Origin: a bacterium
GTDB taxonomy: Bacteria > Hydrothermota > Tepidihabitantia > SM23-42 > JAOAFX01
Length of the DNA stretch: 64,000 nt
Reading direction: 5' to 3'
Assembly (NCBI GenBank): GCA_036796695.1
Contig: DAIRCK010000001.1
Location: 128,145-192,144 of the forward strand
Position 1 is the stretch's first letter, and every line of letters starts with the position of its first letter. This document shows positions 1 through 64,000 of this stretch, piece after piece. Under the pieces are notes generated by a model. That model did not search any database. It saw nothing but the letters and a program-made list of their open reading frames with translations, and had not been told where the DNA came from. The position numbers and the translations under genes are program-made.

Positions 1-237
1 TCCCTCTGGTGCCAGTCCCTGGAATGTTGCACCGAATTTTAATAACAACCTTAAGACACCAAGCGGGATATCAACCTTTACCTTTGTCTTATCATTATTG
101 CGGTCATAAACACGGACCCTGAAAAAATGAGCCTTATCTTTTGTTTCCTTTAAAACCGACAAAAGACGCTCTGCTTCTTCTGGTGTTATTTTACCTTCAG
201 CAACCATATTCAAAATTTTCCTTCTCTCCTCAGACAT
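1..237 (-). CDS. Partial hypothetical protein with only the N-terminus in the window ('MSEERRKILNMVAEGKITPEEAERLL', a SHOCT-like helical motif typical of DUF2089-adjacent genes). Its 3' end lies beyond the window start.
   Basis: Reverse-complement translation from the ATG at 237. Co-oriented directly downstream of the DUF2089 gene. N-terminal motif resembles SHOCT/DUF4097-partner proteins. Confidence 0.5.
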   Translation of the reverse strand, partial: MSEERRKILNMVAEGKITPEEAERLLSVLKETKDKAHFFRVRVYDRNNDKTKVKVDIPLGVLRLLLKFGATFQGLAPEG

Positions 238-424
238 TATAACCCCCTATTTTATTTTCGTTTTTTTAAAAATATTTTAGTCAACCGGAATATTCCAAAC
301 AGAATGATTATCAAGGGCCAATCCTTATGCCAGTTTATAGGTAATATTCCAAGGTTTCCAATCCATATCAATAACCCAATTACAATTATAAAAATGGCAT
401 CTAAGGCTGGCAGCATAAAAGATT

Positions 425-793
425 TTATTTTGCACCTCCTTTTTTTCTACTCTTTAAAATGGCAATCGCTTCATCTACAGTCAATTTTCCTTCTGCAATA
501 CCATCTATTGGGTCAATTGAATCTTCATATGGTTTGAGTTTCAAACTATTCAATAGATGTTCAATCTTTGACTTTATAGTAGGATAAGAGACACCCAGTA
601 TCTTCTCAATATCAGTTATCTTTCCTTCAGTCTTTAGGAATATCTTTAAGAATTCGTAATCTTCTTCAGACAACTGGCAGAATTCGCAGGGTATAAAATC
701 CTTTTTTACCCTCAAATCACAATTTTTACATCTGAGTTCACTTATGACCATTTCTCCGCCACAAAGTGGGCATTTTTTAATTTTTTTAATCAT
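425..793 (-). CDS. DUF2089 family protein with an N-terminal Zn-ribbon (CPLCGG...CKNC) followed by a helix-turn-helix.
   Basis: 122-aa ORF. Two CxxC pairs plus the 'ILGVSYPTIKSKIEHLL' HTH, characteristic of DUF2089. Confidence 0.7.
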   Translation of the reverse strand: MIKKIKKCPLCGGEMVISELRCKNCDLRVKKDFIPCEFCQLSEEDYEFLKIFLKTEGKITDIEKILGVSYPTIKSKIEHLLNSLKLKPYEDSIDPIDGIAEGKLTVDEAIAILKSRKKGGAK

Positions 794-911
794 ACATATA
801 TATTATAATCAAATTTTTTAAAATGTCAAGGGGTAAAATGAATAAATTTTATATTTTATGGATTTACAATCAAACCTATCTGCGCTAACGTTTGATAATT
901 TTGAGCAAAAT

Positions 912-1266
912 TGGTGGAGGCGGCGGGAATCGAACCCGCGTCCAGAATGCTTCAGTGAAGAGGACTACATACTTATTCCTTTTATGAATCTCCCCTTATC
1001 TTGACCAAAGGACAGGTTGATAAGGGCAAGCCTTTTAAGAGAACCACTATCAGACCCAAAGGCTAAGGAATGATAGGGTTTTGCCCTTTATGACGCCTGT
1101 TCCGGGACGGGCAATTCCCGGGCAGACGTGACTGCATTTATTTATGCAGCCAGTGCGTATCCTGTATATGCAGGATGTTTTTTCTCATGGTCGGATTAAC
1201 GAGGTGGCCAGGACCCTCGGTATGCCCTCTTTCACCCCATTCACCCTGTCAATACCGTTCGCCCCC
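912..1266 (-). ncRNA. ssrA: tmRNA (SsrA transfer-messenger RNA).
   Basis: The minus strand begins with GGGGGCGAACGGUAUUGACAGGG (tmRNA 5' consensus) and ends with GGUUCGAUUCCCGCCGCCUCCACCA, a T-arm plus CCA. The acceptor stem pairs 5' GGGGGCG with 3' CGCCUCC and includes a G3:U70 wobble, the Ala identity element. An internal tag ORF reads ...EKKHPAYTGYALAA-UAA-AUAA, a canonical YALAA degradation tag with a double stop. Confidence 0.85.
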
Positions 1267-1339
1267 ATATGTTTAGACAACCTTTATCTTCAAATATATT
1301 ATATCTTGATTTTCATCCCTGTCAAGACCGGATATTACT

Positions 1340-2284
1340 TCATTTTCCCATTTGTAACAATGGAATAAAATTTTTATCATAGGGGGCTATAACAATAGTG
1401 TTATTGGGTGATGTGTAAAGATGTTGAAGGTTTTCAAGATACTTCCAGGATAAATATGCCCTGCCCCGATCGCCAACGAGTGATTGGGCAATTATCTGCT
1501 GTGCCTCAGAAATACCACTTGCCTCAATCTTTTTCCTCTCAGCCTCTTTCTTTTCTTTCAGTAATACAAACTCCATTTTTTGTGCTTCCTGTTCTGCCTC
1601 AAGTTTTGCTTCAATTGCATTCTTTACCTTTGGAGGCAGACTTATATTTCTCAAAAGAACTCTCTCCAGGACAATACCCCTTTTATTAAAATCATCCGCC
1701 AAATGTCTTTCAATCTCAGTCTCAAGTTCTTTTCTTTTTTCTGCATATATCTCAATTGCCTGATAATTTGCGGTGATATTTCTGATCGCAGTCCGTGCTG
1801 CAGGCCGAACAATCTTTTCTATGTAATCCGGGCCGATTTTCTGGAATACTATTGCTGCCTCATCAGGATTCAGATGATACCAGACAGTGAGGTCCATTTT
1901 AACTTCAAGGCCATCCCTGGTCAGAACAGTTATTGCATCATCACCTTTTACCTGCCCTTCTTCATATGCAATTGACATCGTATATGCCTGGGTCCTGATG
2001 CTCATAATATGGAGGTCAACAAATGGATTCACAATATTCAAACCCTCAGAAAGGGTTGCCTTTGTCAAAACCCTACCAAATAGTACCTGAACACCAACCG
2101 CACCCGGAGGAACAATCCTAAGTAAAGAAAAGAACACCAATAAACCACCAATGATACCAGCGCCCCAGGTAACATAGTTCCTTATGCGCAGTTTTTCATC
2201 AACCCTTCTGTCATCCTGGGTTATTTTATATATTGAGCGAAAGACTAACAAACTAACGATAAGTAATAGACCGAGAATGAACAT
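1340..2284 (-). CDS. SPFH/band-7 (prohibitin/HflK-like) membrane protein.
   Basis: N-terminal TM segment, an SPFH core ('VGVQVLFGRVLTK...NPFVDLHIMSIRTQ') and a C-terminal coiled coil. Confidence 0.8.
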   Translation of the reverse strand: MFILGLLLIVSLLVFRSIYKITQDDRRVDEKLRIRNYVTWGAGIIGGLLVFFSLLRIVPPGAVGVQVLFGRVLTKATLSEGLNIVNPFVDLHIMSIRTQAYTMSIAYEEGQVKGDDAITVLTRDGLEVKMDLTVWYHLNPDEAAIVFQKIGPDYIEKIVRPAARTAIRNITANYQAIEIYAEKRKELETEIERHLADDFNKRGIVLERVLLRNISLPPKVKNAIEAKLEAEQEAQKMEFVLLKEKKEAERKKIEASGISEAQQIIAQSLVGDRGRAYLSWKYLENLQHLYTSPNNTIVIAPYDKNFIPLLQMGK

Positions 2285-2380
2285 AAAAACCTCCTTTCTT
2301 TTCCAATTCTACACATTGGGACAAAATAATCAAGTGTGCAATATTCTTGCCTTTTTATTCAAGATGGGTATATTTATTTA

Positions 2381-2923
2381 ATGTCTGATGAGAATAAAGT
2401 AATTGAAGGAGTGATAAACGGTGATGAAAATTGCTGCAAAAGAATTTTAAATCTTTATAAATCAAGAATATTCAGTTATATTCTCCGTATTATAAAAAAC
2501 TATGATGATGCAGAAGAATTGACCTTTGAGACATTTATTAGATTTTTTAAATCCATAAGGTCTTTTGATAAAACAAAACCTTTATCCCCTTTTCTTTTAT
2601 CAATCGCACATAATCTGGTGATAGATTTTTTAAGAAAAAATAAAATAGATTATGAATATATTGATGAAATGCATACTACATCCGTTGATTTTGTTGAAAA
2701 ATATAAAAAAGAAAAAAGACTGCAATCCCTTGAACAGGCATTAGAAAAACTTGCACCGATTGACCGGGAGATAATCATCCTCTTTCACAAAGAAGAATTT
2801 TCGTATCAAGAAATAGGCAAAATCTTAAACCTGCCTGTAACTACAATAAAAACACGACTCCATCGTGCCAGAAACAGATTGAAAGAATTATTAAAAAAGG
2901 ATTTCAGCAAAAATGGAATCTGA
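2381..2923 (+). CDS. RNA polymerase ECF-type sigma-70 factor (sigma-24 family).
   Basis: Region 2 ('FIRFFKSIRSFD', 'AHNLVIDFLRK') and region 4 HTH ('FSYQEIGKILNLPVTTIKTRLHRAR'). The start is taken at the internal ATG (MSDENK). The ORF-track start at 2336 is also possible. Confidence 0.8.
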   Translation: MSDENKVIEGVINGDENCCKRILNLYKSRIFSYILRIIKNYDDAEELTFETFIRFFKSIRSFDKTKPLSPFLLSIAHNLVIDFLRKNKIDYEYIDEMHTTSVDFVEKYKKEKRLQSLEQALEKLAPIDREIIILFHKEEFSYQEIGKILNLPVTTIKTRLHRARNRLKELLKKDFSKNGI

Positions 2924-2960
2924 GATATTGACGATGTTGATTTTTGAGTTATAATAAATT

Positions 2961-4463
2961 ATGGAAAGCATCATAAGAAAGATTGGCAGGGAACAACTTG
3001 AGATACTTTTTGAAATGACAAGTTCCCTGAGCGCAACCCTGGAACTCTCAAAAATTCTTGATATTATCATTGAGAGTGCCAAAAACCTTTTGAAGGCAGA
3101 GGCAAGTTCTCTTTTATTGCTTGATGAGACAACAAATGAATTATATTTTGCAAGCGTTACTGGAGAGGTTTCAGAACGATTAAAAAATCTGACTGTTCCA
3201 CTTGACAAAGGGATTGCAGGTGCCTGTGTGCGCGAGGGCAAACCAAAGATTGTCAATGATACGACCAAAGATAAGGATTTCTATGGTAAGATTGATAAAT
3301 CGACCGGTTTTATCACCCGTTCTATAATTGCTGCCCCTTTGAAGATTACAGGAAAAACGATCGGAGTGGTTGAGGTATTGAACAAAAAAGATGCAAGCGA
3401 ATGGACCGAAGAAGATAAGGACCTTTTATTACTCATTGCTTATCAGGCAGCACAGGTAATACAGAATGCCCAGGTTCATTTAAAAATCAATGAATATAAA
3501 GACCTGCTCAGAAATGAGATTGATTCAAGATACGCACTCATTGGAAGGAGTGAGCAGTTTAAGAATGTGCTGAACCTTGCTGAAAAGGTTGCCCAGAGCA
3601 ATGCCTCGGTTCTCATCCTTGGTGAGAATGGAACTGGTAAGGAATTGCTTGCAAGATACATCCATCGCCTGAGTCCAAGAAGGGAAAAACCATTCATTGC
3701 GGTAAGTTGCGCAGCAATTCCTGCGACCCTGCTTGAAAGTGAATTGTTCGGTTATGAAAAGGGTGCATTCACTGGTGCCCTTACCCAGCACAAAGGCAGA
3801 TTTGAACTTGCGCATCAGGGCACAATATTTCTGGACGAGATTGGCGATTTATTACCTGAAACCCAGAGCAAATTGTTAAGGGTATTACAGGAAAAAGAGT
3901 TTGAAAGGCTTGGCGGAACAAAGACCATAAAAGTGGATGTCCGCGTGATTGCCGCAACCAATCAAAACCTTGAAGAAAAGATGAAACAGAAACTGTTTCG
4001 TGAAGACCTGTTTTATCGTCTGAATGTCTTTCCGATATATGTTCCTCCTCTGCGCGACCGTAAGGATGATATTATTATCCTTGCCGAACATTTTCTTGAT
4101 TACTATGCAAAACAGATGAATAAAGATATCAAAAAATTCTCAGACGAAGTCATTGAAAGATTAATACAATACCCCTGGCCTGGAAATGTCCGGGAACTCC
4201 AGAATGTCATTGAAAGGGCAGTGGTCTTGACCAATACTGATACAATAAAATCAGAGGCATTGATGCTTCCTTCAGAACCGATAGAATTACCGATGACCTA
4301 TGATAAAAGTTTAAAAGAGGCGGTAGAGGAATTTAAAATGAAGTATATAAAAGAAGTGATAAAGAAATGTGGGGGTAATCAAAGAAAGGCAAGCAAGATA
4401 TTAAAAATACAACCTACATACTTATCAAGGCTCTTGCACAAAAAGAATCACATTTTAGAATAA
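2961..4463 (+). CDS. Sigma-54-dependent Fis-family transcriptional activator with an N-terminal GAF sensor domain.
   Basis: GAF region, then an AAA+ sigma-54 activator core (Walker A 'GENGTGKE', GAFTGA motif 'GYEKGAFTGA', 'ESELFGYEKGAFTG'), then a C-terminal Fis-type HTH. Confidence 0.85.
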   Translation: MESIIRKIGREQLEILFEMTSSLSATLELSKILDIIIESAKNLLKAEASSLLLLDETTNELYFASVTGEVSERLKNLTVPLDKGIAGACVREGKPKIVNDTTKDKDFYGKIDKSTGFITRSIIAAPLKITGKTIGVVEVLNKKDASEWTEEDKDLLLLIAYQAAQVIQNAQVHLKINEYKDLLRNEIDSRYALIGRSEQFKNVLNLAEKVAQSNASVLILGENGTGKELLARYIHRLSPRREKPFIAVSCAAIPATLLESELFGYEKGAFTGALTQHKGRFELAHQGTIFLDEIGDLLPETQSKLLRVLQEKEFERLGGTKTIKVDVRVIAATNQNLEEKMKQKLFREDLFYRLNVFPIYVPPLRDRKDDIIILAEHFLDYYAKQMNKDIKKFSDEVIERLIQYPWPGNVRELQNVIERAVVLTNTDTIKSEALMLPSEPIELPMTYDKSLKEAVEEFKMKYIKEVIKKCGGNQRKASKILKIQPTYLSRLLHKKNHILE

Positions 4464-4470
4464 ATTCCCT

Positions 4471-4496
4471 GGAGTAGAGACTCCAATCCCATTTTT
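4471..4496 (+). terminator. Candidate intrinsic terminator/hairpin between convergent genes: ggagt-agag-actcc followed by aatcccattttt.
   Basis: 5-bp stem and 4-nt loop followed by a T-rich run, immediately after the stop of the sigma-54 activator. Confidence 0.35.
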
Positions 4497-4532
4497 CTCA
4501 CGGGACTAAAGTCCCTACTCCCAAAAATATCT

Positions 4533-6467
4533 TTATTCTGCAATCAGGATAAACTTTCCTGTCTTCAAACCATCTGAACTTTTATACATATAGAAATAAA
4601 CTCCGGATTTAACCTTGATATTTGTCTGGTCAGTTCCGTTCCACACAACCTTCTGCGTCAATCCTTCAAATCTCTTTACCAACCTTCCACTGGCATCAAA
4701 TACATTCAAAACTGCTTCAGGTTTTGGTTTCTGGGCAAATTCAAATTCAATCAGACCTTTTGCTGGATTCTGCAATAACTTAATCACTGGTTGAGTCTGA
4801 TGGCTTTTTTCAGATTCAACAATTCCCACAGGGTTATTCCCAATCGTGAGTGAAAAATTTATCCCCTGAGAGATTGTGCAGGTATCGTCCTTGAAGATCA
4901 AATTCAATCTCATTTGCTTGACTGAACCAGGTGTGGCATTCCGACTGCAACGAATAAGAAATTTTGAGGCACTGTTATTACCAGTACTCTTACGATATAT
5001 CTTGGGAAATGTCGCACTTCCACCCTGCACAACAATCTGGGTATCAAGGGAGACAAGCGTGGCTGTGATATTATATGCAGAATCGAGGGGATGGATAGCA
5101 CGGTTCCTGATACGCATCCATAGATGGGATGTCTCATTCGGGTCAAGTTGACCGGTTCCGTTACCCAGCGCAGTATCTGCAACCACTGGTTGTAGATTAT
5201 CAAAGAATACACCCGCAATCTTGGTAAAATAGATATTTACAGGTCTGCACTGATTGATGTTATTCTGTATCACTGTGTAATTGTTATAACCATCCCAGAA
5301 ATCGGTTTGATTCGTTTCTATAGTATATGCATAGGTAACAAACTTTGGCACGCCATTATGGAGCGTATCCTTCATCTCCCACTCAATACTTCCACCATTT
5401 GCTGCGTAAAGAACCCGCACAATAGGTCCTGTGCGTGCAGCTGTATAACCATTCTTTGCCCTCATTGAATCAAGAATCTCCCACTGGGTAATTGAATCCG
5501 GAATCGGCTCAGCAGTCCCACTATAACCCCAGACACAGAGATTATATGCACCATAGGAATGATAATCAATCTGGGTTCTGATCTTTTTTGGCAAGAAGAA
5601 GTCCCTTGCATTCTGGGTTTCAGGTTCACTGAAGCGCGAAGGACCCCGATATGTCTCACTCGTTACAGTAGGGCTTGAACCATAATTATCATAACCCCAT
5701 TTATAACCATAATTCCGGTTCAAATCAACACCCGCAGTAGAAGAACTCTGACCTGAATAAAAATGTCTGTTCTTACGGATATTTGCTGTTGCACCACCTG
5801 AATCTGAATTATATCTGTAACCATCAGGATTCATCACCGGAATAAAATATATCTCACGGTTATTCACAAACCAGGTAACCAGAGAATCTGTGCCATAGTT
5901 GGTCAAAAGATATTTAATATAATCAATACAGAGCGTAGTTCCCATCGGTTCCCTGGCATGGGTTGCGCCATTGAAGCAGACTGCAGGTTCCATCTCATCA
6001 ACGATTGGATTATCTGAAATCTTGAATGCGACCATTGGCAAACCCTGATAGGAATTGCCCGCACTATAGAATCTACTGATTTGTGGGAATGAATTTGCCA
6101 GGGTCTGCAATGTATCACGCATCTCCCAGTAGGTGTAGAAATAACCAAAATCGCGTAAAATCTGCGGGTCTCTGCTGCCTGCCATTTCATAAAACTTTTC
6201 TGCAATGTCTTCATAGGTGATCCTGGTCTTGAATCCTAATGCCTGAATCTTCTCAAGTTGTTCTTTGGTGGTATTTATCACGAGATAGTATTCACCATTC
6301 TCAGATTCCTGGGCCGTGCATATATCCAGTTCTCCAAAGAGTTCACCCATCTTAGAAAACAATTCATCCGCATCATTGAAATATACCCATACCTCCATCT
6401 TATTCCCGGAAAAGCCGAGCGAAAAAATGAGCACTATTAGACTTAAGCATCGTAATATTGGCTTCAT
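4533..6467 (-). CDS. M14-family zinc carboxypeptidase with a signal peptide and a T9SS C-terminal sorting domain.
   Basis: M14 motifs ('CFNGATHAREPMG', 'NPDGY'). The C-terminal ~80 aa match a T9SS type-A CTD ('...GVYFYMYKSSDGLKTGKFILI'). N-terminal signal peptide. Confidence 0.8.
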   Translation of the reverse strand: MKPILRCLSLIVLIFSLGFSGNKMEVWVYFNDADELFSKMGELFGELDICTAQESENGEYYLVINTTKEQLEKIQALGFKTRITYEDIAEKFYEMAGSRDPQILRDFGYFYTYWEMRDTLQTLANSFPQISRFYSAGNSYQGLPMVAFKISDNPIVDEMEPAVCFNGATHAREPMGTTLCIDYIKYLLTNYGTDSLVTWFVNNREIYFIPVMNPDGYRYNSDSGGATANIRKNRHFYSGQSSSTAGVDLNRNYGYKWGYDNYGSSPTVTSETYRGPSRFSEPETQNARDFFLPKKIRTQIDYHSYGAYNLCVWGYSGTAEPIPDSITQWEILDSMRAKNGYTAARTGPIVRVLYAANGGSIEWEMKDTLHNGVPKFVTYAYTIETNQTDFWDGYNNYTVIQNNINQCRPVNIYFTKIAGVFFDNLQPVVADTALGNGTGQLDPNETSHLWMRIRNRAIHPLDSAYNITATLVSLDTQIVVQGGSATFPKIYRKSTGNNSASKFLIRCSRNATPGSVKQMRLNLIFKDDTCTISQGINFSLTIGNNPVGIVESEKSHQTQPVIKLLQNPAKGLIEFEFAQKPKPEAVLNVFDASGRLVKRFEGLTQKVVWNGTDQTNIKVKSGVYFYMYKSSDGLKTGKFILIAE

Positions 6468-6546
6468 AAGCCTCCTTTCTTGATTTTATTTTAATCCAAA
6501 TTTAAAAAAAATCAAGGGGGAGGTTTAACCCTCCCCCTTTTTGATA

Positions 6547-9450
6547 CTATCTTATCAGGATTCCGCGTGTGTTATAGTTTTTATCCTCTATCTGGAGGCT
6601 GAAGAAGTAAACACCTGCTGGAACCTTTCTTCCAAGTTCATCATCGCCATTCCATCTTATATTATAAACTCCAGGTGTCTTTGTCTCATTTATCAGATTA
6701 CGAACGAGTTGTCCAAGGGTGTTATAAACCTTCAGGCTGACCTTTGCTTTATTATCAACTGTGTAATAGATATTCACAGAATTATGACTTGGATTCGGTG
6801 CAAGACTTATCCGTTTTGTGCCCGGGTCAACATAATCGCTGAATTCTTCAACCGCTATCCAGTTTAACATCCTCGGTTGCTTGGTTGTAAATTTAATTGC
6901 TCTGCCGCTTGTAAGTGGTGCCGCACCTGTATCATACATCTTGTTGAAGAGATAGCAAATACCATACTTCTTCAGGGAATCCTGTTGACCGACTGTGCAA
7001 CTTGTTGTTGGTTCGGTAACACGCTTGTACTGTATAACAATGTCGTTCTTTAGACCTGGACCAGCAGTTGTTGAATCGTAGATAATAATCTGGAAAGTAA
7101 GCCTGTTATTTGCCGAACCAGTCACTGAATCATACTGGATTATAAACCGACGATTTGTGGCATCATTATAATACCACCAGGTGCTTCCGGTAGAACCCGT
7201 ATTAAGTGTATCCCAGAATGCCGCAACCATATTTGGTGCTGAAGTCTGAGAGCCGTAATCATACACCTTAGGCAGAATGCTATTATGCTGGACTGTAAGG
7301 GTTGTATTAAGGAATGCAATCCAGCCATTGGTACAGACAGAGAGACTGTCGGTTGTCGTATATCCAAGCCTTCGGGCATAATGTCTGATTGCAAAAGGAG
7401 AACGAAGGCGGCGTGTAACCATCGGTCCACCAGCACCAATTGATGTTCCTGGTCCACCATAATTCGGATTTATCTCTATCCAATTATATACAGGCCTTTC
7501 AGTATAGAAACTATCAGTATTATCAATGACAAAATAGCCTGCACTATCAGGACCACAAACCGAACCCATCCTCAATTGATAATAGAGTTTTCTTGTATAA
7601 GTGCCAGAGGTCAGTTCAAGTTCAAATGGAACAAGTGTGCCGATTTGGATAAGGGTATCTGCCTGGAGCACAAATGGGTCTGCACCATTATGGCCCTTTG
7701 CCTTTGGATTAATGGTTCCAAAGGTCGCAGTGGAATCAAGGATTGTGATACGGGGACTGGTTGTCCGTAATTTACCGGTCACATTTGTAGCAGCCGCAGT
7801 GCCAAGGTTAATGATTGTATCCACAAGGGTAATCCGTTCTGATGGGTCAAAGAAGCCATTGTTATTGCCATTGGTTGGCGGGTCAAGGACAACAGTCCCG
7901 ATTTCAGCCAATCTCAAATCCGGAAGTGAACCAGATGCAGGTGTGAAATCAATTGCCCTCTTTGCCCGAATCCTTCCTGCACCATACATTGTATCCTTAC
8001 CCGCAGTCCCCATGTCAAGGGCAGTGAATTGCATAATACTATCAATCTGGGCAACAGTGAGATTGGGATTTTTGGAAAGCATCAAGGCAGCAAGACCAGC
8101 ACAATGGGGTGTTGCCATAGAGGTACCACTCATTGTCACATAACCACTATTATTACTATAGCTACAAGAAACTATATTTACTCCAGGTGCGGCAATATCG
8201 GGTTTTAATATTCCAGATCCAGGTCTGAATGGATAATCCCAATACCAGGGTGCATTTTCCCAGCAGGATGGACCACAAGAAGAGAAATATGCAAGGGTAT
8301 CGGGTTGAGTCGTTGCTGCAACAGAAATAGCACCAGCAAGCCTTCCCTGGACCTCTGATGGATGGTGCCAGGGTGGTGGCACATCACCAGGACACCGAAG
8401 ATTATAAGGGACTGGACAATAAGAACCTGCAGAACCACGTTCATTCCCTGCGGCAATAAAATACGGAATACCTGCAAGGGCGACATTGGTTACTGACTTA
8501 CGCCACAAACTCCTTCTTGGTGTCCAGGCAACATACCAGCCTAAGGACATTGAAACAACATCAGCACCGTGCGTTGGTGATAGTGGTGGTGATATGACAA
8601 ATTGCATCGCATCAAGGACATTTTTCTCTGAAATCGTATCTGGCATCGGATAGGCGATCGAGGTCCTTACCCTTATTGCCATTATTGAACACTGGGGTGC
8701 AACACCACAGGAATCACCAGCAGACCCATCAGAGGCGATTGTGCCTGCACAGTGTGTTCCGTGGCCATTAGCATCAATCGGATTATTATTATTCTGCTCA
8801 AAATTCCAGCCATAATACGGATAATTCGGGTCAGTCCACATATGGTTTCTTAAATCAAGGTGATTGTAATTAACACCGGTATCAATTACACCTACGATAA
8901 CTCCCTGGCCTTTATACCCTGCTGCCCAGCAGGAGTCTGCAGCAATTTTAACAATATTCCACTCTTTGGTCCTGTAATCAAGGACATCGACTGGAACAGG
9001 ATTTCCAACGGTCAAGAGAATATTTTCACTTGTAATGTATGGATAGGTAATGAATGCTACATCTTTTTGATTTGCAATCTCATTGATTATATCTGGTGTT
9101 GCCTTGCAATATATTGCATTGATAATCCACAAAGACTGGATATCAGAAACCCTGTTTGACTGGGTCTGGAGGCTGAGGTAATTTATGATTGGTGCCTGGG
9201 TCCTTGCGGAAAGTTCTTTTAGATAATTCACCACAGGATACCTTTGTTCACGACGGGGTAAGTCTGCAACAAGATTGCGCAGATAATCCTCGTCTGATTG
9301 TTCGTTTAAAACAATCAAGACTTCTATCTGGTCATTACCCTCGGTCCGGGCAATGACATCTTCGAGTTGTGGGTCAATTAATGCCTTTGCCTCAGCAAGA
9401 CCCACAAGGGAGATCGCTAAGAGACATATTGTTATATTTTTCATTTTCAT
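6547..9450 (-). CDS. S8 subtilisin-family serine peptidase with a signal peptide and a T9SS C-terminal sorting domain.
   Basis: Catalytic triad motifs 'VGVIDTGV' (Asp), 'HGTHCAGTIAS' (His) and 'GTSMATPHCAGLAAL' (Ser). C-terminal T9SS CTD ('GVYFFSLQIEDKNYNTRGILI'). Start is set at the MKMKN signal-peptide Met, which has a GGAAAGGAG RBS upstream. Confidence 0.85.
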   Translation of the reverse strand: MKMKNITICLLAISLVGLAEAKALIDPQLEDVIARTEGNDQIEVLIVLNEQSDEDYLRNLVADLPRREQRYPVVNYLKELSARTQAPIINYLSLQTQSNRVSDIQSLWIINAIYCKATPDIINEIANQKDVAFITYPYITSENILLTVGNPVPVDVLDYRTKEWNIVKIAADSCWAAGYKGQGVIVGVIDTGVNYNHLDLRNHMWTDPNYPYYGWNFEQNNNNPIDANGHGTHCAGTIASDGSAGDSCGVAPQCSIMAIRVRTSIAYPMPDTISEKNVLDAMQFVISPPLSPTHGADVVSMSLGWYVAWTPRRSLWRKSVTNVALAGIPYFIAAGNERGSAGSYCPVPYNLRCPGDVPPPWHHPSEVQGRLAGAISVAATTQPDTLAYFSSCGPSCWENAPWYWDYPFRPGSGILKPDIAAPGVNIVSCSYSNNSGYVTMSGTSMATPHCAGLAALMLSKNPNLTVAQIDSIMQFTALDMGTAGKDTMYGAGRIRAKRAIDFTPASGSLPDLRLAEIGTVVLDPPTNGNNNGFFDPSERITLVDTIINLGTAAATNVTGKLRTTSPRITILDSTATFGTINPKAKGHNGADPFVLQADTLIQIGTLVPFELELTSGTYTRKLYYQLRMGSVCGPDSAGYFVIDNTDSFYTERPVYNWIEINPNYGGPGTSIGAGGPMVTRRLRSPFAIRHYARRLGYTTTDSLSVCTNGWIAFLNTTLTVQHNSILPKVYDYGSQTSAPNMVAAFWDTLNTGSTGSTWWYYNDATNRRFIIQYDSVTGSANNRLTFQIIIYDSTTAGPGLKNDIVIQYKRVTEPTTSCTVGQQDSLKKYGICYLFNKMYDTGAAPLTSGRAIKFTTKQPRMLNWIAVEEFSDYVDPGTKRISLAPNPSHNSVNIYYTVDNKAKVSLKVYNTLGQLVRNLINETKTPGVYNIRWNGDDELGRKVPAGVYFFSLQIEDKNYNTRGILIR

Positions 9451-9608
9451 CTCCTTTCCTGATTGCTCACATATAGAACCCTCTTCTCTCCCTTTCTCAT
9501 ATTTTTTTATTTTTTGCACCACCCCCTTTCACACTTAAGTCCTATTACTATATTATATTTAGAAATTTTATTTAGTCAAGGGTAAAAACACATTTATAAA
9601 TTGTGGCA

Positions 9609-9636
9609 TTGACTTTGCCAATTTTTATTATATAAT
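9609..9636 (+). promoter_or_regulatory. Sigma-70-like promoter for folD: TTGACT, 16-nt spacer, TATAAT.
   Basis: Near-consensus -35 and -10 hexamers about 45 nt upstream of the folD ATG. Confidence 0.5.
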
Positions 9637-9679
9637 CCATTAACCTAATCTGAATTATCTTTTATTGAAAGGAGAAAAA

Positions 9680-10567
9680 ATGGCAAAAATTTTGAGTGGA
9701 ACAGAACTCGCTGAAAAGATGCGTGAAGAAATGAAACAGGAAATTGCCAGATTAAAGGAAGAACAAGGCATTGTTCCTGGTCTTGCAGTCATACTCGTCG
9801 GTGATAACCCTGCCTCAATCTCTTATGTGAAGGGAAAAGAAAAAGCCTGTGCTGAAATAGGAATTATATCCAGAGAATATAAATTCGATGCGGACTATGG
9901 GGAAGAAAAACTTTTAAAACTCATTGAGGACCTAAATAACGATTCTGCTATACATGGGATATTAGTGCAACTTCCTCTTCCTGACCACATAAATGAAGAA
10001 AAGGTTCTCTATGCAATAGACCCGAACAAGGATGTTGATGGATTCCATCCTGTGAATGTGGGGAAATTAATGATAGGTGTTGATTGTTTTCTACCCTGCA
10101 CACCCCATGGAATACAGCAATTATTGATCCGCAATGGTATTGAAATTTCAGGAAAGCATGTCGTAATTGTTGGAAGGAGTAATATCGTTGGCAAACCACT
10201 GGCAATGATGCTTGTCCAGAAAAAACCAGGGGCAAATGCCACAGTTACAATGTGCCATACAGGGACAAAGAATATGGGAGAATACACAAAACAGGCAGAT
10301 ATACTCATTGTTGCGGCAGGTAGACCCCATACAGTAAATGGCGATATGGTGAAAGAAGGTGCAGTCGTGATAGATGTAGGCGTGAATAGGATAGAAGATC
10401 CAACAAAGAAGAGTGGATTCAGATTAATCGGTGATGTAGAATTTGAAGAGGTCAGTAAAAAGGCGAGCGCAATATCACCTGTCCCTGGTGGGGTCGGTCC
10501 TATGACGATAACGATGTTATTATATAATACAATACTTTCGGCAAAAAGGCATTCAGGGATTGCATAA
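9680..10567 (+). CDS. folD: Bifunctional 5,10-methylene-THF dehydrogenase / methenyl-THF cyclohydrolase.
   Basis: Begins 'MAKILSGTELAEKMREE', with 'YVKGKEKAC', 'VGRSNIVGKPLAMML' and 'PVPGGVGPMTI'. An AGGAGA RBS lies 6 nt upstream of the ATG at 9680. Confidence 0.9.
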   Translation: MAKILSGTELAEKMREEMKQEIARLKEEQGIVPGLAVILVGDNPASISYVKGKEKACAEIGIISREYKFDADYGEEKLLKLIEDLNNDSAIHGILVQLPLPDHINEEKVLYAIDPNKDVDGFHPVNVGKLMIGVDCFLPCTPHGIQQLLIRNGIEISGKHVVIVGRSNIVGKPLAMMLVQKKPGANATVTMCHTGTKNMGEYTKQADILIVAAGRPHTVNGDMVKEGAVVIDVGVNRIEDPTKKSGFRLIGDVEFEEVSKKASAISPVPGGVGPMTITMLLYNTILSAKRHSGIA

Positions 10568-11587
10568 ATGCTCAATTTCAAAACCATAGAATATGATTCA
10601 AAGAAAAATGAAATAGTAATACTTGACCAGACAAGGCTCCCTGAAAAAGAAGTTTATCTCCGTCTCAAAAATATAAAAGATGTTTATAATGCAATAAAAA
10701 CATTGAAGGTGCGAGGTGCACCATTGATTGGAGTTGTGGCTGGATATGGTTTGGTTCTTTCTGCATACACAAACTCTTATAAAAAAGTAATCCAGGATGC
10801 GGAATATTTAAAATCTGCCCGACCCACTGCAGTCAATCTTTCCTGGGCAGTTGAAAGAATGAAGAAATGTATAGAAAAAAATAGAAATGATATATACACC
10901 AATCTCTTGAAAGAAGCAAGGGTAATTGAGAAAGAAGACAAAGATTCCTGCAAAAAAATAGGACTTTTTGGTGCAAAAATCATAAAAAATTCCAGTAAAA
11001 TAATGGTCCATTGCAATGCAGGTGCCCTGGCAACGAGTGGAATAGGAACTGCACTGGGCATACTTTATACTGCAAAGGAAATGGGAAAGAAATTTACTGT
11101 CTATTCCTGTGAAACAAGACCGCTTTTACAGGGTGCAAGGCTCACAACCTGGGAATTAACCAAAAATGGTATAGAAACATACGCAATCTGTGATAATATG
11201 GCAGCCACTTATATGCCTGAAATGGATTTGGTCCTTGTGGGTGCTGACCGTATTGCCCAGAATGGAGACACTGCCAACAAAATTGGAACCAGGGGTCTGG
11301 CGATCATTGCAAAATATTATAGAGTGCCATTCTATGTTGCTGCTCCAATCTCCACTTTTGATTTTGGCATAAAATCCGGCGGTGAAATACCAATTGAATT
11401 TCGCTGTGCAGATGAAATATATTATTTTAACAACAGATGTATTGTGTCAAAAAAAGCAAAGGTCTGGAATCCTGCCTTTGATGTCACACCAGCGGAATTG
11501 ATCACAGGGATTATAACAGAAATGGGTATAGTGAAAAGACCATTGAACAAAAATATAAGGTTACTAAAACAAAATATAAAAAACTGA
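10568..11587 (+). CDS. mtnA: S-methyl-5-thioribose-1-phosphate isomerase (MtnA, eIF-2B alpha/beta/delta family).
   Basis: Family motifs 'LDQTRLP', 'VRGAPLIGVVAGYG', 'ARPTAVNL' and 'TRPLLQGARLT'. Confidence 0.7.
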   Translation: MLNFKTIEYDSKKNEIVILDQTRLPEKEVYLRLKNIKDVYNAIKTLKVRGAPLIGVVAGYGLVLSAYTNSYKKVIQDAEYLKSARPTAVNLSWAVERMKKCIEKNRNDIYTNLLKEARVIEKEDKDSCKKIGLFGAKIIKNSSKIMVHCNAGALATSGIGTALGILYTAKEMGKKFTVYSCETRPLLQGARLTTWELTKNGIETYAICDNMAATYMPEMDLVLVGADRIAQNGDTANKIGTRGLAIIAKYYRVPFYVAAPISTFDFGIKSGGEIPIEFRCADEIYYFNNRCIVSKKAKVWNPAFDVTPAELITGIITEMGIVKRPLNKNIRLLKQNIKN

Positions 11588-12370
11588 TCAATTTTTCTTG
11601 TTCAGGACTTCCATCATCTGCCTGTGTATATAGCCATTCGTTCCCAGAACCTCTTTACCATATATATCAAATGGTTTACCTTTAAAATCGGTTATCTTCC
11701 CGCCTGCCTCTTTTAAAATTAGATAACCTGCTGCCTGATCCCAGGGTGAGAGTTTGATCTCCCAGTAACCATCAAATCTTCCACAGGCTGTATAACATAG
11801 ATCGAGTGCTGCTGAACCAAGCCTTCTCACTGCCTGGGCAGTTACACAGAATCGTGCAAAATAATCAAGATTATTCTCTTTGCTCACCCGGATATCATAA
11901 GGGAATCCAGTCACAAGTAGGCTCTTACCGAGTTTCTTTGTCTTTGATACATATATTTTTTTTCCATTTAAAAATGAACCCCTGCCTTTGATTGCTGAAA
12001 ATAACTCCTTTCTTGATGGGTCATAAACAATACCGAGCACAATCTCAGTTTCTACCTCAAGTCCAATAGATATTGCCCATATTGGTAGATTATGGGCAAA
12101 ATTTGTCGTTCCATCAAGTGGATCAAGAAGCCATTTTATTTTTTTGTGGGTATCATAACTGATATTTTCTTCACTTAAAATACCGTAATCCGGAAACTCT
12201 TTTTTCAAATAATTCACAATATTCTTCTGGGCAATATTATCAAACTGTGTGACAAGATTTACTGCACCCTTGTAAGATATTCTTTTTTTCCGATTTGAAA
12301 GATGATAGATGTAATCTCCAGTCTCTACAATAATCTTTATTGTCTTTACAAGTATTTTATTCAGGTCCAT
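11588..12370 (-). CDS. suhB: Inositol monophosphatase-family protein (SuhB/ImpA-like).
   Basis: 'WLLDPLDGTTNFAHNLPIWAISIGL' and 'WDQAAG' metal-binding motifs. Confidence 0.8.
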   Translation of the reverse strand: MDLNKILVKTIKIIVETGDYIYHLSNRKKRISYKGAVNLVTQFDNIAQKNIVNYLKKEFPDYGILSEENISYDTHKKIKWLLDPLDGTTNFAHNLPIWAISIGLEVETEIVLGIVYDPSRKELFSAIKGRGSFLNGKKIYVSKTKKLGKSLLVTGFPYDIRVSKENNLDYFARFCVTAQAVRRLGSAALDLCYTACGRFDGYWEIKLSPWDQAAGYLILKEAGGKITDFKGKPFDIYGKEVLGTNGYIHRQMMEVLNKKN

Positions 12371-13229
12371 TTTTGTTCTGCTTTTTTAAAATCCTTTCCG
12401 GCTCAATTATCGGCTTTATCTTTTCTGCTTCTTCAAAAGCAAGTTTTCCATATTTTGAGTCTTTATCAATCTTTATACATTTTTCAAAATCTTCAACTGC
12501 CTTGCGAAATTCGTATCTTTTTAATTCCGCAAGTCCTAAATAATAGTATGCTTCCTGGAGATTGGGTCCAAGTTTTAACGCCTCTTCAAAAAATCTTACG
12601 GCATCTGTAACCATTCCCCGCTCATAATATACCAATCCTAAATAAAAATTGGCATAGAGCCTTGCCATTCTATCTTTGGTCTGTTTTGTGACCTTGCTCA
12701 AATGCTCAATCGCCTCACCCCAGATTCCCTTTTTATAACATATAAATCCAAGATTGTTTAAGGCAAATGGATTCCCTGGTTCAATCAACAAAACCTTCTG
12801 GAAATAGAGCATAGCCTCGTCATAGAGTTCTTTATTCATCAGCACCAGGCCACTCAATCCAAGTGCCCGGGTGTTTTTCGGGTCAATTTCAAGCGCCTTT
12901 TTCAAAAAACCCATTGCCTCATCATAATCTTCCATAACAATCAGATTCCAGGCACGGTCAAGGAGTGTAGCAAGGTCAAGTTCTGGTGAGGTGCGTGCCT
13001 TTATAAATGAATAGAATCTATCCATATCTACCTTACTCGTCTTACGGTTCCGGAAATTCTGGGCAATCTGTCTCAATTCATCCTGTGCCTGATTTAGATA
13101 TTTAATATTATTAGCGATTTCAATATACACATTTTTTATCATATCTTTTATCATCTGCTCTTTATCCGGGGTGTATTCCTTTATCAGATTTTTCAATTCT
13201 TCAAGTTTCTTCTTAATTTCATCCATCAT
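12357..13229 (-). CDS. TPR-repeat protein.
   Basis: Multiple 34-aa TPR units (W-LG-Y...A...F...A). Overlaps suhB by 14 nt and cheB by 4 nt, indicating an operon. Confidence 0.65.
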   Translation of the reverse strand: MMDEIKKKLEELKNLIKEYTPDKEQMIKDMIKNVYIEIANNIKYLNQAQDELRQIAQNFRNRKTSKVDMDRFYSFIKARTSPELDLATLLDRAWNLIVMEDYDEAMGFLKKALEIDPKNTRALGLSGLVLMNKELYDEAMLYFQKVLLIEPGNPFALNNLGFICYKKGIWGEAIEHLSKVTKQTKDRMARLYANFYLGLVYYERGMVTDAVRFFEEALKLGPNLQEAYYYLGLAELKRYEFRKAVEDFEKCIKIDKDSKYGKLAFEEAEKIKPIIEPERILKKQNKNGPE

Positions 13230-14236
13230 AATACCGCCATTTCAGTCAATTTTTTTAAAATGAGATGCAGGGGTAAAACATAATCAACAGCACCTGCATC
13301 AATTGCAGATTGAGGCATACTTGCGATCGTTGCTTCTGCAGGTTCCTGGGCAATAGTTATACCACCAAATTGTTTTATCTTCAATAACCCCTTTGTTCCA
13401 TCATGCCCCATTCCGGTGAGAACAATTCCCATTGCCTTATCTTTAAATACATCCGCCATTGATTCAAAAAGATAATCCGCACAGGGTTTTAATCCATACC
13501 TTGGAGATTCATCAGTTAATATAACTGATTTACCAGAAGGATGTATCTTTATATGACTACCCCCGGGTGCAATCAAAACTGTGTCGGGCAATATCTGATC
13601 GTTTTGTGCTGCTTCTTTAATATTAAGAATTGATTTTTCATTTAGGTGCAGTGCCAGACTCGCAGTAAAGAATTTTGGCATATGCTGGACAACGATAATT
13701 TTATAACCTGAATCTTTTCTTAAAGATGAGAGTAAAAAATTCAAAGCCTTCACACCACCTGTGGACGATGCAATTCCGATTATAAAATCAACTTTTTTTA
13801 AACCAGGGGTTACTTGAGGAATGGATACAAATGAACGGAGATTTGCCTGTGCAACATATCTCAATTTTTGGATCAATTCTTCTTTAAAATCATAAAGATC
13901 AATAGAGATAGGACCTGATGGTTTTGGGAAAAAATCGACTGCACCGAGATTAAGGGAATTTATGGTAACTTCTGCGCCTTTGTGTGTATGTGCAGAGAGC
14001 ATCAGAACCGGTGTCGGTCTAATCGACATAATCCTTTGAAGAAATACAAGGCCATTCTCTCCGGGCAGTTCATAATCCAGGGTAATGACATCGGGTTTGG
14101 ATTTATTAAACTTTGCCCATGCCTCATCAACATTTCTTGCATATCCACAGATTTCAAATTCACCAGAAGATTGAATAATATCTCCTATCACCCTTTGCAT
14201 CAATACAGAATCTTCAACAATCAATACCTTCTTCAT
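13226..14236 (-). CDS. cheB: Chemotaxis response regulator protein-glutamate methylesterase.
   Basis: N-terminal REC domain ('VLIVEDSVLMQRVI...DVITLDYELPGENGL') and a C-terminal CheB methylesterase domain ('IGIASSTGG', 'HMPKFFT', 'VLTGMGHDG'). Confidence 0.85.
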   Translation of the reverse strand: MKKVLIVEDSVLMQRVIGDIIQSSGEFEICGYARNVDEAWAKFNKSKPDVITLDYELPGENGLVFLQRIMSIRPTPVLMLSAHTHKGAEVTINSLNLGAVDFFPKPSGPISIDLYDFKEELIQKLRYVAQANLRSFVSIPQVTPGLKKVDFIIGIASSTGGVKALNFLLSSLRKDSGYKIIVVQHMPKFFTASLALHLNEKSILNIKEAAQNDQILPDTVLIAPGGSHIKIHPSGKSVILTDESPRYGLKPCADYLFESMADVFKDKAMGIVLTGMGHDGTKGLLKIKQFGGITIAQEPAEATIASMPQSAIDAGAVDYVLPLHLILKKLTEMAVL

Positions 14237-14239
14237 ACC

Positions 14240-14701
14240 CTATATCTTCTTTTCCCCATGGCGATAAGATTTTATCAAAACCTCACCGGTGCTGACATCA
14301 AAGAAAATTGTTCTTCCCCAGTTTCCGTGCACATCCTCACCAACAATTGGTATTGAATGTCTTCGCAGTTGCTCCTTTGTTTCAATGACATTCCTTTCAC
14401 CGATTGAAGTTTGTAATAATTCACCAAACATTGTTGAACCACCTGCTATCTTTGCAACAATCTGATTTTGTTCAATACCCATCTCAGAAAAATGTCTGAG
14501 TAATTCCTCAATCGCACCCTTAGGATGTTTGAAACTACCATCTGCACCATGGGGCAAAAGAATGTGTGCTAATCCACCGGTGCGGGTTTTTGGTTCATAT
14601 AGTGCAAGAACCACACAGGAACCAACACCATATGCAGAAAGTATTGCCTCTCCCCTGACAACCTTTACTTCACCAATACCAACCTTGATTTCAGTCGCCA
14701 T
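14240..14701 (-). CDS. cheD: Chemoreceptor glutamine deamidase.
   Basis: 'LSAYGVGSCVVLALYEPKTRTGGLAHILLP' is the CheD signature, with the catalytic Cys in the GSC motif. Confidence 0.8.
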   Translation of the reverse strand: MATEIKVGIGEVKVVRGEAILSAYGVGSCVVLALYEPKTRTGGLAHILLPHGADGSFKHPKGAIEELLRHFSEMGIEQNQIVAKIAGGSTMFGELLQTSIGERNVIETKEQLRRHSIPIVGEDVHGNWGRTIFFDVSTGEVLIKSYRHGEKKI

Positions 14702-14724
14702 AATTTATAATCTCTAATGTATTA

Positions 14725-15510
14725 TCATAAGGCAATCTTCTTGTACACACGTTCTGTCCTATTCACAATATTAAAAAATTTTGCCTCAGGAATACCAAGG
14801 AGCAATTCAACCTTACCGATAACGAGATAACCACCGGGTCTGAGAGTTTCGTAAAACCTGTGGACAAGTTCAGATTGAGCATCCCTGCTCATATAGATCA
14901 AGACATTACGGCACATAATCAGATCACAGGGTCCGTGCGGAAAATTATCAAACAAATCAAGATGGAAGAACTTTACAATTGATTTTATATTATCCTTAAT
15001 TCTATAATCTCCATTATATTTTACAAAATATTTTTTTAGATATTCTGATGGTGTATATTGGAATGCGGTTATTGGATAGATCCCCTGTTCAGCCTTATTT
15101 AGCGCATCATCATCAATATCGGTTGCATAAATTATCGTCTTTTCTATAATAGCTGTTTCAGAGGCCATCATTGCCAGAGAATATGCCTCTTCACCCTGGG
15201 CACAACCCGCACTCCATAAAATCACTTTTTCATTTTTAGCAAATTCAGGCAAAATATCCGTCTTTATATACTCAAATGTCTCAAAGTTTCTAAAAAAATA
15301 TGAAAGGTTTATCGTAATGGTACTGAGTAGTTTTTTAAGTTCTTCAGGATTTTTATTGAGATAGTCATAATACTGAGAAAATTCATTCAATCCAAGTGCA
15401 CGCATCCTCACCCTTATTCGTCTGGTCAGAGGTCTTTCTTTATAACTGTGACATTTAAAACCTGTCTTCTCCTCAATTAATTTTATCAAATTCTGGAAAT
15501 TATGTTCCAC
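14725..15510 (-). CDS. cheR: Chemotaxis protein-glutamate O-methyltransferase.
   Basis: CheR N-terminal helical domain ('TGFKCHSYKERPLTRRI', 'FFRNFETFE') and SAM-methyltransferase domain ('ILWSAGCAQGEEAYSLAM', 'IMCRNVLIY'). Confidence 0.85.
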   Translation of the reverse strand: MEHNFQNLIKLIEEKTGFKCHSYKERPLTRRIRVRMRALGLNEFSQYYDYLNKNPEELKKLLSTITINLSYFFRNFETFEYIKTDILPEFAKNEKVILWSAGCAQGEEAYSLAMMASETAIIEKTIIYATDIDDDALNKAEQGIYPITAFQYTPSEYLKKYFVKYNGDYRIKDNIKSIVKFFHLDLFDNFPHGPCDLIMCRNVLIYMSRDAQSELVHRFYETLRPGGYLVIGKVELLLGIPEAKFFNIVNRTERVYKKIAL

Positions 15511-17086
15511 GAGACTTTTTCAGCAATTCAATGTTCTGGGTAATTATGGTATTGGTGGGGTTTAAATCTTTTGCCTTTTCCCAGTTATTTAAGGCACCAT
15601 CAGCATCACCGAGTCTCATCAATATATTTCCTAATTTAAATAATACTTCCCAGTCCTTTTCTTCTTCTGGAATTTTCTCGTAGAACTCCTTTGCCGCGCC
15701 AAGAATCTGGGATTCATAATAGAAATCAGCAAGGTTTCTGCAGATCTTATTATTCTGTGGTTCATCGTTTATTGCCTGACGATAAAGACGCTCCGCTTCT
15801 TCAGGTAAATCGAGTGATTCATAAATGACTGCAAGATTATTTTTAAAAAGGGCAAGGCGTGGAAATTTATCAATACATTCCTTGAGAAAATCAACCGCTT
15901 TCTTTACATCATTTAATTTTATGTATATTAAAGGCAGATAAATGTAAGGGGTGATAAATTCCGGTTTTTTTTCAATTACTCTTTTAAATAAACTCTGTGC
16001 CCCATCTAAATCATTCTGGTTGAACAAGACAATACCTAAATTACAATTTATCCGCGGATCATCCGGCGACAACTCAAGGGCTTGATTAAGATAGATCTTT
16101 GCCTGTTCAAAAATTCCCAATTTATTATACAAATAACCTAAATTGTTTAATATGGCTGGATTTTTTTCTACTTCTCCTGCCTTTTTCAAAAACTCCTCAG
16201 CCTTTTCAGGATAATTCCTTCTCAATTCAATGAGACCACAATACATTAAAGACTCTGCGTTATCAGGCGCTATCTCCAATACCTTCCTGAATTCCCGTTC
16301 GGCTTCATCATACATCCCGGTTTTGAAAAAGGCGAATCCAAGATTTTTATATTCATTTACATCACCAATTGCCTTTTTTGCAATCTCGGTCTTTTCGGGT
16401 TTTTCGACAATACCGGCTGAAATCAAAGCATATATTGTGCGACAGGTCTCAAAAAAATCAAATTCGGATAACTTCAAAATATCATCAATGGTGCGATTTC
16501 CATCAATCAATTGAAGTATCTTCAATTCTTCTTCAGTCAGTGGAATCTCGCTGTAATCCTTTTTTACTGCAAGAATTGACTCAAATGAAGGTAATCTTTT
16601 TTCAAGTTTACGCCATTCATCAATTCGCCTCGCACCTTCAAGTAAGAGTTCCTGGGGTGATAACTGCACAAGAAATTCTTCGCTTCCGGGTAATAAATCA
16701 GCCTCAAAATTGAAATATCCTGTCTCCCAGGTAAGCATCGTAAATATCGTTTCTGCTATTTGATTTGCAAGTTCTTTCTCAAGGATTTCTTTTGTAATAT
16801 ATCCATTTTCAACCAGGATTTCTCCTATCCTCTTATTTGTCTTCTTCTGTTCTTCAAGTGCTGATTTCAAAATAGATTCTTCAATCACCTGTTTGCGTAA
16901 AAGAATATCACCCAGGCGGTCCTTTCTATTCAATAATGTAGCATAGATAATCTTCCCATCTTTGATAAAGATATTCCCAAAATTCTTTCCATCAGTAACA
17001 GAAAGACAACCCGACCTCAAAGAAAAACTCAAAAGCTGAATGACATCAGGCAGGCTGGCTTCGCTTAATGAACCTTTTATAGCCAT
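15500..17086 (-). CDS. DUF4388 (PatA-N-terminal/PATAN-like) domain protein with C-terminal TPR repeats.
   Basis: The N-terminal ~100 aa ('GSLSEASLPDVIQLLSFSLRSGCLSVTDGKNFGNIFIKDGKIIYATLLNRKDRLGDILLRK') fit the DUF4388 pattern. The C-terminal half contains about 7 TPR units. Confidence 0.6.
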   Translation of the reverse strand: MAIKGSLSEASLPDVIQLLSFSLRSGCLSVTDGKNFGNIFIKDGKIIYATLLNRKDRLGDILLRKQVIEESILKSALEEQKKTNKRIGEILVENGYITKEILEKELANQIAETIFTMLTWETGYFNFEADLLPGSEEFLVQLSPQELLLEGARRIDEWRKLEKRLPSFESILAVKKDYSEIPLTEEELKILQLIDGNRTIDDILKLSEFDFFETCRTIYALISAGIVEKPEKTEIAKKAIGDVNEYKNLGFAFFKTGMYDEAEREFRKVLEIAPDNAESLMYCGLIELRRNYPEKAEEFLKKAGEVEKNPAILNNLGYLYNKLGIFEQAKIYLNQALELSPDDPRINCNLGIVLFNQNDLDGAQSLFKRVIEKKPEFITPYIYLPLIYIKLNDVKKAVDFLKECIDKFPRLALFKNNLAVIYESLDLPEEAERLYRQAINDEPQNNKICRNLADFYYESQILGAAKEFYEKIPEEEKDWEVLFKLGNILMRLGDADGALNNWEKAKDLNPTNTIITQNIELLKKSRGT

Positions 17087-18985
17087 TTATTCGCTCCTGG
17101 TCAAGGGCACATAATTTTCTTCAAGGAGTTCATCAGACATTTCCTGAATTATCAGGCGCTCTTCCTTTAATTTTTTAAACGGGGTTTCAACAGGCTGGGG
17201 TTGAGATTCTACCGCTGGTTCAATAACCTGAGTTATCTCCTCCTGTGGTTCTATTTTTGCAATAACTTTTTCTTCAATAACCGGCTGGATAACTTCTTCA
17301 CCCGGTAGTCCCAAACTTATGATTTCTTCTAATGGTTTTTCCTCAGAAGGGATCTGCGGCTTTCTTGAATCAATAATGAATGAATCGATTTCATTGAAAT
17401 TTTTGAACTGTGGTATCCCCTTTGTTTTCAGCAGATCATATTCTTCAGGAGAAATTTTTGATTTAAGATAAAGTTCGGTTATCTCCGGATCCGGCTCTTT
17501 TAAAATTACTTCTACGCCGAGTTGGAATATCATCTTTTCATTTTCATCAAGCACAATATCATCACCAAATGGTTCGGAAAAAATAAATACACCTTTTTCC
17601 TGTCTAATGTATTCAACAATATTCTCAATCACCCTGTTACGTAAGTCATTATCCAAAAGAAAAATCTTATGAAAATTATCAATCAATAAAACATCTTTTT
17701 CATCTTTTGCTTCAGGAAGATTCTGTATATCTTTTTCAAAATCCCATATCACTGGATTATATCCACGAAATCTTAAATCCTCTGAGATCGCCTGACAGAG
17801 GAATGTCTTTCCAGTCCCTGCACTGCCCAAAATTATATATGGATTGAATTCTTTGCCTAAGGAAGGAATTATTGTCTTTTCATAAAGTTCAACCGCGGTC
17901 CTGTTGCAATCGGTGATCCAGTAATTCTCAAAAAATTTCCTCTCCGCACCCTTCAATTTCTCTTTTATTGAATTCAGCAATGACTCAATTTCATCTATTT
18001 TGTCGGGTGAAAAAAGCATGGTCTCAATCTTCATTCCATCTTCAGGGAATTTTGAAACATCCAGGGCACCAAATTCTTTCTGTAATTCAATCAATCTTTC
18101 TACTTTTTTGATAAAAACATTATAGGCGCTGGCAAGTGTATCAATATCAGCATCAAGCAGTGGTTTTAATGCTGATGTATCAAAGCCCTTCATTTCCCAG
18201 ATATAAATTTTTTCTTTGTATTCTGTGCGTGGATCCTTGACCTCTGTGATCTCGGTGATTGCTTCATCCGCACTTTTTTTCAACTCCTCAACAAGAGAAG
18301 CAACCGGACTATATATACCCCGCGGATAAAATTCTTTTAATATCAAACGGATTGTATTTAAATCAAAAGTGATATTACCGAGTGATGCATAGGCAACCAA
18401 TCTATTCAACATTCCATCTATTGTTCTCAAAGAACCACCGGACAATTGAGTGAGTTCAAGGGCGATTTCGTCTGGAACAATAATTCCCCTTTCTTCAGAT
18501 TTCTTTTTTATAAACTCTACCAGTGCCATTTCACGGGGTGCCTGAAGATCACATACCAGACCACCTTCAATACGCGATATGACCTTCTGACCCAAATTCT
18601 TCAACTCACGGGGTGGTGCATTCCCGCTGAAGCATAATTGTTTATTTTTCGTGATTAAAATATCAATCATTGTAAGTATAGAATCCTGGAATTTTTCGCT
18701 AACCCGGTTTATATCATCAACAAATACCGCTGTATCAAACTGGGAATTTTTTTGCAAATATTCTTCAAATTCCTTAGGTGTAAAAATCAAAATATTTTCT
18801 TTTTTACTTAATTCAGTGTAAAGGGTCCATAAAAAATGGGTTTTACCATAACTACCTGTAGCATAAATATAAAGGGGATTGAATACTTCTCCCGGAAACT
18901 GGACAACCTTCTGGGCTGCCATAAATGCAACCTTATTTCCTTCATAAACATAAAAATTGTCAAAATTAAAATTCTTTTTAATCAT
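17087..18985 (-). CDS. Tandem DnaA/Hda-like AAA+ ATPase (two P-loop modules) with a C-terminal acidic Pro/Glu-rich low-complexity tail. It has no DnaA domain I or domain IV.
   Basis: Module 1 has 'FDNFYVYEGNKVAFMAAQ...NPLYIYATGSYGKTHFLWTL', 'VFVDDIN', 'LCFSGNAPPREL' and a sensor-2-like 'GSLRTIDGMLNRL'. Module 2 has 'NPYIILGSAGTGKTFLCQAI' and 'VLLIDNFHKI'. The tail is 'PQIPSEEKPLEEI...PQEEITQVIEPAVESQPQPVETP'. Confidence 0.6.
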   Translation of the reverse strand: MIKKNFNFDNFYVYEGNKVAFMAAQKVVQFPGEVFNPLYIYATGSYGKTHFLWTLYTELSKKENILIFTPKEFEEYLQKNSQFDTAVFVDDINRVSEKFQDSILTMIDILITKNKQLCFSGNAPPRELKNLGQKVISRIEGGLVCDLQAPREMALVEFIKKKSEERGIIVPDEIALELTQLSGGSLRTIDGMLNRLVAYASLGNITFDLNTIRLILKEFYPRGIYSPVASLVEELKKSADEAITEITEVKDPRTEYKEKIYIWEMKGFDTSALKPLLDADIDTLASAYNVFIKKVERLIELQKEFGALDVSKFPEDGMKIETMLFSPDKIDEIESLLNSIKEKLKGAERKFFENYWITDCNRTAVELYEKTIIPSLGKEFNPYIILGSAGTGKTFLCQAISEDLRFRGYNPVIWDFEKDIQNLPEAKDEKDVLLIDNFHKIFLLDNDLRNRVIENIVEYIRQEKGVFIFSEPFGDDIVLDENEKMIFQLGVEVILKEPDPEITELYLKSKISPEEYDLLKTKGIPQFKNFNEIDSFIIDSRKPQIPSEEKPLEEIISLGLPGEEVIQPVIEEKVIAKIEPQEEITQVIEPAVESQPQPVETPFKKLKEERLIIQEMSDELLEENYVPLTRSE

Positions 18986-19389
18986 ATCATCCTCAAGATA
19001 TTTTTCACATTCTTTGTAAATTCTTCGGAAGCGACCTTAACCACACCGGGTATTGTTCGATCATCAAATAATGAAACGAGCAGGTAATTCCCATCGAGTG
19101 CCACATAGTATAGACTCGCCCTGCCCCCTTCCTGTAACAATTCAAAAAAATTTTTTTCTCCTATAATATGAGCCAGTTCCATTGTAGAATTAAATATATT
19201 ACAAGTAAGGGCAGCAATGGCCAAAACATCAAAGGATCTTGTAAAACCCCGCTGAACCAAAAGGTGCCCCGAACTTGTTATCAACATTGACCATATCACA
19301 TTGGTCTGACTATAAAAATCACCCAGCAATTTTTCCAATTTCTCAATCTGGGCATCGGTTAAGGTAATCGTCGCAAAATTTCCCTTCAC
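18982..19389 (-). CDS. Roadblock/LC7 (MglB-like) domain protein.
   Basis: 135 aa with a roadblock-fold pattern ('VIWSMLITSSGHLLVQRG', 'LAIAALTCNIFNSTMELAHIIG', 'YYVALDGNYLLVSLFDD'). 4-nt overlap with the downstream ATPase gene. Confidence 0.6.
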   Translation of the reverse strand: MKGNFATITLTDAQIEKLEKLLGDFYSQTNVIWSMLITSSGHLLVQRGFTRSFDVLAIAALTCNIFNSTMELAHIIGEKNFFELLQEGGRASLYYVALDGNYLLVSLFDDRTIPGVVKVASEEFTKNVKNILRMI

Positions 19390-19436
19390 ATAAAATTATA
19401 ATAAATTTTTTTAAAAAAGTCAATACAGAATTAAGG

Positions 19437-20693
19437 TTATTTTATCCTTTTCAATCTTGCGGCAAATACCCCATCTGTATTATAAAAACCAGGAAGAATT
19501 TTTAAATATGAATCTGCGCTCGGAATAAATTCCTTTGCAGATTCTAATTCAAAATTTTTATTTTCATTTAAAAACTTTTCTATTAACTCTTCATTTTCCC
19601 GGGGCAAAATACTGCAGGTTGAATATACTATAGAACCACCCACCCTTAAAAAGGATGCGGCATTGGATAAAAGATTAAACTGGAGATTGGATAACCTTGC
19701 GAGCACCTTTTTATTCACCCTTTCCTTAACCTCTGGTCTTTTGGCGATAACCCCTGAATTTGTGCAGGGCGCATCCACCAGAACTTTATCAAAGTCTTTT
19801 ATTTGATAGCGACGGCCATCAGCGAGGATATATTTTATGATATTGAGCCCCAATCTTTCGGCATTTTCTACAACAAGTTTCAAACGTGCACTGCTCACTT
19901 CACTCGCAATGATTATGCCCTGATTATTCATCAATTCAGCAATATAAGTCGTCTTGCTTCCAGGTGCTGAACAGACATCTACAATCCTTTCTTTAGGTTT
20001 GGGGTCAAGAAGTTTACATATCATACCCTGTGCCTCATCATGGATAGAGATAAATCCCTGCTTTAATAATGAATTATTGATCAGGGTTCCAAGGCGGTTT
20101 ATCTTACGAAAATCTTCAAGCCAGTTTGCAGGACGATATTCTATTCCCATCTCCTTTAACTTCTCTTCAATCATTTCAGGCTTTGCCTTCAATCTATTTA
20201 TCCTGATATAGGGTGTGGGTCGATTCTTGAATGATTCAATTATCCTCTCACCTTCAACTGGATAGGCTTCAAGTATCTTTCTCAAAACCCAGACCTGGGG
20301 TTCGCGCATTGACTGGACTTTCTTATTACGAATCACACCCCTGAGAACCGCATTTATCAGTGATTTTTCCTTGACACTCCTGCCCAGATTTACTGCTTCA
20401 TTCACGACTGCATAAACAGGAATTCGATCAAGGAAAAGATATTGATAAACTGCAAGGCGCAAAATATTTTTCAATATCGAATCAGCAGCATTAAAATCAC
20501 CGATAAATGTCTCTTTGATTATCTGGTCTATCTCTTCACGATGACGCAGGGTGCCAAAGGCTATCTCATTTGCCAGGGCACGGTCATCATCTGAAAGTTC
20601 ATCTCTTTCAAATATGAGACCCAGGGCAACCTTCAAATTTGTGCCCTGATCAACCTCACAGAGCGCATTTAATGCTGCCTCCCTTGCATTCAT
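19437..20693 (-). CDS. rsmB: 16S rRNA (cytosine967-C5)-methyltransferase.
   Basis: N-terminal NusB-like domain, and an RsmB/Sun methyltransferase core with 'DVCSAPGSKTTYIAELM', 'DAPCTNSGVIAKRPE' and 'YSTCSILPRENE'. Start is at the MNAREAAL Met, directly after the fmt stop. Confidence 0.8.
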   Translation of the reverse strand: MNAREAALNALCEVDQGTNLKVALGLIFERDELSDDDRALANEIAFGTLRHREEIDQIIKETFIGDFNAADSILKNILRLAVYQYLFLDRIPVYAVVNEAVNLGRSVKEKSLINAVLRGVIRNKKVQSMREPQVWVLRKILEAYPVEGERIIESFKNRPTPYIRINRLKAKPEMIEEKLKEMGIEYRPANWLEDFRKINRLGTLINNSLLKQGFISIHDEAQGMICKLLDPKPKERIVDVCSAPGSKTTYIAELMNNQGIIIASEVSSARLKLVVENAERLGLNIIKYILADGRRYQIKDFDKVLVDAPCTNSGVIAKRPEVKERVNKKVLARLSNLQFNLLSNAASFLRVGGSIVYSTCSILPRENEELIEKFLNENKNFELESAKEFIPSADSYLKILPGFYNTDGVFAARLKRIK

Positions 20694-20694
20694 A

Positions 20695-21609
20695 TTAGAG
20701 CCTTTCTCCACTTTTAAGCCGATACCCATTTATAAAATCCAGAGCAGTCATTACCTTGCGATTTTCTGGTTTTAAAGCCTTCAATATCATTGAACCATCC
20801 TTTGTGCCGATATAAAGTTTTTTATTCTCAATATGGATGACACCGGGTTCTATCTTTTTGTCCCCTATCTCAGCCTCAAGGATAATGAGTTCGTTATTAC
20901 GAAACTGCGTGCGTGCTCCTGGGGCAGGATTCAAAGCGCGAATCAGGTTACAAATCCTTTCGCTATTATCAGCCCAATTGATAACTGTCTCTTCTTTTTT
21001 AATTTTCGGGGCATAGGTCATTTCCGACTCATTCTGTTCAATGACCTCGTATCCATTATTTTCAATCAACCTCAATGCCTCAATCACCATTTCCGCACCG
21101 AGTAAAGAAAGACGATGAGACAAACTCCCATATGTGTCATTTTTATCAATATCAATTTCCCTCTGCATAATTATCTTTCCGTGATCAATCTTCTCATCCA
21201 TAAAGAATATCGTTATTCCGGTCTTTTTTTCTCCAGCCATAATTGCCCTCTGAATCGGTGCAGCACCACGGTATTTCGGTAAGAGTGAAGGATGGATATT
21301 AATCCCGCCTTTTTTAGGAACCTTAAGTAGATCTCCACTCAAGATATGTCCGTATGCAGAGAGAACAAAAATATCGGGTGATATTAAAGCAAGACTTTCT
21401 ATAAATGAAATTTCATTGGGATTTTCAGGATCAAATAATTTTATATTATTTGCAATTGCCCATTTGCCTAATTCGGGTAAATCAACTGTTAAACCCCTGC
21501 CTTTCGGTTTTGGTTTTGAAATGACCACCCCAGCGACTCCATAATGTTCATATACCTTCTTCAAAATGGGAAGTGAAAAATCTGTTGACCCAAAGAATAT
21601 TATCTTCAT
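20695..21609 (-). CDS. fmt: Methionyl-tRNA formyltransferase.
   Basis: 'MKIIFFGSTDFSLPIL', 'INIHPSLLPKYRGAAPIQRAI' and a C-terminal Fmt domain. Confidence 0.9.
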   Translation of the reverse strand: MKIIFFGSTDFSLPILKKVYEHYGVAGVVISKPKPKGRGLTVDLPELGKWAIANNIKLFDPENPNEISFIESLALISPDIFVLSAYGHILSGDLLKVPKKGGINIHPSLLPKYRGAAPIQRAIMAGEKKTGITIFFMDEKIDHGKIIMQREIDIDKNDTYGSLSHRLSLLGAEMVIEALRLIENNGYEVIEQNESEMTYAPKIKKEETVINWADNSERICNLIRALNPAPGARTQFRNNELIILEAEIGDKKIEPGVIHIENKKLYIGTKDGSMILKALKPENRKVMTALDFINGYRLKSGERL

Positions 21610-22100
21610 ACTGATCTTAAATTTGATAAATACTCCTCAGCTTTATCTTTCTCTTTTTCATTAACATAATCAATAAAAAGAATTCCATTCAGATGGTCAT
21701 ATTCATGCTGGATTGCCCGCGCCACAAGTCCATCAGCCTCAATTACAATATTTTCATTATACAAATTCTGATAATGGAGTAGCAGACGCTTATACCTTGG
21801 AATATGGAGAAACAAACCAGGGAAACTTAGGCATCCTTCTTCATCCTCTGTTAGTTCTTCCTGTTTTATAATCTTAGGATTGATAATGACTGCCGGCTCA
21901 GGCTGGTCGTCAAGGGGTTTGAGGTTTATAACAAATAGATTCCATAAAACACCCACTTGATTTGCTGCCAATCCTATACCGTCGTTATCAAACATTGTTT
22001 TTATCATAGATTCAGCAAGATCAAAGATCTCCTTTGTAATTTTTTCCACAGGCCTTGCCTTCTGCCTTAAAACCTTATCAGGATACCTTATAATAACCAT
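21606..22100 (-). CDS. def: Peptide deformylase.
   Basis: All three motifs present: 'GIGLAANQVG', 'EGCLSFPG' and 'HEYDHLNG'. Confidence 0.9.
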   Translation of the reverse strand: MVIIRYPDKVLRQKARPVEKITKEIFDLAESMIKTMFDNDGIGLAANQVGVLWNLFVINLKPLDDQPEPAVIINPKIIKQEELTEDEEGCLSFPGLFLHIPRYKRLLLHYQNLYNENIVIEADGLVARAIQHEYDHLNGILFIDYVNEKEKDKAEEYLSNLRSV

Positions 22101-22163
22101 TTTAATTCACCTAAACTTAAGTTTGAAAAAATTATATTCCATCTTATGGTGTCCAGCCCGATA

Positions 22164-22478
22164 CTATTTACCTTCGTCTACCGAACCAATTTTGGAGACA
22201 ATATGATTTTTATCAATATCAACCTTTACACCATCAGCAATTACAAGGCTAATAATATTATCCTTCACATTTGCAATAGTTCCATATATTCCTGACGAAG
22301 TTATCACCCGATCCCCCTTTTTTAAGGAATTGAGTAATTGCTGATGCTGTTTTTGCCTTTTCTGCTGAGGAAGAATCAGCAGAAAATAGAACACAACAAA
22401 TATAAGAATCAAAGGCAAAAGACTAAATATAGGATTTGACTGATTTTGACCAGTGGTCTGTCCATAAAGAAATTCCAT
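22164..22478 (-). CDS. yajC: Preprotein translocase subunit YajC.
   Basis: Single TM segment followed by 'GDRVITSSGIYGTIANVKDNIISLVIADGVKVDIDKNHI'. Confidence 0.8.
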   Translation of the reverse strand: MEFLYGQTTGQNQSNPIFSLLPLILIFVVFYFLLILPQQKRQKQHQQLLNSLKKGDRVITSSGIYGTIANVKDNIISLVIADGVKVDIDKNHIVSKIGSVDEGK

Positions 22479-22571
22479 TATGCTCCTTTAATCAATTATA
22501 TCCAATTTTAGACAAAAGTCAACAAGTTTAAGTTTATCATTTTATTGACAATAAAGTAATTTGCTGTATAA

Positions 22572-23765
22572 TTGTTTATGGAATTGCTCTTTAACTTACG
22601 CAATAACCAATTGCTAAAAGAATTAAAAGAAATTGGGGTAGCATCTGAAGCATATCCAATATTTTTAAAAAAGTCTGAATATCAGATAATTAAAATTAAG
22701 AAAATTTCACCTGCCCAGGCTAATATCTTGAAACAGATTGCATTGATTTGTGGTGGTGATGTAGCGATACCAAAAGATGCATATTTTGGTTCAAAAAGAA
22801 AGAGATTTGACGTTCTTTTGTTTGCCAATTTAAGGGAAATTGAGAAAATGATAACCCGATTACAGGAACAACCATGGATGGAACAACTCAAAAATCAATT
22901 ATCTATGATAATCAATCCTGTTGAAAAACCAAGTTTAAAGATTGGAAATGAAGAAATAAGATTTGAACGAACTTATATAATGGGCATTATCAATATCAGC
23001 CCTGATTCTTTTTACAGTGGCAGTCGCTACACTACTTTATCAACGGTTAAAAAAGTAATAGAAGAGATGGAACAGGAAGGCGCAGACTTCATTGACATCG
23101 GTGCTGAATCAACCCGGCCCGGAGCAAAAATGCTTGGTGAAAAGGAAGAGATAGAAAGATTAAAATCTGTTTTGCCGGTTGTTGTCAAGTTTTCACGTGT
23201 TCCAGTTTCGGTTGACACATACAAAGTAGAAGTAGCAAAATATGCCCTGGACCAGGGAGTAAGAATAATAAATGATATATCCGGTTTTGGGTTTTATCAA
23301 CCCAACAAAAGACTTGCCCGCGTAATTGGACAATATAAGGCTTGTGTTGTTATAATGCATATTCAGGGGACCCCAAAAACGATGCAAATAAATCCTCAAT
23401 ACAAAAATCTCTTATCAGAAATCAAAAATTATCTTAAAGAAAGAATCGATTTTGCAGTTCAGAATGGGATCGATTTGAATAGGATCATCATTGATCCGGG
23501 TTTGGGATTTGGCAAAAGGTTAGAAGATAATTATGAAATAATTGAAAGACTTGCTGAACTCAAGATATTCAGGCGTCCGATCCTTGTTGGACACTCACGC
23601 AAGTCATTCATAGGCAATCCATTTAATTTACCACCTGAAGAAAGGTTAGAAGGCACCCTTGCTGTAGAGGCATTGTTGATAAAAAATGGCGCCTCGATCG
23701 TCCGTGTTCATGATGTTCTGGAAGCAAAAAAAGTTGCACAGTTGATTGACAAAATCACAAAATGA
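22572..23765 (+). CDS. folP: Dihydropteroate synthase with an N-terminal ~130-aa extension of unknown function.
   Basis: The pterin-binding DHPS core starts at 'IMGIINISPDSFYSG' and includes 'DFIDIGAESTRPGA', 'SVDTYK', 'IINDISG' and 'DPGLGFGK'. The preceding ~130 aa do not match a DHPS domain. Confidence 0.85.
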   Translation: MFMELLFNLRNNQLLKELKEIGVASEAYPIFLKKSEYQIIKIKKISPAQANILKQIALICGGDVAIPKDAYFGSKRKRFDVLLFANLREIEKMITRLQEQPWMEQLKNQLSMIINPVEKPSLKIGNEEIRFERTYIMGIINISPDSFYSGSRYTTLSTVKKVIEEMEQEGADFIDIGAESTRPGAKMLGEKEEIERLKSVLPVVVKFSRVPVSVDTYKVEVAKYALDQGVRIINDISGFGFYQPNKRLARVIGQYKACVVIMHIQGTPKTMQINPQYKNLLSEIKNYLKERIDFAVQNGIDLNRIIIDPGLGFGKRLEDNYEIIERLAELKIFRRPILVGHSRKSFIGNPFNLPPEERLEGTLAVEALLIKNGASIVRVHDVLEAKKVAQLIDKITK

Positions 23766-24517
23766 AGTTATTTGGATTTCTCAATCTCAACACCCTTGAT
23801 CTCATTGACATTGTAATAGTTGCAATTTTAATATATCAGTTTCTGAGGTTTATAAAAGGGACCAAGGCAACCCCAATTTTGTTCGGGATTTTAACTATAT
23901 TTGTAGTATCATTCATCGCACGCTGGTTTAACCTCAGAGCCTTGGCCTGGATAATGAATTCCATCCTTGCAGTCTGGGTTGTTGCCTTTGTCATACTCTT
24001 CCAGCCAGAGATAAGAAACGCCCTGGCATTCATTGGTAGACAACGTCCCCTGCGATTTTTTTTCAAAGTTGAGCCTTTTCCAACTGTAAGTGAAATAATT
24101 GGTGCAATAAAAAAACTTTCTGAACAGCGGCATGGTGCACTAATTGTCATTCAAAGGAATGATAGTCTTAGCGATATAATTGATTCCGGTGTGCGCATTG
24201 ATGCCTTAGTAAATTCCATTTTGATTCAAAGTCTTTTCTTCCCGGATAATCCATTACACGATGGAGCCTGTATTATTCAGGGCGATAAAATTATTGCTGC
24301 TTCCTGTGTCTTACCATTGAGCGAAAATCCTGATCTGGGCGGTAAATTTGGTTTGAGACACCGTGCTGCCCTGGGAATTGCCGAGCATACAGATGCATTC
24401 TGCATCGTAGTTTCTGAAGAAACCGGGAGAATCTCCTTTGCATACAAAGGTAAACTCATCACACGGGTCTCCGCAGATGCCCTGGCAAAAACATTAAAGA
24501 AGGTGATTAAAGAATAG
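23762..24517 (+). CDS. cdaA: Diadenylate cyclase (c-di-AMP synthase, CdaA/DacA type).
   Basis: Three N-terminal TM helices and a DAC domain ('HGALIVIQ', 'LHDGACIIQGDKIIAASCVLPLS', 'GLRHRAALGIAEHTDAFCIVVSEETGRIS'). 4-nt overlap with folP. Confidence 0.85.
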   Translation: MKLFGFLNLNTLDLIDIVIVAILIYQFLRFIKGTKATPILFGILTIFVVSFIARWFNLRALAWIMNSILAVWVVAFVILFQPEIRNALAFIGRQRPLRFFFKVEPFPTVSEIIGAIKKLSEQRHGALIVIQRNDSLSDIIDSGVRIDALVNSILIQSLFFPDNPLHDGACIIQGDKIIAASCVLPLSENPDLGGKFGLRHRAALGIAEHTDAFCIVVSEETGRISFAYKGKLITRVSADALAKTLKKVIKE

Positions 24518-24581
24518 GTTCTGGGATGCTTGACAGATTCAAATATTTGAGTATTATATACCATCAGGGAATTAAGGAGGT

Positions 24582-24881
24582 TTGATGCGATTTGTTGGAT
24601 TATTATTCGTTGTCCTTGTGATTGGTTTTATGATTGGATTTATTGTGCTCAATGCAGATGAGAAGGTTGATGTTAATATATTCGGGCAGCAATTCACAAA
24701 TATTGCCCTTTCTATGGTTTGTTTTTATTCTTTTGTTGCGGGGATGGTTTTTGTTCTGGTCTTTGCCCTTGCGGATGAAATTGTCTTAAGGAATACAATG
24801 AACAAATTGAAGAAAGAGAACAATAATATCAAAAAAGAACTGGACGCACTCCGTAATCTTCCATTCGAGGAGGAAAAATGA
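24582..24881 (+). CDS. lapA: LapA-family (DUF1049) small inner-membrane protein.
   Basis: Two TM helices followed by a coiled coil. It sits immediately upstream of the LapB-like gene with a 4-nt overlap. Confidence 0.55.
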   Translation: MMRFVGLLFVVLVIGFMIGFIVLNADEKVDVNIFGQQFTNIALSMVCFYSFVAGMVFVLVFALADEIVLRNTMNKLKKENNNIKKELDALRNLPFEEEK

Positions 24882-26005
24882 CAATCCTTATTATTATCAT
24901 TATCGCGCTCATAGCCTTTATACTATATTTTTATTTCAGACCGCGTAAAACAAAGACCTCAGCAAACATACCCTATCTTGAATCTCTGATTGCAGAACTG
25001 GAAAACAATGATGAACTTGCTATAAAAAAATTAAAGGAGGCATTAAGCATTGATACAGATTTGGTAAATGCTTATATAAGGTTGGGGAATTTATATCGTA
25101 AAAAAGGTGATATTGAAAGGGCAATAAAGATTCACCAATCCTTAACCGCGAGACCAACCCTGCGCAGGGAAGAAGAGAAAAAAGTATATTTCAGTTTAGT
25201 GCAGGATTATCTTGAATCAAACCGTCCCAACCGGGCAATAGCATTTTTAAGAGAGATCTTAAAAATTGACAAAACCGATAAAAATGCGCGTGATCTCCTT
25301 TTGAAGATTTATGAGGATATACAAAATTATCAGGATTGCATTGCGTTATGTGAGGAGTATAGCGACCTAACTGGAGAACAACGTCTTGCCTATTATTATA
25401 CAGGATTGGCTAATTTACGTCTTTCAGAATCAGGTGAAGACCAGGAAGAGAAGATAAAAGAGGCACAAAATCTTTTCAAAAAGGCATTAAAAATAAAGCC
25501 TGATTCCGTGAGCGTATTGTATTATACTGCTGAATTCTACAAAAATAATGGTGATTTAAAAAAGGCTAAGGAATATTATCTAAAACTTCTTGAGTTGCAA
25601 CCGGACTTTGCATTTTTGGTCATAAACGATTTAGAAAGAGTCGCTTATGAAACCGGGACCTTTGAACAGATAATACCGTTATACGAAAAAATCTTCAAAC
25701 AGAATCCAAAAAATTTCACTGTTGGTTTTGCCCTGGCAAATTTATATGAGAAGAAAAATGAGATTGAACAGGCAAAGGATATCTATCGTAAAATAAGCGA
25801 ATTGTATCCAGATGCTGTTCTACCAAGACTTTATATAATGAAGTTATCTGCGGATACAAAATCAATCAAAAAAGAACTTGGTGAGATTGAAAAAATATTG
25901 TCGTTGAATAATTTTGTATGTAAAAAGTGTGGAAATAAAACAAAAAAATTTACTTTTTTATGTCCAAATTGCCGCTCAATAGAATCATATCTGCCTCAGC
26001 TTTAA
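24878..26005 (+). CDS. lapB: Lipopolysaccharide assembly protein B (LapB/YciM-like).
   Basis: N-terminal TM anchor, about 7 TPR units, and a C-terminal rubredoxin-type metal-binding motif 'CKKCGNKTKKFTFLCPNCRS'. Confidence 0.75.
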   Translation: MTILIIIIIALIAFILYFYFRPRKTKTSANIPYLESLIAELENNDELAIKKLKEALSIDTDLVNAYIRLGNLYRKKGDIERAIKIHQSLTARPTLRREEEKKVYFSLVQDYLESNRPNRAIAFLREILKIDKTDKNARDLLLKIYEDIQNYQDCIALCEEYSDLTGEQRLAYYYTGLANLRLSESGEDQEEKIKEAQNLFKKALKIKPDSVSVLYYTAEFYKNNGDLKKAKEYYLKLLELQPDFAFLVINDLERVAYETGTFEQIIPLYEKIFKQNPKNFTVGFALANLYEKKNEIEQAKDIYRKISELYPDAVLPRLYIMKLSADTKSIKKELGEIEKILSLNNFVCKKCGNKTKKFTFLCPNCRSIESYLPQL

Positions 26006-26724
26006 TCGTCTCATTTATCTTTGCGCAAAACATTGATGAGGCGATTAAGTTATTCAATGCATTTCAATTTGATAAAGCCAGGGCATTGTTTGAGGACCTC
26101 GCCAGGGACGAAAACAATCCCCGCATTGCTGAAGTTTTTTATTATCTGGCGCGATTAACTGCTAATCCGGATTCTTCAATTTATTATTATCGAATGATAA
26201 TTGATAAATACCCACAGTCAAGATATGCAGATATTGCCCATCTTGAGATTGCTAAGATCTTTATTGGAAAGGAAAATTTCAAAAATGCCCTGGTTATACT
26301 GGAGCAGATGCGTAAAGACTACCCGAATTCAGAATTAAAGGATGAGGCATTATTCTGGACAGGCGTAGTTCTTATTGAAACCGGGAATAAAGAAACCGGT
26401 TACAAAACACTCCAGGAATTAATAAATACATTTCCTAAATCTATCTGGGCGAGCCGGGCAAAAAATCTAATTCCTTCAGCTATGCCGCAAAAAGAGTATT
26501 ATACAGTTCAGGTTGGTTCATTCAGAAACAAAGAGAATGCAGAGAAAAGGATTGAAGAATTGAAAGCCAAGGGATTTGATGCCCGTATCATAGAGGCAGT
26601 AGTTATGGATAAGACTTATTATCGTGTATGGGTCGGAGAATTTGAAACAATGGAACAGGCAAAATCCCTTGTTGCAAAACTTGATTCCTTAGGAATAAAA
26701 GGGAATGCGGTTAAAGGATACTAA
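25960..26724 (+). CDS. Tol-Pal-associated-like TPR protein with a C-terminal SPOR (peptidoglycan-binding) domain.
   Basis: Signal peptide, YbgF-like TPR region, and a SPOR domain ('YYTVQVGSFRNKENAEKRIEELKAKGFDARI...YRVWVGEFETMEQAKSLVAKL'). Confidence 0.7.
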   Translation: MSKLPLNRIISASALIVSFIFAQNIDEAIKLFNAFQFDKARALFEDLARDENNPRIAEVFYYLARLTANPDSSIYYYRMIIDKYPQSRYADIAHLEIAKIFIGKENFKNALVILEQMRKDYPNSELKDEALFWTGVVLIETGNKETGYKTLQELINTFPKSIWASRAKNLIPSAMPQKEYYTVQVGSFRNKENAEKRIEELKAKGFDARIIEAVVMDKTYYRVWVGEFETMEQAKSLVAKLDSLGIKGNAVKGY

Positions 26725-26878
26725 TCGTTTTAATTCCCAATCCCAAAACCCAAAAACCCCAAAAAATAAAATAACAACCAGACAGGATTTACAAAAATCC
26801 TCCTATGAAATTTTTCGGTACTCAAGAATTCTGTTTTATTCCGCTGTAAATATTAATTTTTAAGGGGTCATTTTTGCT

Positions 26879-29326
26879 ATGCACCTCACCCCCCTTTTAG
26901 AACAATATCAACAGATAAAAAATAAATATAAAGATACACTCCTTTTATTTCGGGTTGGTGATTTCTATGAATTTTACTATGACGATGCGAAAAAAGCAAG
27001 TATCCTGCTCGGTATTACACTTACTTCAAAGACAATAGGCAAGGGCACAAAAGTTCCACTTGCGGGTATTCCGGTAAAGGCAAGTGAAAATTATATTGCA
27101 AAGTTGGTAAAAAATGGATTAAAAATAGCAATATGTGAACAGCTTGAACCCCCTGATAAGGCGAAGAAACTTGTTGAGCGTGATGTAATTGAAGTAATAA
27201 CTCCAGGAACTATATTCAGACCCTCTCTCCTTGATGAAAATAAGGCATTATTTGTTGCGAGTTGTGTCCCGGATGAAAATATTGTCGGCATTGCCCTTTG
27301 CGATATTACAACGGGTGATTTTTCCTGTGGTGAAATTGAACCAGGACAATTATTGGAGATTCTTACAAGAAAGGAAGTAAAAGAACTGATTTTGCCTCAA
27401 GGTATCACATTAAAATTAGATATCCCCATTACATCGATTGACGGTTATCGCTTCATTTATGAAATTGCCTATCAACAATTAAAAGAACACTTCAATGTGA
27501 TCGCACTCGATGGTTTCGGAATTGAAGGCAAAAAACTTGCCATTTCTTCTGCTGGTGCTCTTTTATATTATCTCAAAGAAAATCAGAAATCAACATTACC
27601 CCAGATAACGAAATTGAATTATTTTGATGCGCATAAATCAGTTTATCTTGATAGTGCAACAAGAAAAAATTTAGAACTTGTTATAAATATCAGAAATGAT
27701 GAAACAAACACATTATACTGGGCAATAGATAACTGTCTCACACCTGCCGGGAAAAGAATGCTCCGCAATCAGATCCTTGAACCGTTGATTGACTGCAATA
27801 CGATAAATGAAAGACTTGATGGTGTTGCGGAATTAAAGGATAGAGAATTTTTGCGAAAACAGGTAAGGGAATTCTTAAAAAATATTCGTGATGTAGAAAG
27901 GATTACCACACGCCTGATGTGTGGCAGGATAATGCCCCGTGAGATGAATGTCCTGAAAGATTCCTTAAAACTATATCCTGAAATCAAAAGTATCCTTCTA
28001 AATTGTGATAGTCAGATATTGAAAAAAATTTACAATCAGATTGATAACTTCGATATAGTAGTGAAAAAAATAGAAAATGCCATTTCGCCCGAGCCACCAG
28101 CAACTCTTGATGAAACCGGAATAATAAAACCAGGTCACTCAAAAGAACTCGATGAATTGAGGGAAATTGCTCACAACGCAAAGGAATGGCTTAATAGATT
28201 CCAAACCCAGGAAAGGGAAAAAACCGGAATAAATTCATTAAAGGTTGCCTATAATACAATCTTTGGTTACTACATTGAAGTGAGCAAAGCAAATCTTCAT
28301 CTCATCCCGGACTATTATATTCGCAAACAAACCCTGGTCAACGCTGAAAGATTTTATACACCGGAATTAAAAGAATTTGAAGAAAAAATACTGGGTGCAG
28401 AAGAGAAGATTAAGAATTTAGAATATGAAATATTTATTAAGTTACGTGAAGAAATTGCCCGGGAAGGAAATAAAATCCTCAATAGCACAAAAGCAGTCTC
28501 TTTGCTTGATATCTTACAATCATTTGCCGAGAATGCGGTTTTATATAACTATACAAGGCCTGAAGTAAATGAAGGCGATAAAATAAACATTTCTGAAGGA
28601 AGACATCCAGTCGTTGAGAGATTGATGGAAAAAGGATCATTTATTCCAAATGATACAGAGCTGGACCGTAATCGTAACCAGATTCTAATCATAACCGGAC
28701 CAAATATGGCGGGCAAATCAACATATCTTCGCCAGGTTGCGCTCATTGTGATTATGGCTCAAATAGGCAGTTTTGTTCCGGCAAAGGAAGCCAAAATTGG
28801 TATTGTTGATAAAATATTCACGCGCATTGGTGCAAGTGACGACATTTCAAGGGGTGTCAGCACATTTCTGGCAGAAATGATGGAAACTGCGAATATTCTC
28901 AACAATGTATCAGAGAAAAGTCTTGTAATACTTGACGAAGTTGGTAGAGGGACATCAACATACGATGGACTGGCTTTAGCCTGGGCAGTGGTTGAAGAAC
29001 TGCATAATAATAAAAAACCGAGGTCTTTATTTGCAACCCATTTCCACGAACTCACGAAGATAGAAGATTTTCTGAGTGGTGTCAGAAATTATAACTTTCT
29101 GGTAAAAGAATGGGGTGATGAAATCATATTTTTGAGAAAGATCAATCCCGGACCTTCAGACCAGTCCTATGGAATACAGGTTGCCCGGCTTGCAGGATTA
29201 CCAAAGTCGGTTATTGAACGGGCAAAAGAGGTTCTGACGAAATTCGAAGAAGGTGAAGTTTTCAGTATTAGAAAACTTAAGAAAACCAAACTCTCCCAGC
29301 CAGATTTATTCGTTGATAAAAAATAA
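26879..29326 (+). CDS. mutS: DNA mismatch repair protein MutS.
   Basis: N-terminal mismatch-binding domain ('LTPLLEQYQQIKNKYKDTLLLFRVGDFYEF'), Walker A 'ITGPNMAGKSTYLRQ', 'STFLAEM' and 'LDEVGRGTSTYDGLALA'. Confidence 0.9.
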   Translation: MHLTPLLEQYQQIKNKYKDTLLLFRVGDFYEFYYDDAKKASILLGITLTSKTIGKGTKVPLAGIPVKASENYIAKLVKNGLKIAICEQLEPPDKAKKLVERDVIEVITPGTIFRPSLLDENKALFVASCVPDENIVGIALCDITTGDFSCGEIEPGQLLEILTRKEVKELILPQGITLKLDIPITSIDGYRFIYEIAYQQLKEHFNVIALDGFGIEGKKLAISSAGALLYYLKENQKSTLPQITKLNYFDAHKSVYLDSATRKNLELVINIRNDETNTLYWAIDNCLTPAGKRMLRNQILEPLIDCNTINERLDGVAELKDREFLRKQVREFLKNIRDVERITTRLMCGRIMPREMNVLKDSLKLYPEIKSILLNCDSQILKKIYNQIDNFDIVVKKIENAISPEPPATLDETGIIKPGHSKELDELREIAHNAKEWLNRFQTQEREKTGINSLKVAYNTIFGYYIEVSKANLHLIPDYYIRKQTLVNAERFYTPELKEFEEKILGAEEKIKNLEYEIFIKLREEIAREGNKILNSTKAVSLLDILQSFAENAVLYNYTRPEVNEGDKINISEGRHPVVERLMEKGSFIPNDTELDRNRNQILIITGPNMAGKSTYLRQVALIVIMAQIGSFVPAKEAKIGIVDKIFTRIGASDDISRGVSTFLAEMMETANILNNVSEKSLVILDEVGRGTSTYDGLALAWAVVEELHNNKKPRSLFATHFHELTKIEDFLSGVRNYNFLVKEWGDEIIFLRKINPGPSDQSYGIQVARLAGLPKSVIERAKEVLTKFEEGEVFSIRKLKKTKLSQPDLFVDKK

Positions 29327-29958
29327 AACAGGAGAAAAAAGGCTAAAAGGGATTTTTTTCTGATATCCGGATTCCCTGATATTCTGCTCCCTGACCACTC
29401 CTTATCACCCATTATCCCCCTTAATAAACATTGTTTATTGTTTTATGGCATGGCAACCAGTATGGTCTAAAGTTTTTGGTTGTTAGTGAATCTTTTACGG
29501 TTTGACTATACCCAATAACCATATTGGCATCTATGCCAAATAACCATCAATATCCCTTTGGAGTAGGGACTTTAGTCCCGTGATAGGATATTTGCAAGGC
29601 TGAAGCCTTGCCCTACACAGGAATTTTATTTGACAACAGTTTAGAATTTAGGATTTTGAATTTATTTCTGATTTCCTCCGCCACGCATCCGCCAAACAGT
29701 GTGGCGGTAACGGATGGTGGATTCGGATTTTGGATTGACTTAGACGCGAAACAAGTTTCGCTACTCCAACATCCATACTCACTTCCTCACTTAATAACCA
29801 ACTTCCAACTCTACGATACAGGCAGCGACACCGTCCAACGATACATTGTTCTTAATTTAACTTTAGCAGTAGGATTCATCCGACTTCCTTCATACCTTTT
29901 CAATGCAACAATAATCTTGAATTGTTAAAATGCTTTCAGTTCAATCTCTATTTACCCC

Positions 29959-29986
29959 TTGACACATCATTGTTTTTACTTATAAT
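29959..29986 (+). promoter_or_regulatory. Sigma-70-like promoter directly abutting the fur start: TTGACA, 16-nt spacer, TATAAT.
   Basis: Consensus hexamers. The -10 ends 5 nt before the fur ATG at 29992. Confidence 0.45.
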
Positions 29987-29991
29987 ATAAA

Positions 29992-30456
29992 ATGAAAATG
30001 AATTTCAAAATCAAAAATAAACATAATGATGAACAACTGGTTGAATTTTGCAAGAAACACAGATTGAAATCATCCCAGAAAAGAGAATTTATTATCAATT
30101 ATTTTTTAAACCAGGATAAACATCTCAGTGTTGAGGAGTTATATAATATGATAAAAAACAAGGTTCCAAAGATCGGTTATTCAACAGTCTACAGGACTCT
30201 AAAACTACTTGCCGAATGCGGTCTTGTTTCAATACGCAATTTTGAAAAAGGAATAACACGCTTTGAACCCGTGTATAAAAAGCAACACCACGACCATCTG
30301 ATCTGCACCAGATGTGGTGCAATTATTGAATTCGCAAATCAGGAGATTGAAAAGATTCAAAAAAGGATTGCCCGTAAATATAATTTTTCGGTCCTCGACC
30401 ATAAACTTGAAATTTACGGTTTGTGTCTAAAGTGTGCCAGAAAGGAGAAAAAGTAA
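29992..30456 (+). CDS. fur: Fur-family metal uptake transcriptional regulator.
   Basis: Winged HTH ('GYSTVYRTLKLLAECGLV'), 'HHDHLICTRCG' metal site and a C-terminal CxxC. Confidence 0.85.
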   Translation: MKMNFKIKNKHNDEQLVEFCKKHRLKSSQKREFIINYFLNQDKHLSVEELYNMIKNKVPKIGYSTVYRTLKLLAECGLVSIRNFEKGITRFEPVYKKQHHDHLICTRCGAIIEFANQEIEKIQKRIARKYNFSVLDHKLEIYGLCLKCARKEKK

Positions 30457-32414
30457 TGGCGATTATAAATCTCACAATGATGAAACCCGGGGAGATAGGA
30501 AAGGTGGTAGAAATCACTGGAGGCAAAGGACTCGTCAGCAGGCTTGAATCAATTGGTATCATTCCGGGTGCTGAAATCACAAAAATCAGTGAACAACTTA
30601 TGCATGGTCCGGTAGTAATAAAAATTGGTAATACCCAGGTTGCAATAGGTTATGGAATGGCACGGAGGGTAATGGTAAATATTGAATATAAAATAAAGAA
30701 GATTCTGCTCGTTGGTAACCCTAATGTCGGAAAGAGTGTCATTTTTTCAAGGCTCACAGGTGTTGATGTGATTGCCTCAAACTATCCTGGGACAACGATA
30801 GATTACTGCCGTGGTTGTGCCGGATCTGGCGATAAAAGGATTGAGGTTATTGATGTGCCAGGGACTTATAGTTTAGAACCCACGACCCCAGCCGAAGAAG
30901 TTGCTGTCCAGATGTTAAATAAGGCAATTGAAGAAGGCGAGAGTATTATTGTAAATGTTATAGATGCTACCAATCTTGAAAGAAATTTGAATCTTACGCT
31001 CCAGTTGCTGAAAAAAAATATTCCTATGATTATCGCATTAAATCTATGGGATGAAGCAAAACATACCGGTATTGAAATAAATGTAAAAAAACTTGAAGAA
31101 ATACTCGGGGTTTCGGTCATCCCCACGGTTGCGGTTACAGGTGAAGGCATAAGAGAACTCGTAAACCGTCTTGATGAGGCAAAAAAAGGACAACTTAAAT
31201 TTAAGGATGAAGAACGCTGGCATGTGGTCGGACAGATCATTTCACAAGTTCAGGTAATAAAACATCGCCATCATACATTCTTAGAAAGGATTGGTGACCT
31301 GACGATAAATCCCTGGTCAGGTCTTCCCATTGCTGTGATCCTGCTTTTTCTAATCTTCCAGTTGATAAGATTTATTGGTGAAGGTATAATAAATTTTTTA
31401 AGCGACCCATTCTTCAACAATATATATAAACCTGTTATGCTCTCTTTTTCTAAGATACTCGGGGGCAGTGGTATTATTCATAATATCTTGATTGGTGAGC
31501 TGATTAATGGTGATATTGATTTCGGACAATCTTTTGGTATTCTTACGACTGGTCTTTATGTAGAATTTGCACAGGTGCTGCCATATGTCCTTGCCTTTTA
31601 TTTCGTATTGAGTTTTCTTGAAGATTCTGGTTATCTACCCAGACTCGCAGTGTTGCTTGATAAATTTCTCCATTTCTTTGGACTCCATGGTATGGCGATC
31701 ATTCCTATGCTTTTGGGATTTGGTTGCAATGTGCCTGGTACATTGAGCACAAGAATCCTTGAAACAAAGCGAGAAAGATTCATCGCAGCGACCTTAATGG
31801 CGATATGTGTCCCCTGTATGGCACTGACCGCTATGATATTTGGACTGGTAGGGAAATTTGGGGCAAAAGGACTCTTCCCGGTCTTTGGAACACTATTTAT
31901 TGTCTTTGTAATAGGAGGAGTTTTATTAAAATTTATCTTCAAGGGTGAAAGTCCAGAGATCTTTACAGAAATCCCATCCTATCGGATACCATATTTACCG
32001 GCGTTGATGAAAAAACTCTGGATGCGGGTGAAATGGTTCATCATTGAGGCAACTCCTTTTGTTCTTTTGGGCGTATTTATTGCAAATCTTTTCTATTCCT
32101 TAGGTATTTTCAATTTTCTTGCCAAAATAATCGGCCCTGTTGTAGTTTATGTTCTATCGCTGCCTGCAGAAGCAACTATCGCCCTGCTTTTAGGATTTTT
32201 AAGAAAAGATATAGCGGTAGGTATGCTCGTCCCGCTCAATCTTACATTGAAACAATTGATTATTGCAAGCACAGTCTTATCAATGTATTTTCCCTGTGTT
32301 GCAACTTTTTCGGTATTCATAAAAGAATTTGGCATTCTTGATACACTCAAAGCAACCGGCATAATGCTCCTGACTGCATTTATTGTTGGTGGTATCTTAA
32401 ATATAATCCTCTGA
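30456..32414 (+). CDS. feoB: Fused FeoA-FeoB ferrous iron transporter.
   Basis: N-terminal FeoA SH3-like domain ('LTMMKPGEIGKVVEITGG'), FeoB G-domain ('LVGNPNVGKSVIFSRLTG', 'DVPGTYSL') and a polytopic permease domain. The start ATG shares its A with the fur TAA (TAATG). Confidence 0.85.
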   Translation: MAIINLTMMKPGEIGKVVEITGGKGLVSRLESIGIIPGAEITKISEQLMHGPVVIKIGNTQVAIGYGMARRVMVNIEYKIKKILLVGNPNVGKSVIFSRLTGVDVIASNYPGTTIDYCRGCAGSGDKRIEVIDVPGTYSLEPTTPAEEVAVQMLNKAIEEGESIIVNVIDATNLERNLNLTLQLLKKNIPMIIALNLWDEAKHTGIEINVKKLEEILGVSVIPTVAVTGEGIRELVNRLDEAKKGQLKFKDEERWHVVGQIISQVQVIKHRHHTFLERIGDLTINPWSGLPIAVILLFLIFQLIRFIGEGIINFLSDPFFNNIYKPVMLSFSKILGGSGIIHNILIGELINGDIDFGQSFGILTTGLYVEFAQVLPYVLAFYFVLSFLEDSGYLPRLAVLLDKFLHFFGLHGMAIIPMLLGFGCNVPGTLSTRILETKRERFIAATLMAICVPCMALTAMIFGLVGKFGAKGLFPVFGTLFIVFVIGGVLLKFIFKGESPEIFTEIPSYRIPYLPALMKKLWMRVKWFIIEATPFVLLGVFIANLFYSLGIFNFLAKIIGPVVVYVLSLPAEATIALLLGFLRKDIAVGMLVPLNLTLKQLIIASTVLSMYFPCVATFSVFIKEFGILDTLKATGIMLLTAFIVGGILNIIL

Positions 32415-32484
32415 TTAATAGTATTGAACAAATTTGAATACTATAGAAACTTGATTTATTTATTTATTTTGTTATAATTTATTT

Positions 32485-33006
32485 ATGAAGAATAATAAAA
32501 AGTTGTTTTATAGAATTGTAAATACTAAAGTCGGAAATATTGCAATCCTATGGTCAAAACAGGGGGCTAAATCACAAATAGTACAGATCATCCTGCCGAA
32601 ATTTTCAATAGGATTTATAAAAAAACAATACCCTAATATTTCATCTGGCAGCACCAGAGAAATTGATAGAGTTGCTTCAAAAATAAGTAAACATATCTCT
32701 GGAAAGGATGTAATATTTACGACAAAACTGCTGGACTTAAAACGACTTAAAAATTTTCAGAAAAAGGTCCTGAAATTGACCATTAAAATTCCAAAAGGAA
32801 ACATTAACACTTATGGTTCCATTGCAAAGAAACTCGGAATTCCCAGAGGTGCAAGGGCAGTTGGACAGGCACTTGCAAATAACCCATTTCCCATTATCAT
32901 TCCCTGCCACAGGGTTATAAGGTCAGACGGTTCAATCGGAGGCTTTGGAGATAATATTGGATTAAAAAGAAAATTATTGAGGATTGAAGGAGTTTATATA
33001 AAATGA
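32485..33006 (+). CDS. ogt: Methylated-DNA--protein-cysteine methyltransferase (Ogt/MGMT).
   Basis: C-terminal 'IPCHRVIRSDGSIGGFG' active-site motif and 'TYGSIAKKLGIPRGARAVGQALANNP'. Confidence 0.75.
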   Translation: MKNNKKLFYRIVNTKVGNIAILWSKQGAKSQIVQIILPKFSIGFIKKQYPNISSGSTREIDRVASKISKHISGKDVIFTTKLLDLKRLKNFQKKVLKLTIKIPKGNINTYGSIAKKLGIPRGARAVGQALANNPFPIIIPCHRVIRSDGSIGGFGDNIGLKRKLLRIEGVYIK

Positions 33007-33890
33007 AATTTGTATATTCCCCGGATTATTGCGTAGATCTAAAAGGGCATATCTTTCCAACAGAAAAATACAGGTTGATTTACGAAAATCTTAAAAAAGA
33101 AGGACTCGTTACCAGTGATAATCTTTATAAACCCTCGATGCCTGAGATTGATGATTTAAAAAAAATATTAACACCCGAGTATCTTGATGACCTGCTAAAT
33201 TCAAGAACGACATTTAGAACCTGGCGCTCAGAACTACCGGTTGAAAAAGATATCATAAAATGGCAGATGCTGGGATGTGGTGGTTCATATCTTGCAGGTA
33301 AACTTGCAATTGAGTATGGTGCCTGTTATCATATCGGTGGTGGACTTCATCATGCATTCTCTGACCATGCCGAAGGATTCTGTTATCTAAATGATGTTGT
33401 TTTTGCCGCAGTTAAAATCCTTGAACAGGGAATCAAAAAAATTTCTATTATTGACTGCGACCTTCATCAAGGTAATGGCACAGCAAGATTTTTTCAGAAC
33501 AATGAACAGGTATTCACATTCTCAATCCACCAGGAACACTTATATCCAGTGAAGGAAAGATCAAATTTAGATATCGGGCTCGATTTTAATGTTGGGGATG
33601 ATGAATATCTTGAAAAATTAGAATATGCAATGGAAAAGATCTTTAATGGATTCAAACCTGAATTTGTCATATATCTTGCCGGTGCTGACCCTTATATGTT
33701 TGACCAGTTAGGAAATCTCAAACTTACAATAGAAGGCTTGATGAAAAGGGATAAAATGGTGATTACTTATGCCCATAATAATAAACTACCAATGATTGTA
33801 GTGCTGGGCGGAGGTTATGCCCAGGAGCTTGATGATACTGTTGAGATTCACTGTAATACAGCAAGGATTATGCACAGAATTTATGGCTGA
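33003..33890 (+). CDS. Histone deacetylase-family (AcuC/AphA-like) deacetylase.
   Basis: 'HIGGGLHHAFSDHAEGFCYLND', 'IIDCDLHQGNGT' and 'YLAGADPY'. Confidence 0.8.
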   Translation: MKFVYSPDYCVDLKGHIFPTEKYRLIYENLKKEGLVTSDNLYKPSMPEIDDLKKILTPEYLDDLLNSRTTFRTWRSELPVEKDIIKWQMLGCGGSYLAGKLAIEYGACYHIGGGLHHAFSDHAEGFCYLNDVVFAAVKILEQGIKKISIIDCDLHQGNGTARFFQNNEQVFTFSIHQEHLYPVKERSNLDIGLDFNVGDDEYLEKLEYAMEKIFNGFKPEFVIYLAGADPYMFDQLGNLKLTIEGLMKRDKMVITYAHNNKLPMIVVLGGGYAQELDDTVEIHCNTARIMHRIYG

Positions 33891-33942
33891 AATCATCATT
33901 ATAAACTTAATTTCATTAATGCTTTTCAGCAAAGGAGGAGAA

Positions 33943-34518
33943 ATGATTGATTTACCACAACCACAATTTACAAATGCATCACTGGAAGAATGTATCTATA
34001 AAAGGCGGTCAATAAGGGATTTTGAAGACAGGGAATTGACAATCCAGCAGATTTCAAATCTTTTGTGGTCAGCCCAGGGTATTACTGATTCTATGAGGGA
34101 GTTTCGTGCAGTCCCTTCAGCAGGTGCAACCTATCCCTTAGAAGTCTTTGTTGTTAAAAAAGATGGGGTTTTTCGTTATATTCCTGAGCGCCATAAATTA
34201 AAAAAAGAATTTGACGGTGATATCAGAAAGGAAATAGCAAAGGCAGCATTACACCAGATGTTCATAACCGATGCCGGGGTTGTAATCATTATAACTGCAG
34301 TCTTCAAAAGGACTGCCTGGCGTTATGGAGAAAGGGCATATCGGTATATTAATAACGAGGTTGGACACTGTGCCCAGAATATACATCTTGAGGCAGTAGC
34401 ATTGGGTCTGGGTTCTGTGCCAATCGGTGCGTTCGATGATGATAAGTTAAAAAAACTTTTAAAATTAAAAGAGGAAGAACCGCTCTATATAATCCCAGTA
34501 GGATATATAAAAAAATAA
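33943..34518 (+). CDS. SagB-type dehydrogenase / nitroreductase-family protein.
   Basis: 'RRSIRDF', 'LLWSAQGIT', 'VPSAGATYPLEVFVV' and 'NNEVGHCAQNIHLEAVALGLGSVPIGAFDD'. Start is at the Met preceded by a GGAGGAG RBS. Confidence 0.7.
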   Translation: MIDLPQPQFTNASLEECIYKRRSIRDFEDRELTIQQISNLLWSAQGITDSMREFRAVPSAGATYPLEVFVVKKDGVFRYIPERHKLKKEFDGDIRKEIAKAALHQMFITDAGVVIIITAVFKRTAWRYGERAYRYINNEVGHCAQNIHLEAVALGLGSVPIGAFDDDKLKKLLKLKEEEPLYIIPVGYIKK

Positions 34519-34637
34519 CCAGAAATCATCGCTTTTTAACCCACAAAAGTCATTGAAAAATATCTATTCCATCATTTAAAACAAAAGGGAATATTTTTAT
34601 CCAAAATTTGTATTTATAAGTAGAAAAGGAGGTTAAA

Positions 34638-35255
34638 ATGCGCGACCATAAAAAGATGTATGGAATCTATTTGAAGGCGAGCTTCCTCATTGCAATTGTT
34701 ATAATAATCGCCTTTTTCCTAACCCTCCCCTATGCAGAACCAGAACCATATAAATTAAAACAGGAAGTCGTCGGTTTAATTAACGAAATAACAATGGAAA
34801 TTGATAAACAGATCGAACCCATTGATAACACTGTGAGACCAAAACCCCAGCCTACAGTCATAGCCGCTCAAAATCCTGACGATGGTGTCACAACAATAAA
34901 CCCTACAGACTTTGGAGAAAATATCATCCCGATCACACCAACCGGACCTGATATTGAAATCATTCCATACTACAAGGTAGAGGTCAAACCCCAGCCCATA
35001 TCAATGCCGTCACCAGTATATCCTCCGCTTGCTGCCAAAGCAGGGATTGAAGGTAAAGTTATTGTGAAAATGCTCATTGACATTGATGGCGGTGTGATTG
35101 CGGTTGAGGTAATAAAATCAAGCGGAAATCAAATGCTCGATGAATCTGCTATTGTTGCTGCAAAAAATTCTAAATTCACGCCTGCGAAACAGAGAGATAA
35201 ACTTGTGCGTGTCTGGGTGGTGAGACAGATTGAATTTAAACTCGCGGGTGGATAA
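34638..35255 (+). CDS. tonB: Energy transducer TonB.
   Basis: N-terminal TM anchor, Pro-rich linker, and a C-terminal TonB domain ('PVYPPLAAKAGIEGKVIVKMLIDIDGGVIAVEVIKSSG...LDESAIVAAKNSKFTPAKQ'). Confidence 0.75.
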   Translation: MRDHKKMYGIYLKASFLIAIVIIIAFFLTLPYAEPEPYKLKQEVVGLINEITMEIDKQIEPIDNTVRPKPQPTVIAAQNPDDGVTTINPTDFGENIIPITPTGPDIEIIPYYKVEVKPQPISMPSPVYPPLAAKAGIEGKVIVKMLIDIDGGVIAVEVIKSSGNQMLDESAIVAAKNSKFTPAKQRDKLVRVWVVRQIEFKLAGG

Positions 35256-35256
35256 T

Positions 35257-36264
35257 CTAAGATTTTGATAGACTTTTTTTCAGATAATCTATTCTTTTGA
35301 CCGGCAAAGGGTCAATACCGGTTTTCAGGGCAAGATAATACGAAAGAAAATCACCCAGCATTATTGTGGAGAAGACCTGTTCAAGCAGGTTTTCACCTGA
35401 TGGTTTGATTTCAATGAATTTCAACAGTTTAATCTCTCTCTGAATTATCTCCTTGATTATCTTAACCCTCAATCTATTCCGCTCTAATGCATTGGGGTCA
35501 TTGATAAAAATTAAAACCAGGTCTTTATTAAACCGCTCTGGCCTTCCAATCCCGACAATCTCGTTATGATTCATCTCAGGAATGATATTCGTGTGGCATA
35601 GAATCTTTGCATTCTCATTCAATTGGCACTGCCACCTTTTGGCAATGACTCCAGTCGCATTTGAATTTGCATATATGATTGGAAGTTTAGAGATAAATAA
35701 TTCAGTAAGCCCCTTAGCCCTTTTTTCAAGTTTGACTGCCTGTTTTTTTAAAAATACTGATAACTTCTTAAGTTGGTTCCGGGGTTCTCTCTTTGTCAAG
35801 CCAGTGCGATATAATAAAAGGGGTATCGGAGTAAATAAATATCCTAAGGCACCCCTTGGTGGAAGCCCGCCAGGGATCTGGATCTTAAGGGATGACCTGC
35901 TATTTAGAAGTTTCCCATTTGAGGAAATAATAACAATAGGGATACCCTTCTCATTTAAAAGATTATAGTTATTCAACGTTTCTTCTGTATTACCTGAATA
36001 ACTTACAAGTATCCCTAATGTCCTATTATCAACATAACCAGGAATTTGATAATCTTTATTTACAATGATATTCAAATCAGGATAAAGGATTGAAACGATA
36101 TCTCCGCTTATGCCCGAACCACCCATACCACATATCAATACTTTTTCAAACTTTTGGCTTAAAAATTTTTTGTTTAAACTATTACGCCATGCATAATTAA
36201 AAATTCCTATACCTTCGTCGATCTGTTCTGGTAAAGAATATATTATCTCACGCATATCTTTCAT
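35257..36264 (-). CDS. Bifunctional phosphoglucose/phosphomannose isomerase (SIS-domain PGI/PMI family).
   Basis: 'VLICGMGGSGISGDIVS', two SIS-like halves, about 330 aa. Last gene of the PTS operon with a 4-nt overlap with ptsI. Confidence 0.65.
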   Translation of the reverse strand: MKDMREIIYSLPEQIDEGIGIFNYAWRNSLNKKFLSQKFEKVLICGMGGSGISGDIVSILYPDLNIIVNKDYQIPGYVDNRTLGILVSYSGNTEETLNNYNLLNEKGIPIVIISSNGKLLNSRSSLKIQIPGGLPPRGALGYLFTPIPLLLYRTGLTKREPRNQLKKLSVFLKKQAVKLEKRAKGLTELFISKLPIIYANSNATGVIAKRWQCQLNENAKILCHTNIIPEMNHNEIVGIGRPERFNKDLVLIFINDPNALERNRLRVKIIKEIIQREIKLLKFIEIKPSGENLLEQVFSTIMLGDFLSYYLALKTGIDPLPVKRIDYLKKSLSKS

Positions 36265-38015
36265 TTCATCAGCTCTTCAATCCCCGGGAACTTCTTTCTC
36301 ACCACCCTGTTTAAAAATTTCTTCACCTCAAGGGCAGTTCTAAAATTCAATGCCTCCTGGGCAATTTCCTGACATTGTGCAACTGTGAGTGTTCTCAAGA
36401 CAAGTTTTGCCTTTGGTATTGAAGAAGGGCTCATTGACAACTCATCAATACCAAGCCCTACCAGAAGCGGTATTGCCAATGGGTCACCAGCGAGTTCTCC
36501 ACATAATCCAACCCAGATATTACTATTATGCCCGGCAGTGATTGTTTCCTTTATCAATCGCAGGACCGCAGGATGAAAATGGTCAAAGAGCTGGCTTATC
36601 CTCTCATTACCACGGTCAACCGCAAGTGTGTATTGTGTTAGATCATTTGAACCAATGCTGAAGAAATCAACTTCCCCGGCAAGAAATGAACCCATCAATG
36701 CAGCTGAAGGTGTTTCAACCATTATCCCGAGTTGGATACTGTCATCAAATTCAATCTTCTTTGATTTCAATTCTTGTTTTACTTCGTTAAATATCAGTTT
36801 GACACGTTTAATCTCTTCATAGGTGGAAATCATAGGAAACATTATCTTTATGTTCTTATTGACCGAGGCACGCAATATCGCCCTTATCTGGGTCTTAAAG
36901 AATTCTGTTTCCTGGAGACAAACCCTGATTGCCCGCCAGCCCAGAAAAGGATTTGCCTCATGGTAATCAGAAAATATCTTATCTCCACCCAGGTCATATG
37001 TCCTGATTATCACAGGATGGGGTTTGACCTTCTTTGCCAGTGCATTATATACTTTGAATTGCTCTTCCTCAGATGGAGAACCACGCCTTGCAAGATATAA
37101 AAATTCGGTTCTGAATAACCCTACCCCCACAGCACCATATTTAACTGCATGATCAACCTCAGAAAAAAATTCAATATTTGCTGAAATATCTATCCGTTTC
37201 CCATCCCTTGTTTCAGGTGATAATTCACAGGCTGGTAAGAGTGCCTTTGCTATCTGCTGGTTCTTTTTTTTCTGTTCTTCATAGAAACTTATCCTTCCTG
37301 AACTGGGATGGACGATAACAATTCCTCGTTCGCCATCAACGATTATATCATCCCCATTCTGAACCTTGTTTATAAATTCACCAATACCCAAGATTGCCGG
37401 TATTTCAAGCGCCCGTGCGGTGATCGCTGTATGGGATGTCCTTCCACCCAGTTCCATTGCAATACCAACCACATTCTTTGGATTTATAAGTGTTGCCTCT
37501 GAGGGTGGGATATCACGCGCCACTATGATTGAACCGGGCGGTGCTTCAAGCACCGATGTATGAGATACCCCTAAAAGATTTTTCAACACCCTCTCACCCA
37601 CATCATATATGTCAACAACCCTTTCCTTGAAATAGGCATTCTTACTTTCGCCAAGTTTTTTAGCATATTCACTTATGACTTCATTGTATATATACTCTAC
37701 ATTTTTCTTCTCATTGAATATACGTTGTTTAACTGATTCAAATATTGTTTCATCCTCAAGCATCATAATCTGGGCATCGAGGAACTGACCAAAATCCTCG
37801 CCAATTTCTCTATTAATCTGTTCTTTAATCTTCTTCAGTTCCTCCCTTGTTTTTTCTATTGCTTTTTCAAACCTTAAAACCTCGTCCTTAAGATAGACTG
37901 ATAGAATAGGCGTCTGGAATATCTCGGTCTTCTTTATCTCATATATAAATGCCTTTCCAACAGCAACACCCTTTGATGCAGGAACACCATGGAGTATCTT
38001 TTCTTTAGGCATCAA
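36261..38015 (-). CDS. ptsI: Phosphoenolpyruvate-protein phosphotransferase (PTS Enzyme I).
   Basis: 'GGRTSHTAITAR' (His domain), PEP-utilizing domain motifs 'RTYDLGGDK' and 'FFSIGSNDLTQY'. Confidence 0.9.
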   Translation of the reverse strand: MMPKEKILHGVPASKGVAVGKAFIYEIKKTEIFQTPILSVYLKDEVLRFEKAIEKTREELKKIKEQINREIGEDFGQFLDAQIMMLEDETIFESVKQRIFNEKKNVEYIYNEVISEYAKKLGESKNAYFKERVVDIYDVGERVLKNLLGVSHTSVLEAPPGSIIVARDIPPSEATLINPKNVVGIAMELGGRTSHTAITARALEIPAILGIGEFINKVQNGDDIIVDGERGIVIVHPSSGRISFYEEQKKKNQQIAKALLPACELSPETRDGKRIDISANIEFFSEVDHAVKYGAVGVGLFRTEFLYLARRGSPSEEEQFKVYNALAKKVKPHPVIIRTYDLGGDKIFSDYHEANPFLGWRAIRVCLQETEFFKTQIRAILRASVNKNIKIMFPMISTYEEIKRVKLIFNEVKQELKSKKIEFDDSIQLGIMVETPSAALMGSFLAGEVDFFSIGSNDLTQYTLAVDRGNERISQLFDHFHPAVLRLIKETITAGHNSNIWVGLCGELAGDPLAIPLLVGLGIDELSMSPSSIPKAKLVLRTLTVAQCQEIAQEALNFRTALEVKKFLNRVVRKKFPGIEELMK

Positions 38016-38269
38016 TCCTGCCCTTCAAGTATCTGCCTTAAGGCATTAAAGGCTTCTTCCTCATCTTCGCCATTACATACCAAAATCACCTTTGCCCCCC
38101 TTTCACAGGCTAAAGTCAATATTCCCATAATTGACTTGCCATTTACCTTCACCCCATCCTTTATCAGTTCAACCCTGCTCTTAAATTTCTCAGCAAGTTT
38201 TACAAACCTTGATGCAGGAAGGGCATGCAAGCCATTCTCATTTAAAATTGTAATCGTCTCTTTTATCAT
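38012..38269 (-). CDS. ptsH: Phosphocarrier protein HPr.
   Basis: 85 aa with 'NENGLHALPASRFV' (His-15 region) and a 'GKS' Ser-46-like region. Confidence 0.8.
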   Translation of the reverse strand: MIKETITILNENGLHALPASRFVKLAEKFKSRVELIKDGVKVNGKSIMGILTLACERGAKVILVCNGEDEEEAFNALRQILEGQD

Positions 38270-38958
38270 AAAAATATCAGATTAATTATTATCAAAATAA
38301 AGACAAAAGTCAAGATTAAAATCGGTGTCACCCTTTTCCAGAGCAGGATAATAAAAATACCAGTAAGTGGAATTAGAAATAATAGACTGAACCCCTTTTC
38401 AAGTATGATCGGTATCAAACCAATACAAAATGCACCGATCGATTCAGATATTCTCTGGAGCCAATATAGATCTTTGCCCTTTAAAATATAGATAACATCC
38501 CAGCCCATTTTATAACCTGTGATGAAACCATAAAAGCGAAAATAAATATGAATCAGGTTATATAATAATATAAAGATTAAAGGTCCAATAAGTCCATATT
38601 TCACTCCGGTGATAATTGCAATAACTAATAATGCAGGTCTTATTGTCTGCCAGAATAGGGTATCACCAAATGATGCAAATGCAGACTGACTAACCATTAT
38701 GTGTTTTTTTAAATCTTCTAAATTATTTTCTTTATCAATGGTATTTAGAACCGCGCCAATAATAAAACCCGCCATATATGGATGGGTATTGAAGAATGTG
38801 CGGCTGTGTTGAAAAAGAAATTCATTCTTTTTCTTATCGATGCCCATCATTGTAACAACCAGAAATCCAAGTGACTGCATTGAATGAAAAGACCAGGAAG
38901 CCTGCAAAAATAAACCAACAAAGAATAATTTTAAAAGACGAAATAAGCCAATGCGCAT
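38266..38958 (-). CDS. PTS mannose/fructose/sorbose-family IID component.
   Basis: 'FFNTHPYMAGFIIGA' IID signature and a polytopic membrane profile. Confidence 0.7.
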   Translation of the reverse strand: MRIGLFRLLKLFFVGLFLQASWSFHSMQSLGFLVVTMMGIDKKKNEFLFQHSRTFFNTHPYMAGFIIGAVLNTIDKENNLEDLKKHIMVSQSAFASFGDTLFWQTIRPALLVIAIITGVKYGLIGPLIFILLYNLIHIYFRFYGFITGYKMGWDVIYILKGKDLYWLQRISESIGAFCIGLIPIILEKGFSLLFLIPLTGIFIILLWKRVTPILILTFVFILIIINLIFL

Positions 38959-39575
38959 ATCACACCTATGACCAGAAAATAGAAAGAATGTCTTTTAAAA
39001 TACAGATAAATCCCATTGGCAATACCGATTGAAACAATGATTATCAATAAAAATTCTTTATTAAAGGTAGCCCCCAAAACTGGAAATCTTACAATGCTAA
39101 CCAAAAAGAACAATGGCAGGAATAAAACCACACCCCTGATAAAAGCTGTACCGATGCCGGCGAAATGGTAGATATATAATTTTTTATGGTCTCTTAAGAA
39201 CCGGTAGAAGAGACCCTCATTTATTCGACGCACAACTATATCAAGGGAACTGCCCAGGATTGATACAAGGATACCGATAAGAAAAACTATCATCAAATTT
39301 GGTTCGTTTTGATTTGAACTTTTCAATAGAAAATAAGAACCACAGCCAGCAATGCCTGCTGCCTGGGCATCAGGAGGGATATCCTTTCCAATCGGCAGAT
39401 TAGCAAGAAAGACCATCTGGAATAGTGCACCAATAAATATACCTGTCTTTGCATCCCCAAACAATGCACCAATTATTGCACAAGCGACTATGGGCTGCGA
39501 TATACCGAACTCGCCGAATGCATATTTATCAAGAAGGATTAGTGCTCCAAGCAGGGCCAAAAAAACGACCATCAT
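38931..39575 (-). CDS. PTS mannose/fructose/sorbose-family IIC component.
   Basis: 'ILLDKYAFGEFGISQPIVACAIIGALFGD' IIC(Man) signature and a hydrophobic profile. Confidence 0.7.
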   Translation of the reverse strand: MMVVFLALLGALILLDKYAFGEFGISQPIVACAIIGALFGDAKTGIFIGALFQMVFLANLPIGKDIPPDAQAAGIAGCGSYFLLKSSNQNEPNLMIVFLIGILVSILGSSLDIVVRRINEGLFYRFLRDHKKLYIYHFAGIGTAFIRGVVLFLPLFFLVSIVRFPVLGATFNKEFLLIIIVSIGIANGIYLYFKRHSFYFLVIGVICALAYFVF

Positions 39576-41488
39576 AATTCTATTTTTATCTTTGGTGGAT
39601 TTGAGAAAATCATCATCATTGAAAATCCCTGAAATATTTTTTCAAATCCTGATTCACTTGAAGAGATCGTCTCGATGGGGTATGTCAGGAGAATAAATTT
39701 TTCTGAAGCAGAAAATCTGATAGGCTGGAGTGCATTACCTTCAACCGTGAAATTATCTATTTCCGGAATCTCCTGGAGTTCGTATAGACTGTACTTACCA
39801 TTTATCTTTAAATCAGGATTAAAGATACCCAGGGAAAATTCTACACCTAAATTTTTTACCTGTCCTTCGTATATGAATTGTATCATTGGTGCGTTTTCAT
39901 CTACCTTTATAATCTTTTTCAGATTCAAATCTGGATTAAACAGAATAAATTCAAATGTCTTGTGTTCTATCAACTCGTAGTTAACAATTTCTCCGATATT
40001 TTCCTGATAATAAAAATCTTCTTTTGTTGGGCTTACTTTGAATATATGGTCAATGCCAAATGCCCTATCATATTTATCATATATGAGATATTTATCCAGG
40101 TCCTTCCCTTTTGAACGAACAACCTCGTGAATTGACTTCACTTCTTCTTCATCCCTTGACTGTGGAATCAATTCATGGTATTTTTCCCTGCGTCGGGCTA
40201 TGTAATTTAGTATATTTTTAAGACTCTTTCGGTCATCAATTTCTATGAAACTTCCTGTATCGGGTTTTAATATACAGAAAAGATGATGGGTATTCAAAAC
40301 AAACTCATCCTTTCCATCAACATCAATATCAAATCTTTCCAGCCCGACCCTGATGTTATGAGATTCTGCATTAATAAGATTCTGATAAACTGCTTCTCTC
40401 AAATGGGGAAGATAGAGCCCCCCAAAGATTCCATGCCAGTAAGCACAGGAACATTGTCCACGCCACAAACTCAATTTTGCATTAATATCATCTTTTATGT
40501 TTCTTGATACATAGAGCATTCTTTTATGCATCAAGTTCGCTTCAGGATAACGACTCAAAAAATTTTTAAAATAACCACCATGTATCAAATGATAAAATCT
40601 TTTTTCCACACTTCTCTTCAATTCAACATAATTTTTGCCTGCATTCAATGGTAAAACCCATTCACCCATCTCTTCGTAAGATGCTGTGGGTATATAAACC
40701 CTTCCCGCAGGTAGTTCTTTTTTAATAATATCTTTCAAATGGACCGTCTCAATACACTCTTCGTTGCTGAGAAAATCTAAAAATTTTTCCAGCCATTGTT
40801 CCTTATACACCCAGTTGTATGTTCCGGGCCAGACCCCGAATTTTTCTCCATCATCACCAAGAACCTTTAATATACCACTCTCTTTCCTTCCCTCTTCTTT
40901 TAAATAATTCTTTACCTCATCCACAGGGTGGAAAGGAATCAGGTATCTTAATTTCATTGAAATGGGGAATATCCTCAAAACCCTGCCTCTGTCCTCGGTA
41001 ATGAAATATGATTTCAAATCATCTTCATTTAATCCGGCATAGAGAAAATGTGTATCATCAAGCAATGTATAATCAATGCCAGAATCCACAAGTAATGGAA
41101 TCAATCCTGGTTCCCAAACCCTTTCAGTCAACCAGAGCCCACAGCTCTCCACCCCGAATAGTTTATAGATATAATCCTTAAAATACTTTATCTGTGCTAA
41201 AACATCCTCGGGAGGTATCAAAGAGAGTATCGGTTCGCTAAAAGCCGAAACCAGAATCTCAGCCTGATTATTATTTACTGCTTCTTTTAGATAATCAAAA
41301 TATTCTGGATGATTCTTTAATAACCATTCGCACAGGGTGCCTGAATTATGAATTCCGAATTTAACCTTTGGAAACCTTAAAAGTGTCTTTATCAAAGGTA
41401 AATAAGAATGCTCATAGGCAAATTGAAAAATATGGTCAAAATTGCCTACGGGCTGATGATTATGGATATATAATGCAAGTCTTATCAT
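39572..41488 (-). CDS. Glycoside hydrolase family 57 protein (alpha-glucan-active; amylase/branching-enzyme/4-alpha-glucanotransferase type). Cytoplasmic.
   Basis: N-terminal 'LALYIHNHQPVGNFD' (the H-x-HQP GH57 hallmark), then 'LWLTERVWEP' and 'GVWPGTYNWVY'. No signal peptide. Confidence 0.6.
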   Translation of the reverse strand: MIRLALYIHNHQPVGNFDHIFQFAYEHSYLPLIKTLLRFPKVKFGIHNSGTLCEWLLKNHPEYFDYLKEAVNNNQAEILVSAFSEPILSLIPPEDVLAQIKYFKDYIYKLFGVESCGLWLTERVWEPGLIPLLVDSGIDYTLLDDTHFLYAGLNEDDLKSYFITEDRGRVLRIFPISMKLRYLIPFHPVDEVKNYLKEEGRKESGILKVLGDDGEKFGVWPGTYNWVYKEQWLEKFLDFLSNEECIETVHLKDIIKKELPAGRVYIPTASYEEMGEWVLPLNAGKNYVELKRSVEKRFYHLIHGGYFKNFLSRYPEANLMHKRMLYVSRNIKDDINAKLSLWRGQCSCAYWHGIFGGLYLPHLREAVYQNLINAESHNIRVGLERFDIDVDGKDEFVLNTHHLFCILKPDTGSFIEIDDRKSLKNILNYIARRREKYHELIPQSRDEEEVKSIHEVVRSKGKDLDKYLIYDKYDRAFGIDHIFKVSPTKEDFYYQENIGEIVNYELIEHKTFEFILFNPDLNLKKIIKVDENAPMIQFIYEGQVKNLGVEFSLGIFNPDLKINGKYSLYELQEIPEIDNFTVEGNALQPIRFSASEKFILLTYPIETISSSESGFEKIFQGFSMMMIFSNPPKIKIEL

Positions 41489-41962
41489 TTAAACTCCTGT
41501 TAATTTTTTTATCACATCAACGGGCTGTGAATTGGGAAGTTGTTTACCAACAATTCTTATGCCCAGTTCATGTATTTTCACCAGAGATTCAATATCTTCA
41601 GACGTCAGATATATAAACGGCACAACCGACCTTGCACCTTCACGATAACCCAAGCCGCCGATATAAACTTCATTGACCTTAAGACCATTTTTCACAAGAT
41701 TATAGGCATCAATTGGTTTTTCCACCACGATCATAGTCCTTTTTTTATCAATCCCATTCTTCAGGTGCTGGATACAACCTTCAATGTCATAACAATGGAA
41801 TACTATATTTTCAGGCACAGCGAGCCTATAGGCATTACAGACCCAGGCATCCTTACTGATTGTATCTGATGCGATTATCAATTCTTCAATGCCCAGAGGT
41901 CTTGCCCATCCTGCGACAACCTGTCCATGAATCAAACGGTCATCAATCCTCAATATGAGCAT
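41489..41962 (-). CDS. PTS mannose/sorbose-family IIB component.
   Basis: 'LILRIDDRLIHGQVVAGWARPLGIEELIIASD', with the IIB(Man) phospho-His in the IHGQV motif. Confidence 0.75.
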   Translation of the reverse strand: MLILRIDDRLIHGQVVAGWARPLGIEELIIASDTISKDAWVCNAYRLAVPENIVFHCYDIEGCIQHLKNGIDKKRTMIVVEKPIDAYNLVKNGLKVNEVYIGGLGYREGARSVVPFIYLTSEDIESLVKIHELGIRIVGKQLPNSQPVDVIKKLTGV

Positions 41963-41963
41963 A

Positions 41964-43616
41964 TCAATCCCAGAATTCCCATTTTATTTCCATACTGAAA
42001 TTGCGCACTATCTCAGGAAAATCCTCTGGTCTTGTGTCTGTTACATTGTCAAAAATCAAACCAAGATGGAGGGTTAAAAATTTTAGACTCAAACCCGGGG
42101 AGATTGTGAAGAATGGCTCGTAGTAATTGCCTGAGGGACAATGTCTCGCATTCACATAGTTAAATCTTGTATATACATTCATAACCGAACGCTCGGTCTT
42201 TCTCTTCCAGTTCAAAGTAAAATTTGTGAAAAAATCTGGAAATGCTGATGGAAAGTCATTATATATCTGATAATTACACACACCGGTCGCAGAAAAACCT
42301 TTTATAACCGGAGAAATAAGGATACCTTCAATCCCGGTAATCTTATTATCAACATTTACCACTGAACAACTATCATTTCCTGTGGTCTGATAAATGATTT
42401 GATTTTTAATATTTGCATTATACAGATTAATCTCAGAATTCCTGAAGACCACACCGATTTCTCTATGGAAATAGGTCTCAGCCTTTATATCGGGGTTTCC
42501 TTTGATAATCAAATTTCTGTCTACGAATTCATAGTTCCCATAATGCGCAATAAAATCAGGTCTTCTGTTGAATAACCCGGACCTGGCGAATATTTTTGCT
42601 TTGTTTAAAATCTCGAAATTCAATCTTGCCTCTGGTTCAAAGTAGATTTTATCCGACCCGTAATCAACACGATAACCAATTCCAGCAATTATCTTATTGA
42701 ATTTACAATTTGTATTCTGGGAAAAGTCTACTTTATTATTTTTATATTTCCCGGGCTTAAATTGACTGGTTAAGACATCGATTTCAAATGTATTTTCTAA
42801 ATTGCCCAAATAAAATAAAAATTTATGCTGTGTGCCATAGGTCAAAAATTGATTTTCTCTTTCTTTGTTGTTTATTTTACTGGCAGTTCTAAAAAATATG
42901 AATTTATAAAAATCTTCTCCTGCTGTCAATGTGATATCACTAAAATCTAAATTTATTATTGTGTCATAAGAATTACCGGTTATAACTATGTCAAGGCGCA
43001 TCGGCATAAAATGATTGTAGTAAAAATTAGCATATCCAGCATTTGTGCGCAGATAAAGTTTCTCAGCATTTCTGTAATGGCGTGAATAAAGTCCACCAAG
43101 ATAAAAACCGGCTGAATTTGTCAGGGCACGGGTAAAATCCATATTATAGATTGTGTTTGGCCCGAATAGAGTAAAATAGAGATAAGAATAGGGCTGGTCA
43201 TAATTATTAAATTTTGTGTTTAAATCAATACTATTTACTCCTGAATTAATATATTTTTTAATAAACACAACAGATTTTATAAAATTATATGGGAAAACCG
43301 TGAAATTAAAACCTTTGGAAAAATATTGATCAAGATAATGAGAATTGATTAGAACCGTAAAAGGATACAGGCTCAGCAAATTAACAATATATCCTTTTTC
43401 CTTCATTATATAAGGAGAATTTCGGAATAGATCTGAAAATCCGGATAAAAAAATATCAGGCTCGATGACCCGTATCTGATTTAAAGCACTATCAAGTATA
43501 CCTGTGGTACTAAAACTTATTATCTCTGGAATTGCATATCTTCGAACCGGGGTTGAATCAACCACCGTCGTATCTGAAGATAATCCATTGCTCAAAAGGA
43601 ATAACCATAAAAACAC
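41964..43616 (-). CDS. Hypothetical outer-membrane protein, probable beta-barrel, heading the PTS operon.
   Basis: N-terminal hydrophobic signal-like segment. Composition is rich in Y/F/N/G with alternating hydrophobic residues, and the C-terminus is aromatic-rich ('IKWEFWD'). No recognizable family. Confidence 0.4.
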   Translation of the reverse strand: MFLWLFLLSNGLSSDTTVVDSTPVRRYAIPEIISFSTTGILDSALNQIRVIEPDIFLSGFSDLFRNSPYIMKEKGYIVNLLSLYPFTVLINSHYLDQYFSKGFNFTVFPYNFIKSVVFIKKYINSGVNSIDLNTKFNNYDQPYSYLYFTLFGPNTIYNMDFTRALTNSAGFYLGGLYSRHYRNAEKLYLRTNAGYANFYYNHFMPMRLDIVITGNSYDTIINLDFSDITLTAGEDFYKFIFFRTASKINNKERENQFLTYGTQHKFLFYLGNLENTFEIDVLTSQFKPGKYKNNKVDFSQNTNCKFNKIIAGIGYRVDYGSDKIYFEPEARLNFEILNKAKIFARSGLFNRRPDFIAHYGNYEFVDRNLIIKGNPDIKAETYFHREIGVVFRNSEINLYNANIKNQIIYQTTGNDSCSVVNVDNKITGIEGILISPVIKGFSATGVCNYQIYNDFPSAFPDFFTNFTLNWKRKTERSVMNVYTRFNYVNARHCPSGNYYEPFFTISPGLSLKFLTLHLGLIFDNVTDTRPEDFPEIVRNFSMEIKWEFWD

Positions 43617-43681
43617 GACTGATTATAGGATAAAATCAGCTTTTTGTCAAGATTATGACGATAAGATCAGCTTTTATTACG

Positions 43682-45025
43682 TTAAATAATCTTTTTCAGT
43701 ATATCTGCAAACCTGTCCAGTTCTTCTTTTGTCCTTTTCTCGGTGACCGCAATCAAGAGTTGATTTTTTGAATTATTATCAAAGATTGTTAAAGGAACAC
43801 CAGCGAATATCTTGTATTCTAAGAGTTTATCAACAATCTCCTGTGCAGGTTTATCGGTCTGGATAAGAAATTCTTTAAAGAATTCTCTATTATAAACCAG
43901 ATTTATCCCTCTTATTTCTTTCAAGCGATTATAAAGATAATGGCTCTTGGCAAGACATTGGTTACCGATTTCAATAATTCCTTGTTTACCAAGGGTGCAG
44001 AGGTATATCAATGAACTCAAAGCGCATAATGCCTCATTGGTACATATATTAGAAGTTGCCTTTTCCCTTCTTATATGCTGTTCACGGGTCTGAAGTGTGA
44101 GAACAAATCCCCTTCTTCCTTCCACATCTGTAGTCTCACCAACAACCCTTCCCGGCATAAAACGCACAAAATCCATCTTTGTAGCAAATATCCCCAATAA
44201 TGGTCCACCAAATCCCTGGGCTATTCCCATTCCCTGCCCCTCACCAACGGCAATATCTGTATTATAATCACCAGGTGGAGTGATAACACCGAGAGATAAT
44301 GGGTCAACCACGCTTATTAGTAAAGCACCCTTTTTATGTGTTATTTCCGATATCTCTTCTGTGGATTCAAGAAACCCATAAAAATTTGGGTGCTGTATTG
44401 CCACACAGGCGGTATCGTCATCAACCAGATCATTCAATTTATCAATATCTGTAATACCCTCTTTCTGGGGCGCGATTACAATCTCCACCCCACATTCTTT
44501 TGTATAGGTCCTCGTAACCTTTTGATAAAATGGATGGATGAGTTCAGAAAGGATAATCTTTTTCCTGTTGTTGATGGCACATGACATATGGCAGGCTTCA
44601 GCAAGTGCAGAACCGCCATCATACATCGATGCATTTGCAACTTCCATCTTCGTCAGTTCACATATAACGCTTTGATATTCAAAAATACTCTGGAGTGTTC
44701 CCTGTGAAACTTCTGCCTGATAAGGGGTATAAGCGGTATAGAATTCGCTCCTTAATATTATACTGTCAATGATCGCTGGTATATAATGGTCATAAACACC
44801 TGCACCAAGGAATGATATGAAATCAAATGTGTTATGGTTTTCCCCGGCAATAGAATGGAGTATTTTCCTTACCTCAAGTTCAGATACAGCAGGTGGCAGA
44901 CCTGCCTTCCCTTTGAATTGTATCTCAGGCGGGATGATTCTATCAATAAGTTCTGAAAAAGAACCGACACCGAGCCGGTTCAGTATTTTTTTCTCATCTT
45001 CGGGTGTTAATGGTAGGTAATGCAT
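43682..45025 (-). CDS. gcvPA: Glycine dehydrogenase (decarboxylating) subunit 1.
   Basis: 'MHYLPLTPEDEKKIL', 'TAYTPYQAEVSQGTLQ' and 'CTNEAL'. Confidence 0.9.
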   Translation of the reverse strand: MHYLPLTPEDEKKILNRLGVGSFSELIDRIIPPEIQFKGKAGLPPAVSELEVRKILHSIAGENHNTFDFISFLGAGVYDHYIPAIIDSIILRSEFYTAYTPYQAEVSQGTLQSIFEYQSVICELTKMEVANASMYDGGSALAEACHMSCAINNRKKIILSELIHPFYQKVTRTYTKECGVEIVIAPQKEGITDIDKLNDLVDDDTACVAIQHPNFYGFLESTEEISEITHKKGALLISVVDPLSLGVITPPGDYNTDIAVGEGQGMGIAQGFGGPLLGIFATKMDFVRFMPGRVVGETTDVEGRRGFVLTLQTREQHIRREKATSNICTNEALCALSSLIYLCTLGKQGIIEIGNQCLAKSHYLYNRLKEIRGINLVYNREFFKEFLIQTDKPAQEIVDKLLEYKIFAGVPLTIFDNNSKNQLLIAVTEKRTKEELDRFADILKKII

Positions 45026-45411
45026 CAGTGTCCTGCAATCAGTTCTTTATATTGTTCTGCTGATAAGAGATTTGCAGTCTCAGATGGATTATTCAACTTG
45101 ATTTTATATATCCAGCCTTCATTATAGGGGTCCTTGTTTATGATTGTTGGTTCTTTTACCACCTTCTCATTTACTTCAATGACCTCACCACTGAGCGGAG
45201 CAAAAAGGTCACTTACTGCCTTAACCGCCTCAATCGTTCCGACCGCATCACCTGCCTTTATCTGTGCTCCTAATTTTGGTGGCTCAACCATCACAATATC
45301 TGAGAGTTCTGACTGGGCATAATCTGTGATACCGGTGATTGCAATATCACCTTCAATCTTTGCCCATTCATGATCTCTTGTATAATTCAATCCTTCAATG
45401 ATATTTGCCAT
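45025..45411 (-). CDS. gcvH: Glycine cleavage system H protein.
   Basis: Lipoyl-lysine motif 'GTIEAVKAVSDLFAPLSGEV'. Confidence 0.9.
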   Translation of the reverse strand: MANIIEGLNYTRDHEWAKIEGDIAITGITDYAQSELSDIVMVEPPKLGAQIKAGDAVGTIEAVKAVSDLFAPLSGEVIEVNEKVVKEPTIINKDPYNEGWIYKIKLNNPSETANLLSAEQYKELIAGH

Positions 45412-45420
45412 TTAGCCTCC

Positions 45421-46509
45421 TTATTTATGCGTCCCTTTTTTGTAAAATGGTCCTTTTATTACTTCGACCAGAATTGGTTCTTTTACCATCACATAAAATT
45501 TCGTCCCTGGTTCAGCATATTGTGTTCCAACATATCCCATTCCTATACCTTTTTTCAAGGACGGTGAGAAAGTGCCGGAAGTCACAAATCCGATCTCATT
45601 ATTATCTAAATAAATCTTCTGGTGCGGTCTGGGGATTCCTTTTTCGATCACTTCAAACCCAACGAGTTTTCTTTTCAACCCGGATTCTTTTATCTTAAGC
45701 AATTCATCCCTTCCTATAAAATCGCCTTTATCAAACTTGACAACCCATCCCAGCCCTGCTTCAAGTGGATTCGTTGTCTTATCAATGTCATTTCCATATA
45801 GACAATATCTCATCTCAAAACGGAGCGTATCCCTTGCACCAAGTCCTATCGGTTTTACATTAAACTCTTTTCCGGCATCAAATATAATATCCCAGATTTT
45901 TAAACCATCCTTTGCCGACATATAAATCTCAAAACCATCCTCACCTGTATAACCGGTCCGGGAAAGTAAGACATCAATACCATTTATTTTTGTCTCAACT
46001 GCCCAATAATATTTCAGTTCTGTTAGGTTATAATCAACAATCTTTTGCATTAACATTTCTGATTTTGGTCCCTGTATTGCAAGTTGTCCAATATCATCAC
46101 TCAAATTTTTTATCTCCACATCGAATTTTTTGTTCTGCAAGATCCATTGATAATCCTTTTCTGTATTTGCCGCATTAACAACAAGGAATATCCTATCTTT
46201 TAGATTATATACCAGAAGGTCATCAACAATACCTGCATCCGGATATAACATTGCTGAATATTGAACCTGGTTTAAGGCAAGTTTTGAAACATCATTCGTT
46301 GTAATATAATTAGCAAACTTTATTCTGTCAGGACCTGTGATCTCTATCTCACCCATATGTGAGACATCAAAGACACCAACAGCAGTGCGCACAGTCTCAT
46401 GTTCAGGAATGATACCCTCAAACTGAATGGGCATAAAAAAACCTGCAAATTCAACAATTTTTCCCTTATGTTCTAAATGTTTATCATAAAAAGGAGTTTT
46501 TTTAGTCAT
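45421..46509 (-). CDS. gcvT: Glycine cleavage system T protein (aminomethyltransferase).
   Basis: '[26 protein letters not shown]', '[12 protein letters not shown]' and '[14 protein letters not shown]'. Confidence 0.9.
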
Positions 46510-46551
46510 AGGGGAATTATATTCAAAAAATTGGTTAAGTCAATAATCCGA

Positions 46552-47139
46552 TTATAATTCGTTTCTTCCTTCAAATGCACGGAGGATTGTGGTTCCGTCT
46601 GCAAGTCCAAGGTCACTTCCAGTAGGCAATCCTCTTGCTATCCTCGTCACTTTTATATTTAATGGTTTGAGTAACTTTGCAATGTATAGTGCTGTGACAT
46701 CACCTTCGGTTGTGGGATTTGTTGCTATTATAATCTCATTCACTTTATGGTTCTTTATCCTTTCTAATAGACTTTTAATCCTTATATCTTCTGGTCCAAC
46801 ATTGTCAATCGGTGATATCACACCGTGTAAAATATGGTAAAGGCCTTTATATTCACCAATCTTTTCTATAACCATCACATCCGCAGGTTGTTCAACAACA
46901 CATATAACTTCTCTATTACGATTCGGTGCAGAACATATCTCACAGGGGTCGGTCTCACCAAGATTATGGCAGTTTGAGCATTCTTTTAATTCAAGCCTTG
47001 CCCTCAGGATTGCATCAGTCAATTCTCTGACTCGCGAAACCTCCATTTTCTGAAGAAAAAATGCCAGGCGCTGGGCGGTCTTTTTCCCAATGCCAGGTAG
47101 CCACTGAAGTCTTTCAATGAGATCATCCAATAGCGGCAT
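46552..47139 (-). CDS. recR: Recombination protein RecR.
   Basis: HhH ('LPGIGKKTAQRLAF'), Zn finger 'CSNCHNLGETDPCEIC' and a Toprim domain. Start is taken at MPLLDD; the ORF-track start at 47190 is also possible. Confidence 0.85.
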   Translation of the reverse strand: MPLLDDLIERLQWLPGIGKKTAQRLAFFLQKMEVSRVRELTDAILRARLELKECSNCHNLGETDPCEICSAPNRNREVICVVEQPADVMVIEKIGEYKGLYHILHGVISPIDNVGPEDIRIKSLLERIKNHKVNEIIIATNPTTEGDVTALYIAKLLKPLNIKVTRIARGLPTGSDLGLADGTTILRAFEGRNEL

Positions 47140-47226
47140 ATTCCATTTTAACCAGAAATTTAGCCAAGTCAATGCCCACTTGATGAGCACTCCAATATTG
47201 AAATCATAAAAAATCTGGATAGAATA

Positions 47227-48003
47227 TTGATTGTGAAACTACTTTTTATCGGTGATATAATTGGAGAACCAGGGAGAAAAAAGATTGCCCAATCCGTTCC
47301 TGAATTGATTAAAAAAGAAGGCATATTCTTCACGATTGTCCAGGGAGAAAACCTTGCGGGTGGAATAGGAATAACTGAAAAGACTGCAAAAGAGGTTTTT
47401 AATTGTGGTGTTGATTGTATCACAACCGGGAATCACATCTGGAAATACAAGGAAGTTTATAAATACCTGGATTCAGAACCAAGACTCCTAAGACCTGCAA
47501 ATTATCCTGATGGTGTTCCTGGAAAAGGATATAATATCTTTGAAAAAATGGGGATAAAAATTGGCGTGCTCAATCTCGAAGGAAGGGTATTTATGAAACC
47601 GATCGAAGATCCATTCAAAACAGGAAAAAAGATTATAGAAGAGATACAAAAACAGACAAAAAATATATTTATTGATTTTCACGCTGAGGCAACGAGTGAA
47701 AAAAGGGCACTCTCTTTCTATCTCTGCGATTATGCAACAGGTATAATCGGCACCCATACCCATATTCAAACTGCGGATGAACAAATTATCAATCAAAAGT
47801 GTGCATATATAACCGATGCAGGTATGGTAGGCTCAATCGATTCAATCATCGGTATAAGAAAAGAAGAAATAATAGCGCATTTTTTGCTCCACTTACCACA
47901 AAAATTCAGTGTGGCAAAGGAAAATATAGTGGGTAATGGCGTTATTATTGAATTCGACGAAAATCAGGGTATTGCAAAAGGAATAAAGCGCATAATTTTT
48001 TAA
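47227..48003 (+). CDS. YmdB-family metallophosphoesterase (2',3'-cNMP phosphodiesterase-like, TIGR00282).
   Basis: 'KLLFIGDIIGEPGR' and 'IVQGENLAGGIGITEKTAKEVFNCGVDCITTGNHIW'. Confidence 0.8.
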   Translation: MIVKLLFIGDIIGEPGRKKIAQSVPELIKKEGIFFTIVQGENLAGGIGITEKTAKEVFNCGVDCITTGNHIWKYKEVYKYLDSEPRLLRPANYPDGVPGKGYNIFEKMGIKIGVLNLEGRVFMKPIEDPFKTGKKIIEEIQKQTKNIFIDFHAEATSEKRALSFYLCDYATGIIGTHTHIQTADEQIINQKCAYITDAGMVGSIDSIIGIRKEEIIAHFLLHLPQKFSVAKENIVGNGVIIEFDENQGIAKGIKRIIF

Positions 48004-48162
48004 ATTAAAACTATAATCCATTTTACCAAAAGATAATGTGTTATACTTTTGTGCAATATTTATTTGAAACAATAAATTAAACCCCCCAAAATTACGAGAC
48101 TTAAGTCTAATATAATTGGCACAAAAATTGCATAATAAAAATATCAGAAAAAGGAGAATAAA

Positions 48163-48711
48163 ATGAAAAAGATAATTTTATTAATTGCCCTGCCCCTTAT
48201 TCTCTCTCTGGCAGGTAGGTTCGGGGTTGGTCTGGGTGGATTTGGTGAATATGAAGAAAATTATACCCTTCAAAACTATAACCAGTTAAATAAAATGTTC
48301 TACTCTGCTGAAATTCACTTATCTGCCGAAGCCCTTCCATTTATGTTCATAGAGCCGAGTGCCTCAGTCGTGAACGATGCATTGACAAATAAAATGGTTC
48401 CTGGTGTAGGATTGAGGATAAATGTTGCGCCAAGGCTTGGTAAATTCTTTCTTGCACCTTTCTTCGGAATAGAAGGAAACATTCTATTTTATAATCCAAA
48501 AATGGAACTTAAAGATGCTGCATATTCACAGAGATTGGAAGAATATTTTGAAAACTCATCCCCAAGGGCAACCGGAACAGGATTTGGTGGTCTATCAATA
48601 TACTTTGGCAAATCTGTCTCCCTTGATTGTCATTACCGTTACCTTTATCTTGCCAAAGGAATCGGGATTGAAATGGTGGGTGGTGGTTTGACTTACTACA
48701 TCAACTGGTGA
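48163..48711 (+). CDS. Small outer-membrane beta-barrel protein (OmpW/OmpA-N-like), hypothetical.
   Basis: Signal peptide, alternating hydrophobic beta-strand pattern and an aromatic C-terminus ('LTYYINW'). Confidence 0.45.
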   Translation: MKKIILLIALPLILSLAGRFGVGLGGFGEYEENYTLQNYNQLNKMFYSAEIHLSAEALPFMFIEPSASVVNDALTNKMVPGVGLRINVAPRLGKFFLAPFFGIEGNILFYNPKMELKDAAYSQRLEEYFENSSPRATGTGFGGLSIYFGKSVSLDCHYRYLYLAKGIGIEMVGGGLTYYINW

Positions 48712-49393
48712 AGGAATCATTATCTAATCTTGATTTGCTCTGAATTTCTGCCTTTTTCAAATTACTCCTGGTCAAAAATCCCAGAGTAATTACAACGACT
48801 ATCACCAGCAGGGCAAGAAAAGTCTTCGTAAACAATAGAAAGTCGAATATTCCATGTGTTAGTATTGCAAATAATATGCCAATGGTTATCAATCCCTTCT
48901 CATTTCGTTTATCAAACTTTGCCTTCCCAATATAATAGCCCATCAATGCACCAAAAAAAGCGTGTCCAGGGACCGAGAGGAATGCCCTCAATATTCCTGT
49001 TCCTGCACCATATTCAAAGACATAAAAAATATTTTCTATTGTTGCAAAGCCAAGTGATGAGGCAACACAATATACAATTCCATCCATAACCTCATCAAAT
49101 TCAACATTTTTATAAATCGAGAATTTCACAACCAGGAATTTCAGAATTTCTTCAGTAGGTGCGACAAGGATAAATGCAAGTAAAAAAGCATTTAGCAGCG
49201 GATAAGAAGTGGAGGAAAAAATTGGTTCAAGCAATCCTTCAATTATCGTACCGGGGAGAACCATCAAGGCACCTAAAAAATAAATCTTTATGATATATCT
49301 TTTTGGTTCAGGTTCATATTTATCACGGTGGATAAAATACCAGAAAAGAAAAAGGCAGGGTGCAAGTGCAATGAGCAATAGGACGAAAAACAT
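48701..49393 (-). CDS. PrsW-family intramembrane metalloprotease.
   Basis: Polytopic, with 'EEILKFLVVKF' (the EExxK motif), 'FATIENIFY' and 'HAFFGALMGYYIG'. Confidence 0.7.
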   Translation of the reverse strand: MFFVLLLIALAPCLFLFWYFIHRDKYEPEPKRYIIKIYFLGALMVLPGTIIEGLLEPIFSSTSYPLLNAFLLAFILVAPTEEILKFLVVKFSIYKNVEFDEVMDGIVYCVASSLGFATIENIFYVFEYGAGTGILRAFLSVPGHAFFGALMGYYIGKAKFDKRNEKGLITIGILFAILTHGIFDFLLFTKTFLALLVIVVVITLGFLTRSNLKKAEIQSKSRLDNDSFTS

Positions 49394-49481
49394 TTTAAAT
49401 ATTATTCAATATAAGATCATTGTCAATATAATCACAATGTATGACTTGACTTAGTTTTATATTGGCATAAAATATAGATCT

Positions 49482-50114
49482 ATGGAATTAAATAAAATAC
49501 TTATTAGAAAAAAGGCGATACTCTTTGACCTTGATGGTGTGCTTGTTGATACATATAAGGTGTGGTTTCGGTTGTTTAATAAGACATTGAAGCATTTTGG
49601 TTACAAAACAATACCATTAAAAGTCTTTGCTCAAAACTGGGGTAAGAGCACTGAAGAAGATGTCAGAATATTTATGCCTGGGGTAAAAATAAAAGATGTC
49701 AAAAGATATTTTTCAATAAATTTTTCAGAATTTACGAAATATATGAAGGTAAATCCAGAGGCGAAAAAAATTTTGAGCAAACTAAAAGAAATGGGTTTAA
49801 AGATTGGATGTATCACCAACTCCCACCGGGATATAACAAACCGAGAAATCAAAATGGCAGGGTTAAAAAAATTTTTTGATGTCATCATTACTGCCGATGA
49901 TGTGAAAAGACCAAAACCCGAACCTGATATGTTATTAAAAGCGTGTAAAAGATTAAGGGTCAAAGTTAATGAAGTTATTTTTATAGGTGATACAAAGACT
50001 GATTTGATGACCGCAGAGAAAGCAGGATGTTTGTTCATTGGTTACAAGATGCAATCCCAATTGCGAATTAAGAAACTGAGCCAGATAGTCTCTTTAATAC
50101 ACGATATTCCTTGA
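49482..50114 (+). CDS. HAD-superfamily hydrolase (subfamily IA, beta-PGM-like).
   Basis: 'AILFDLDGVLVDT' (motif I), 'GCITNS' (motif II) and 'FIGDTKTDLMTAEKAG' (motif IV). Confidence 0.75.
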   Translation: MELNKILIRKKAILFDLDGVLVDTYKVWFRLFNKTLKHFGYKTIPLKVFAQNWGKSTEEDVRIFMPGVKIKDVKRYFSINFSEFTKYMKVNPEAKKILSKLKEMGLKIGCITNSHRDITNREIKMAGLKKFFDVIITADDVKRPKPEPDMLLKACKRLRVKVNEVIFIGDTKTDLMTAEKAGCLFIGYKMQSQLRIKKLSQIVSLIHDIP

Positions 50115-50370
50115 TTTATGATACAGGATGCAGGATACGAAATGAGACAATTCAAATTAAATACCCTTTTTCTCCATTATCTTTAAAAATCGTCTATCGT
50201 TGGACGGTTTTGCAGCCCGTATCGTGTATCAACAATAGGTTAAGTTAAAAAAATAACAAATAACGTTGCCTTTTATGACGAAACGGGCATCATAACCGTT
50301 CAACCCTATTTTTTACCATTTATTTGCAAGACTAAATCCTTGCCCTCCTTCTCTTTCCGTTTCACACATT

Positions 50371-50456
50371 ATCCCTTCTTCACCCTTATTTACCCCTCTT
50401 TACCCTTATTTACCCCCCTCTTCACCCCTCTTGTCGCCCTTTAGCCCTCTTGAGCC
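50371..50456 (+). repeat. Pyrimidine-rich degenerate tandem repeat tract (YYTTYACCC-like units) upstream of the repeat-protein gene.
   Basis: atcccttcttcaccc / ttatttaccc / ctctttaccc / ttatttaccc / ccctcttcaccc / ctcttgtcgccc / tttagccc / tcttgagcc. About 8 units of 8-12 nt, strongly C/T-biased on the + strand. Confidence 0.5.
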
Positions 50457-50555
50457 TTTTAAGAAATTAGAGATATCCTCTTGATAATAGAAGAATTTTA
50501 ATTATAATCTTAAATGAATCGAATTACAATTATTCTTCTAACAAAGGAGTAATAA

Positions 50556-52478
50556 ATGAAAAATTTTAGTCATACTATTTTGATTATCCTATTTACCAGT
50601 TCTGCCCTCTTTTCTGCTAATACAGAAATTGAGACAATCATAAAAAATGTAGCAAATAGAGTAAATGTTCCTGTATCAGATCTAAAGATTGAAAAAGATG
50701 ACCTTGAATTCTATGGGTATGGTAAATTCCGCACCAGGTTATTTGACCTGTTTATCAGAAATCCACTAAAGATTGACCCCTATATTAGAACCCTATCAAA
50801 AACCATCTTAAATAATGCTGATTCACTCTGGGCAATAAGTTATTTCTCCTGGGCAAGGATTGATGAAGGTGTGCGAAGGGGATTGATTGAGCGTCCAGAT
50901 GAAACTTTGATTAATTCGTTACCAAAAGGCGAAGAATTAAACCAGAAATTGATTATTCTATTACAAGACTCATACAATGCCGATACCACAGGGATTAAGG
51001 AATTGCCCGAGGCAATAAGAATCGGCATTTTTCTGATATTAACAGTAATAAAAAGTTCAATCGATTTGATACAAAAAGGGACTGAAGATTTATCAGTGAA
51101 TGATGCACAAAAAATTGTTCAACAACTTGCTGAATCTGGAGAAGATGGATTATCCAATCGCCATATTGAAACTTTGATTGAGCGGATTGATTTCAAGTTA
51201 ATTTCCGCAGGTGCAATAGATTTATCTTATGTTTTGCAGACTGTGATAGATTTGATGAGGAACGAAGAATTGAAGAAAAAAATTAAGATAGATACAAAAT
51301 TGGGTCCGGTTGTTCTTGGTTCAAAAGAAGATGACCGATACGAACCCTTCCCCTATCTTTTAATAATTGATTTTGGTGGTAATGATACATATATGTCAGG
51401 TGGTGTATCAGACAGGAAACATCCAGTTTCAATCATCATAGATTACTCAGGAAACGACGAATACAACGGTGAGACTGGTTGCGGGACAGGTATTGCAGGT
51501 ATTGGGTTTGTTATTGATTTTGAAGGAAATGATAGATATACCGCAGAAAGATTTGGTCTGGGAACAGGAATATTTGGCCAGGGTATCATTCTGGACCTTG
51601 ATGGTGATGATGAATACAAAACAGAGATCTATGGTATAGGTGCAGGGCTATTTGGCACAGGCGTTATCTCAGATCAATCAGGCAATGACAAATACATTGG
51701 ATTTCAGGGATGCCAGGGATTTGGATTTGTAAAAGGCTGTGGTCTGCTCATTGATAAAGAAGGGAATGATACATATATTGCCCGTGATGATACTATTAGA
51801 TTTCCATCGCCACAAACAAAAGAACATAATGCAAGCCTTTCCCAGGGGGCTGGTTTTGGTGTAAGGGCAGATTATACAGATGGGCATTCATTAGCTGGCG
51901 GTGTAGGAATGTTGATTGATGGGAATGGCGATGATAAATACTCCTGTGGTGTTTTTGGCCAGGGCTGTGCATACTGGTTTGGCGCAGGATTTTTAATTGA
52001 TTATAATGGGAATGATATATACAATGGGGCCTGGTATGTTCAGGGCGCAGGCGCACACTTTGCCCTTGGGGTCTTAATTGATTCTACAGGGAGCGATATA
52101 TATACTGCAACGCATAATATGGCACAGGGTGCAGGGCATGATTTTACAATTGGAATCCTCCTTGATTATGAGGGCAATGATTTACATAATGCCCCGAACT
52201 TGAGCCTTGGTGCAGGAAATGCGAATGGAATGGGATTATTCATTGACATAAAAGGCGATGACAGATATACCACACACAGCGGTATAACACTTGGTAATGC
52301 AAACACGGCAAGCCGTGGGACTATTAGGGATTATATGCGAACAATTGGAATCTTTATTGATTGCGAAGGGAAAGATATTTATTCTGAAAAATTTGCCGGT
52401 GATAAAAAGATCTGGCGTCAGAGGCCACCATTAGAACCACCATTAAAAACAGAAACAGGGATTGGTATTGATTTCTGA
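50556..52478 (+). CDS. Secreted hypothetical protein with a ~250-aa N-terminal region and ~12 degenerate ~23-aa repeats ending in [GD][ND]DxY. Predicted beta-solenoid.
   Basis: Signal peptide 'MKNFSHTILIILFTSSALFSA'. Repeats include 'IIDFGGNDTYMSG', 'IIDYSGNDEYNGE', 'VIDFEGNDRYTAE', 'ILDLDGDDEYKTE', 'ISDQSGNDKYIGF', 'LIDKEGNDTYIAR', 'LIDGNGDDKYSCG', 'LIDYNGNDIYNGA', 'LIDSTGSDIYTAT', 'LLDYEGNDLHNAP', 'FIDIKGDDRYTTH' and 'FIDCEGKDIYSEK'. Each is preceded by a G-x-G-rich segment. Confidence 0.6.
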   Translation: MKNFSHTILIILFTSSALFSANTEIETIIKNVANRVNVPVSDLKIEKDDLEFYGYGKFRTRLFDLFIRNPLKIDPYIRTLSKTILNNADSLWAISYFSWARIDEGVRRGLIERPDETLINSLPKGEELNQKLIILLQDSYNADTTGIKELPEAIRIGIFLILTVIKSSIDLIQKGTEDLSVNDAQKIVQQLAESGEDGLSNRHIETLIERIDFKLISAGAIDLSYVLQTVIDLMRNEELKKKIKIDTKLGPVVLGSKEDDRYEPFPYLLIIDFGGNDTYMSGGVSDRKHPVSIIIDYSGNDEYNGETGCGTGIAGIGFVIDFEGNDRYTAERFGLGTGIFGQGIILDLDGDDEYKTEIYGIGAGLFGTGVISDQSGNDKYIGFQGCQGFGFVKGCGLLIDKEGNDTYIARDDTIRFPSPQTKEHNASLSQGAGFGVRADYTDGHSLAGGVGMLIDGNGDDKYSCGVFGQGCAYWFGAGFLIDYNGNDIYNGAWYVQGAGAHFALGVLIDSTGSDIYTATHNMAQGAGHDFTIGILLDYEGNDLHNAPNLSLGAGNANGMGLFIDIKGDDRYTTHSGITLGNANTASRGTIRDYMRTIGIFIDCEGKDIYSEKFAGDKKIWRQRPPLEPPLKTETGIGIDF

Positions 52479-52554
52479 ATAACTAACTCCCAAATCCAAA
52501 ACATAACTGTGCTGACCCTTGACTTTAATTAAATTTTATGTTATATTAATAGTT

Positions 52555-54273
52555 ATGATATTATCTAAGGCATTGATTGAAACCTTAAGGGAAGACCCAA
52601 AGGATGCTGAGTTGAAAAGCCACAAACTCCTTGTGCGTGCGGGCTTTTTAAAACAGCACGGTGCTGGAATCCATACCTATCTGCCCTTAGCCTGGCGGGT
52701 ATTGCTAAAGATTGCAAATATCATTCGTGAAGAAATGGACCGAATAGGTTCACAGGAACTCTTAATGCCTGCCTTATCACCAAAGGAAATCTGGGAGGAA
52801 TCCGGAAGATGGAAGGATTTTGGAGATGATATGTTCAGGTTAAAAGACCGAAAGAACAGGGATTATTGCCTCTGCCCTACTCATGAAGAGGTTATTACTG
52901 AGATTGCCCGCAACTATATCAGGTCATATCGTGACCTACCACAGATATGGTATCAGATTCAAACAAAATTCAGGGACGAACCAAGGCCCCGGGGTGGCGT
53001 AATTCGTTCACGGCAATTTCTGATGAAAGACTCTTATAGTCTTGATATTGATGAGGAAGGACTGGACAGAAGTTTCAATCTACACAAAGAAGCATATTCG
53101 AGGATATTCACAAGATGCGGATTGAATTTTGTGATTGTTGATGCATCTGGTGGTCTGATGGGCACGGGTGAGTCAAAGGAATTTATGGCGATTGTAGAAG
53201 GTGGTGAAGATAGGATTGTAATGTGTCCAAAGTGTGGATACCGCTCAAATCTTGCAATTGCAGAAGGAATTGGTGAATATGTATCCTTTTCTGAAGGTAA
53301 TGTGGAAAAAGTAGCAACACCAGGTAAAAGAACGGTTGAGGAAGTAAGTCAATTTTTGAATGTAAAACCATCAAATTTGATAAAAAATATGTTTATGACT
53401 GCCCGGGATAAAGAGCCGGTTCTCATTCTGATCCGTGGTGATTATGAAATAAATGAAGAGAAACTGAAAAAAATTATTGGTAATGACTATCAACCTGCCA
53501 GTGCTGAAGAAATCCAGAAATATTTTCGTGCTGAACCCGGATTTATTGGACCTGTGGGAATATCAAATATCAAAATAATTGCTGATGATCTATTAAAAGA
53601 TACAAAGGGTATGGTTACCGGTGCCAATGAGAATGATTATCATATCAAGGGTGTGAGTATCAACCGGGATGTAAATGTAAAGAGTTATTATAATATCAGA
53701 CAGATAAAAAATGGTGATCGATGTATAAATTGTGGTAAAGAATTAAAAATAAATAGCGCCCTTGAGTTAGGACATATATTTAAATTAGGGACAAAGTATT
53801 CTGCAAGTATGGGTGCCTATTTTCTCGACCCCGAAGGAAAGGAAAAGCCGATTGTAATGGGAAGTTATGGGATAGGACTGGAAAGGATTATGGCATGTGC
53901 AGTTGAACAAAAAGGTGATGAAAAAGGGATTATCTGGCCTATCTCTATTGCACCATTTGATATTTATCTTTTAATCTTAAATCCCCAGGACCAAGGTATA
54001 AAGAAGATAAGCAATGCTGTAATTGGGTTCTTAAATGATGCAAATTTCTCAATGATTGTTGATGACCGCGATCTCTCTGCAGGAATAAAATTTAATGATG
54101 CTGACCTTATTGGTATTCCTTTGAGAATGACAATAGGACCAAAAGGGTTAAAAAACAATAAATTTGACATATCCATCAGGGAATCTGGTGAAAAGATTGA
54201 ATGTAGTTTAGAGCAAATCGTGGAAGTCTGTGCAAAATTAAAAGAAAGATTGATGGCGGGTTTAAATGTATAA
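52555..54273 (+). CDS. proS: Proline--tRNA ligase (bacterial type, with INS editing domain).
   Basis: 'LIETLREDPKDAELKSHKLLVRAGF', 'QIQTKFRDEPRPRGGVIRSRQFLMKDSYS' (motif 2) and 'MGSYGIGLERIMA' (motif 3). Start is at the internal Met 'MILSK'. Confidence 0.9.
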   Translation: MILSKALIETLREDPKDAELKSHKLLVRAGFLKQHGAGIHTYLPLAWRVLLKIANIIREEMDRIGSQELLMPALSPKEIWEESGRWKDFGDDMFRLKDRKNRDYCLCPTHEEVITEIARNYIRSYRDLPQIWYQIQTKFRDEPRPRGGVIRSRQFLMKDSYSLDIDEEGLDRSFNLHKEAYSRIFTRCGLNFVIVDASGGLMGTGESKEFMAIVEGGEDRIVMCPKCGYRSNLAIAEGIGEYVSFSEGNVEKVATPGKRTVEEVSQFLNVKPSNLIKNMFMTARDKEPVLILIRGDYEINEEKLKKIIGNDYQPASAEEIQKYFRAEPGFIGPVGISNIKIIADDLLKDTKGMVTGANENDYHIKGVSINRDVNVKSYYNIRQIKNGDRCINCGKELKINSALELGHIFKLGTKYSASMGAYFLDPEGKEKPIVMGSYGIGLERIMACAVEQKGDEKGIIWPISIAPFDIYLLILNPQDQGIKKISNAVIGFLNDANFSMIVDDRDLSAGIKFNDADLIGIPLRMTIGPKGLKNNKFDISIRESGEKIECSLEQIVEVCAKLKERLMAGLNV

Positions 54274-54724
54274 GATTGACTTGCAAAGAATTGAAACAAT
54301 GATAAAAGAAATAGTTGAACCACTTGATTTCAGGCTCTATGACCTTCAGTTCAATGAAGTCTCACGGACTTTAAAGGTGTTTATTGACCGTGAACAGGGC
54401 GGCATCACAATCAAAGATTGTGAAAAAGTTAGTAATGCATTATCAGAAACTCTGGACAATTCTAATATAATTGATTTTCAATATACCCTTGAGGTATCAT
54501 CACCCGGGATTGAAAGAAATCTTACCAGACCTGAACATTTCCAGTGGGCAAGGGGTAAAATGGCAGAAATAACTTTAAAGGATAAAAGAATAAAAGGTTA
54601 CATTAGAGAAGCAGACCAAAATTCTGTCAGGATTGTTCAGGCAGCAGAAGAGGTGATTATAAAATTTGATGAAATTATTAAAGCAAAAATCACCGAGGAG
54701 ATTGATTATGGCAAACGAAGATAA
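54266..54724 (+). CDS. rimP: Ribosome maturation factor RimP.
   Basis: 'LEVSSPGIERNLTRPEHFQ' signature. Positioned upstream of nusA. Confidence 0.85.
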   Translation: MYKIDLQRIETMIKEIVEPLDFRLYDLQFNEVSRTLKVFIDREQGGITIKDCEKVSNALSETLDNSNIIDFQYTLEVSSPGIERNLTRPEHFQWARGKMAEITLKDKRIKGYIREADQNSVRIVQAAEEVIIKFDEIIKAKITEEIDYGKRR

Positions 54725-56003
54725 TCTGATAATCGAAAATATCAAAACCATTGCCCGTATCCGCGGGGTAAAATTTGATTATGTAATTGATTCTCTTGCC
54801 GAGGCGATAAAGGCAGGTGTAAAAAGAAAGTTTGGTAAAGGCGTTGAATCAGAAGTAAATGTGAATAAATCAACAGGTGAGATAAAGATTAATATTGTAA
54901 AAAAAGTAGTAGAAAAAGTGAATGAACCGGATAAAGAGATTTTACTTGAAGATGCAAAAAAGATTAAAGAATGTAATATAGGTGATGAAATAAGAATACC
55001 GATACCGATAGGTGAGCTTGGTAGAACCGCAATTGAATCGGTAAAGCAGGCACTGACCCAACGTATCAGTGAGGCAGAACGAAACAGAATTATGGCTGAA
55101 TATGAAAAGAAAATTGGTGAGATTGTAAAAGGAATTGTAAAGGTAGTGAGTCGCAATGAAGTTCTGGTTGATCTGGGTCCGATTGAAGCCAGTATTCCAA
55201 GTTATGGAATGATGAGAAGCGAACATTATCGGCTTGATTCTCCAATTCGTGCCGTTGTCTTAAAGGTCGAACGTGCCCAGTGGGGGCCAAAAATCATTTT
55301 ATCAAGGACCGATCCAAAATTCCTGGAAAGATTGTTATTCTATGAAATACCGGAGATAAAAGACGGTATCATCCAGATCGTAAAAATTGTTCGTGAACCA
55401 GGGGTAAGGGCAAAAGTTGCTGTCCAGACACTTGACCCAAAGATAGATCCGATCGGTGCCTGTGTGGGCTACAAAGGAAGCAGGATACAATCAATTGTAA
55501 AAGAATTGTCTGAAGAGAAGATAGATGTTATACAATGGAGTAAAGATGTCAATCTTCTGGTTACAAGGAGTCTTTCCCCTGCCAAGGTAAAAGAAATCAA
55601 ACAAATTGGCGAAGGAAGTGTTCTGGCGATTGTTCCTGATGAAGATTATTCCAAGGCAATCGGCAAAAATGGTGTGAATGTTGACCTTGCTTCAAAACTT
55701 ACAGGACTGCACATCGAAATCAAGAAAATATCTGAATATGAAAAAGAACTGGAAGAAAAGAAATTGAAAGAGACGAAGATTGAAGACATCCCGGATTTGA
55801 GCAAAAAGATGAAAAAGATGTTGATTGATAAAGGTTATACAGATGTTTTGAGTGTTCTGAAAGCAACCCCTGATGAATTAAAGACACTTCTTTCTCTGGA
55901 TGATGAAGGCGTCAATGAATTGTTAGAAAAATTAAAACCAAAGAAAGAAGAAAAACCAGACGAAAAAGTTAAGGAGATAAAAGATGCCCCAAAAAGTCCA
56001 TGA
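54708..56003 (+). CDS. nusA: Transcription termination/antitermination factor NusA.
   Basis: N-terminal domain, S1 ('GEIVKGIVKVVSRNEVLVDLG'), KH1/KH2 ('IGACVGYKGSRIQSI', 'AIGKNGVNVDLASKLTG') and a C-terminal acidic region. Confidence 0.9.
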   Translation: MANEDNLIIENIKTIARIRGVKFDYVIDSLAEAIKAGVKRKFGKGVESEVNVNKSTGEIKINIVKKVVEKVNEPDKEILLEDAKKIKECNIGDEIRIPIPIGELGRTAIESVKQALTQRISEAERNRIMAEYEKKIGEIVKGIVKVVSRNEVLVDLGPIEASIPSYGMMRSEHYRLDSPIRAVVLKVERAQWGPKIILSRTDPKFLERLLFYEIPEIKDGIIQIVKIVREPGVRAKVAVQTLDPKIDPIGACVGYKGSRIQSIVKELSEEKIDVIQWSKDVNLLVTRSLSPAKVKEIKQIGEGSVLAIVPDEDYSKAIGKNGVNVDLASKLTGLHIEIKKISEYEKELEEKKLKETKIEDIPDLSKKMKKMLIDKGYTDVLSVLKATPDELKTLLSLDDEGVNELLEKLKPKKEEKPDEKVKEIKDAPKSP

Positions 56004-58077
56004 CCTGGCAAAAACCCTGGGTTTGTCAAGTGATGCCTTAATGAAAATGCTTGAAGAGATCGGTATCAAGGCAAAGGGGCATATGTCTGTGCTCACAGAT
56101 GAGGAAATAAAAAAAGTAAAAGAAAAAGTTGCCGAAGAAAGAAGGCGGCTTAAAAAAGAAGTAACCAGATATAAAGCCACAACCCACCCCACGGAAAAGG
56201 TAAAAAAAATAAATGAAAAGGAAGTGCGCCAGACCGTAAAAGCAACGCTTGCAAAAATAGAAAAGGGTGAAACAAAGAAACACTATAAAAAAGAAGAAAT
56301 ACAAAAACAGGTAGAAACACCAAGGGAAAGAGTAATAGAAGTCGTTGAATTTATGACTGTTGCCGAATTCGCACAGGCACTTGAAGTTCCGCCAAGTGAG
56401 GTGATTAAAAAGTGCCTGAGTTTTGGGGTAATGGCAAGTCTTAATCAGCGACTCGATCTTGATACGATCGCTGTATTATGTGATGAATTCAAATGTAAGA
56501 TGAAGATTGTAACTGTTGAAGAGCAAATAAAGAAAGAAGAGGATAAATCTTTACAGCAGGTGAAGAGGCCGCCGGTTGTCACAGTAATGGGACATGTTGA
56601 CCACGGCAAGACAACACTGCTTGATGCAATTACAAAACTCAGAGTCGCCGAATCAGAATATGGCAAGATTACACAAAAAATTGGTGCATATCAGATTTCA
56701 TATAATAACAAGTTAATAACATTCATTGATACACCGGGCCACAAAGATTTTACAACGATGCGGGCAAGGGGTGCACAGGTCACGGATATAGTCGTCCTCG
56801 TAGTTGCAGCTGATGAAGGTGTAATGCCCCAGACAATTGAGGCAATCGACCACGCTCGTGCTGCAAATGTTCCGATTATTGTAGCAATCAACAAGGTAGA
56901 TCTACCCAGGGCAAATGTCAATCTTGTAAAATCACAACTTGCGAAGGCAAATGTGATTGTTGAAGACTTTGGGGGAAAATCTATATGTGTGGAAACTTCT
57001 GCCCTTAAAAATATCGGCATTAGCGATTTACTTGATGCCATTCTTGTCAAGGCAGAAGAAATGGATCTCAAGGCACCAATAAACACAAAAGCAAAGGGTG
57101 TTGTCCTTGAGGCAAATGTTGAACATGGCAGGGGAAATGTATGCACCATACTTGTTCAGGAAGGAATATTGAAAAAAGGTGACCCATTTGTCTGTGGCTG
57201 TCAGGCAGGAAAGGTGAGAGAACTCTTGAGCGAAACGAGAAAACGAATTGATGAAGCAGGACCATCCACCCCGGTCGTTGTGCTTGGATTCGATGGTTTA
57301 CCTCAAACCGGTGAGATATTTATGGTTGTGGATGATGAACGGCAGGCAAGAGAGATTGCATACCAGCGTGAACTCATTGAAAGGTCGCGCCGGATGAAAG
57401 CAAGGAAGGCAAAAGTAACCTTACTCGATTTGCAGGAAAAGATTAAAAAAGGTGAAACCAAAGAATTGAATATAATCCTCAAGGCAGATACTGCAGGGTC
57501 ACTTGAAGTTCTGGATGAAAAATTGCAAGAGTTAAAGATTGAAGACACGCAGATCAACATCATTCACAAGAGTGTCGGCAAGATAAGCGTTTCAGATGTT
57601 CTACTTGCTGAAGTGACCGGCGCTATCTGTGTTGGTTTTCATATTGGGCCTGATGCTGATGCGCTTGAAGCTGCTGAGCGCGAAGGTGTGGAGATTCGCA
57701 CCTACAGGTTGATATATGAAGCACTTGATGATTTACGTTCAGCAATGGTGGGTCTGCTTGAACCTAAGGTTCAGGAAATTCTTATTGGAGAAGGCGAAGT
57801 CCGTGAAGTCTTTAGTATCCCGAAGATTGGTTTTATTGCCGGTTGTTATATAAAAGATGGCAAGGTTATGAGGAATGCTGTAGCAATTTTGTTAAGAAAT
57901 GGAAAAGAAATAACAAAGACAAAAATAATCTCTTTAAAAAGATTTAAAGAAGATGTAAAAGAAGTTGCTGCTGGATATGAGTGCGGTATCGGTCTTGAAA
58001 ATGTAACCGATTTACAAAAAGGTGATGTGCTACAGTTCTATAAAATAGAAGAAATAACAGAAATCGGGAATCAGTAA
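55984..58077 (+). CDS. infB: Translation initiation factor IF-2.
   Basis: G-domain 'VVTVMGHVDHGKTTLLD', 'DTPGHKDF', 'NKVD', and C-terminal beta-barrel domains. Overlaps nusA by 20 nt. Confidence 0.9.
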   Translation: MPQKVHDLAKTLGLSSDALMKMLEEIGIKAKGHMSVLTDEEIKKVKEKVAEERRRLKKEVTRYKATTHPTEKVKKINEKEVRQTVKATLAKIEKGETKKHYKKEEIQKQVETPRERVIEVVEFMTVAEFAQALEVPPSEVIKKCLSFGVMASLNQRLDLDTIAVLCDEFKCKMKIVTVEEQIKKEEDKSLQQVKRPPVVTVMGHVDHGKTTLLDAITKLRVAESEYGKITQKIGAYQISYNNKLITFIDTPGHKDFTTMRARGAQVTDIVVLVVAADEGVMPQTIEAIDHARAANVPIIVAINKVDLPRANVNLVKSQLAKANVIVEDFGGKSICVETSALKNIGISDLLDAILVKAEEMDLKAPINTKAKGVVLEANVEHGRGNVCTILVQEGILKKGDPFVCGCQAGKVRELLSETRKRIDEAGPSTPVVVLGFDGLPQTGEIFMVVDDERQAREIAYQRELIERSRRMKARKAKVTLLDLQEKIKKGETKELNIILKADTAGSLEVLDEKLQELKIEDTQINIIHKSVGKISVSDVLLAEVTGAICVGFHIGPDADALEAAEREGVEIRTYRLIYEALDDLRSAMVGLLEPKVQEILIGEGEVREVFSIPKIGFIAGCYIKDGKVMRNAVAILLRNGKEITKTKIISLKRFKEDVKEVAAGYECGIGLENVTDLQKGDVLQFYKIEEITEIGNQ

Positions 58078-58081
58078 TTAA

Positions 58082-58390
58082 ATGTCCACTACAAATAAAA
58101 AATACAGGTTTTTTGTAGGTATATGCGACATTGACCTTCACATTGAAAATTCTCATTCACTAAAAGATAGAAGGAATATTTTGCTGAGCCTTAAGGAGAA
58201 AATAAAGAATCGAATGAATGTTGCGATATGTGAATTTGGTGATTCTGACCTCTGGCAACGTTCACAACTGGCAATAGTAACCTGTAGCAATTCAAAAAAT
58301 ATCGTAGAATCAACACTGAGGGAAGTTTTAGAATTTATTGGGAATTTCCCTTCAGTGATTGTTTTGAATTCTGAATCAAGGATAATATAA
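58082..58390 (+). CDS. DUF503 (YlxP-like) protein.
   Basis: 'FVGICDIDLHIENSHSLKDRRNIL'. Conserved infB-rbfA intergenic gene position. Confidence 0.7.
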   Translation: MSTTNKKYRFFVGICDIDLHIENSHSLKDRRNILLSLKEKIKNRMNVAICEFGDSDLWQRSQLAIVTCSNSKNIVESTLREVLEFIGNFPSVIVLNSESRII

Positions 58391-58391
58391 T

Positions 58392-58730
58392 ATGCGTAGT
58401 GACCGTGTTGCATCTTTGATTGCAAGAGAAATTTCCTTGATTATAAGTCAGGAATTAAGGGACCCAAGATTGGGTATGGTCACCATTACAAAGGTTGCGC
58501 TCGCTTCGGATTTAAAAGAGGCAAAGGTATATTTTACCACATTAGGAAATAGTGTGAATGACCTGCATATTCTTGAAGGGGCAAAAGGATTTATCCGAAC
58601 AACACTTGCCCATCGTATCAGGATAAAATTCATTCCTGATTTGAAATTTATCATTGACGACAGTCAAAAATATGGAGAAAAGATTGACAGACTCCTTGAA
58701 GAGATTGATAAAAGCAATAAAAACACATAA
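58392..58730 (+). CDS. rbfA: Ribosome-binding factor A.
   Basis: 'RVASLIAREISLIISQELRDPRLGMVTITKV', the KH-like RbfA fold signature. Confidence 0.85.
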   Translation: MRSDRVASLIAREISLIISQELRDPRLGMVTITKVALASDLKEAKVYFTTLGNSVNDLHILEGAKGFIRTTLAHRIRIKFIPDLKFIIDDSQKYGEKIDRLLEEIDKSNKNT

Positions 58731-59661
58731 AGATATTCTCATTGCAACCCATATTGATCCTGATTGTGATGGAATCTGTTCCGCACTATTAATGACTCAT
58801 TTTGTATCCTCGATCAAAAAAAAAGCAAAACCATTCCTTTTCTGCCATTCTCCGATACCAGAAAAATATCAATTCCTTTTAAAAAATTTTGTATTCTCAA
58901 GATATTTAAAAAATTTTGACCTTTTGATTGCTGTTGATTCTGCTGATATTGATCGAATTTTTCCCAGAGAAAAATATAATTTAGATTTTCTGAAAGGAAA
59001 ATTTGTTATTAATATTGACCATCACCGAAGTAATAGACAATTCGGTGATATTACAATCATTGATGAGAAGGTATCTTCAGCCTGTGAAATAATATACAGA
59101 ATATATAAAAAAATCGGCGTAAATATCAACCAACACCTTGCAGAAATTTTCTATGCTGGTATTTATAATGAGACTGGTGGTTTTGTATATCCCAACACAA
59201 CTGCAGAAGCACTGTGCATCTGTTCTGAATTGATAAATTATGGTATAGAACCTGCCGAGCTGGTTAAAAAATTGAATGCCAAAACAATGGAAGGGACAAA
59301 ACTCTTGAGCAGTGTTCTGGGAACAATCAAAATTAAAAATGGTATTGGTTCTATGTATCTCACACAGAAAATGTTAAAAAAATACAATGCGCGAATATCA
59401 GAATCTGAAAATTTTATATCATTTTTACAGGCAATACAGGGTGTAAGAATTTCCGTCTTCTTTCGTGAAGAGAAAGATAGTATAAGAATAAGTCTGCGTA
59501 GCGATGGTCTGCTTGATGTGAATGAATTTGCACGCAGATTCGGTGGTGGTGGGCATAGACTTGCTGCCGGTATAAGATTAAAAGAAAATTTCTCCACAGC
59601 AAAGAAAAAAATATTGTCTGCACTTTTTTCAGAACTCAAAAATGCAGGTTTTATACAATAA
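58672..59661 (+). CDS. nrnA: DHH/DHHA1-family phosphoesterase (NrnA-like nanoRNase / pAp phosphatase).
   Basis: 'ILIATHIDPDCDGICS' (DHH motif I), 'AVDSADIDR', 'INIDHHRSN' and the DHHA1 'GGGGHRLAAG'. The start is uncertain; ATG 58672 overlaps the rbfA 3' end. Confidence 0.75.
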   Translation: MEKRLTDSLKRLIKAIKTHKDILIATHIDPDCDGICSALLMTHFVSSIKKKAKPFLFCHSPIPEKYQFLLKNFVFSRYLKNFDLLIAVDSADIDRIFPREKYNLDFLKGKFVINIDHHRSNRQFGDITIIDEKVSSACEIIYRIYKKIGVNINQHLAEIFYAGIYNETGGFVYPNTTAEALCICSELINYGIEPAELVKKLNAKTMEGTKLLSSVLGTIKIKNGIGSMYLTQKMLKKYNARISESENFISFLQAIQGVRISVFFREEKDSIRISLRSDGLLDVNEFARRFGGGGHRLAAGIRLKENFSTAKKKILSALFSELKNAGFIQ

Positions 59662-60523
59662 GACTGACCCATTTACATTCGGTTCTGTTTGTGCCCTGGG
59701 TAATTTTGACGGCATTCATCGTGCCCACCAGGAAATAATAAATAAAATAAAAAAAATAGCAAATGGTTTAAAAAAAACCGGTATTATTACCTTCAATCCT
59801 CCACCCGTATCAATTCTCCATAAGGATGGAATTTTTTTTCTTACAACAAAAGAAGAAAAGGAAGAAATCCTGAATTCACTCGGGATTGATTTTGTTTATT
59901 ATTTCGAATTTGATATAAATTTTTCTCAAAAATCTCCAGAAGAATTTGTCGAACTGATTTATACTTCAATAAAACCATCAATGGTAATCATCGGTGAGAA
60001 TTTCCATTTTGGTAAAGGACGTAAAGGAAATGCAAGTCTATTAAAAAACCTCGCTCGGAATAGATTTGATGTGGAAATAATCCCCAGGATAAAAGACCAG
60101 AATGGTGTAATATCAAGCACAAGAATCAGGGAACTTTTATTACTCGGGCATATCCCTGCTGCAAATAGACTATTAGGGCGAGAATATACAATAACCGGAG
60201 AGGTAATAAAAGGCAAGGGCAAGGGTGCAAAACTCGGTTTTCCTACAATAAATCTATCTATTAATAAAGATAAATTACTGCCACTTGATGGGGTCTATGA
60301 AGTAAAACTTGAAATTAAAGGTAAGGATTATCAGGGGGCAATGTTTTTAACACACAATGTAATTGAAGTCCATATATTAGATTTTTCAGGTAATTTATAC
60401 GGTCAGAAAATAAGTACAAAATTGGTGAAAAGATTGCGGGCGATAAAAAAATTTCCTGATGATGAATCATTAAAAAAGGCGATTGCGGATGATATAAAAA
60501 GAATCAAAGACCCTAAAATTTAA
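59642..60523 (+). CDS. ribF: Bifunctional riboflavin kinase / FMN adenylyltransferase.
   Basis: 'ALGNFDGIHRAHQ' (FAD synthetase HxGH-like) and the C-terminal riboflavin kinase region 'GRKLGFPTINL', 'GVYEV'. Confidence 0.85.
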   Translation: MQVLYNKTDPFTFGSVCALGNFDGIHRAHQEIINKIKKIANGLKKTGIITFNPPPVSILHKDGIFFLTTKEEKEEILNSLGIDFVYYFEFDINFSQKSPEEFVELIYTSIKPSMVIIGENFHFGKGRKGNASLLKNLARNRFDVEIIPRIKDQNGVISSTRIRELLLLGHIPAANRLLGREYTITGEVIKGKGKGAKLGFPTINLSINKDKLLPLDGVYEVKLEIKGKDYQGAMFLTHNVIEVHILDFSGNLYGQKISTKLVKRLRAIKKFPDDESLKKAIADDIKRIKDPKI

Positions 60524-62324
60524 ATCCCTTTTCCCTAAAAAGCCTGACACAGGCATCCACTACTTTTGAGTCATAAAGAATATCCTTGTTAGAAATGATC
60601 TCGGTTAATACCACATCAATACTCCAGGCAGGCCGGTATGGTCTGTGGGTCATCATCGCCTCAACTACATCTGCAACTGAGAGAATCTTCGCCTCAAACA
60701 AGATCTTATCAGTCCTTAAACCAAAAGGATAACCAGAACCATCAAGCCTTTCGTGGTGTTGTAATATTATCTGGGCAACAGGCCAGGGAAATTCTATGGG
60801 TTCAAGTATCTCAGCCCCTATCCTCGGATGTTCTTTTACAATATCAAACTCTGCCTGGGTCAATCTCGCTGGTTTACTCAGGATTTCAGCCGGTACATAT
60901 ATCTTACCAATGTCATGCAGTATCCCAGCAATGTTAAGACATTCAATAGCACCTTTGTCAAGATTCAATTCCCTTGCAATGGCACAGGCAAGTTTGGCAA
61001 CCCGCCTCTGATGGCCAGCAGTATAAGGGTCCCGCTTCTCAACCGCAGATGCAAGGGCATCTACTGTCCCTTCCAAAAACATCTGATTCTTCTTTAAACT
61101 CTCTACCAATCTCTCTTCAGCATTATGTTTTTCTGTTATGTCATGCACAATTCCGACACCACCGATTAAATTATCATTTTCATCATATATCGGCGCACAC
61201 TTCATCTCGGCATAGATCACAGCAGAACCTGTTGTTGACTCATAGTATCCTGTATATGCGCCTTCCATTCCTTCAAAAACACTCTTTATTGCAGACAAGA
61301 CCCTCTGGTCTTTTAATCTATTCAAATCCAGACCGAGCAATTTTTCTCTTGTGGATTGCAGGATCTCAACAAAACGGTCATTAAAATCAGTGAGTATAAG
61401 GTCCTTATTGTAATAAAACACGCCTACTGGAATATTATGAAAAAGAATTTGATAACGTGATTCACTGCTCTTTAACTCTCTTTCTGATTTTCTCAATTTA
61501 GTAATATCACGGCCAATGCCAAATCTTCCTATGAACTTGTTCCCTTCTCTAATCGTATAGAATCGCAGATTCAAATTTACAATTGAACCATTCTTCTCCA
61601 CTGCCTCAACCTCATATTCGTCCTGCGAATATTGGCTTTTTTTGGCAATCTCAAAATGCTCCCTTGCAACAATCTGGCTTTTTGGTGTAAGAAAATCAGA
61701 AAAGTGCTTGCCAATAACCTCTTCTCTTTTATAGCCATATACTTCAATCTGGTGATTTACCAAAGTGAAATGCCCATTTTCATCAAGCCAGAATATCAAA
61801 TCATCAACATACCTATCGAACATATTATACAATCTTAGAATATTTTCCAGTTCAATAGTTCGCTTTTCAAGTTTCTCGACAAGTACTCTATTGTATGAAG
61901 ACTGAATATCCTCAAGTTTCGGAAATATACCAGTCCTGACAATTTGCTTTTTCTCGTAAAAATCCTTCACTGTTTGCTTAAGTCTTATAATAAAATCATC
62001 AATATCAACCGGCTTTCTTATAAAAAGGTCAGCCCCAAGGTCCATTGCCAATTTCTCATCTTCTTCTGAGACATAAGTAGCGGTATAAAAGATAAATGGT
62101 AGATTTTTCAATCTCTGGTCACTTTTACAAATTGACAAAAGGGTATATCCATCCATAACCGGCATCAAAATATCAGCAATAATAATATCAATAGAATCCG
62201 AGTTGAGTATCTCCAGAGCCTGTTTCCCATTCTCTGCACTGACCACCTCATAGCCATTATGTGTGAGAACTGCCTCTAATAATTTTCTCCCCTCTTCTTT
62301 ATCATCTACCACAAGTATCTTCAT
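60513..62324 (-). CDS. Response regulator with REC, PAS and HD-GYP (c-di-GMP phosphodiesterase) domains.
   Basis: REC ('ILVVDDKEEGRKLL...DIIIADILMPVMDGYTLL'), two PAS-like segments, and an HD-GYP domain ('GHQRRVA', 'GILHDIGKIYVP', 'HHERLDGSGYPFGL'). Confidence 0.8.
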   Translation of the reverse strand: MKILVVDDKEEGRKLLEAVLTHNGYEVVSAENGKQALEILNSDSIDIIIADILMPVMDGYTLLSICKSDQRLKNLPFIFYTATYVSEEDEKLAMDLGADLFIRKPVDIDDFIIRLKQTVKDFYEKKQIVRTGIFPKLEDIQSSYNRVLVEKLEKRTIELENILRLYNMFDRYVDDLIFWLDENGHFTLVNHQIEVYGYKREEVIGKHFSDFLTPKSQIVAREHFEIAKKSQYSQDEYEVEAVEKNGSIVNLNLRFYTIREGNKFIGRFGIGRDITKLRKSERELKSSESRYQILFHNIPVGVFYYNKDLILTDFNDRFVEILQSTREKLLGLDLNRLKDQRVLSAIKSVFEGMEGAYTGYYESTTGSAVIYAEMKCAPIYDENDNLIGGVGIVHDITEKHNAEERLVESLKKNQMFLEGTVDALASAVEKRDPYTAGHQRRVAKLACAIARELNLDKGAIECLNIAGILHDIGKIYVPAEILSKPARLTQAEFDIVKEHPRIGAEILEPIEFPWPVAQIILQHHERLDGSGYPFGLRTDKILFEAKILSVADVVEAMMTHRPYRPAWSIDVVLTEIISNKDILYDSKVVDACVRLFREKGFKF

Positions 62325-63060
62325 AATGCCTCCATTTTTTCCTTAATTTTATTACAAACTTAGTGCCTTTTTTGGGCTGGCTCTCTACAAAAATTTCACC
62401 TTTTAACAGACTCACAATTCTTTTACAAATATAAAGACCGAGTCCGGTTCCTTCCACATCAGGACGGTGTTTAAAATGGGTTATGCCGAATGGCTCAAAC
62501 AGATATTTTAAATCTTCCTGATATATTCCGCACCCTGTATCCTGAACTACAATATCAACAAATTCCTGGGTATCAGTAAGTTCAATCCTTATACCTCCTT
62601 TTTCAGTAAATTTTATCGCATTACTCAAAAGATTAATCAGTATCTGTCTTATCCTCTTTTCATCTGAGATAATCTCAATTCTATTTGAAATGATTGTCTC
62701 TATAGATAATCCTTTTTTCTCTAATGCAGGCTTGAATGAATCTACTATTTCAGATATCAGTTTATTAAGATCCAGAATGCTCAATGAAAGTCTTTCTCGG
62801 GTCAATTCAATCCCGCCGATTTCCACGATATCATTGATCAATGAAAGCAGGTGTTTTGCATTATTTTTTACAATCGTTAGTTGTTCTGCTTGCTCACTGT
62901 TTATTGCACCTGAATATTCTTTGAGTAAAATATCCGTAAAACCAATAATTGAGTTCAAGGGTGTTCTCAATTCGTGTCCCATTGTTGAAATAAGTATATT
63001 TCTCCTTTTATCTAACTCTTTCAATTCTTCATTTTTGACCTTATCTCGAAACGCATTCAA
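62302..63060 (-). pseudogene. Cytoplasmic core (HisKA + HATPase_c) of a sensor histidine kinase, apparently separated from its membrane N-terminus by a frameshifting 58-bp insertion.
   Basis: H-box 'MGHELRTPLNSIIGF', N-box/G-boxes 'LLSNAIKFT' and 'DTGCGI', 'GTGLGL'. The ORF begins with TTG inside a coiled-coil segment, 'KNEELK', that is duplicated in the upstream ORF. Confidence 0.6.
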
Positions 63061-63355
63061 TCCGTAGATAACCGGCTTTCAATTCTTCATTTTTGATGTT
63101 TAGTTGTTCATTCAATTCTTCTGCCTTTTTTAAAAGTTTATCTACCTTTTTGAACTTATTTAGATGAGTTTGTATGCAAACATATATTAATATACCAGTA
63201 AAAACAATATATACCCAGTCTTTATATGTTTGAATCCTGATTAATGTAGCAGGTTCAGTTACAAACCTCTGGACAATCCGGTCTGAAAAAAACATATATA
63301 ATACCCCCACAATTGCATATATAAAAACTACACGGAAGGCAATATTCTTCAACAT
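63041..63355 (-). pseudogene. N-terminal two-TM sensor segment plus coiled-coil linker of the same histidine kinase. The frame is broken from the kinase core.
   Basis: Two TM helices, then a coiled coil ending '...LNEQLNIKNEELK' and 11 out-of-context residues before the stop. Deleting the 58-bp repeat unit restores one in-frame HK. Confidence 0.55.
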
Positions 63356-63434
63356 AAACCTCCAATACCTATATTTTGATTATAATTAAGAAAAACAAAA
63401 TTGTCAAGATATTTTAAAACAAAAATACAGAATC

Positions 63435-63463
63435 TTGACAATCATCAAATTCTTATTTATAAT
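63435..63463 (+). promoter_or_regulatory. Sigma-70-like promoter (TTGACA, 17-nt spacer, TATAAT) overlapped by a 10-bp inverted repeat at 63401-63410 / 63432-63441.
   Basis: Consensus hexamers. The inverted repeat ttgtcaagat ... atcttgacaa has a 21-nt spacer, and its right arm covers the -35. Confidence 0.45.
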
Positions 63464-63472
63464 CCTGTTAGA

Positions 63473-63775
63473 ATGGTTTTATTATATCTAATCACTCTAT
63501 TAATTTCATCTGATAAAATATTCAATTTGGTTGCACAGTCTGATTCAAACTTTAAATCAATCCATCAATTACAATATGAAGAATACAAAAAGGACACAGC
63601 AAAAAATGCGATAAAAGATGATAGCAATATCAAAAATTTAGAAGGCATATTTGGTCAAAAACAACCGATGCAGACAATAATCAATCTTTCATTGATAATA
63701 ATAATAATAATTGTTCTTATCATTGGTATTTCAATATTTTTGATCGCCCGGAAAATCTACTTAACAAAAAAATAA
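63473..63775 (+). CDS. Hypothetical small membrane-anchored protein.
   Basis: ORF downstream of the predicted promoter. N-terminal hydrophobic segment and a C-terminal Ile-rich TM helix. No family match. The track's start at 63401 lies upstream of the promoter. Confidence 0.3.
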   Translation: MVLLYLITLLISSDKIFNLVAQSDSNFKSIHQLQYEEYKKDTAKNAIKDDSNIKNLEGIFGQKQPMQTIINLSLIIIIIIVLIIGISIFLIARKIYLTKK

Positions 63776-63785
63776 GGAGGGGCTA

Positions 63786-64000
63786 TGCCATTTTTTGTTT
63801 TAATCAGTATTTGTCTTTATTCTGGTTCTGATTTCTCACCGATCCATCAGATAGAATATTATGCGCATTTGAATGAAGTAGAATGGACACCTGTATCATT
63901 GAGTAAATTACCTTATGCGCCATTAGAACCTAAAATAAGGGGTATGTTAAAGAATTATTATAGCTATCTTCCCTACTGGATTGATACAGTTTATTATCAA
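63786..64000 (+). CDS. Partial hypothetical protein; only the N-terminus with a hydrophobic signal-like segment is in the window.
   Basis: An AAGGAGG RBS lies 6 nt upstream of the ATG. The ORF continues past the window end. Confidence 0.4.

Follow-up and report, generated by a model that had tools for sequence, protein, structure and literature searches.

The question raised by this locus is what kind of protein is encoded by a gene that an earlier note, made from the letters of the DNA, had read as specifying a secreted protein built from about 12 glycine-rich repeats, and whether those repeats form a novel family of beta-solenoids. The gene lies in a stretch of 64 kb, hereafter called the window, and public collections already hold an identical 640-aa protein, which carries no name. 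The elements on which that reading was built, i.e., the position of the open reading frame, the hydrophobicity of the N-terminus, a helical region ending near aa 234, and beta-rich repeats starting near aa 243, are all present. As modelled by AlphaFold2, the protein is composed of two domains, a helical one of about 210 residues and, packed against it, a beta-solenoid of roughly 14 coils and about 400 residues. The features discussed below are collected in Table 1.

Table 1. Features of the gene, its product, and its upstream region, with positions in the window
Feature	Position	Strand	Description
Pyrimidine-rich tract	50337..50452	+	Degenerate units of ~10 nt, CCCCTCTTCA / CCCTTATTTA / CCCTTTAGCC; directly upstream of the -35 box
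Predicted sigma-70-like promoter	50481..50508	+	TTGATA - 16 nt - TATAAT; 11/12 consensus positions, best site of the region
Shine-Dalgarno sequence	50543..50549	+	AAAGGAG; 6 nt before the ATG; invariant in four relatives
Coding sequence	50556..52478	+	ATG start, 640 aa plus stop codon; from the ORF listing
Signal-peptide-like N-terminal segment	50556..50618	+	MKNFSHTILIILFTSSALFSA; aa 1 to ~21; Lys2, then a hydrophobic core
All-helical N-terminal domain	50625..51257	+	aa 24-234; DSSP on the AlphaFold2 model
Beta-solenoid domain	51282..52475	+	aa 243-640, ~14 coils; full-length and domain-only AlphaFold2 models
12-unit repeat array	51363..52385	+	aa 270-610; regular expression, shuffles, stacked repeats, unit profile
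Most conserved zone	51777..52235	+	aa 408-560; takes in the 55-aa coil, which has an insertion; polar and aromatic residues specific to individual coils

The repeat domain consists of 12 clear units with a D-x-x-G-[N/D]-D-x-Y turn, in addition to two or three degenerate coils. The pattern of the unit is G-hydrophobic x3-D-x-x-G-[N/D]-D-x-Y, which in the regular units runs on into [Q/G]-G-x-G ... G-x-G. This glycine-rich stretch, to which the earlier note had drawn attention, proves real when the coils are stacked, reading G-x-G-x-G-x-x-G-x-G in the early coils and Q-G-x-G-x-x-x-G-x-G in the later ones. The count of about 12 repeats is likewise borne out, and stands far above the shuffled controls: the strict pattern D-x(2,3)-G-[NDSG]-D-x-[YH] is found 11 times, compared to 0.025 times on average, and never more than 2, in 2,000 shuffles, while the relaxed pattern D..G.D.[YH] is found 12 times (aa 272, 296, 321, 347, 373, 400, 455, 482, 509, 537, 564, and 602). 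A 27-position profile of the unit also returns 12 units, with independent E-values of at most 2.3e-5 and scores from 10.5 to 41 bits, the top score on 200 shuffled copies being 2.5 bits. The one figure to be corrected is the repeat length, proposed as 22-24 aa, since the units measure 24-28 aa; the regular coils have 26-27 residues, and three longer coils have 55, 38, and 37 aa. The D-x-x-G-[N/D]-D-x-Y turn is one corner of almost every coil and is nearly invariant: when the 12 coils of 245 relatives are pooled, D1 is conserved at 94%, G4 at 99%, N/D at position 5 at 82%, D6 at 98%, and Y8 at 94%.

Both AlphaFold2 models, that of the full-length protein (pLDDT 94.0, pTM 0.93) and that of the solenoid domain alone (pLDDT 95.4, pTM 0.93), have three short strands per unit, with a period in step with that of the sequence repeat, so the solenoid-type fold that had been anticipated does appear in the predicted structure. 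Beta-solenoids in general have tandem repeats of about 18-30 aa, each of which makes one coil of 2-4 short parallel strands that stack in register. The protein fits this class, with at least 12 repeats of 24-28 aa, three short strands in each of them, and structural neighbours that are almost all solenoids. The stacking of the coils and their handedness are inferred from the predicted secondary structure and these neighbours. The last conserved strand of the solenoid is also the C-terminus of the protein, where the family consensus is T-E-x-G-x-G-x-D-x and the query reads GIGIDF. As for the other domain, it is made of 11 helices, most of them at a pLDDT of at least 90 (DSSP on the AlphaFold2 model), and it has two conserved motifs, FYGxGKFR and RIDEGVRRGLI; in some relatives the match to the family profile does not begin until about position 239. 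The segment that precedes the helices has low pLDDT.

Foldseek searches of the PDB with the full-length and the solenoid-only models, and of BFVD, gave nothing at E <= 1e-3. At E <= 10, the solenoid domain had 22 matches in the PDB, nearly all to solenoids and none significant, and every structural match had E >= 0.8. These neighbours include MpAFP, FapC, LpxD, a tailspike, IgA1 protease, and pertactin, along with pectin methylesterase, gamma-carbonic anhydrase, the curli subunit CsgA, and Ag43.

Sequence searches were equally without a confident match to an established repeat family. The query had zero families at E <= 10 in Pfam-A and NCBIfam, ten long relatives (727-991 aa) had zero Pfam matches at E <= 0.01, and precomputed Pfam domains are absent among the approximately 240 homologs listed. 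Searches of PDB sequences with the single sequence, with a profile of 71 sequences, and with the 27-position unit profile gave chance matches only (E > 0.07), and nothing relevant was found in the literature on the motif or on similar solenoids. The families to which such repeats might have belonged can be set aside on these grounds. DUF4097 or a putative adhesin, the chlamydial Pmp repeats (PF02415), the hexapeptide left-handed beta-helix (PF00132), and the pentapeptide repeats (PF00805) have no Pfam match at E <= 10, in agreement with the earlier statement that the repeats resemble neither of the latter two nor Pmp; moreover, the period of 24-28 aa is not one of 6 (18 per coil) or of 5 (20 per coil), and the Foldseek matches to LpxD and gamma-carbonic anhydrase have E from 1.6 to 5.7 with TM <= 0.15. 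PF13229 Beta_helix and the pectate lyase superfamily have no Pfam match either, and their structural counterparts, pectin methylesterase, AlgG, and GH110, appear at E > 4 with TM <= 0.26. The RTX profile (HemolysinCabind, PF00353) has no match at E <= 10, and whereas an RTX beta-roll strings nonapeptides GGxGxDxUx together at 18 residues per turn, the present protein has a single RTX-like turn in each coil of 24-28 aa, and this turn begins with D-x instead of G-G. The type of MpAFP region IV, with its repeat of 19-21 aa, differs from the period of 26-27 aa found here, and its structure 3p4g was missed by the unit and the family profiles. With no established family matched and a solenoid-type model, the proposal of a candidate novel beta-solenoid family is upheld, and fold and family status are well supported.

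The family is large and widespread, comprising 4,309 representatives of clusters at 50% identity and 460 species-level genomes. Its lineages include WOR-3, Zixibacteria, Eisenbacteria, Stahlbacteria, Omnitrophota, Armatimonadota, and others, and all the relatives inspected are metagenome-derived "hypothetical proteins"; the search for a cultured or annotated member by way of the Armatimonadota clade led only to more of these. Homologs are full-length, with identities of 40-90% and of about 40% between phyla, and members keep a length of about 620-720 aa in which the number of repeats is not expanded, the longer relatives (727-991 aa) bearing extra or alternative N-terminal regions. Conservation is not evenly distributed, because the mean frequency of the query residue rises from 0.12 in the N-terminal segment to 0.25 in the helical domain, 0.52 in the solenoid, and 0.63 in aa 408-560. 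Leaving aside glycines and the positions D1, G4, D6, and Y8 of the acidic turns, the residues conserved in at least 93% of the 245 relatives are N425, Q430, R437, S445, L453, Q469, Y473, W474, L480, Y494, H501, and D529, to which R591 and W620 are added just past aa 560. In the alignment of 71 sequences (A1), H424 is nearly invariant (at least 90%) and H528 is invariant. Taken together, the identity of about 40% between phyla, the higher conservation of the solenoid over the helical domain, and the peak at aa 408-560 point to functional constraint.

The protein is apparently exported, judging from a signal-peptide-like N-terminus, and this part of the earlier reading is supported by a hydrophobic N-terminal segment in 65 of the 71 homologs (heuristic: a hydrophobic 10-mer with a Kyte-Doolittle mean of at least 2.0). 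By this measure of hydrophobicity, many homologs have n-, h-, and c-regions ending in A/G-Q, and a lipobox-like motif is present in two of the 71. Several others have a very short hydrophobic N-terminus with neither a basic n-region nor a clear A-x-A cleavage site, and for these, with the signal peptide judged by simple hydrophobicity, an uncleaved membrane anchor is possible. The cysteines are unpaired and often replaced by Ala, Val, or Ser; as pairs do not co-vary, disulfides provide no independent evidence for an oxidising compartment. The Pfam scan matched no C-terminal domain of T9SS, no PEP-CTERM, no autotransporter barrel, and no T1SS signal. RTX proteins leave the cell by T1SS with an uncleaved C-terminal signal and lack a signal peptide at the N-terminus; this pattern is not seen here, as the signal-like segment is N-terminal, the C-terminus belongs to the solenoid, and there are no T1SS genes nearby.

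Upstream of the gene, the pyrimidine-rich tract is the only stretch of the window with at least 85% pyrimidines over 60 nt, and Tandem Repeats Finder reports a period of 10/20 at 50373-50432. Pyrimidine units occur in four relatives, with variable copy number and intergenic length (441, 528, and 164 bp). The earlier note had described an unusual pyrimidine-repeat leader: the repeat is there, but it is not a leader, because it sits upstream of a conserved predicted promoter. The latter is sigma-70-like by its match to the consensus and its conservation, given that the -35 and -10 hexamers, and most of the spacer, are the same in the window and in the loci L086, L088, and L015. Rfam at the gathering threshold gave nothing in the upstream intergenic region, a tmRNA being the sole match in the window. 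The suggested lack of operon partners was confirmed by clustering the gene neighbourhoods of 85 loci and by inspecting nine individual contigs, none of which revealed a conserved partner. The most frequent neighbour, at 17 of the 85 loci, is a glutamine synthetase transcribed in the divergent direction, and ABC transporter, SDR, HAD, EamA, SLT, and M23 peptidase neighbours are each limited to one sub-lineage. The gene stands alone among housekeeping genes, in contexts that vary by lineage, and in the survey of the 85 loci neither glycan-metabolism genes nor others that would indicate a substrate are consistently adjacent. A search for paralogs within the window found none, and the gene is present there in a single copy.

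As for function, the explanation that we favour, and hold to be somewhat more probable than not, is that of an exported two-domain solenoid with a calcium ladder and a ligand site for an envelope polymer. Stacked on each other, the acidic turns would line one edge of the solenoid with a carboxylate ladder able to bind a row of Ca2+ or of another divalent cation, as GGxGxD turns do in RTX beta-rolls and in the one-sided helix of MpAFP region IV, and the bound metal would keep the protein rigid and stable once it has left the cytoplasm through the Sec pathway. Binding of Ca2+ by these turns is plausible by analogy, and the ladder appears to be their likeliest role because G4, D6, and the hydrophobic residue at position 8 of the acidic turn coincide with the same positions of the RTX nonapeptide; the conformation of the turn may differ from that of RTX, since the two leading glycines are replaced by D-x. 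There are hints that the polar and aromatic zone of aa 408-560 is a ligand site, which N425, Q430, R437, S445, Q469, Y473, W474, Y494, H501, D529, and R591 of coils 6-11 would build. The ligand and any activity of this zone are a matter of speculation; our best guess is a glycan or some other polymer of the envelope, which the site would bind, and might modify, in the periplasm or on the cell surface.

Other readings share part of this evidence. The invariant His, Asp, Arg, Asn, Gln, Trp, and Tyr residues that cluster on this beta-solenoid, itself predicted to be exported, could be the active site (aa 408-560) of a carbohydrate-active enzyme of a new family, be it a lyase, a hydrolase, an epimerase, or an esterase, with a beta-helix like those of pectate lyase, PL6, GH28, or AlgG as its scaffold and Ca2+ as cofactor. 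An identity of about 40% between phyla fits enzymes better than adhesins, and there are weak fold matches to pectin methylesterases, AlgG, GH110, and phage pectate lyases. We nonetheless consider it unlikely: these matches have E > 4 and TM <= 0.26, no beta-helix or CAZyme family of Pfam or NCBIfam is found at E <= 10, glycan-metabolism genes are not regularly adjacent, and the glycine-rich coil with its three turns is nearer to RTX, antifreeze, and amyloid-type solenoids than to enzymes of the PbH1 type. A second rival is a surface protein that plays a passive part in structure or adhesion (a spacer, an S-layer-like protein, an adhesin, or an ice- or mineral-binding protein), with a functional solenoid face and no specific ligand pocket. 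The closest fold is the ice-binding, Ca2+-bound helix of MpAFP, and the other neighbours comprise adhesins, autotransporter passengers, curli and Fap amyloids, and the S-layer protein RsaA. This reading is quite unlikely, however, for a protein whose conservation between phyla is very high and extends to coil-specific residues, unlike that of fast-evolving adhesins, and which has no anchoring or secretion module matched in Pfam, a single copy in the window, and a fixed length of about 620-720 aa in which the repeats are not expanded.

The residues common to the turn and the RTX nonapeptide, and the fact that the top weak Foldseek matches are RTX-like proteins, might also be taken as signs of a diverged member of a known family (RTX, the hexapeptide left-handed helix, pentapeptide, chlamydial Pmp, PF13229 Beta_helix, or DUF4097). 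Considering the null results of Pfam and NCBIfam for the query, of Pfam for the ten long relatives, and of the precomputed domains of the homologs listed, the failure of the family and unit profiles to reach the RTX and MpAFP chains in the PDB, a period that is not 9/18, 6/18, or 5/20, and a predicted Sec-type signal at the N-terminus instead of a T1SS signal at the C-terminus, this can hardly be credited. Scarcely better placed, and very improbable, is an uncleaved signal anchor that would hold the protein within an envelope machine on the outer face of the inner membrane: the short N-termini described above would allow it, but many homologs have canonical signal regions, and no partner genes that would belong to such a machine are conserved in the 85 loci. 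Returning to the exported solenoid with a Ca2+ ladder and a ligand site, a further-reaching version of it is possible, if doubtful. The envelope proteins of this family, deeply conserved in many uncultivated phyla and inherited vertically, would have an unclassified three-sided solenoid made rigid by one RTX-like Ca2+ turn in each coil. Their helical cap, together with a conserved His/Asp/Arg/Trp/Tyr site in coils 6-11, would act on an envelope polymer in a new way, as enzyme or as receptor. If true, it would be the first such family to be described, and would represent a new class of solenoid enzyme or a core periplasmic factor.

The architecture in itself is unsurprising, because beta-solenoids are a well-known fold class; what deserves attention is the combination of a very large family, conservation over the full length, a predicted structure of very high confidence, and absence from Pfam, NCBIfam, and the PDB. 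For its size, its identity of about 40% between phyla, its confident model, and this absence from databases, it makes a clean case for curation as a new family, and its standing as a new solenoid family is solid. It also offers a tractable target for structural and biochemical studies of the cell envelopes of candidate phyla.

Among known systems, functional amyloids are weak fold matches (CsgA, 8c50; FapC, 9u4u; E from 1.3 to 6.6, TM <= 0.23). The Q-G-x-G and G-x-G-N-x-[A/N] turns (e.g., NLSLGAGNANG) recall the curli motif, Q-x-G-x-G-N-x-A. However, the coils of curli are two-stranded and 19-23 aa long, the Pfam family Curlin_rpt is not matched here, and the protein is predicted to be monomeric, globular, and of two domains, unlike an amyloid subunit that is secreted and has Csg genes as partners. 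The right-handed beta-helix enzymes (pectate lyase superfamily, PF13229, PF12708, pectin methylesterase, AlgG) likewise have coils of three strands, some 22-27 residues in length; many of them are secreted, and their active site lies on one face of the helix. They differ in having no sequence match to this protein and fold matches at TM <= 0.26 and E > 4, and in that glycine-rich turns and an acidic ladder are foreign to them.

The comparison with the RTX beta-roll (PF00353) is closer. The RTX domain of CyaA (7rah) is a weak Foldseek match (E 1.4), and both proteins are Gly- and Asp-rich and extracytoplasmic, export being predicted in our case. The earlier view that the repeats do not resemble RTX is right insofar as there is no PF00353 match and the period is another, and needs amending for the acidic turn, which fits the RTX nonapeptide at G4, D6, and position 8, often with N/D at position 5. 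In the RTX turn GGxGxDxUx, the Asp is the sole side-chain ligand of Ca2+ (PMC6891781). Here, on the other hand, there is a single turn per coil of 26-27 aa instead of tandem nonapeptides, its first two glycines are replaced by D-x, and the predicted signal is N-terminal and of the Sec type, while that of RTX proteins is C-terminal and of T1SS.

The closest structural neighbour is region IV of MpAFP, or MpIBP (3p4g), the Ca2+-dependent beta-helical ice-binding domain of an adhesin of Marinomonas primoryensis, although its match is not significant (TMq 0.41, TMt 0.50-0.53, about 395 aligned columns; E from 1.1 to 4.9, 13% identity, rmsd 7.5-8.2 A). Region IV binds Ca2+ along one side only (PMC6891781), and its repeat has the consensus xGTGNDxuxuGGxuxGxux (PMC3492233). 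Both structures are one continuous solenoid, of 12-13 coils in MpAFP, with one RTX-like turn per coil in which G-N-D is followed by a hydrophobic residue. They differ in that the coil of MpAFP has 19-21 aa, as opposed to the 26-27 aa and three strands seen here, and in that MpAFP region IV is part of a 1.5-MDa T1SS adhesin, whereas the present protein has 70 kDa, a signal-like segment at its N-terminus, and a helical domain. One RTX-like turn per three-stranded coil, delivered by Sec and not by T1SS, would widen the known designs of Ca2+-stabilised solenoids.

The coding sequence lies exactly where the earlier note had placed it, as the ORF listing agrees (see the table below), and the tandem motif read in its product is far above chance. 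The strict pattern D-x(2,3)-G-[NDSG]-D-x-[YH] matches the protein 11 times, against a mean of 0.025 and a maximum of 2 over 2,000 shuffles, and the relaxed form, D..G.D.[YH], matches 12 times (aa 272, 296, 321, 347, 373, 400, 455, 482, 509, 537, 564, and 602). Moreover, a unit profile of 27 positions, for which 72 units from nine members of the family were aligned, finds 12 units over aa 270–610, with independent E values from 2.3e-5 to 6e-15 (10.5–41 bits), compared with a top score of 2.5 bits on 200 shuffled copies. The motif starts are spaced by 24, 25, 26, 26, 27, 55, 27, 27, 28, 27, and 38 aa, which gives a period of 24–28 aa and not the 22–24 residues first proposed. Within the 55-aa interval, the insertion probably makes up one more coil of degenerate sequence (R-A-D-Y-T-D-G-H-S, aa 437–445), and the solenoid has ~14 coils if a degenerate first coil (aa ~254) and the truncated last strand, GIGIDF, are counted.

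The predicted solenoid-type fold is what AlphaFold2 returns: with an alignment of 71 homologs, the full-length protein has a mean pLDDT of 94.0 and a pTM of 0.93, and the repeat domain modelled by itself has equal confidence (pLDDT 95.4, pTM 0.93). In the full-length model, aa 2–19 form a low-confidence N-terminal helix, i.e., a signal-like segment, aa 24–234 fold into 11 helices, and aa 243–640 consist of beta structure only, each sequence repeat contributing three short strands. When the repeats are stacked, a regular coil runs from strand 1 (G, three hydrophobic residues, D) through the acidic turn x-x-G-[N/D]-D into strand 2 (x-Y-x...), and then from a [Q/G]-G-x-G turn through the short strand 3 and a G-x-G turn into the next coil.

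Regarding export, 65 of the 71 homologs have an N-terminal hydrophobic segment. It usually follows one to four Lys/Arg and often has A/G-Q at its end; just two of the 71 show a lipobox-like form. By heuristic judgement this segment fits Sec export followed by signal peptidase I cleavage; possibly, it is instead an uncleaved anchor. Within the first 45 residues, the last residues ahead of the mature part are ...A-Q or ...G-Q in many of the aligned signal-like segments; such endings recall the Gln described after the signal peptidase I site in Bacteroidota, and the window protein has ...LFSAN.

The search for an established family came back empty, in keeping with the earlier claim of an unannotated repeat family. 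Pfam-A and NCBIfam scans of the query gave zero families at E ≤ 10, precomputed Pfam domains are absent from the ~240 listed homologs, all named "hypothetical" or "uncharacterized" at source, and when the PDB was searched by sequence, the protein gave chance matches only, as did the family and unit profiles. Foldseek found nothing at E ≤ 1e-3, either in BFVD or, with the full-length and solenoid-only models, in the PDB. With no match by sequence, or by Foldseek at this threshold, membership in a known Pfam, NCBIfam, or PDB family was rejected. At E ≤ 10, the solenoid alone had 22 PDB matches, almost all of them solenoid proteins, such as FapC, LpxD, phage tailspike, IgA1 protease, pertactin, pectin methylesterases, gamma-carbonic anhydrase, RsaA, the curli subunit CsgA, Ag43, ice-binding proteins, and, at the top, MpAFP region IV (3p4g; TMq 0.41, TMt 0.50–0.53, 13% identity, E 1.1–4.9). 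Neither of the two outcomes that the earlier note had named as refuting its reading, a confident match to an established repeat family or a predicted structure with no solenoid fold, occurred, and the analysis supports the window protein as the apparently exported founder of an unannotated beta-solenoid family, which is new in sequence and structure inside an already known fold class; the family strongly merits curation and structural work and leaves current understanding in place.

At E ≤ 1e-3, a word-indexed search returned 952 proteins; of the 120 listed, most are full-length, with 39–90% identity. In addition, when 1.84 billion cluster representatives were searched exhaustively with a profile, 4,309 passed E ≤ 1e-3 and 2,391 of them also E ≤ 1e-30, the best 150 being nearly all 590–760 aa long and matched end to end. 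Relatives are encoded in 460 of 185,579 species-representative genomes, and the 80 loci returned, every one from a metagenome-derived assembly, are labelled WOR-3, Hydrothermales, Stahlbacteria, Zixibacteria, Eisenbacteria, Ignavibacteria, Planctomycetales, Omnitrophota, Armatimonadota/Chthonomonadia, and, once, Terriglobales. Descent looks mainly vertical, since identity to the query falls as taxonomic distance grows: 46–84% in WOR-3 (yet only ~40% in a few WOR-3-labelled MAGs), 43–56% in Hydrothermales and Stahlbacteria, ~40% in Zixibacteria and Eisenbacteria, and 36–39% in Armatimonadota. By its nearest relatives and by synteny, the window belongs to candidate division WOR-3.

Some relatives depart from the common architecture. 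Three proteins of 946–991 aa (P0260, P0263, P0265) carry an extra N-terminal region of ~300 aa, and three of 771–787 aa (P0216, P0223, P0266) match the profile only from the solenoid start (position ~239), after a different N-terminal part of 360–400 aa; Pfam scans of these extended or alternative forms gave no match in any. One WOR-3 MAG (JZ-2_201705_bins_215) has a full-length copy on each of two contigs, at 69% and 68% identity to the query; these may be genuine paralogs, or the bin may be mixed. No paralog was found in the 64-kb window.

Among 245 relatives with 30–90% identity to the query (median 40%), the residue of the query recurs at a mean frequency of 0.12 in the signal segment, 0.25 in the helical domain, 0.52 in the solenoid, and 0.63 in aa 408–560. 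Pooled over 12 coils, the acidic turn D-x-x-G-[N/D]-D-x-Y is conserved at D1 (94%), G4 (99%), N/D5 (82%), D6 (98%), and Y8 (94%), and it is preceded by G(-4) (75%) and then three hydrophobic residues. Leaving out glycines and the D1/G4/D6/Y8 positions, the residues conserved in at least 93% are T247, Q387, L398, N425, Q430, R437, S445, L453, Q469, Y473, W474, L480, Y494, H501, D529, R591, F600, and W620; in the 71-sequence set, H528 is invariant and H424 nearly so (at least 90%). The conserved polar and aromatic residues are coil-specific and clustered at the Q-G-x-G corner of coils 6–11. Because of this coil-specific cluster, the strong conservation between phyla, and the fixed length, we argue for a specific molecular function over a variable adhesin. 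With low confidence, we propose that the cluster binds an envelope polymer, for example a glycan, and possibly has catalytic activity on it; the genomic context of 85 loci supports no particular substrate.

The earlier remark that obvious operon partners are lacking is borne out, and generally so over these 85 loci, where clustering of 807 flanking ORFs revealed no neighbor conserved across phyla. The most frequent one, a divergently transcribed glutamine synthetase, occurs at 17 loci, and other contexts include IspF/rhomboid/S8 peptidase, SLT lytic transglycosylase, S28 peptidase, MutS-MutL/Hsp70, PASTA kinase/NfeD, and acetyltransferase/citrate synthase. Close relatives share the order YmdB, a 182-aa protein, PrsW (opposite strand), HAD hydrolase, the solenoid gene, proS, rimP, nusA, and infB. 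The 182-aa product, with no Pfam match on record, may form a small beta-barrel in the outer membrane. Downstream, proS probably begins at a later Met (MILSKALIETL...) than the mechanical call gives and may be transcribed from its own promoter, not together with the solenoid gene. In one WOR-3 sub-lineage, the overlap with a transglycosylase gene suggests translational coupling; occurring at 5 of 85 loci only, it points weakly to a connection with peptidoglycan.

Coordinates of the solenoid gene, its upstream elements, and associated features (window positions unless a relative's contig is named)
Feature	Position	Strand	Details
CDS	50556..52478	+	ATG start, 640 aa, ORF listing
Shine-Dalgarno AAAGGAG	50543-50549	+	read in the sequence
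Predicted promoter TTGATA, 16 nt, TATAAT	50481-50508		downstream of pyrimidine tract; 11/12 consensus positions
Pyrimidine-rich tract	50337-50452		just upstream of -35 box; degenerate ~10-nt units CCCCTCTTCA / CCCTTTAGCC
Pyrimidine units in relatives	L086 4820-4905; L088 4855-4905; L015 5825-5890		upstream of -35 box
Heptamer repeat GATACAG x 2.7	50120-50138		directly after HAD hydrolase stop codon
182-aa ORF	48163-48711	+	signal-peptide-like N-terminus, aromatic C-terminus ...YYINW; syntenic in close relatives
proS, mechanical call	TTG 52519		adds hydrophobic 13-residue extension (52519-52560)
Promoter-like site at proS	52519-52547		TTGACT, 17 nt, TATATT, extended -10 (TG); overlaps this stretch
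tmRNA gene	912-1266	-	full-length; RF00023, 165.5 bits, E 1.5e-65
Overlapping relative	L003 9940-12162		8-nt overlap with start of TPR + SLT lytic transglycosylase gene; also at four other loci
Two copies in one MAG	L009 6001-7920; L010 2757-4676		full-length

The gene had also been described as lying behind a pyrimidine-repeat leader. The tract is present and is the window's sole stretch with at least 85% pyrimidine over 60 nt, but it lies upstream of a conserved predicted promoter. If that promoter is used, transcription would start near 50515, with a predicted 5' UTR of ~40 nt, and the repeat would therefore be a promoter-upstream element, not a leader. In four relatives whose proteins differ by 10–16%, neither the promoter hexamers nor the Shine-Dalgarno sequence varies. 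Close relatives differ in how many pyrimidine units they have and in how long the intergenic region is (441, 528, 164 bp). Speculatively, the phased ~10-bp units could be a UP-like element, bent DNA, or regulator sites. The upstream pyrimidine/intergenic region has no Rfam match, the tmRNA being the only one in the window at the gathering threshold. Repeats similar to the heptamer, GATACA(G/C), stand at the corresponding place in L086 and L015.

The repeats had been described as unlike RTX, a view that the acidic turn qualifies, as its G4, D6, and hydrophobic position 8 are spaced as in the nonapeptide GGxGxDxUx. The RTX turn GGxGxD binds Ca2+ via backbone carbonyls and a single Asp carboxylate, with ions bridging successive turns, and region IV of MpAFP (MpIBP) is an atypical continuous roll with Ca2+ along one side only (PMC6891781), its repeat being xGTGNDxuxuGGxuxGxux (PMC3492233). 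The stacked D-x-x-G-[N/D]-D turns may, by analogy, hold a row of divalent cations on one edge of the three-sided solenoid, which would stiffen the protein after it leaves the cytoplasm. This cation ladder is an inference: the RTX Pfam model has no match to the query, and the window protein has D-x where the RTX turn has two leading glycines. Finally, its predicted signal is N-terminal and of the Sec type, whereas the RTX signal is C-terminal and belongs to the T1SS.

What the first reader, a model, noticed from the sequence alone, without database searches (positions are those of the whole stretch)
63018..63096. Histidine kinase gene split by a 58-bp insertion flanked by a perfect 21-bp direct repeat
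The 21-mer ctttcaattcttcatttttga occurs at 63018-63038 and again at 63076-63096, a 58-nt period. It encodes 'KNEELK' in both minus-strand ORFs: the TM/coiled-coil N-terminal ORF (63041-63355) and the HisKA/HATPase core ORF (62302-63060, which starts with TTG). The two ORFs are in frames offset by 1. Removing one 58-nt repeat period fuses them exactly into a single TM-anchored sensor kinase (...LNEQLNIKNEELK|ELDKRRNILISTMGHELRTPL...).

The locus is therefore one of:
- a recent insertion or slippage inactivation of the kinase (pseudogene)
- a reversible repeat-mediated ON/OFF switch
- an assembly or duplication artefact

It pairs with the adjacent REC-PAS-HD-GYP regulator.
Basis: seen in the sequence. 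Interest (0 to 1): 0.55.

Follow-up and report, generated by a model that had tools for sequence, protein, structure and literature searches.

The report
Sensor kinase gene broken by insertion
A small membrane sensor kinase gene in this WOR-3-like bacterium was knocked out by a one-off 58-base insertion (37 foreign bases plus a 21-base copy of the target site); this is an ordinary gene loss, and only the shape of the scar is unusual.

Summary
The 21-mer sits at 63018-63038 and 63076-63096 with 37 unique bases between. Removing one 58-nt period fuses the two minus-strand ORFs into a 331-aa two-TM HisKA/HATPase_c kinase.

- **The insertion is real DNA.** An independent Logan assembly (SRR1986369) carries it base for base.
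- **It is specific to this lineage.** The syntenic sister lineage (~92-94% nt identity, three assemblies) and eleven further orthologues are uninterrupted. Both repeat copies share two substitutions private to the window lineage, so the duplication is recent.
- **The kinase looks dead.** A second lesion (A7 to A6, 62335-62340) shifts the last codons. These are the only frame-breaking indels in ~10 kb compared. Nonsynonymous changes are in excess on the window branch (13:4 versus 56:86 in neighbouring genes, p=0.004). The partner REC-PAS-PAS-HD-GYP regulator stays intact and constrained.

Best reading: a recent pseudogene.

It is not a reversible switch. Deletion between the repeats could restore the frame, but slippage cannot regenerate the unique 37 nt.

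No source for the 37-mer was found anywhere. The anatomy (spacer-sized insert plus target duplication, target ending ATTGAAAG) resembles off-target CRISPR spacer integration, but that is untested and the 21-bp duplication is short for it.

The parts
63359..63363 (-). Shine-Dalgarno GGAGG of the kinase gene, 3 nt upstream of the ATG at 63355
   Evidence: Read directly from the sequence. It is identical in the sister lineage.
63041..63355 (-). 5' fragment ORF (104 aa). It holds two predicted TM helices with a short loop and the start of the coiled-coil linker, then 11 out-of-frame codons from the insert (AGYLRIECVSR) and TAA.
   Evidence: It aligns to residues 1-93 of full-length orthologues.
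63076..63096 (-). Repeat copy 1 (upstream in gene sense): TCAAAAATGAAGAATTGAAAG, encoding (I)KNEELK in the frame of the 5' fragment
63039..63075 (-). Unique 37-nt insert (gene sense CCGGTTATCTACGGATTGAATGCGTTTCGAGATAAGG). It has 46% GC and 4 CpG. It contains the TTG used as the 'start' of the 3' ORF and most of the TAA stop of the 5' ORF (63041-63043).
   Evidence: No second copy in the window at up to 3 mismatches or by blastn-short. No match in IMG/VR, metagenome, genome, phage or plasmid collections. Composition.
63018..63038 (-). Repeat copy 2 (downstream in gene sense), encoding (V)KNEELK in the frame of the kinase core
   Evidence: The orthologue has one copy, TCAAAAATGAgGAATTGAgAG.
62302..63060 (-). 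3' fragment ORF (252 aa): HisKA (H-box HELRTPL) plus HATPase_c. The TTG start lies inside the insert and has no Shine-Dalgarno sequence upstream.
   Evidence: HisKA 2.4e-13, HATPase_c 5.2e-28 on the fused protein. The upstream sequence was read.
62335..62340 (-). Second lesion: a homopolymer run of 6 (A6 in gene sense) where the sister lineage has 7. It shifts the last codons (KKMEEV* becomes KKWRHYEDTCGR*) and removes the ATGA stop/start overlap with the regulator gene.
   Evidence: The same base count is seen in the Logan assembly.
60513..62324 (-). Partner response regulator, REC-PAS-PAS-HD-GYP (603 aa), intact
   Evidence: Pfam hits. The motif HHERLDGSGYP is in the translation. Window-branch N:S is 14:34, like the sister branch at 21:45.

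Best explanation
This is a recently inactivated (pseudogenised) small two-TM HisKA sensor kinase gene.

Shown:
- In the window lineage only, 58 bp were added at the junction between the membrane-proximal coiled coil and the DHp helix (after codon 93).
- The 58 bp are 37 bp of sequence that does not come from the locus, plus a second perfect copy of the 21 bp of target next to it.
- Because 58 = 3x19+1, translation from the normal start runs 11 codons into the insert and stops. The result is a 104-aa membrane stub.
- The kinase core is left in another frame with only a TTG inside the insert and no ribosome-binding site.

Inferred:
- Little or no functional kinase is made.
- The downstream REC-PAS-PAS-HD-GYP regulator is left without its cognate kinase.
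- Selection on the kinase has been relaxed.
- The lesion arose in a single event: a staggered (integrase- or transposase-like) break 21 bp wide, into which a short foreign or untemplated fragment was joined, with gap filling duplicating the target.
- Precise deletion between the two 21-bp copies by replication slippage could restore the reading frame. That is a one-way reversion, not a switch.
For: - Repeat, period and exact in-frame fusion.
- The fused product is a complete HisKA + HATPase_c kinase. It aligns without a gap at the junction to 12 orthologues of 311-325 aa.
- The sister lineage is syntenic, 92-94% identical in nucleotides, and found in three assemblies (ENA ERZ781397, JGI 3300020153, Logan SRR7067822). 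It has one copy of the 21-mer and no insert.
- Both window copies carry the same two substitutions (codons 90 and 93) that are private to the window branch. The duplication therefore post-dates the split.
- The insertion is present identically in an independent Logan assembly, listed as seen in 2 samples.
- In about 10 kb compared with the sister lineage, the only frame-disrupting indels are the 58-nt insertion and a 1-nt homopolymer contraction, and both lie in this gene.
- Substitutions were polarised with an outgroup (L006). Nonsynonymous changes on the window versus sister branch are 13:4 for the kinase and 56:86 for six neighbouring genes (Fisher p=0.0044). Synonymous changes are 9:8 versus 159:160 (p=1).
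- There is no Shine-Dalgarno sequence before the TTG, whereas the kinase start and the regulator start both have GGAGG.
- No intact allele of the window lineage appears in the protein collection or in the allele-pattern scans.
Against: - All catalytic motifs (H-box, N, G1, G2) are still intact, so the inactivation is young and loss of function is inferred, not shown.
- Substitution counts are small. The direct comparison of kinase N:S on the window branch against the sister branch is not significant (p=0.28).
- Private replacements at otherwise invariant columns (3) are no more numerous than in other orthologues (0-7).
- Reads could not be inspected, so a minority intact allele in the population is not excluded.
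- Low-level re-initiation at the TTG, which would give a soluble kinase core, cannot be excluded.
- The single staggered-break origin is inference. No donor for the 37 nt and no enzyme were identified.
Confidence: 0.8

Rival explanations
1. The scar was made by off-target CRISPR adaptation. A Cas1-Cas2 integrase inserted a 37-nt prespacer into a repeat-like site in the kinase gene, and gap repair duplicated the target. The result is a minimal 'repeat-spacer-repeat' unit that happens to kill the gene. This is a proposal about the origin of the lesion and is compatible with the pseudogene verdict.
For: - Anatomy: a spacer-sized unique insert (37 nt) flanked by a perfect target duplication.
- P. 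furiosus Cas1-Cas2 integrates 37-bp spacers. It also attacks non-CRISPR sites that resemble the repeat, at paired positions on opposite strands (PMC6698737).
- In gene sense the duplicated target ends in ATTGAAAG, which is the terminus of a curated CRISPR repeat family. Rfam CRISPR-DR25 has consensus CUUUCAAU... on the opposite strand.
- The insert is compositionally unlike the host gene: 46% versus 33% GC, and 4 CpG versus 0.83 expected. It has no source in the window.
Against: - The duplication is 21 bp. The off-target spacing in P. furiosus is 30-31 bp, equal to the repeat length, and the Rfam family with the same terminus is 25 nt long.
- The Rfam hit is not significant (E=6.2).
- GAA-TTG-AAA-G is simply 'ELK' in a coiled coil.
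- There is no CRISPR array and no cas gene in the 64-kb window. The rest of the genome could not be read.
- No protospacer was found in IMG/VR at up to 1 mismatch, nor in phage or plasmid records.
Confidence: 0.12
2. The locus is a repeat-mediated reversible ON/OFF (phase-variable) kinase: cells toggle between the interrupted and intact forms.
For: Two perfect 21-bp direct repeats 58 nt apart are a substrate for slipped-strand or RecA-independent deletion (established knowledge). That deletion restores the frame exactly.
Against: - The OFF state cannot be regenerated from the ON state, because the 37 nt are unique.
- Orthologues carry one copy and no repeat tract.
- The 1-nt contraction at the 3' end and the excess of nonsynonymous change argue for decay.
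- No intact allele of this lineage was found.
Confidence: 0.03
3. The insertion is an assembly or sequencing artefact, and the real gene is intact.
For: The 21-nt repeat length equals a k-mer size that is common in de Bruijn assemblers. The window comes from a metagenome contig.
Against: - An independent assembly of public reads (Logan; k=31 unitigs, from my own knowledge of that resource) reproduces the insertion and the A6 run exactly over 5,960 nt, and is listed for 2 samples.
- K-mers that span the repeat/insert junctions must exist in the reads.
- The 37-mer is found in no other contig that could have been spliced in.
- The elevated nonsynonymous rate is independent of the indels.
Confidence: 0.04
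4. The gene still works in spite of the interruption. Either it acts as two pieces (a membrane stub plus a soluble kinase core made by termination-reinitiation at the TTG 17 nt upstream of the stop), or recoding occurs (a +1 frameshift, or a T4 gene 60-like ribosome hop between the matched 21-nt segments).
For: - The two ORFs overlap by 20 nt, so coupling is geometrically possible.
- Matched 'take-off' and 'landing' sequences lie 58 nt apart, which is close to the 50-nt gap of T4 gene 60 (my own knowledge).
- The catalytic motifs are intact.
Against: - There is no Shine-Dalgarno sequence before the TTG.
- There is no stop codon next to any potential take-off codon.
- The hairpin in the insert is no more stable than shuffled sequence: -9.5 kcal/mol, z=-1.3, matched by 18 of 200 shuffles.
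- No slippery motif was seen.
- The insert is absent from all orthologues.
- Both halves show relaxed constraint: N:S of 6:4 and 7:5.
Confidence: 0.05
5. The 37 nt are the remnant of a larger mobile element: an IS that makes long target duplications, or a MITE. Most of the element was later deleted, leaving its two ends between the target-site duplications.
For: - The insert ends are a weak inverted repeat: CC(GG)TTATCT...AGATAAGG.
- Some IS groups are reported to make unusually long direct repeats (my recollection of IS1634 and IS1182; not checked here).
Against: - It requires two events.
- The inverted repeat is only 6-8 bp and not significant.
- There is no other copy of either end in 64 kb, nor in any collection searched.
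- There is no transposase nearby.
Confidence: 0.06

Closest known systems
Bacterial pseudogenes created by small frame-shifting insertions in two-component sensor kinase genes
   Same: - A single lineage-specific indel breaks the frame.
- Orthologues are intact.
- A second small lesion is present and constraint is relaxed.
- The partner regulator is retained.
   Different: The insertion is neither a simple tandem duplication nor an IS. It is 37 nt of unmatched sequence bracketed by a perfect 21-bp target duplication.
Off-target (non-canonical) spacer integration by Cas1-Cas2, as shown in vitro for P. furiosus (PMC6698737); that paper also cites in vivo 'spontaneous CRISPR loci generation'
   Same: - A spacer-length insert (37 nt).
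- A perfect duplication of the target on both sides.
- A target that ends in the ATTGAAAG motif typical of one class of repeats.
   Different: - The duplication is 21 bp rather than a repeat length of 24-30 bp.
- No cas genes or array are in reach.
- No protospacer was found.
- The resemblance of the target to a repeat is not statistically significant.
Slipped-strand or short-repeat deletion substrates, such as precise excision between short direct repeats
   Same: Two identical 21-bp repeats 58 nt apart. Deleting one period restores the wild-type frame exactly.
   Different: The process is one-directional. It is not a contingency locus, because the inserted 37 nt cannot be re-created.
Translational bypassing in phage T4 gene 60
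   Same: A coding gap of about 50-60 nt lies between matched sequences.
   Different: - No stop codon is adjacent to the take-off site.
- There is no significant take-off hairpin.
- The gap is not conserved in any relative.
- The gene shows relaxed selection.

Membership tests
HisKA-type two-component sensor histidine kinase (small, two-TM, short-loop type) | HisKA (DHp) domain with a phospho-acceptor His in the H-box | tested here: met
   PF00512 hits residues 99-160 of the fused protein with E=2.4e-13. The H-box HELRTPL aligns with the orthologues.
HisKA-type two-component sensor histidine kinase (small, two-TM, short-loop type) | HATPase_c catalytic domain with N, G1 and G2 boxes | tested here: met
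   PF02518 hits residues 212-320 with E=5.2e-28. N222/N226, D253-G255-G257 and G283-G285-G287 are invariant columns.
HisKA-type two-component sensor histidine kinase (small, two-TM, short-loop type) | One continuous reading frame joining the membrane anchor to the kinase core | tested here: not met
   The frame is broken by the 58-nt insertion. The two ORFs are 104 and 252 aa, offset by 1. All 12 orthologues are continuous.
Pseudogene (recent) | Frame disruption relative to intact orthologues at a syntenic locus | tested here: met
Pseudogene (recent) | Relaxed purifying selection on the affected lineage | tested here: met
   Nonsynonymous changes are 13:4 versus 56:86, p=0.0044. Synonymous changes are 9:8 versus 159:160. 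The counts are small.
Pseudogene (recent) | No functional product made | not testable with these tools
   This needs transcript or protein data. The only evidence here is indirect: no Shine-Dalgarno sequence before the TTG.
Phase-variable (contingency) locus | A mechanism that can regenerate both states | tested here: not met
   The 37 nt are unique in the window and absent from the intact orthologue, so OFF cannot be re-formed from ON.
Phase-variable (contingency) locus | Both states present in one population | not testable with these tools
   Reads are not available. No intact allele of this lineage appears in any collection searched.
Off-target Cas1-Cas2 spacer integration (neo-CRISPR unit) | Spacer-length insert flanked by a perfect target duplication | tested here: met
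   37 nt flanked by 2 x 21 nt, both perfect
Off-target Cas1-Cas2 spacer integration (neo-CRISPR unit) | Duplication length equal to the resident repeat length | tested here: inconclusive
   The resident array is unknown. 21 bp is shorter than the 30-31 bp spacing of P. furiosus and the 25-nt Rfam family that shares the terminus.
Off-target Cas1-Cas2 spacer integration (neo-CRISPR unit) | cas1/cas2 and a CRISPR array in the same genome | tested here: inconclusive
   None in the 64-kb window. The remainder of the 222-kb contig and of the genome could not be read.
Off-target Cas1-Cas2 spacer integration (neo-CRISPR unit) | Insert traceable to a mobile element or other donor (protospacer) | tested here: not met
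   No match in IMG/VR (exact, and three patterns that together tolerate any single mismatch), in metagenome or genome contigs, or in phage or plasmid records.
T4 gene 60-type translational bypass | Stop codon immediately after the take-off codon, and a stable take-off stem-loop | tested here: not met
   The first in-frame stop is 11 codons after the repeat. The hairpin z-score is -1.3.
IS / MITE insertion | Terminal inverted repeats, multiple genomic copies and a short target-site duplication | tested here: not met
   The inverted repeat is only 6-8 bp and imperfect. There is a single copy. The target-site duplication is 21 bp.

The most novel reading that the evidence does not exclude
The 58-bp scar is a natural, in-genome record of off-target CRISPR adaptation. 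Cas1-Cas2 of this (probably thermophilic) WOR-3-like bacterium inserted a 37-nt prespacer into a repeat-like ATTGAAAG site inside a coding gene. This created a minimal repeat-spacer-repeat unit and knocked out a sensor kinase. It would be a wild example both of the fitness cost of adaptation and of how new CRISPR loci may be seeded.
Probability: 0.12. Interest if true: 0.6.

Novelty: new member of a known kind. Interest (0 to 1): 0.22.

Why it matters
For annotation, the two ORFs should be called as one disrupted kinase gene. The REC-PAS-PAS-HD-GYP regulator in this lineage should be treated as orphaned. This is of local interest only.

The one thing worth a further look is the form of the lesion. 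A spacer-sized unmatched insert with a clean 21-bp target duplication points to an integrase-like single event. If it were tied to the organism's own CRISPR adaptation machinery, it would be a rare natural example of off-target spacer integration into a gene.

Tried and rejected
- **Source of the 37-mer.** I searched the window at up to 3 mismatches and by blastn-short with word size 7. I also searched IMG/VR with the exact 37-mer and with three patterns that together tolerate any one mismatch, metagenome and genome contigs with a 27-nt core, and phage and plasmid records. Nothing was found. The best plasmid hit had E=5.
- **A 16-nt match at 26553-26568.** It extends no further and is chance.
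- **Tandem duplication of a 58-nt unit.** Rejected: the 37 nt resemble neither the upstream nor the downstream 37 nt beyond an 8-mer (read).
- **Hairpin or structured RNA in the insert.** Not better than shuffles. There is no Rfam family at gathering score. CRISPR-DR25 scores only E=6.2.
- **CRISPR or cas genes in the window.** None.
- **Other alleles.** A pattern covering both allele types found only the intact sister contig. A junction-peptide protein search found only the 104-aa stub, but only 118 candidates were scored, so this is a weak negative.
- **Walking along the 222-kb source contig.** This failed. Look-ups of the 252-aa product were not on record, and a gene at the window start returned only a 3.3-kb Logan contig.
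- **Private substitutions at otherwise invariant columns.** Counting them did not discriminate: 3 in the window versus 0-7 in other orthologues.

Full report
**1. Observation**

The 21-mer CTTTCAATTCTTCATTTTTGA is at 63018-63038 and 63076-63096 on the + strand and nowhere else in the window.
- The bases on either side of the two copies differ, so the repeat is exactly 21 nt.
- The period is 58 nt, and 37 unique nt (63039-63075) lie between the copies.
- About 1.6e-5 such perfect repeats within 300 nt are expected by chance in this window.
- The repeat finder reports no comparable close perfect repeat.

Deleting one period gives a 996-nt ORF that reads ...LNEQLNIKNEELKELDKRRNILISTMGHELRTPL....

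**2. What the gene is**

The fused 331-aa product has HisKA (residues 99-160, E=2.4e-13) and HATPase_c (212-320, E=5.2e-28).
- Two hydrophobic helices separated by a loop of about 22 residues precede them. This makes it a small membrane-anchored kinase with a minimal external loop.
- The insertion sits after codon 93, in the coiled coil that links TM2 to the DHp helix.
- The downstream gene (60513-62324, minus strand) is a REC-PAS-PAS-HD-GYP response regulator with the motif HHERLDGSGYP.

The closest named relative is from candidate division WOR-3. The sister lineage's JGI sample number appears in hot-spring papers.

**3. Is the insertion real?**

The 104-aa product is also encoded on a 39-kb contig of the Logan assembly of SRR1986369, which is listed for two samples. 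That contig is 100% identical to the window over 5,960 nt, including the insert and the downstream homopolymer.

The repeat is shorter than the k-mers of that assembler (my own knowledge of the resource). K-mers spanning the repeat/insert junctions must therefore be present in the reads. An assembly artefact is unlikely. I could not examine read-level heterogeneity.

**4. Orthologues**

Twelve orthologues of 56-91% identity run straight through the junction with no gap.

The sister lineage (P0001, 91% aa identity, 92-94% nt identity) is found in three assemblies from ENA, JGI and Logan, with identical gene order.
- Its DNA has a single copy of the 21-mer, TCAAAAATGAgGAATTGAgAG, and no insert.
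- Both copies in the window carry the same two changes (codon 90 GAG to GAA, codon 93 AGA to AAA). The outgroup shows these are private to the window branch.
- The duplication was therefore made from the already-diverged window sequence. It is a recent event specific to this lineage.

**5. Evidence for decay**

A global alignment of about 10 kb against the sister lineage shows only two frame-disrupting indels, and both lie in the kinase gene.
- One is the 58-nt insertion.
- The other is a 1-nt contraction of an A7 run to A6 (62335-62340). It replaces the C-terminal KKMEEV* by KKWRHYEDTCGR* and abolishes the ATGA stop/start overlap with the regulator.
- The other indels are intergenic, apart from one in-frame 39-nt tandem-repeat difference in an ABC-2 permease gene.

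I polarised codon changes with an outgroup (L006, the P0002 lineage).
- The kinase has 13 nonsynonymous and 9 synonymous changes on the window branch, with the shifted tail excluded.
- Six neighbouring genes together have 56 and 159 (Fisher p=0.0024).
- A relative-rate version controls for gene-specific constraint. Nonsynonymous changes on the window versus sister branch are 13:4 for the kinase and 56:86 for the other genes (p=0.0044). Synonymous changes are 9:8 versus 159:160 (p=1).
- The excess appears in both halves: 6:4 and 7:5.
- The regulator remains constrained: 14:34, against 21:45 on the sister branch.

Caveats:
- The counts are small.
- All catalytic motifs are still intact.
- Private replacements at invariant columns are not unusually many.

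The picture is a young pseudogene.

**6. Consequences, and how the locus behaves now**

- Translation from the normal start (GGAGG at 63359-63363, ATG at 63355) reads 11 codons into the insert and stops at TAA (63041-63043). This leaves a 104-aa membrane stub (shown).
- The kinase-core ORF begins at a TTG that the insert itself supplies. It has no Shine-Dalgarno sequence, whereas the kinase and regulator starts both have GGAGG.
- Little or no kinase core should therefore be made, except perhaps by termination-reinitiation (inferred).
- Deletion between the 21-bp repeats by replication slippage is plausible on general grounds (established knowledge of short-repeat deletion). It would restore the frame exactly. 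The reverse step cannot happen, because the 37 nt are absent from the intact gene. The locus is not a reversible switch.
- No intact allele of the window lineage was found in the protein collection or by a DNA pattern that matches both allele types.

**7. Origin of the lesion**

The 37 nt are not a copy of neighbouring sequence, so this is not a tandem duplication. They match nothing in IMG/VR, metagenome, genome, phage or plasmid collections. They are compositionally atypical: 46% GC against 33% for the gene, and 4 CpG against 0.83 expected.

Their ends form a weak inverted repeat and the RNA can form a hairpin of -9.5 kcal/mol. However, 18 of 200 shuffles fold as well.

The simplest single-event explanation is an integrase- or transposase-like reaction. 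Two strand breaks 21 bp apart are joined to a short foreign duplex, and gap filling duplicates the target. This is inference.

The best-fitting known enzyme is Cas1-Cas2 acting off target.
- P. furiosus Cas1-Cas2 integrates 37-bp spacers. It also attacks repeat-like non-CRISPR sites at paired positions on opposite strands (PMC6698737).
- The duplicated target ends in ATTGAAAG, the terminus of Rfam CRISPR-DR25.

Against this:
- The spacing in P. furiosus is 30-31 bp, not 21.
- The Rfam hit is not significant (E=6.2).
- The motif is simply E-L-K codons in a coiled coil.
- The window holds no array or cas genes.
- No protospacer was found.
- The rest of the genome could not be read.

I keep this as the most novel reading not excluded, at a probability of about 0.12. 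An IS or MITE remnant needs two events and has no support. Recoding by a T4 gene 60-like bypass or a +1 frameshift lacks the defining signals and is contradicted by the lineage-specific, decaying state of the gene.

**8. Verdict**

This is a histidine kinase gene recently inactivated by a 58-bp insertion, with a second small lesion and relaxed selection, next to an intact partner regulator. The kind of event is ordinary. Only the anatomy of the scar is unusual and worth a genome-wide check for CRISPR machinery and for similar scars.

Noticed in passing
window 62335-62340: A homopolymer run of 6 where the sister lineage has 7. This frameshifts the last five codons of the kinase and removes the ATGA overlap with the response-regulator start.
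   Followed up: yes
window 912-1266 (-): A tmRNA gene (Rfam RF00023, 165.5 bits, E=1.5e-65). It is the only Rfam family above gathering score in the window.
   Followed up: no
L002 ~520-650 (sister lineage; corresponds to L001 ~519, between the ABC ATPase and the first ABC-2 permease gene): The sister lineage has a 133-nt intergenic insertion that the window lineage lacks. It contains a G/C-rich palindrome (CCCCCTTACTCCCCCTTTCATAAAGGGGGAAACAGGGGG). It may be a small hairpin repeat element.
   Followed up: no
L002 ~1440-1480 versus L001 ~1486 (start of the second ABC-2 permease gene): An in-frame 39-nt difference made of GGCACTGAA-type tandem repeats. The products are 297 aa in the sister lineage and 284 aa in the window lineage.
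   Followed up: no
window 50373-50432: A short tandem array with period 10/20 (CCCCTCTTCACCCTTATTTA, about 2.7-5.8 copies), just upstream of the ORF at 50556-52478.
   Followed up: no
window 62690-63067 (+): A 125-aa ORF antisense to the kinase gene that spans the repeat. It is most likely a shadow ORF of the AT-rich coding strand, not a gene.
   Followed up: no
window 63401-63775 (+): A divergently oriented 124-aa ORF with a C-terminal hydrophobic segment and no Pfam family. The syntenic gene in the sister lineage is called as 100 aa.
   Followed up: partly
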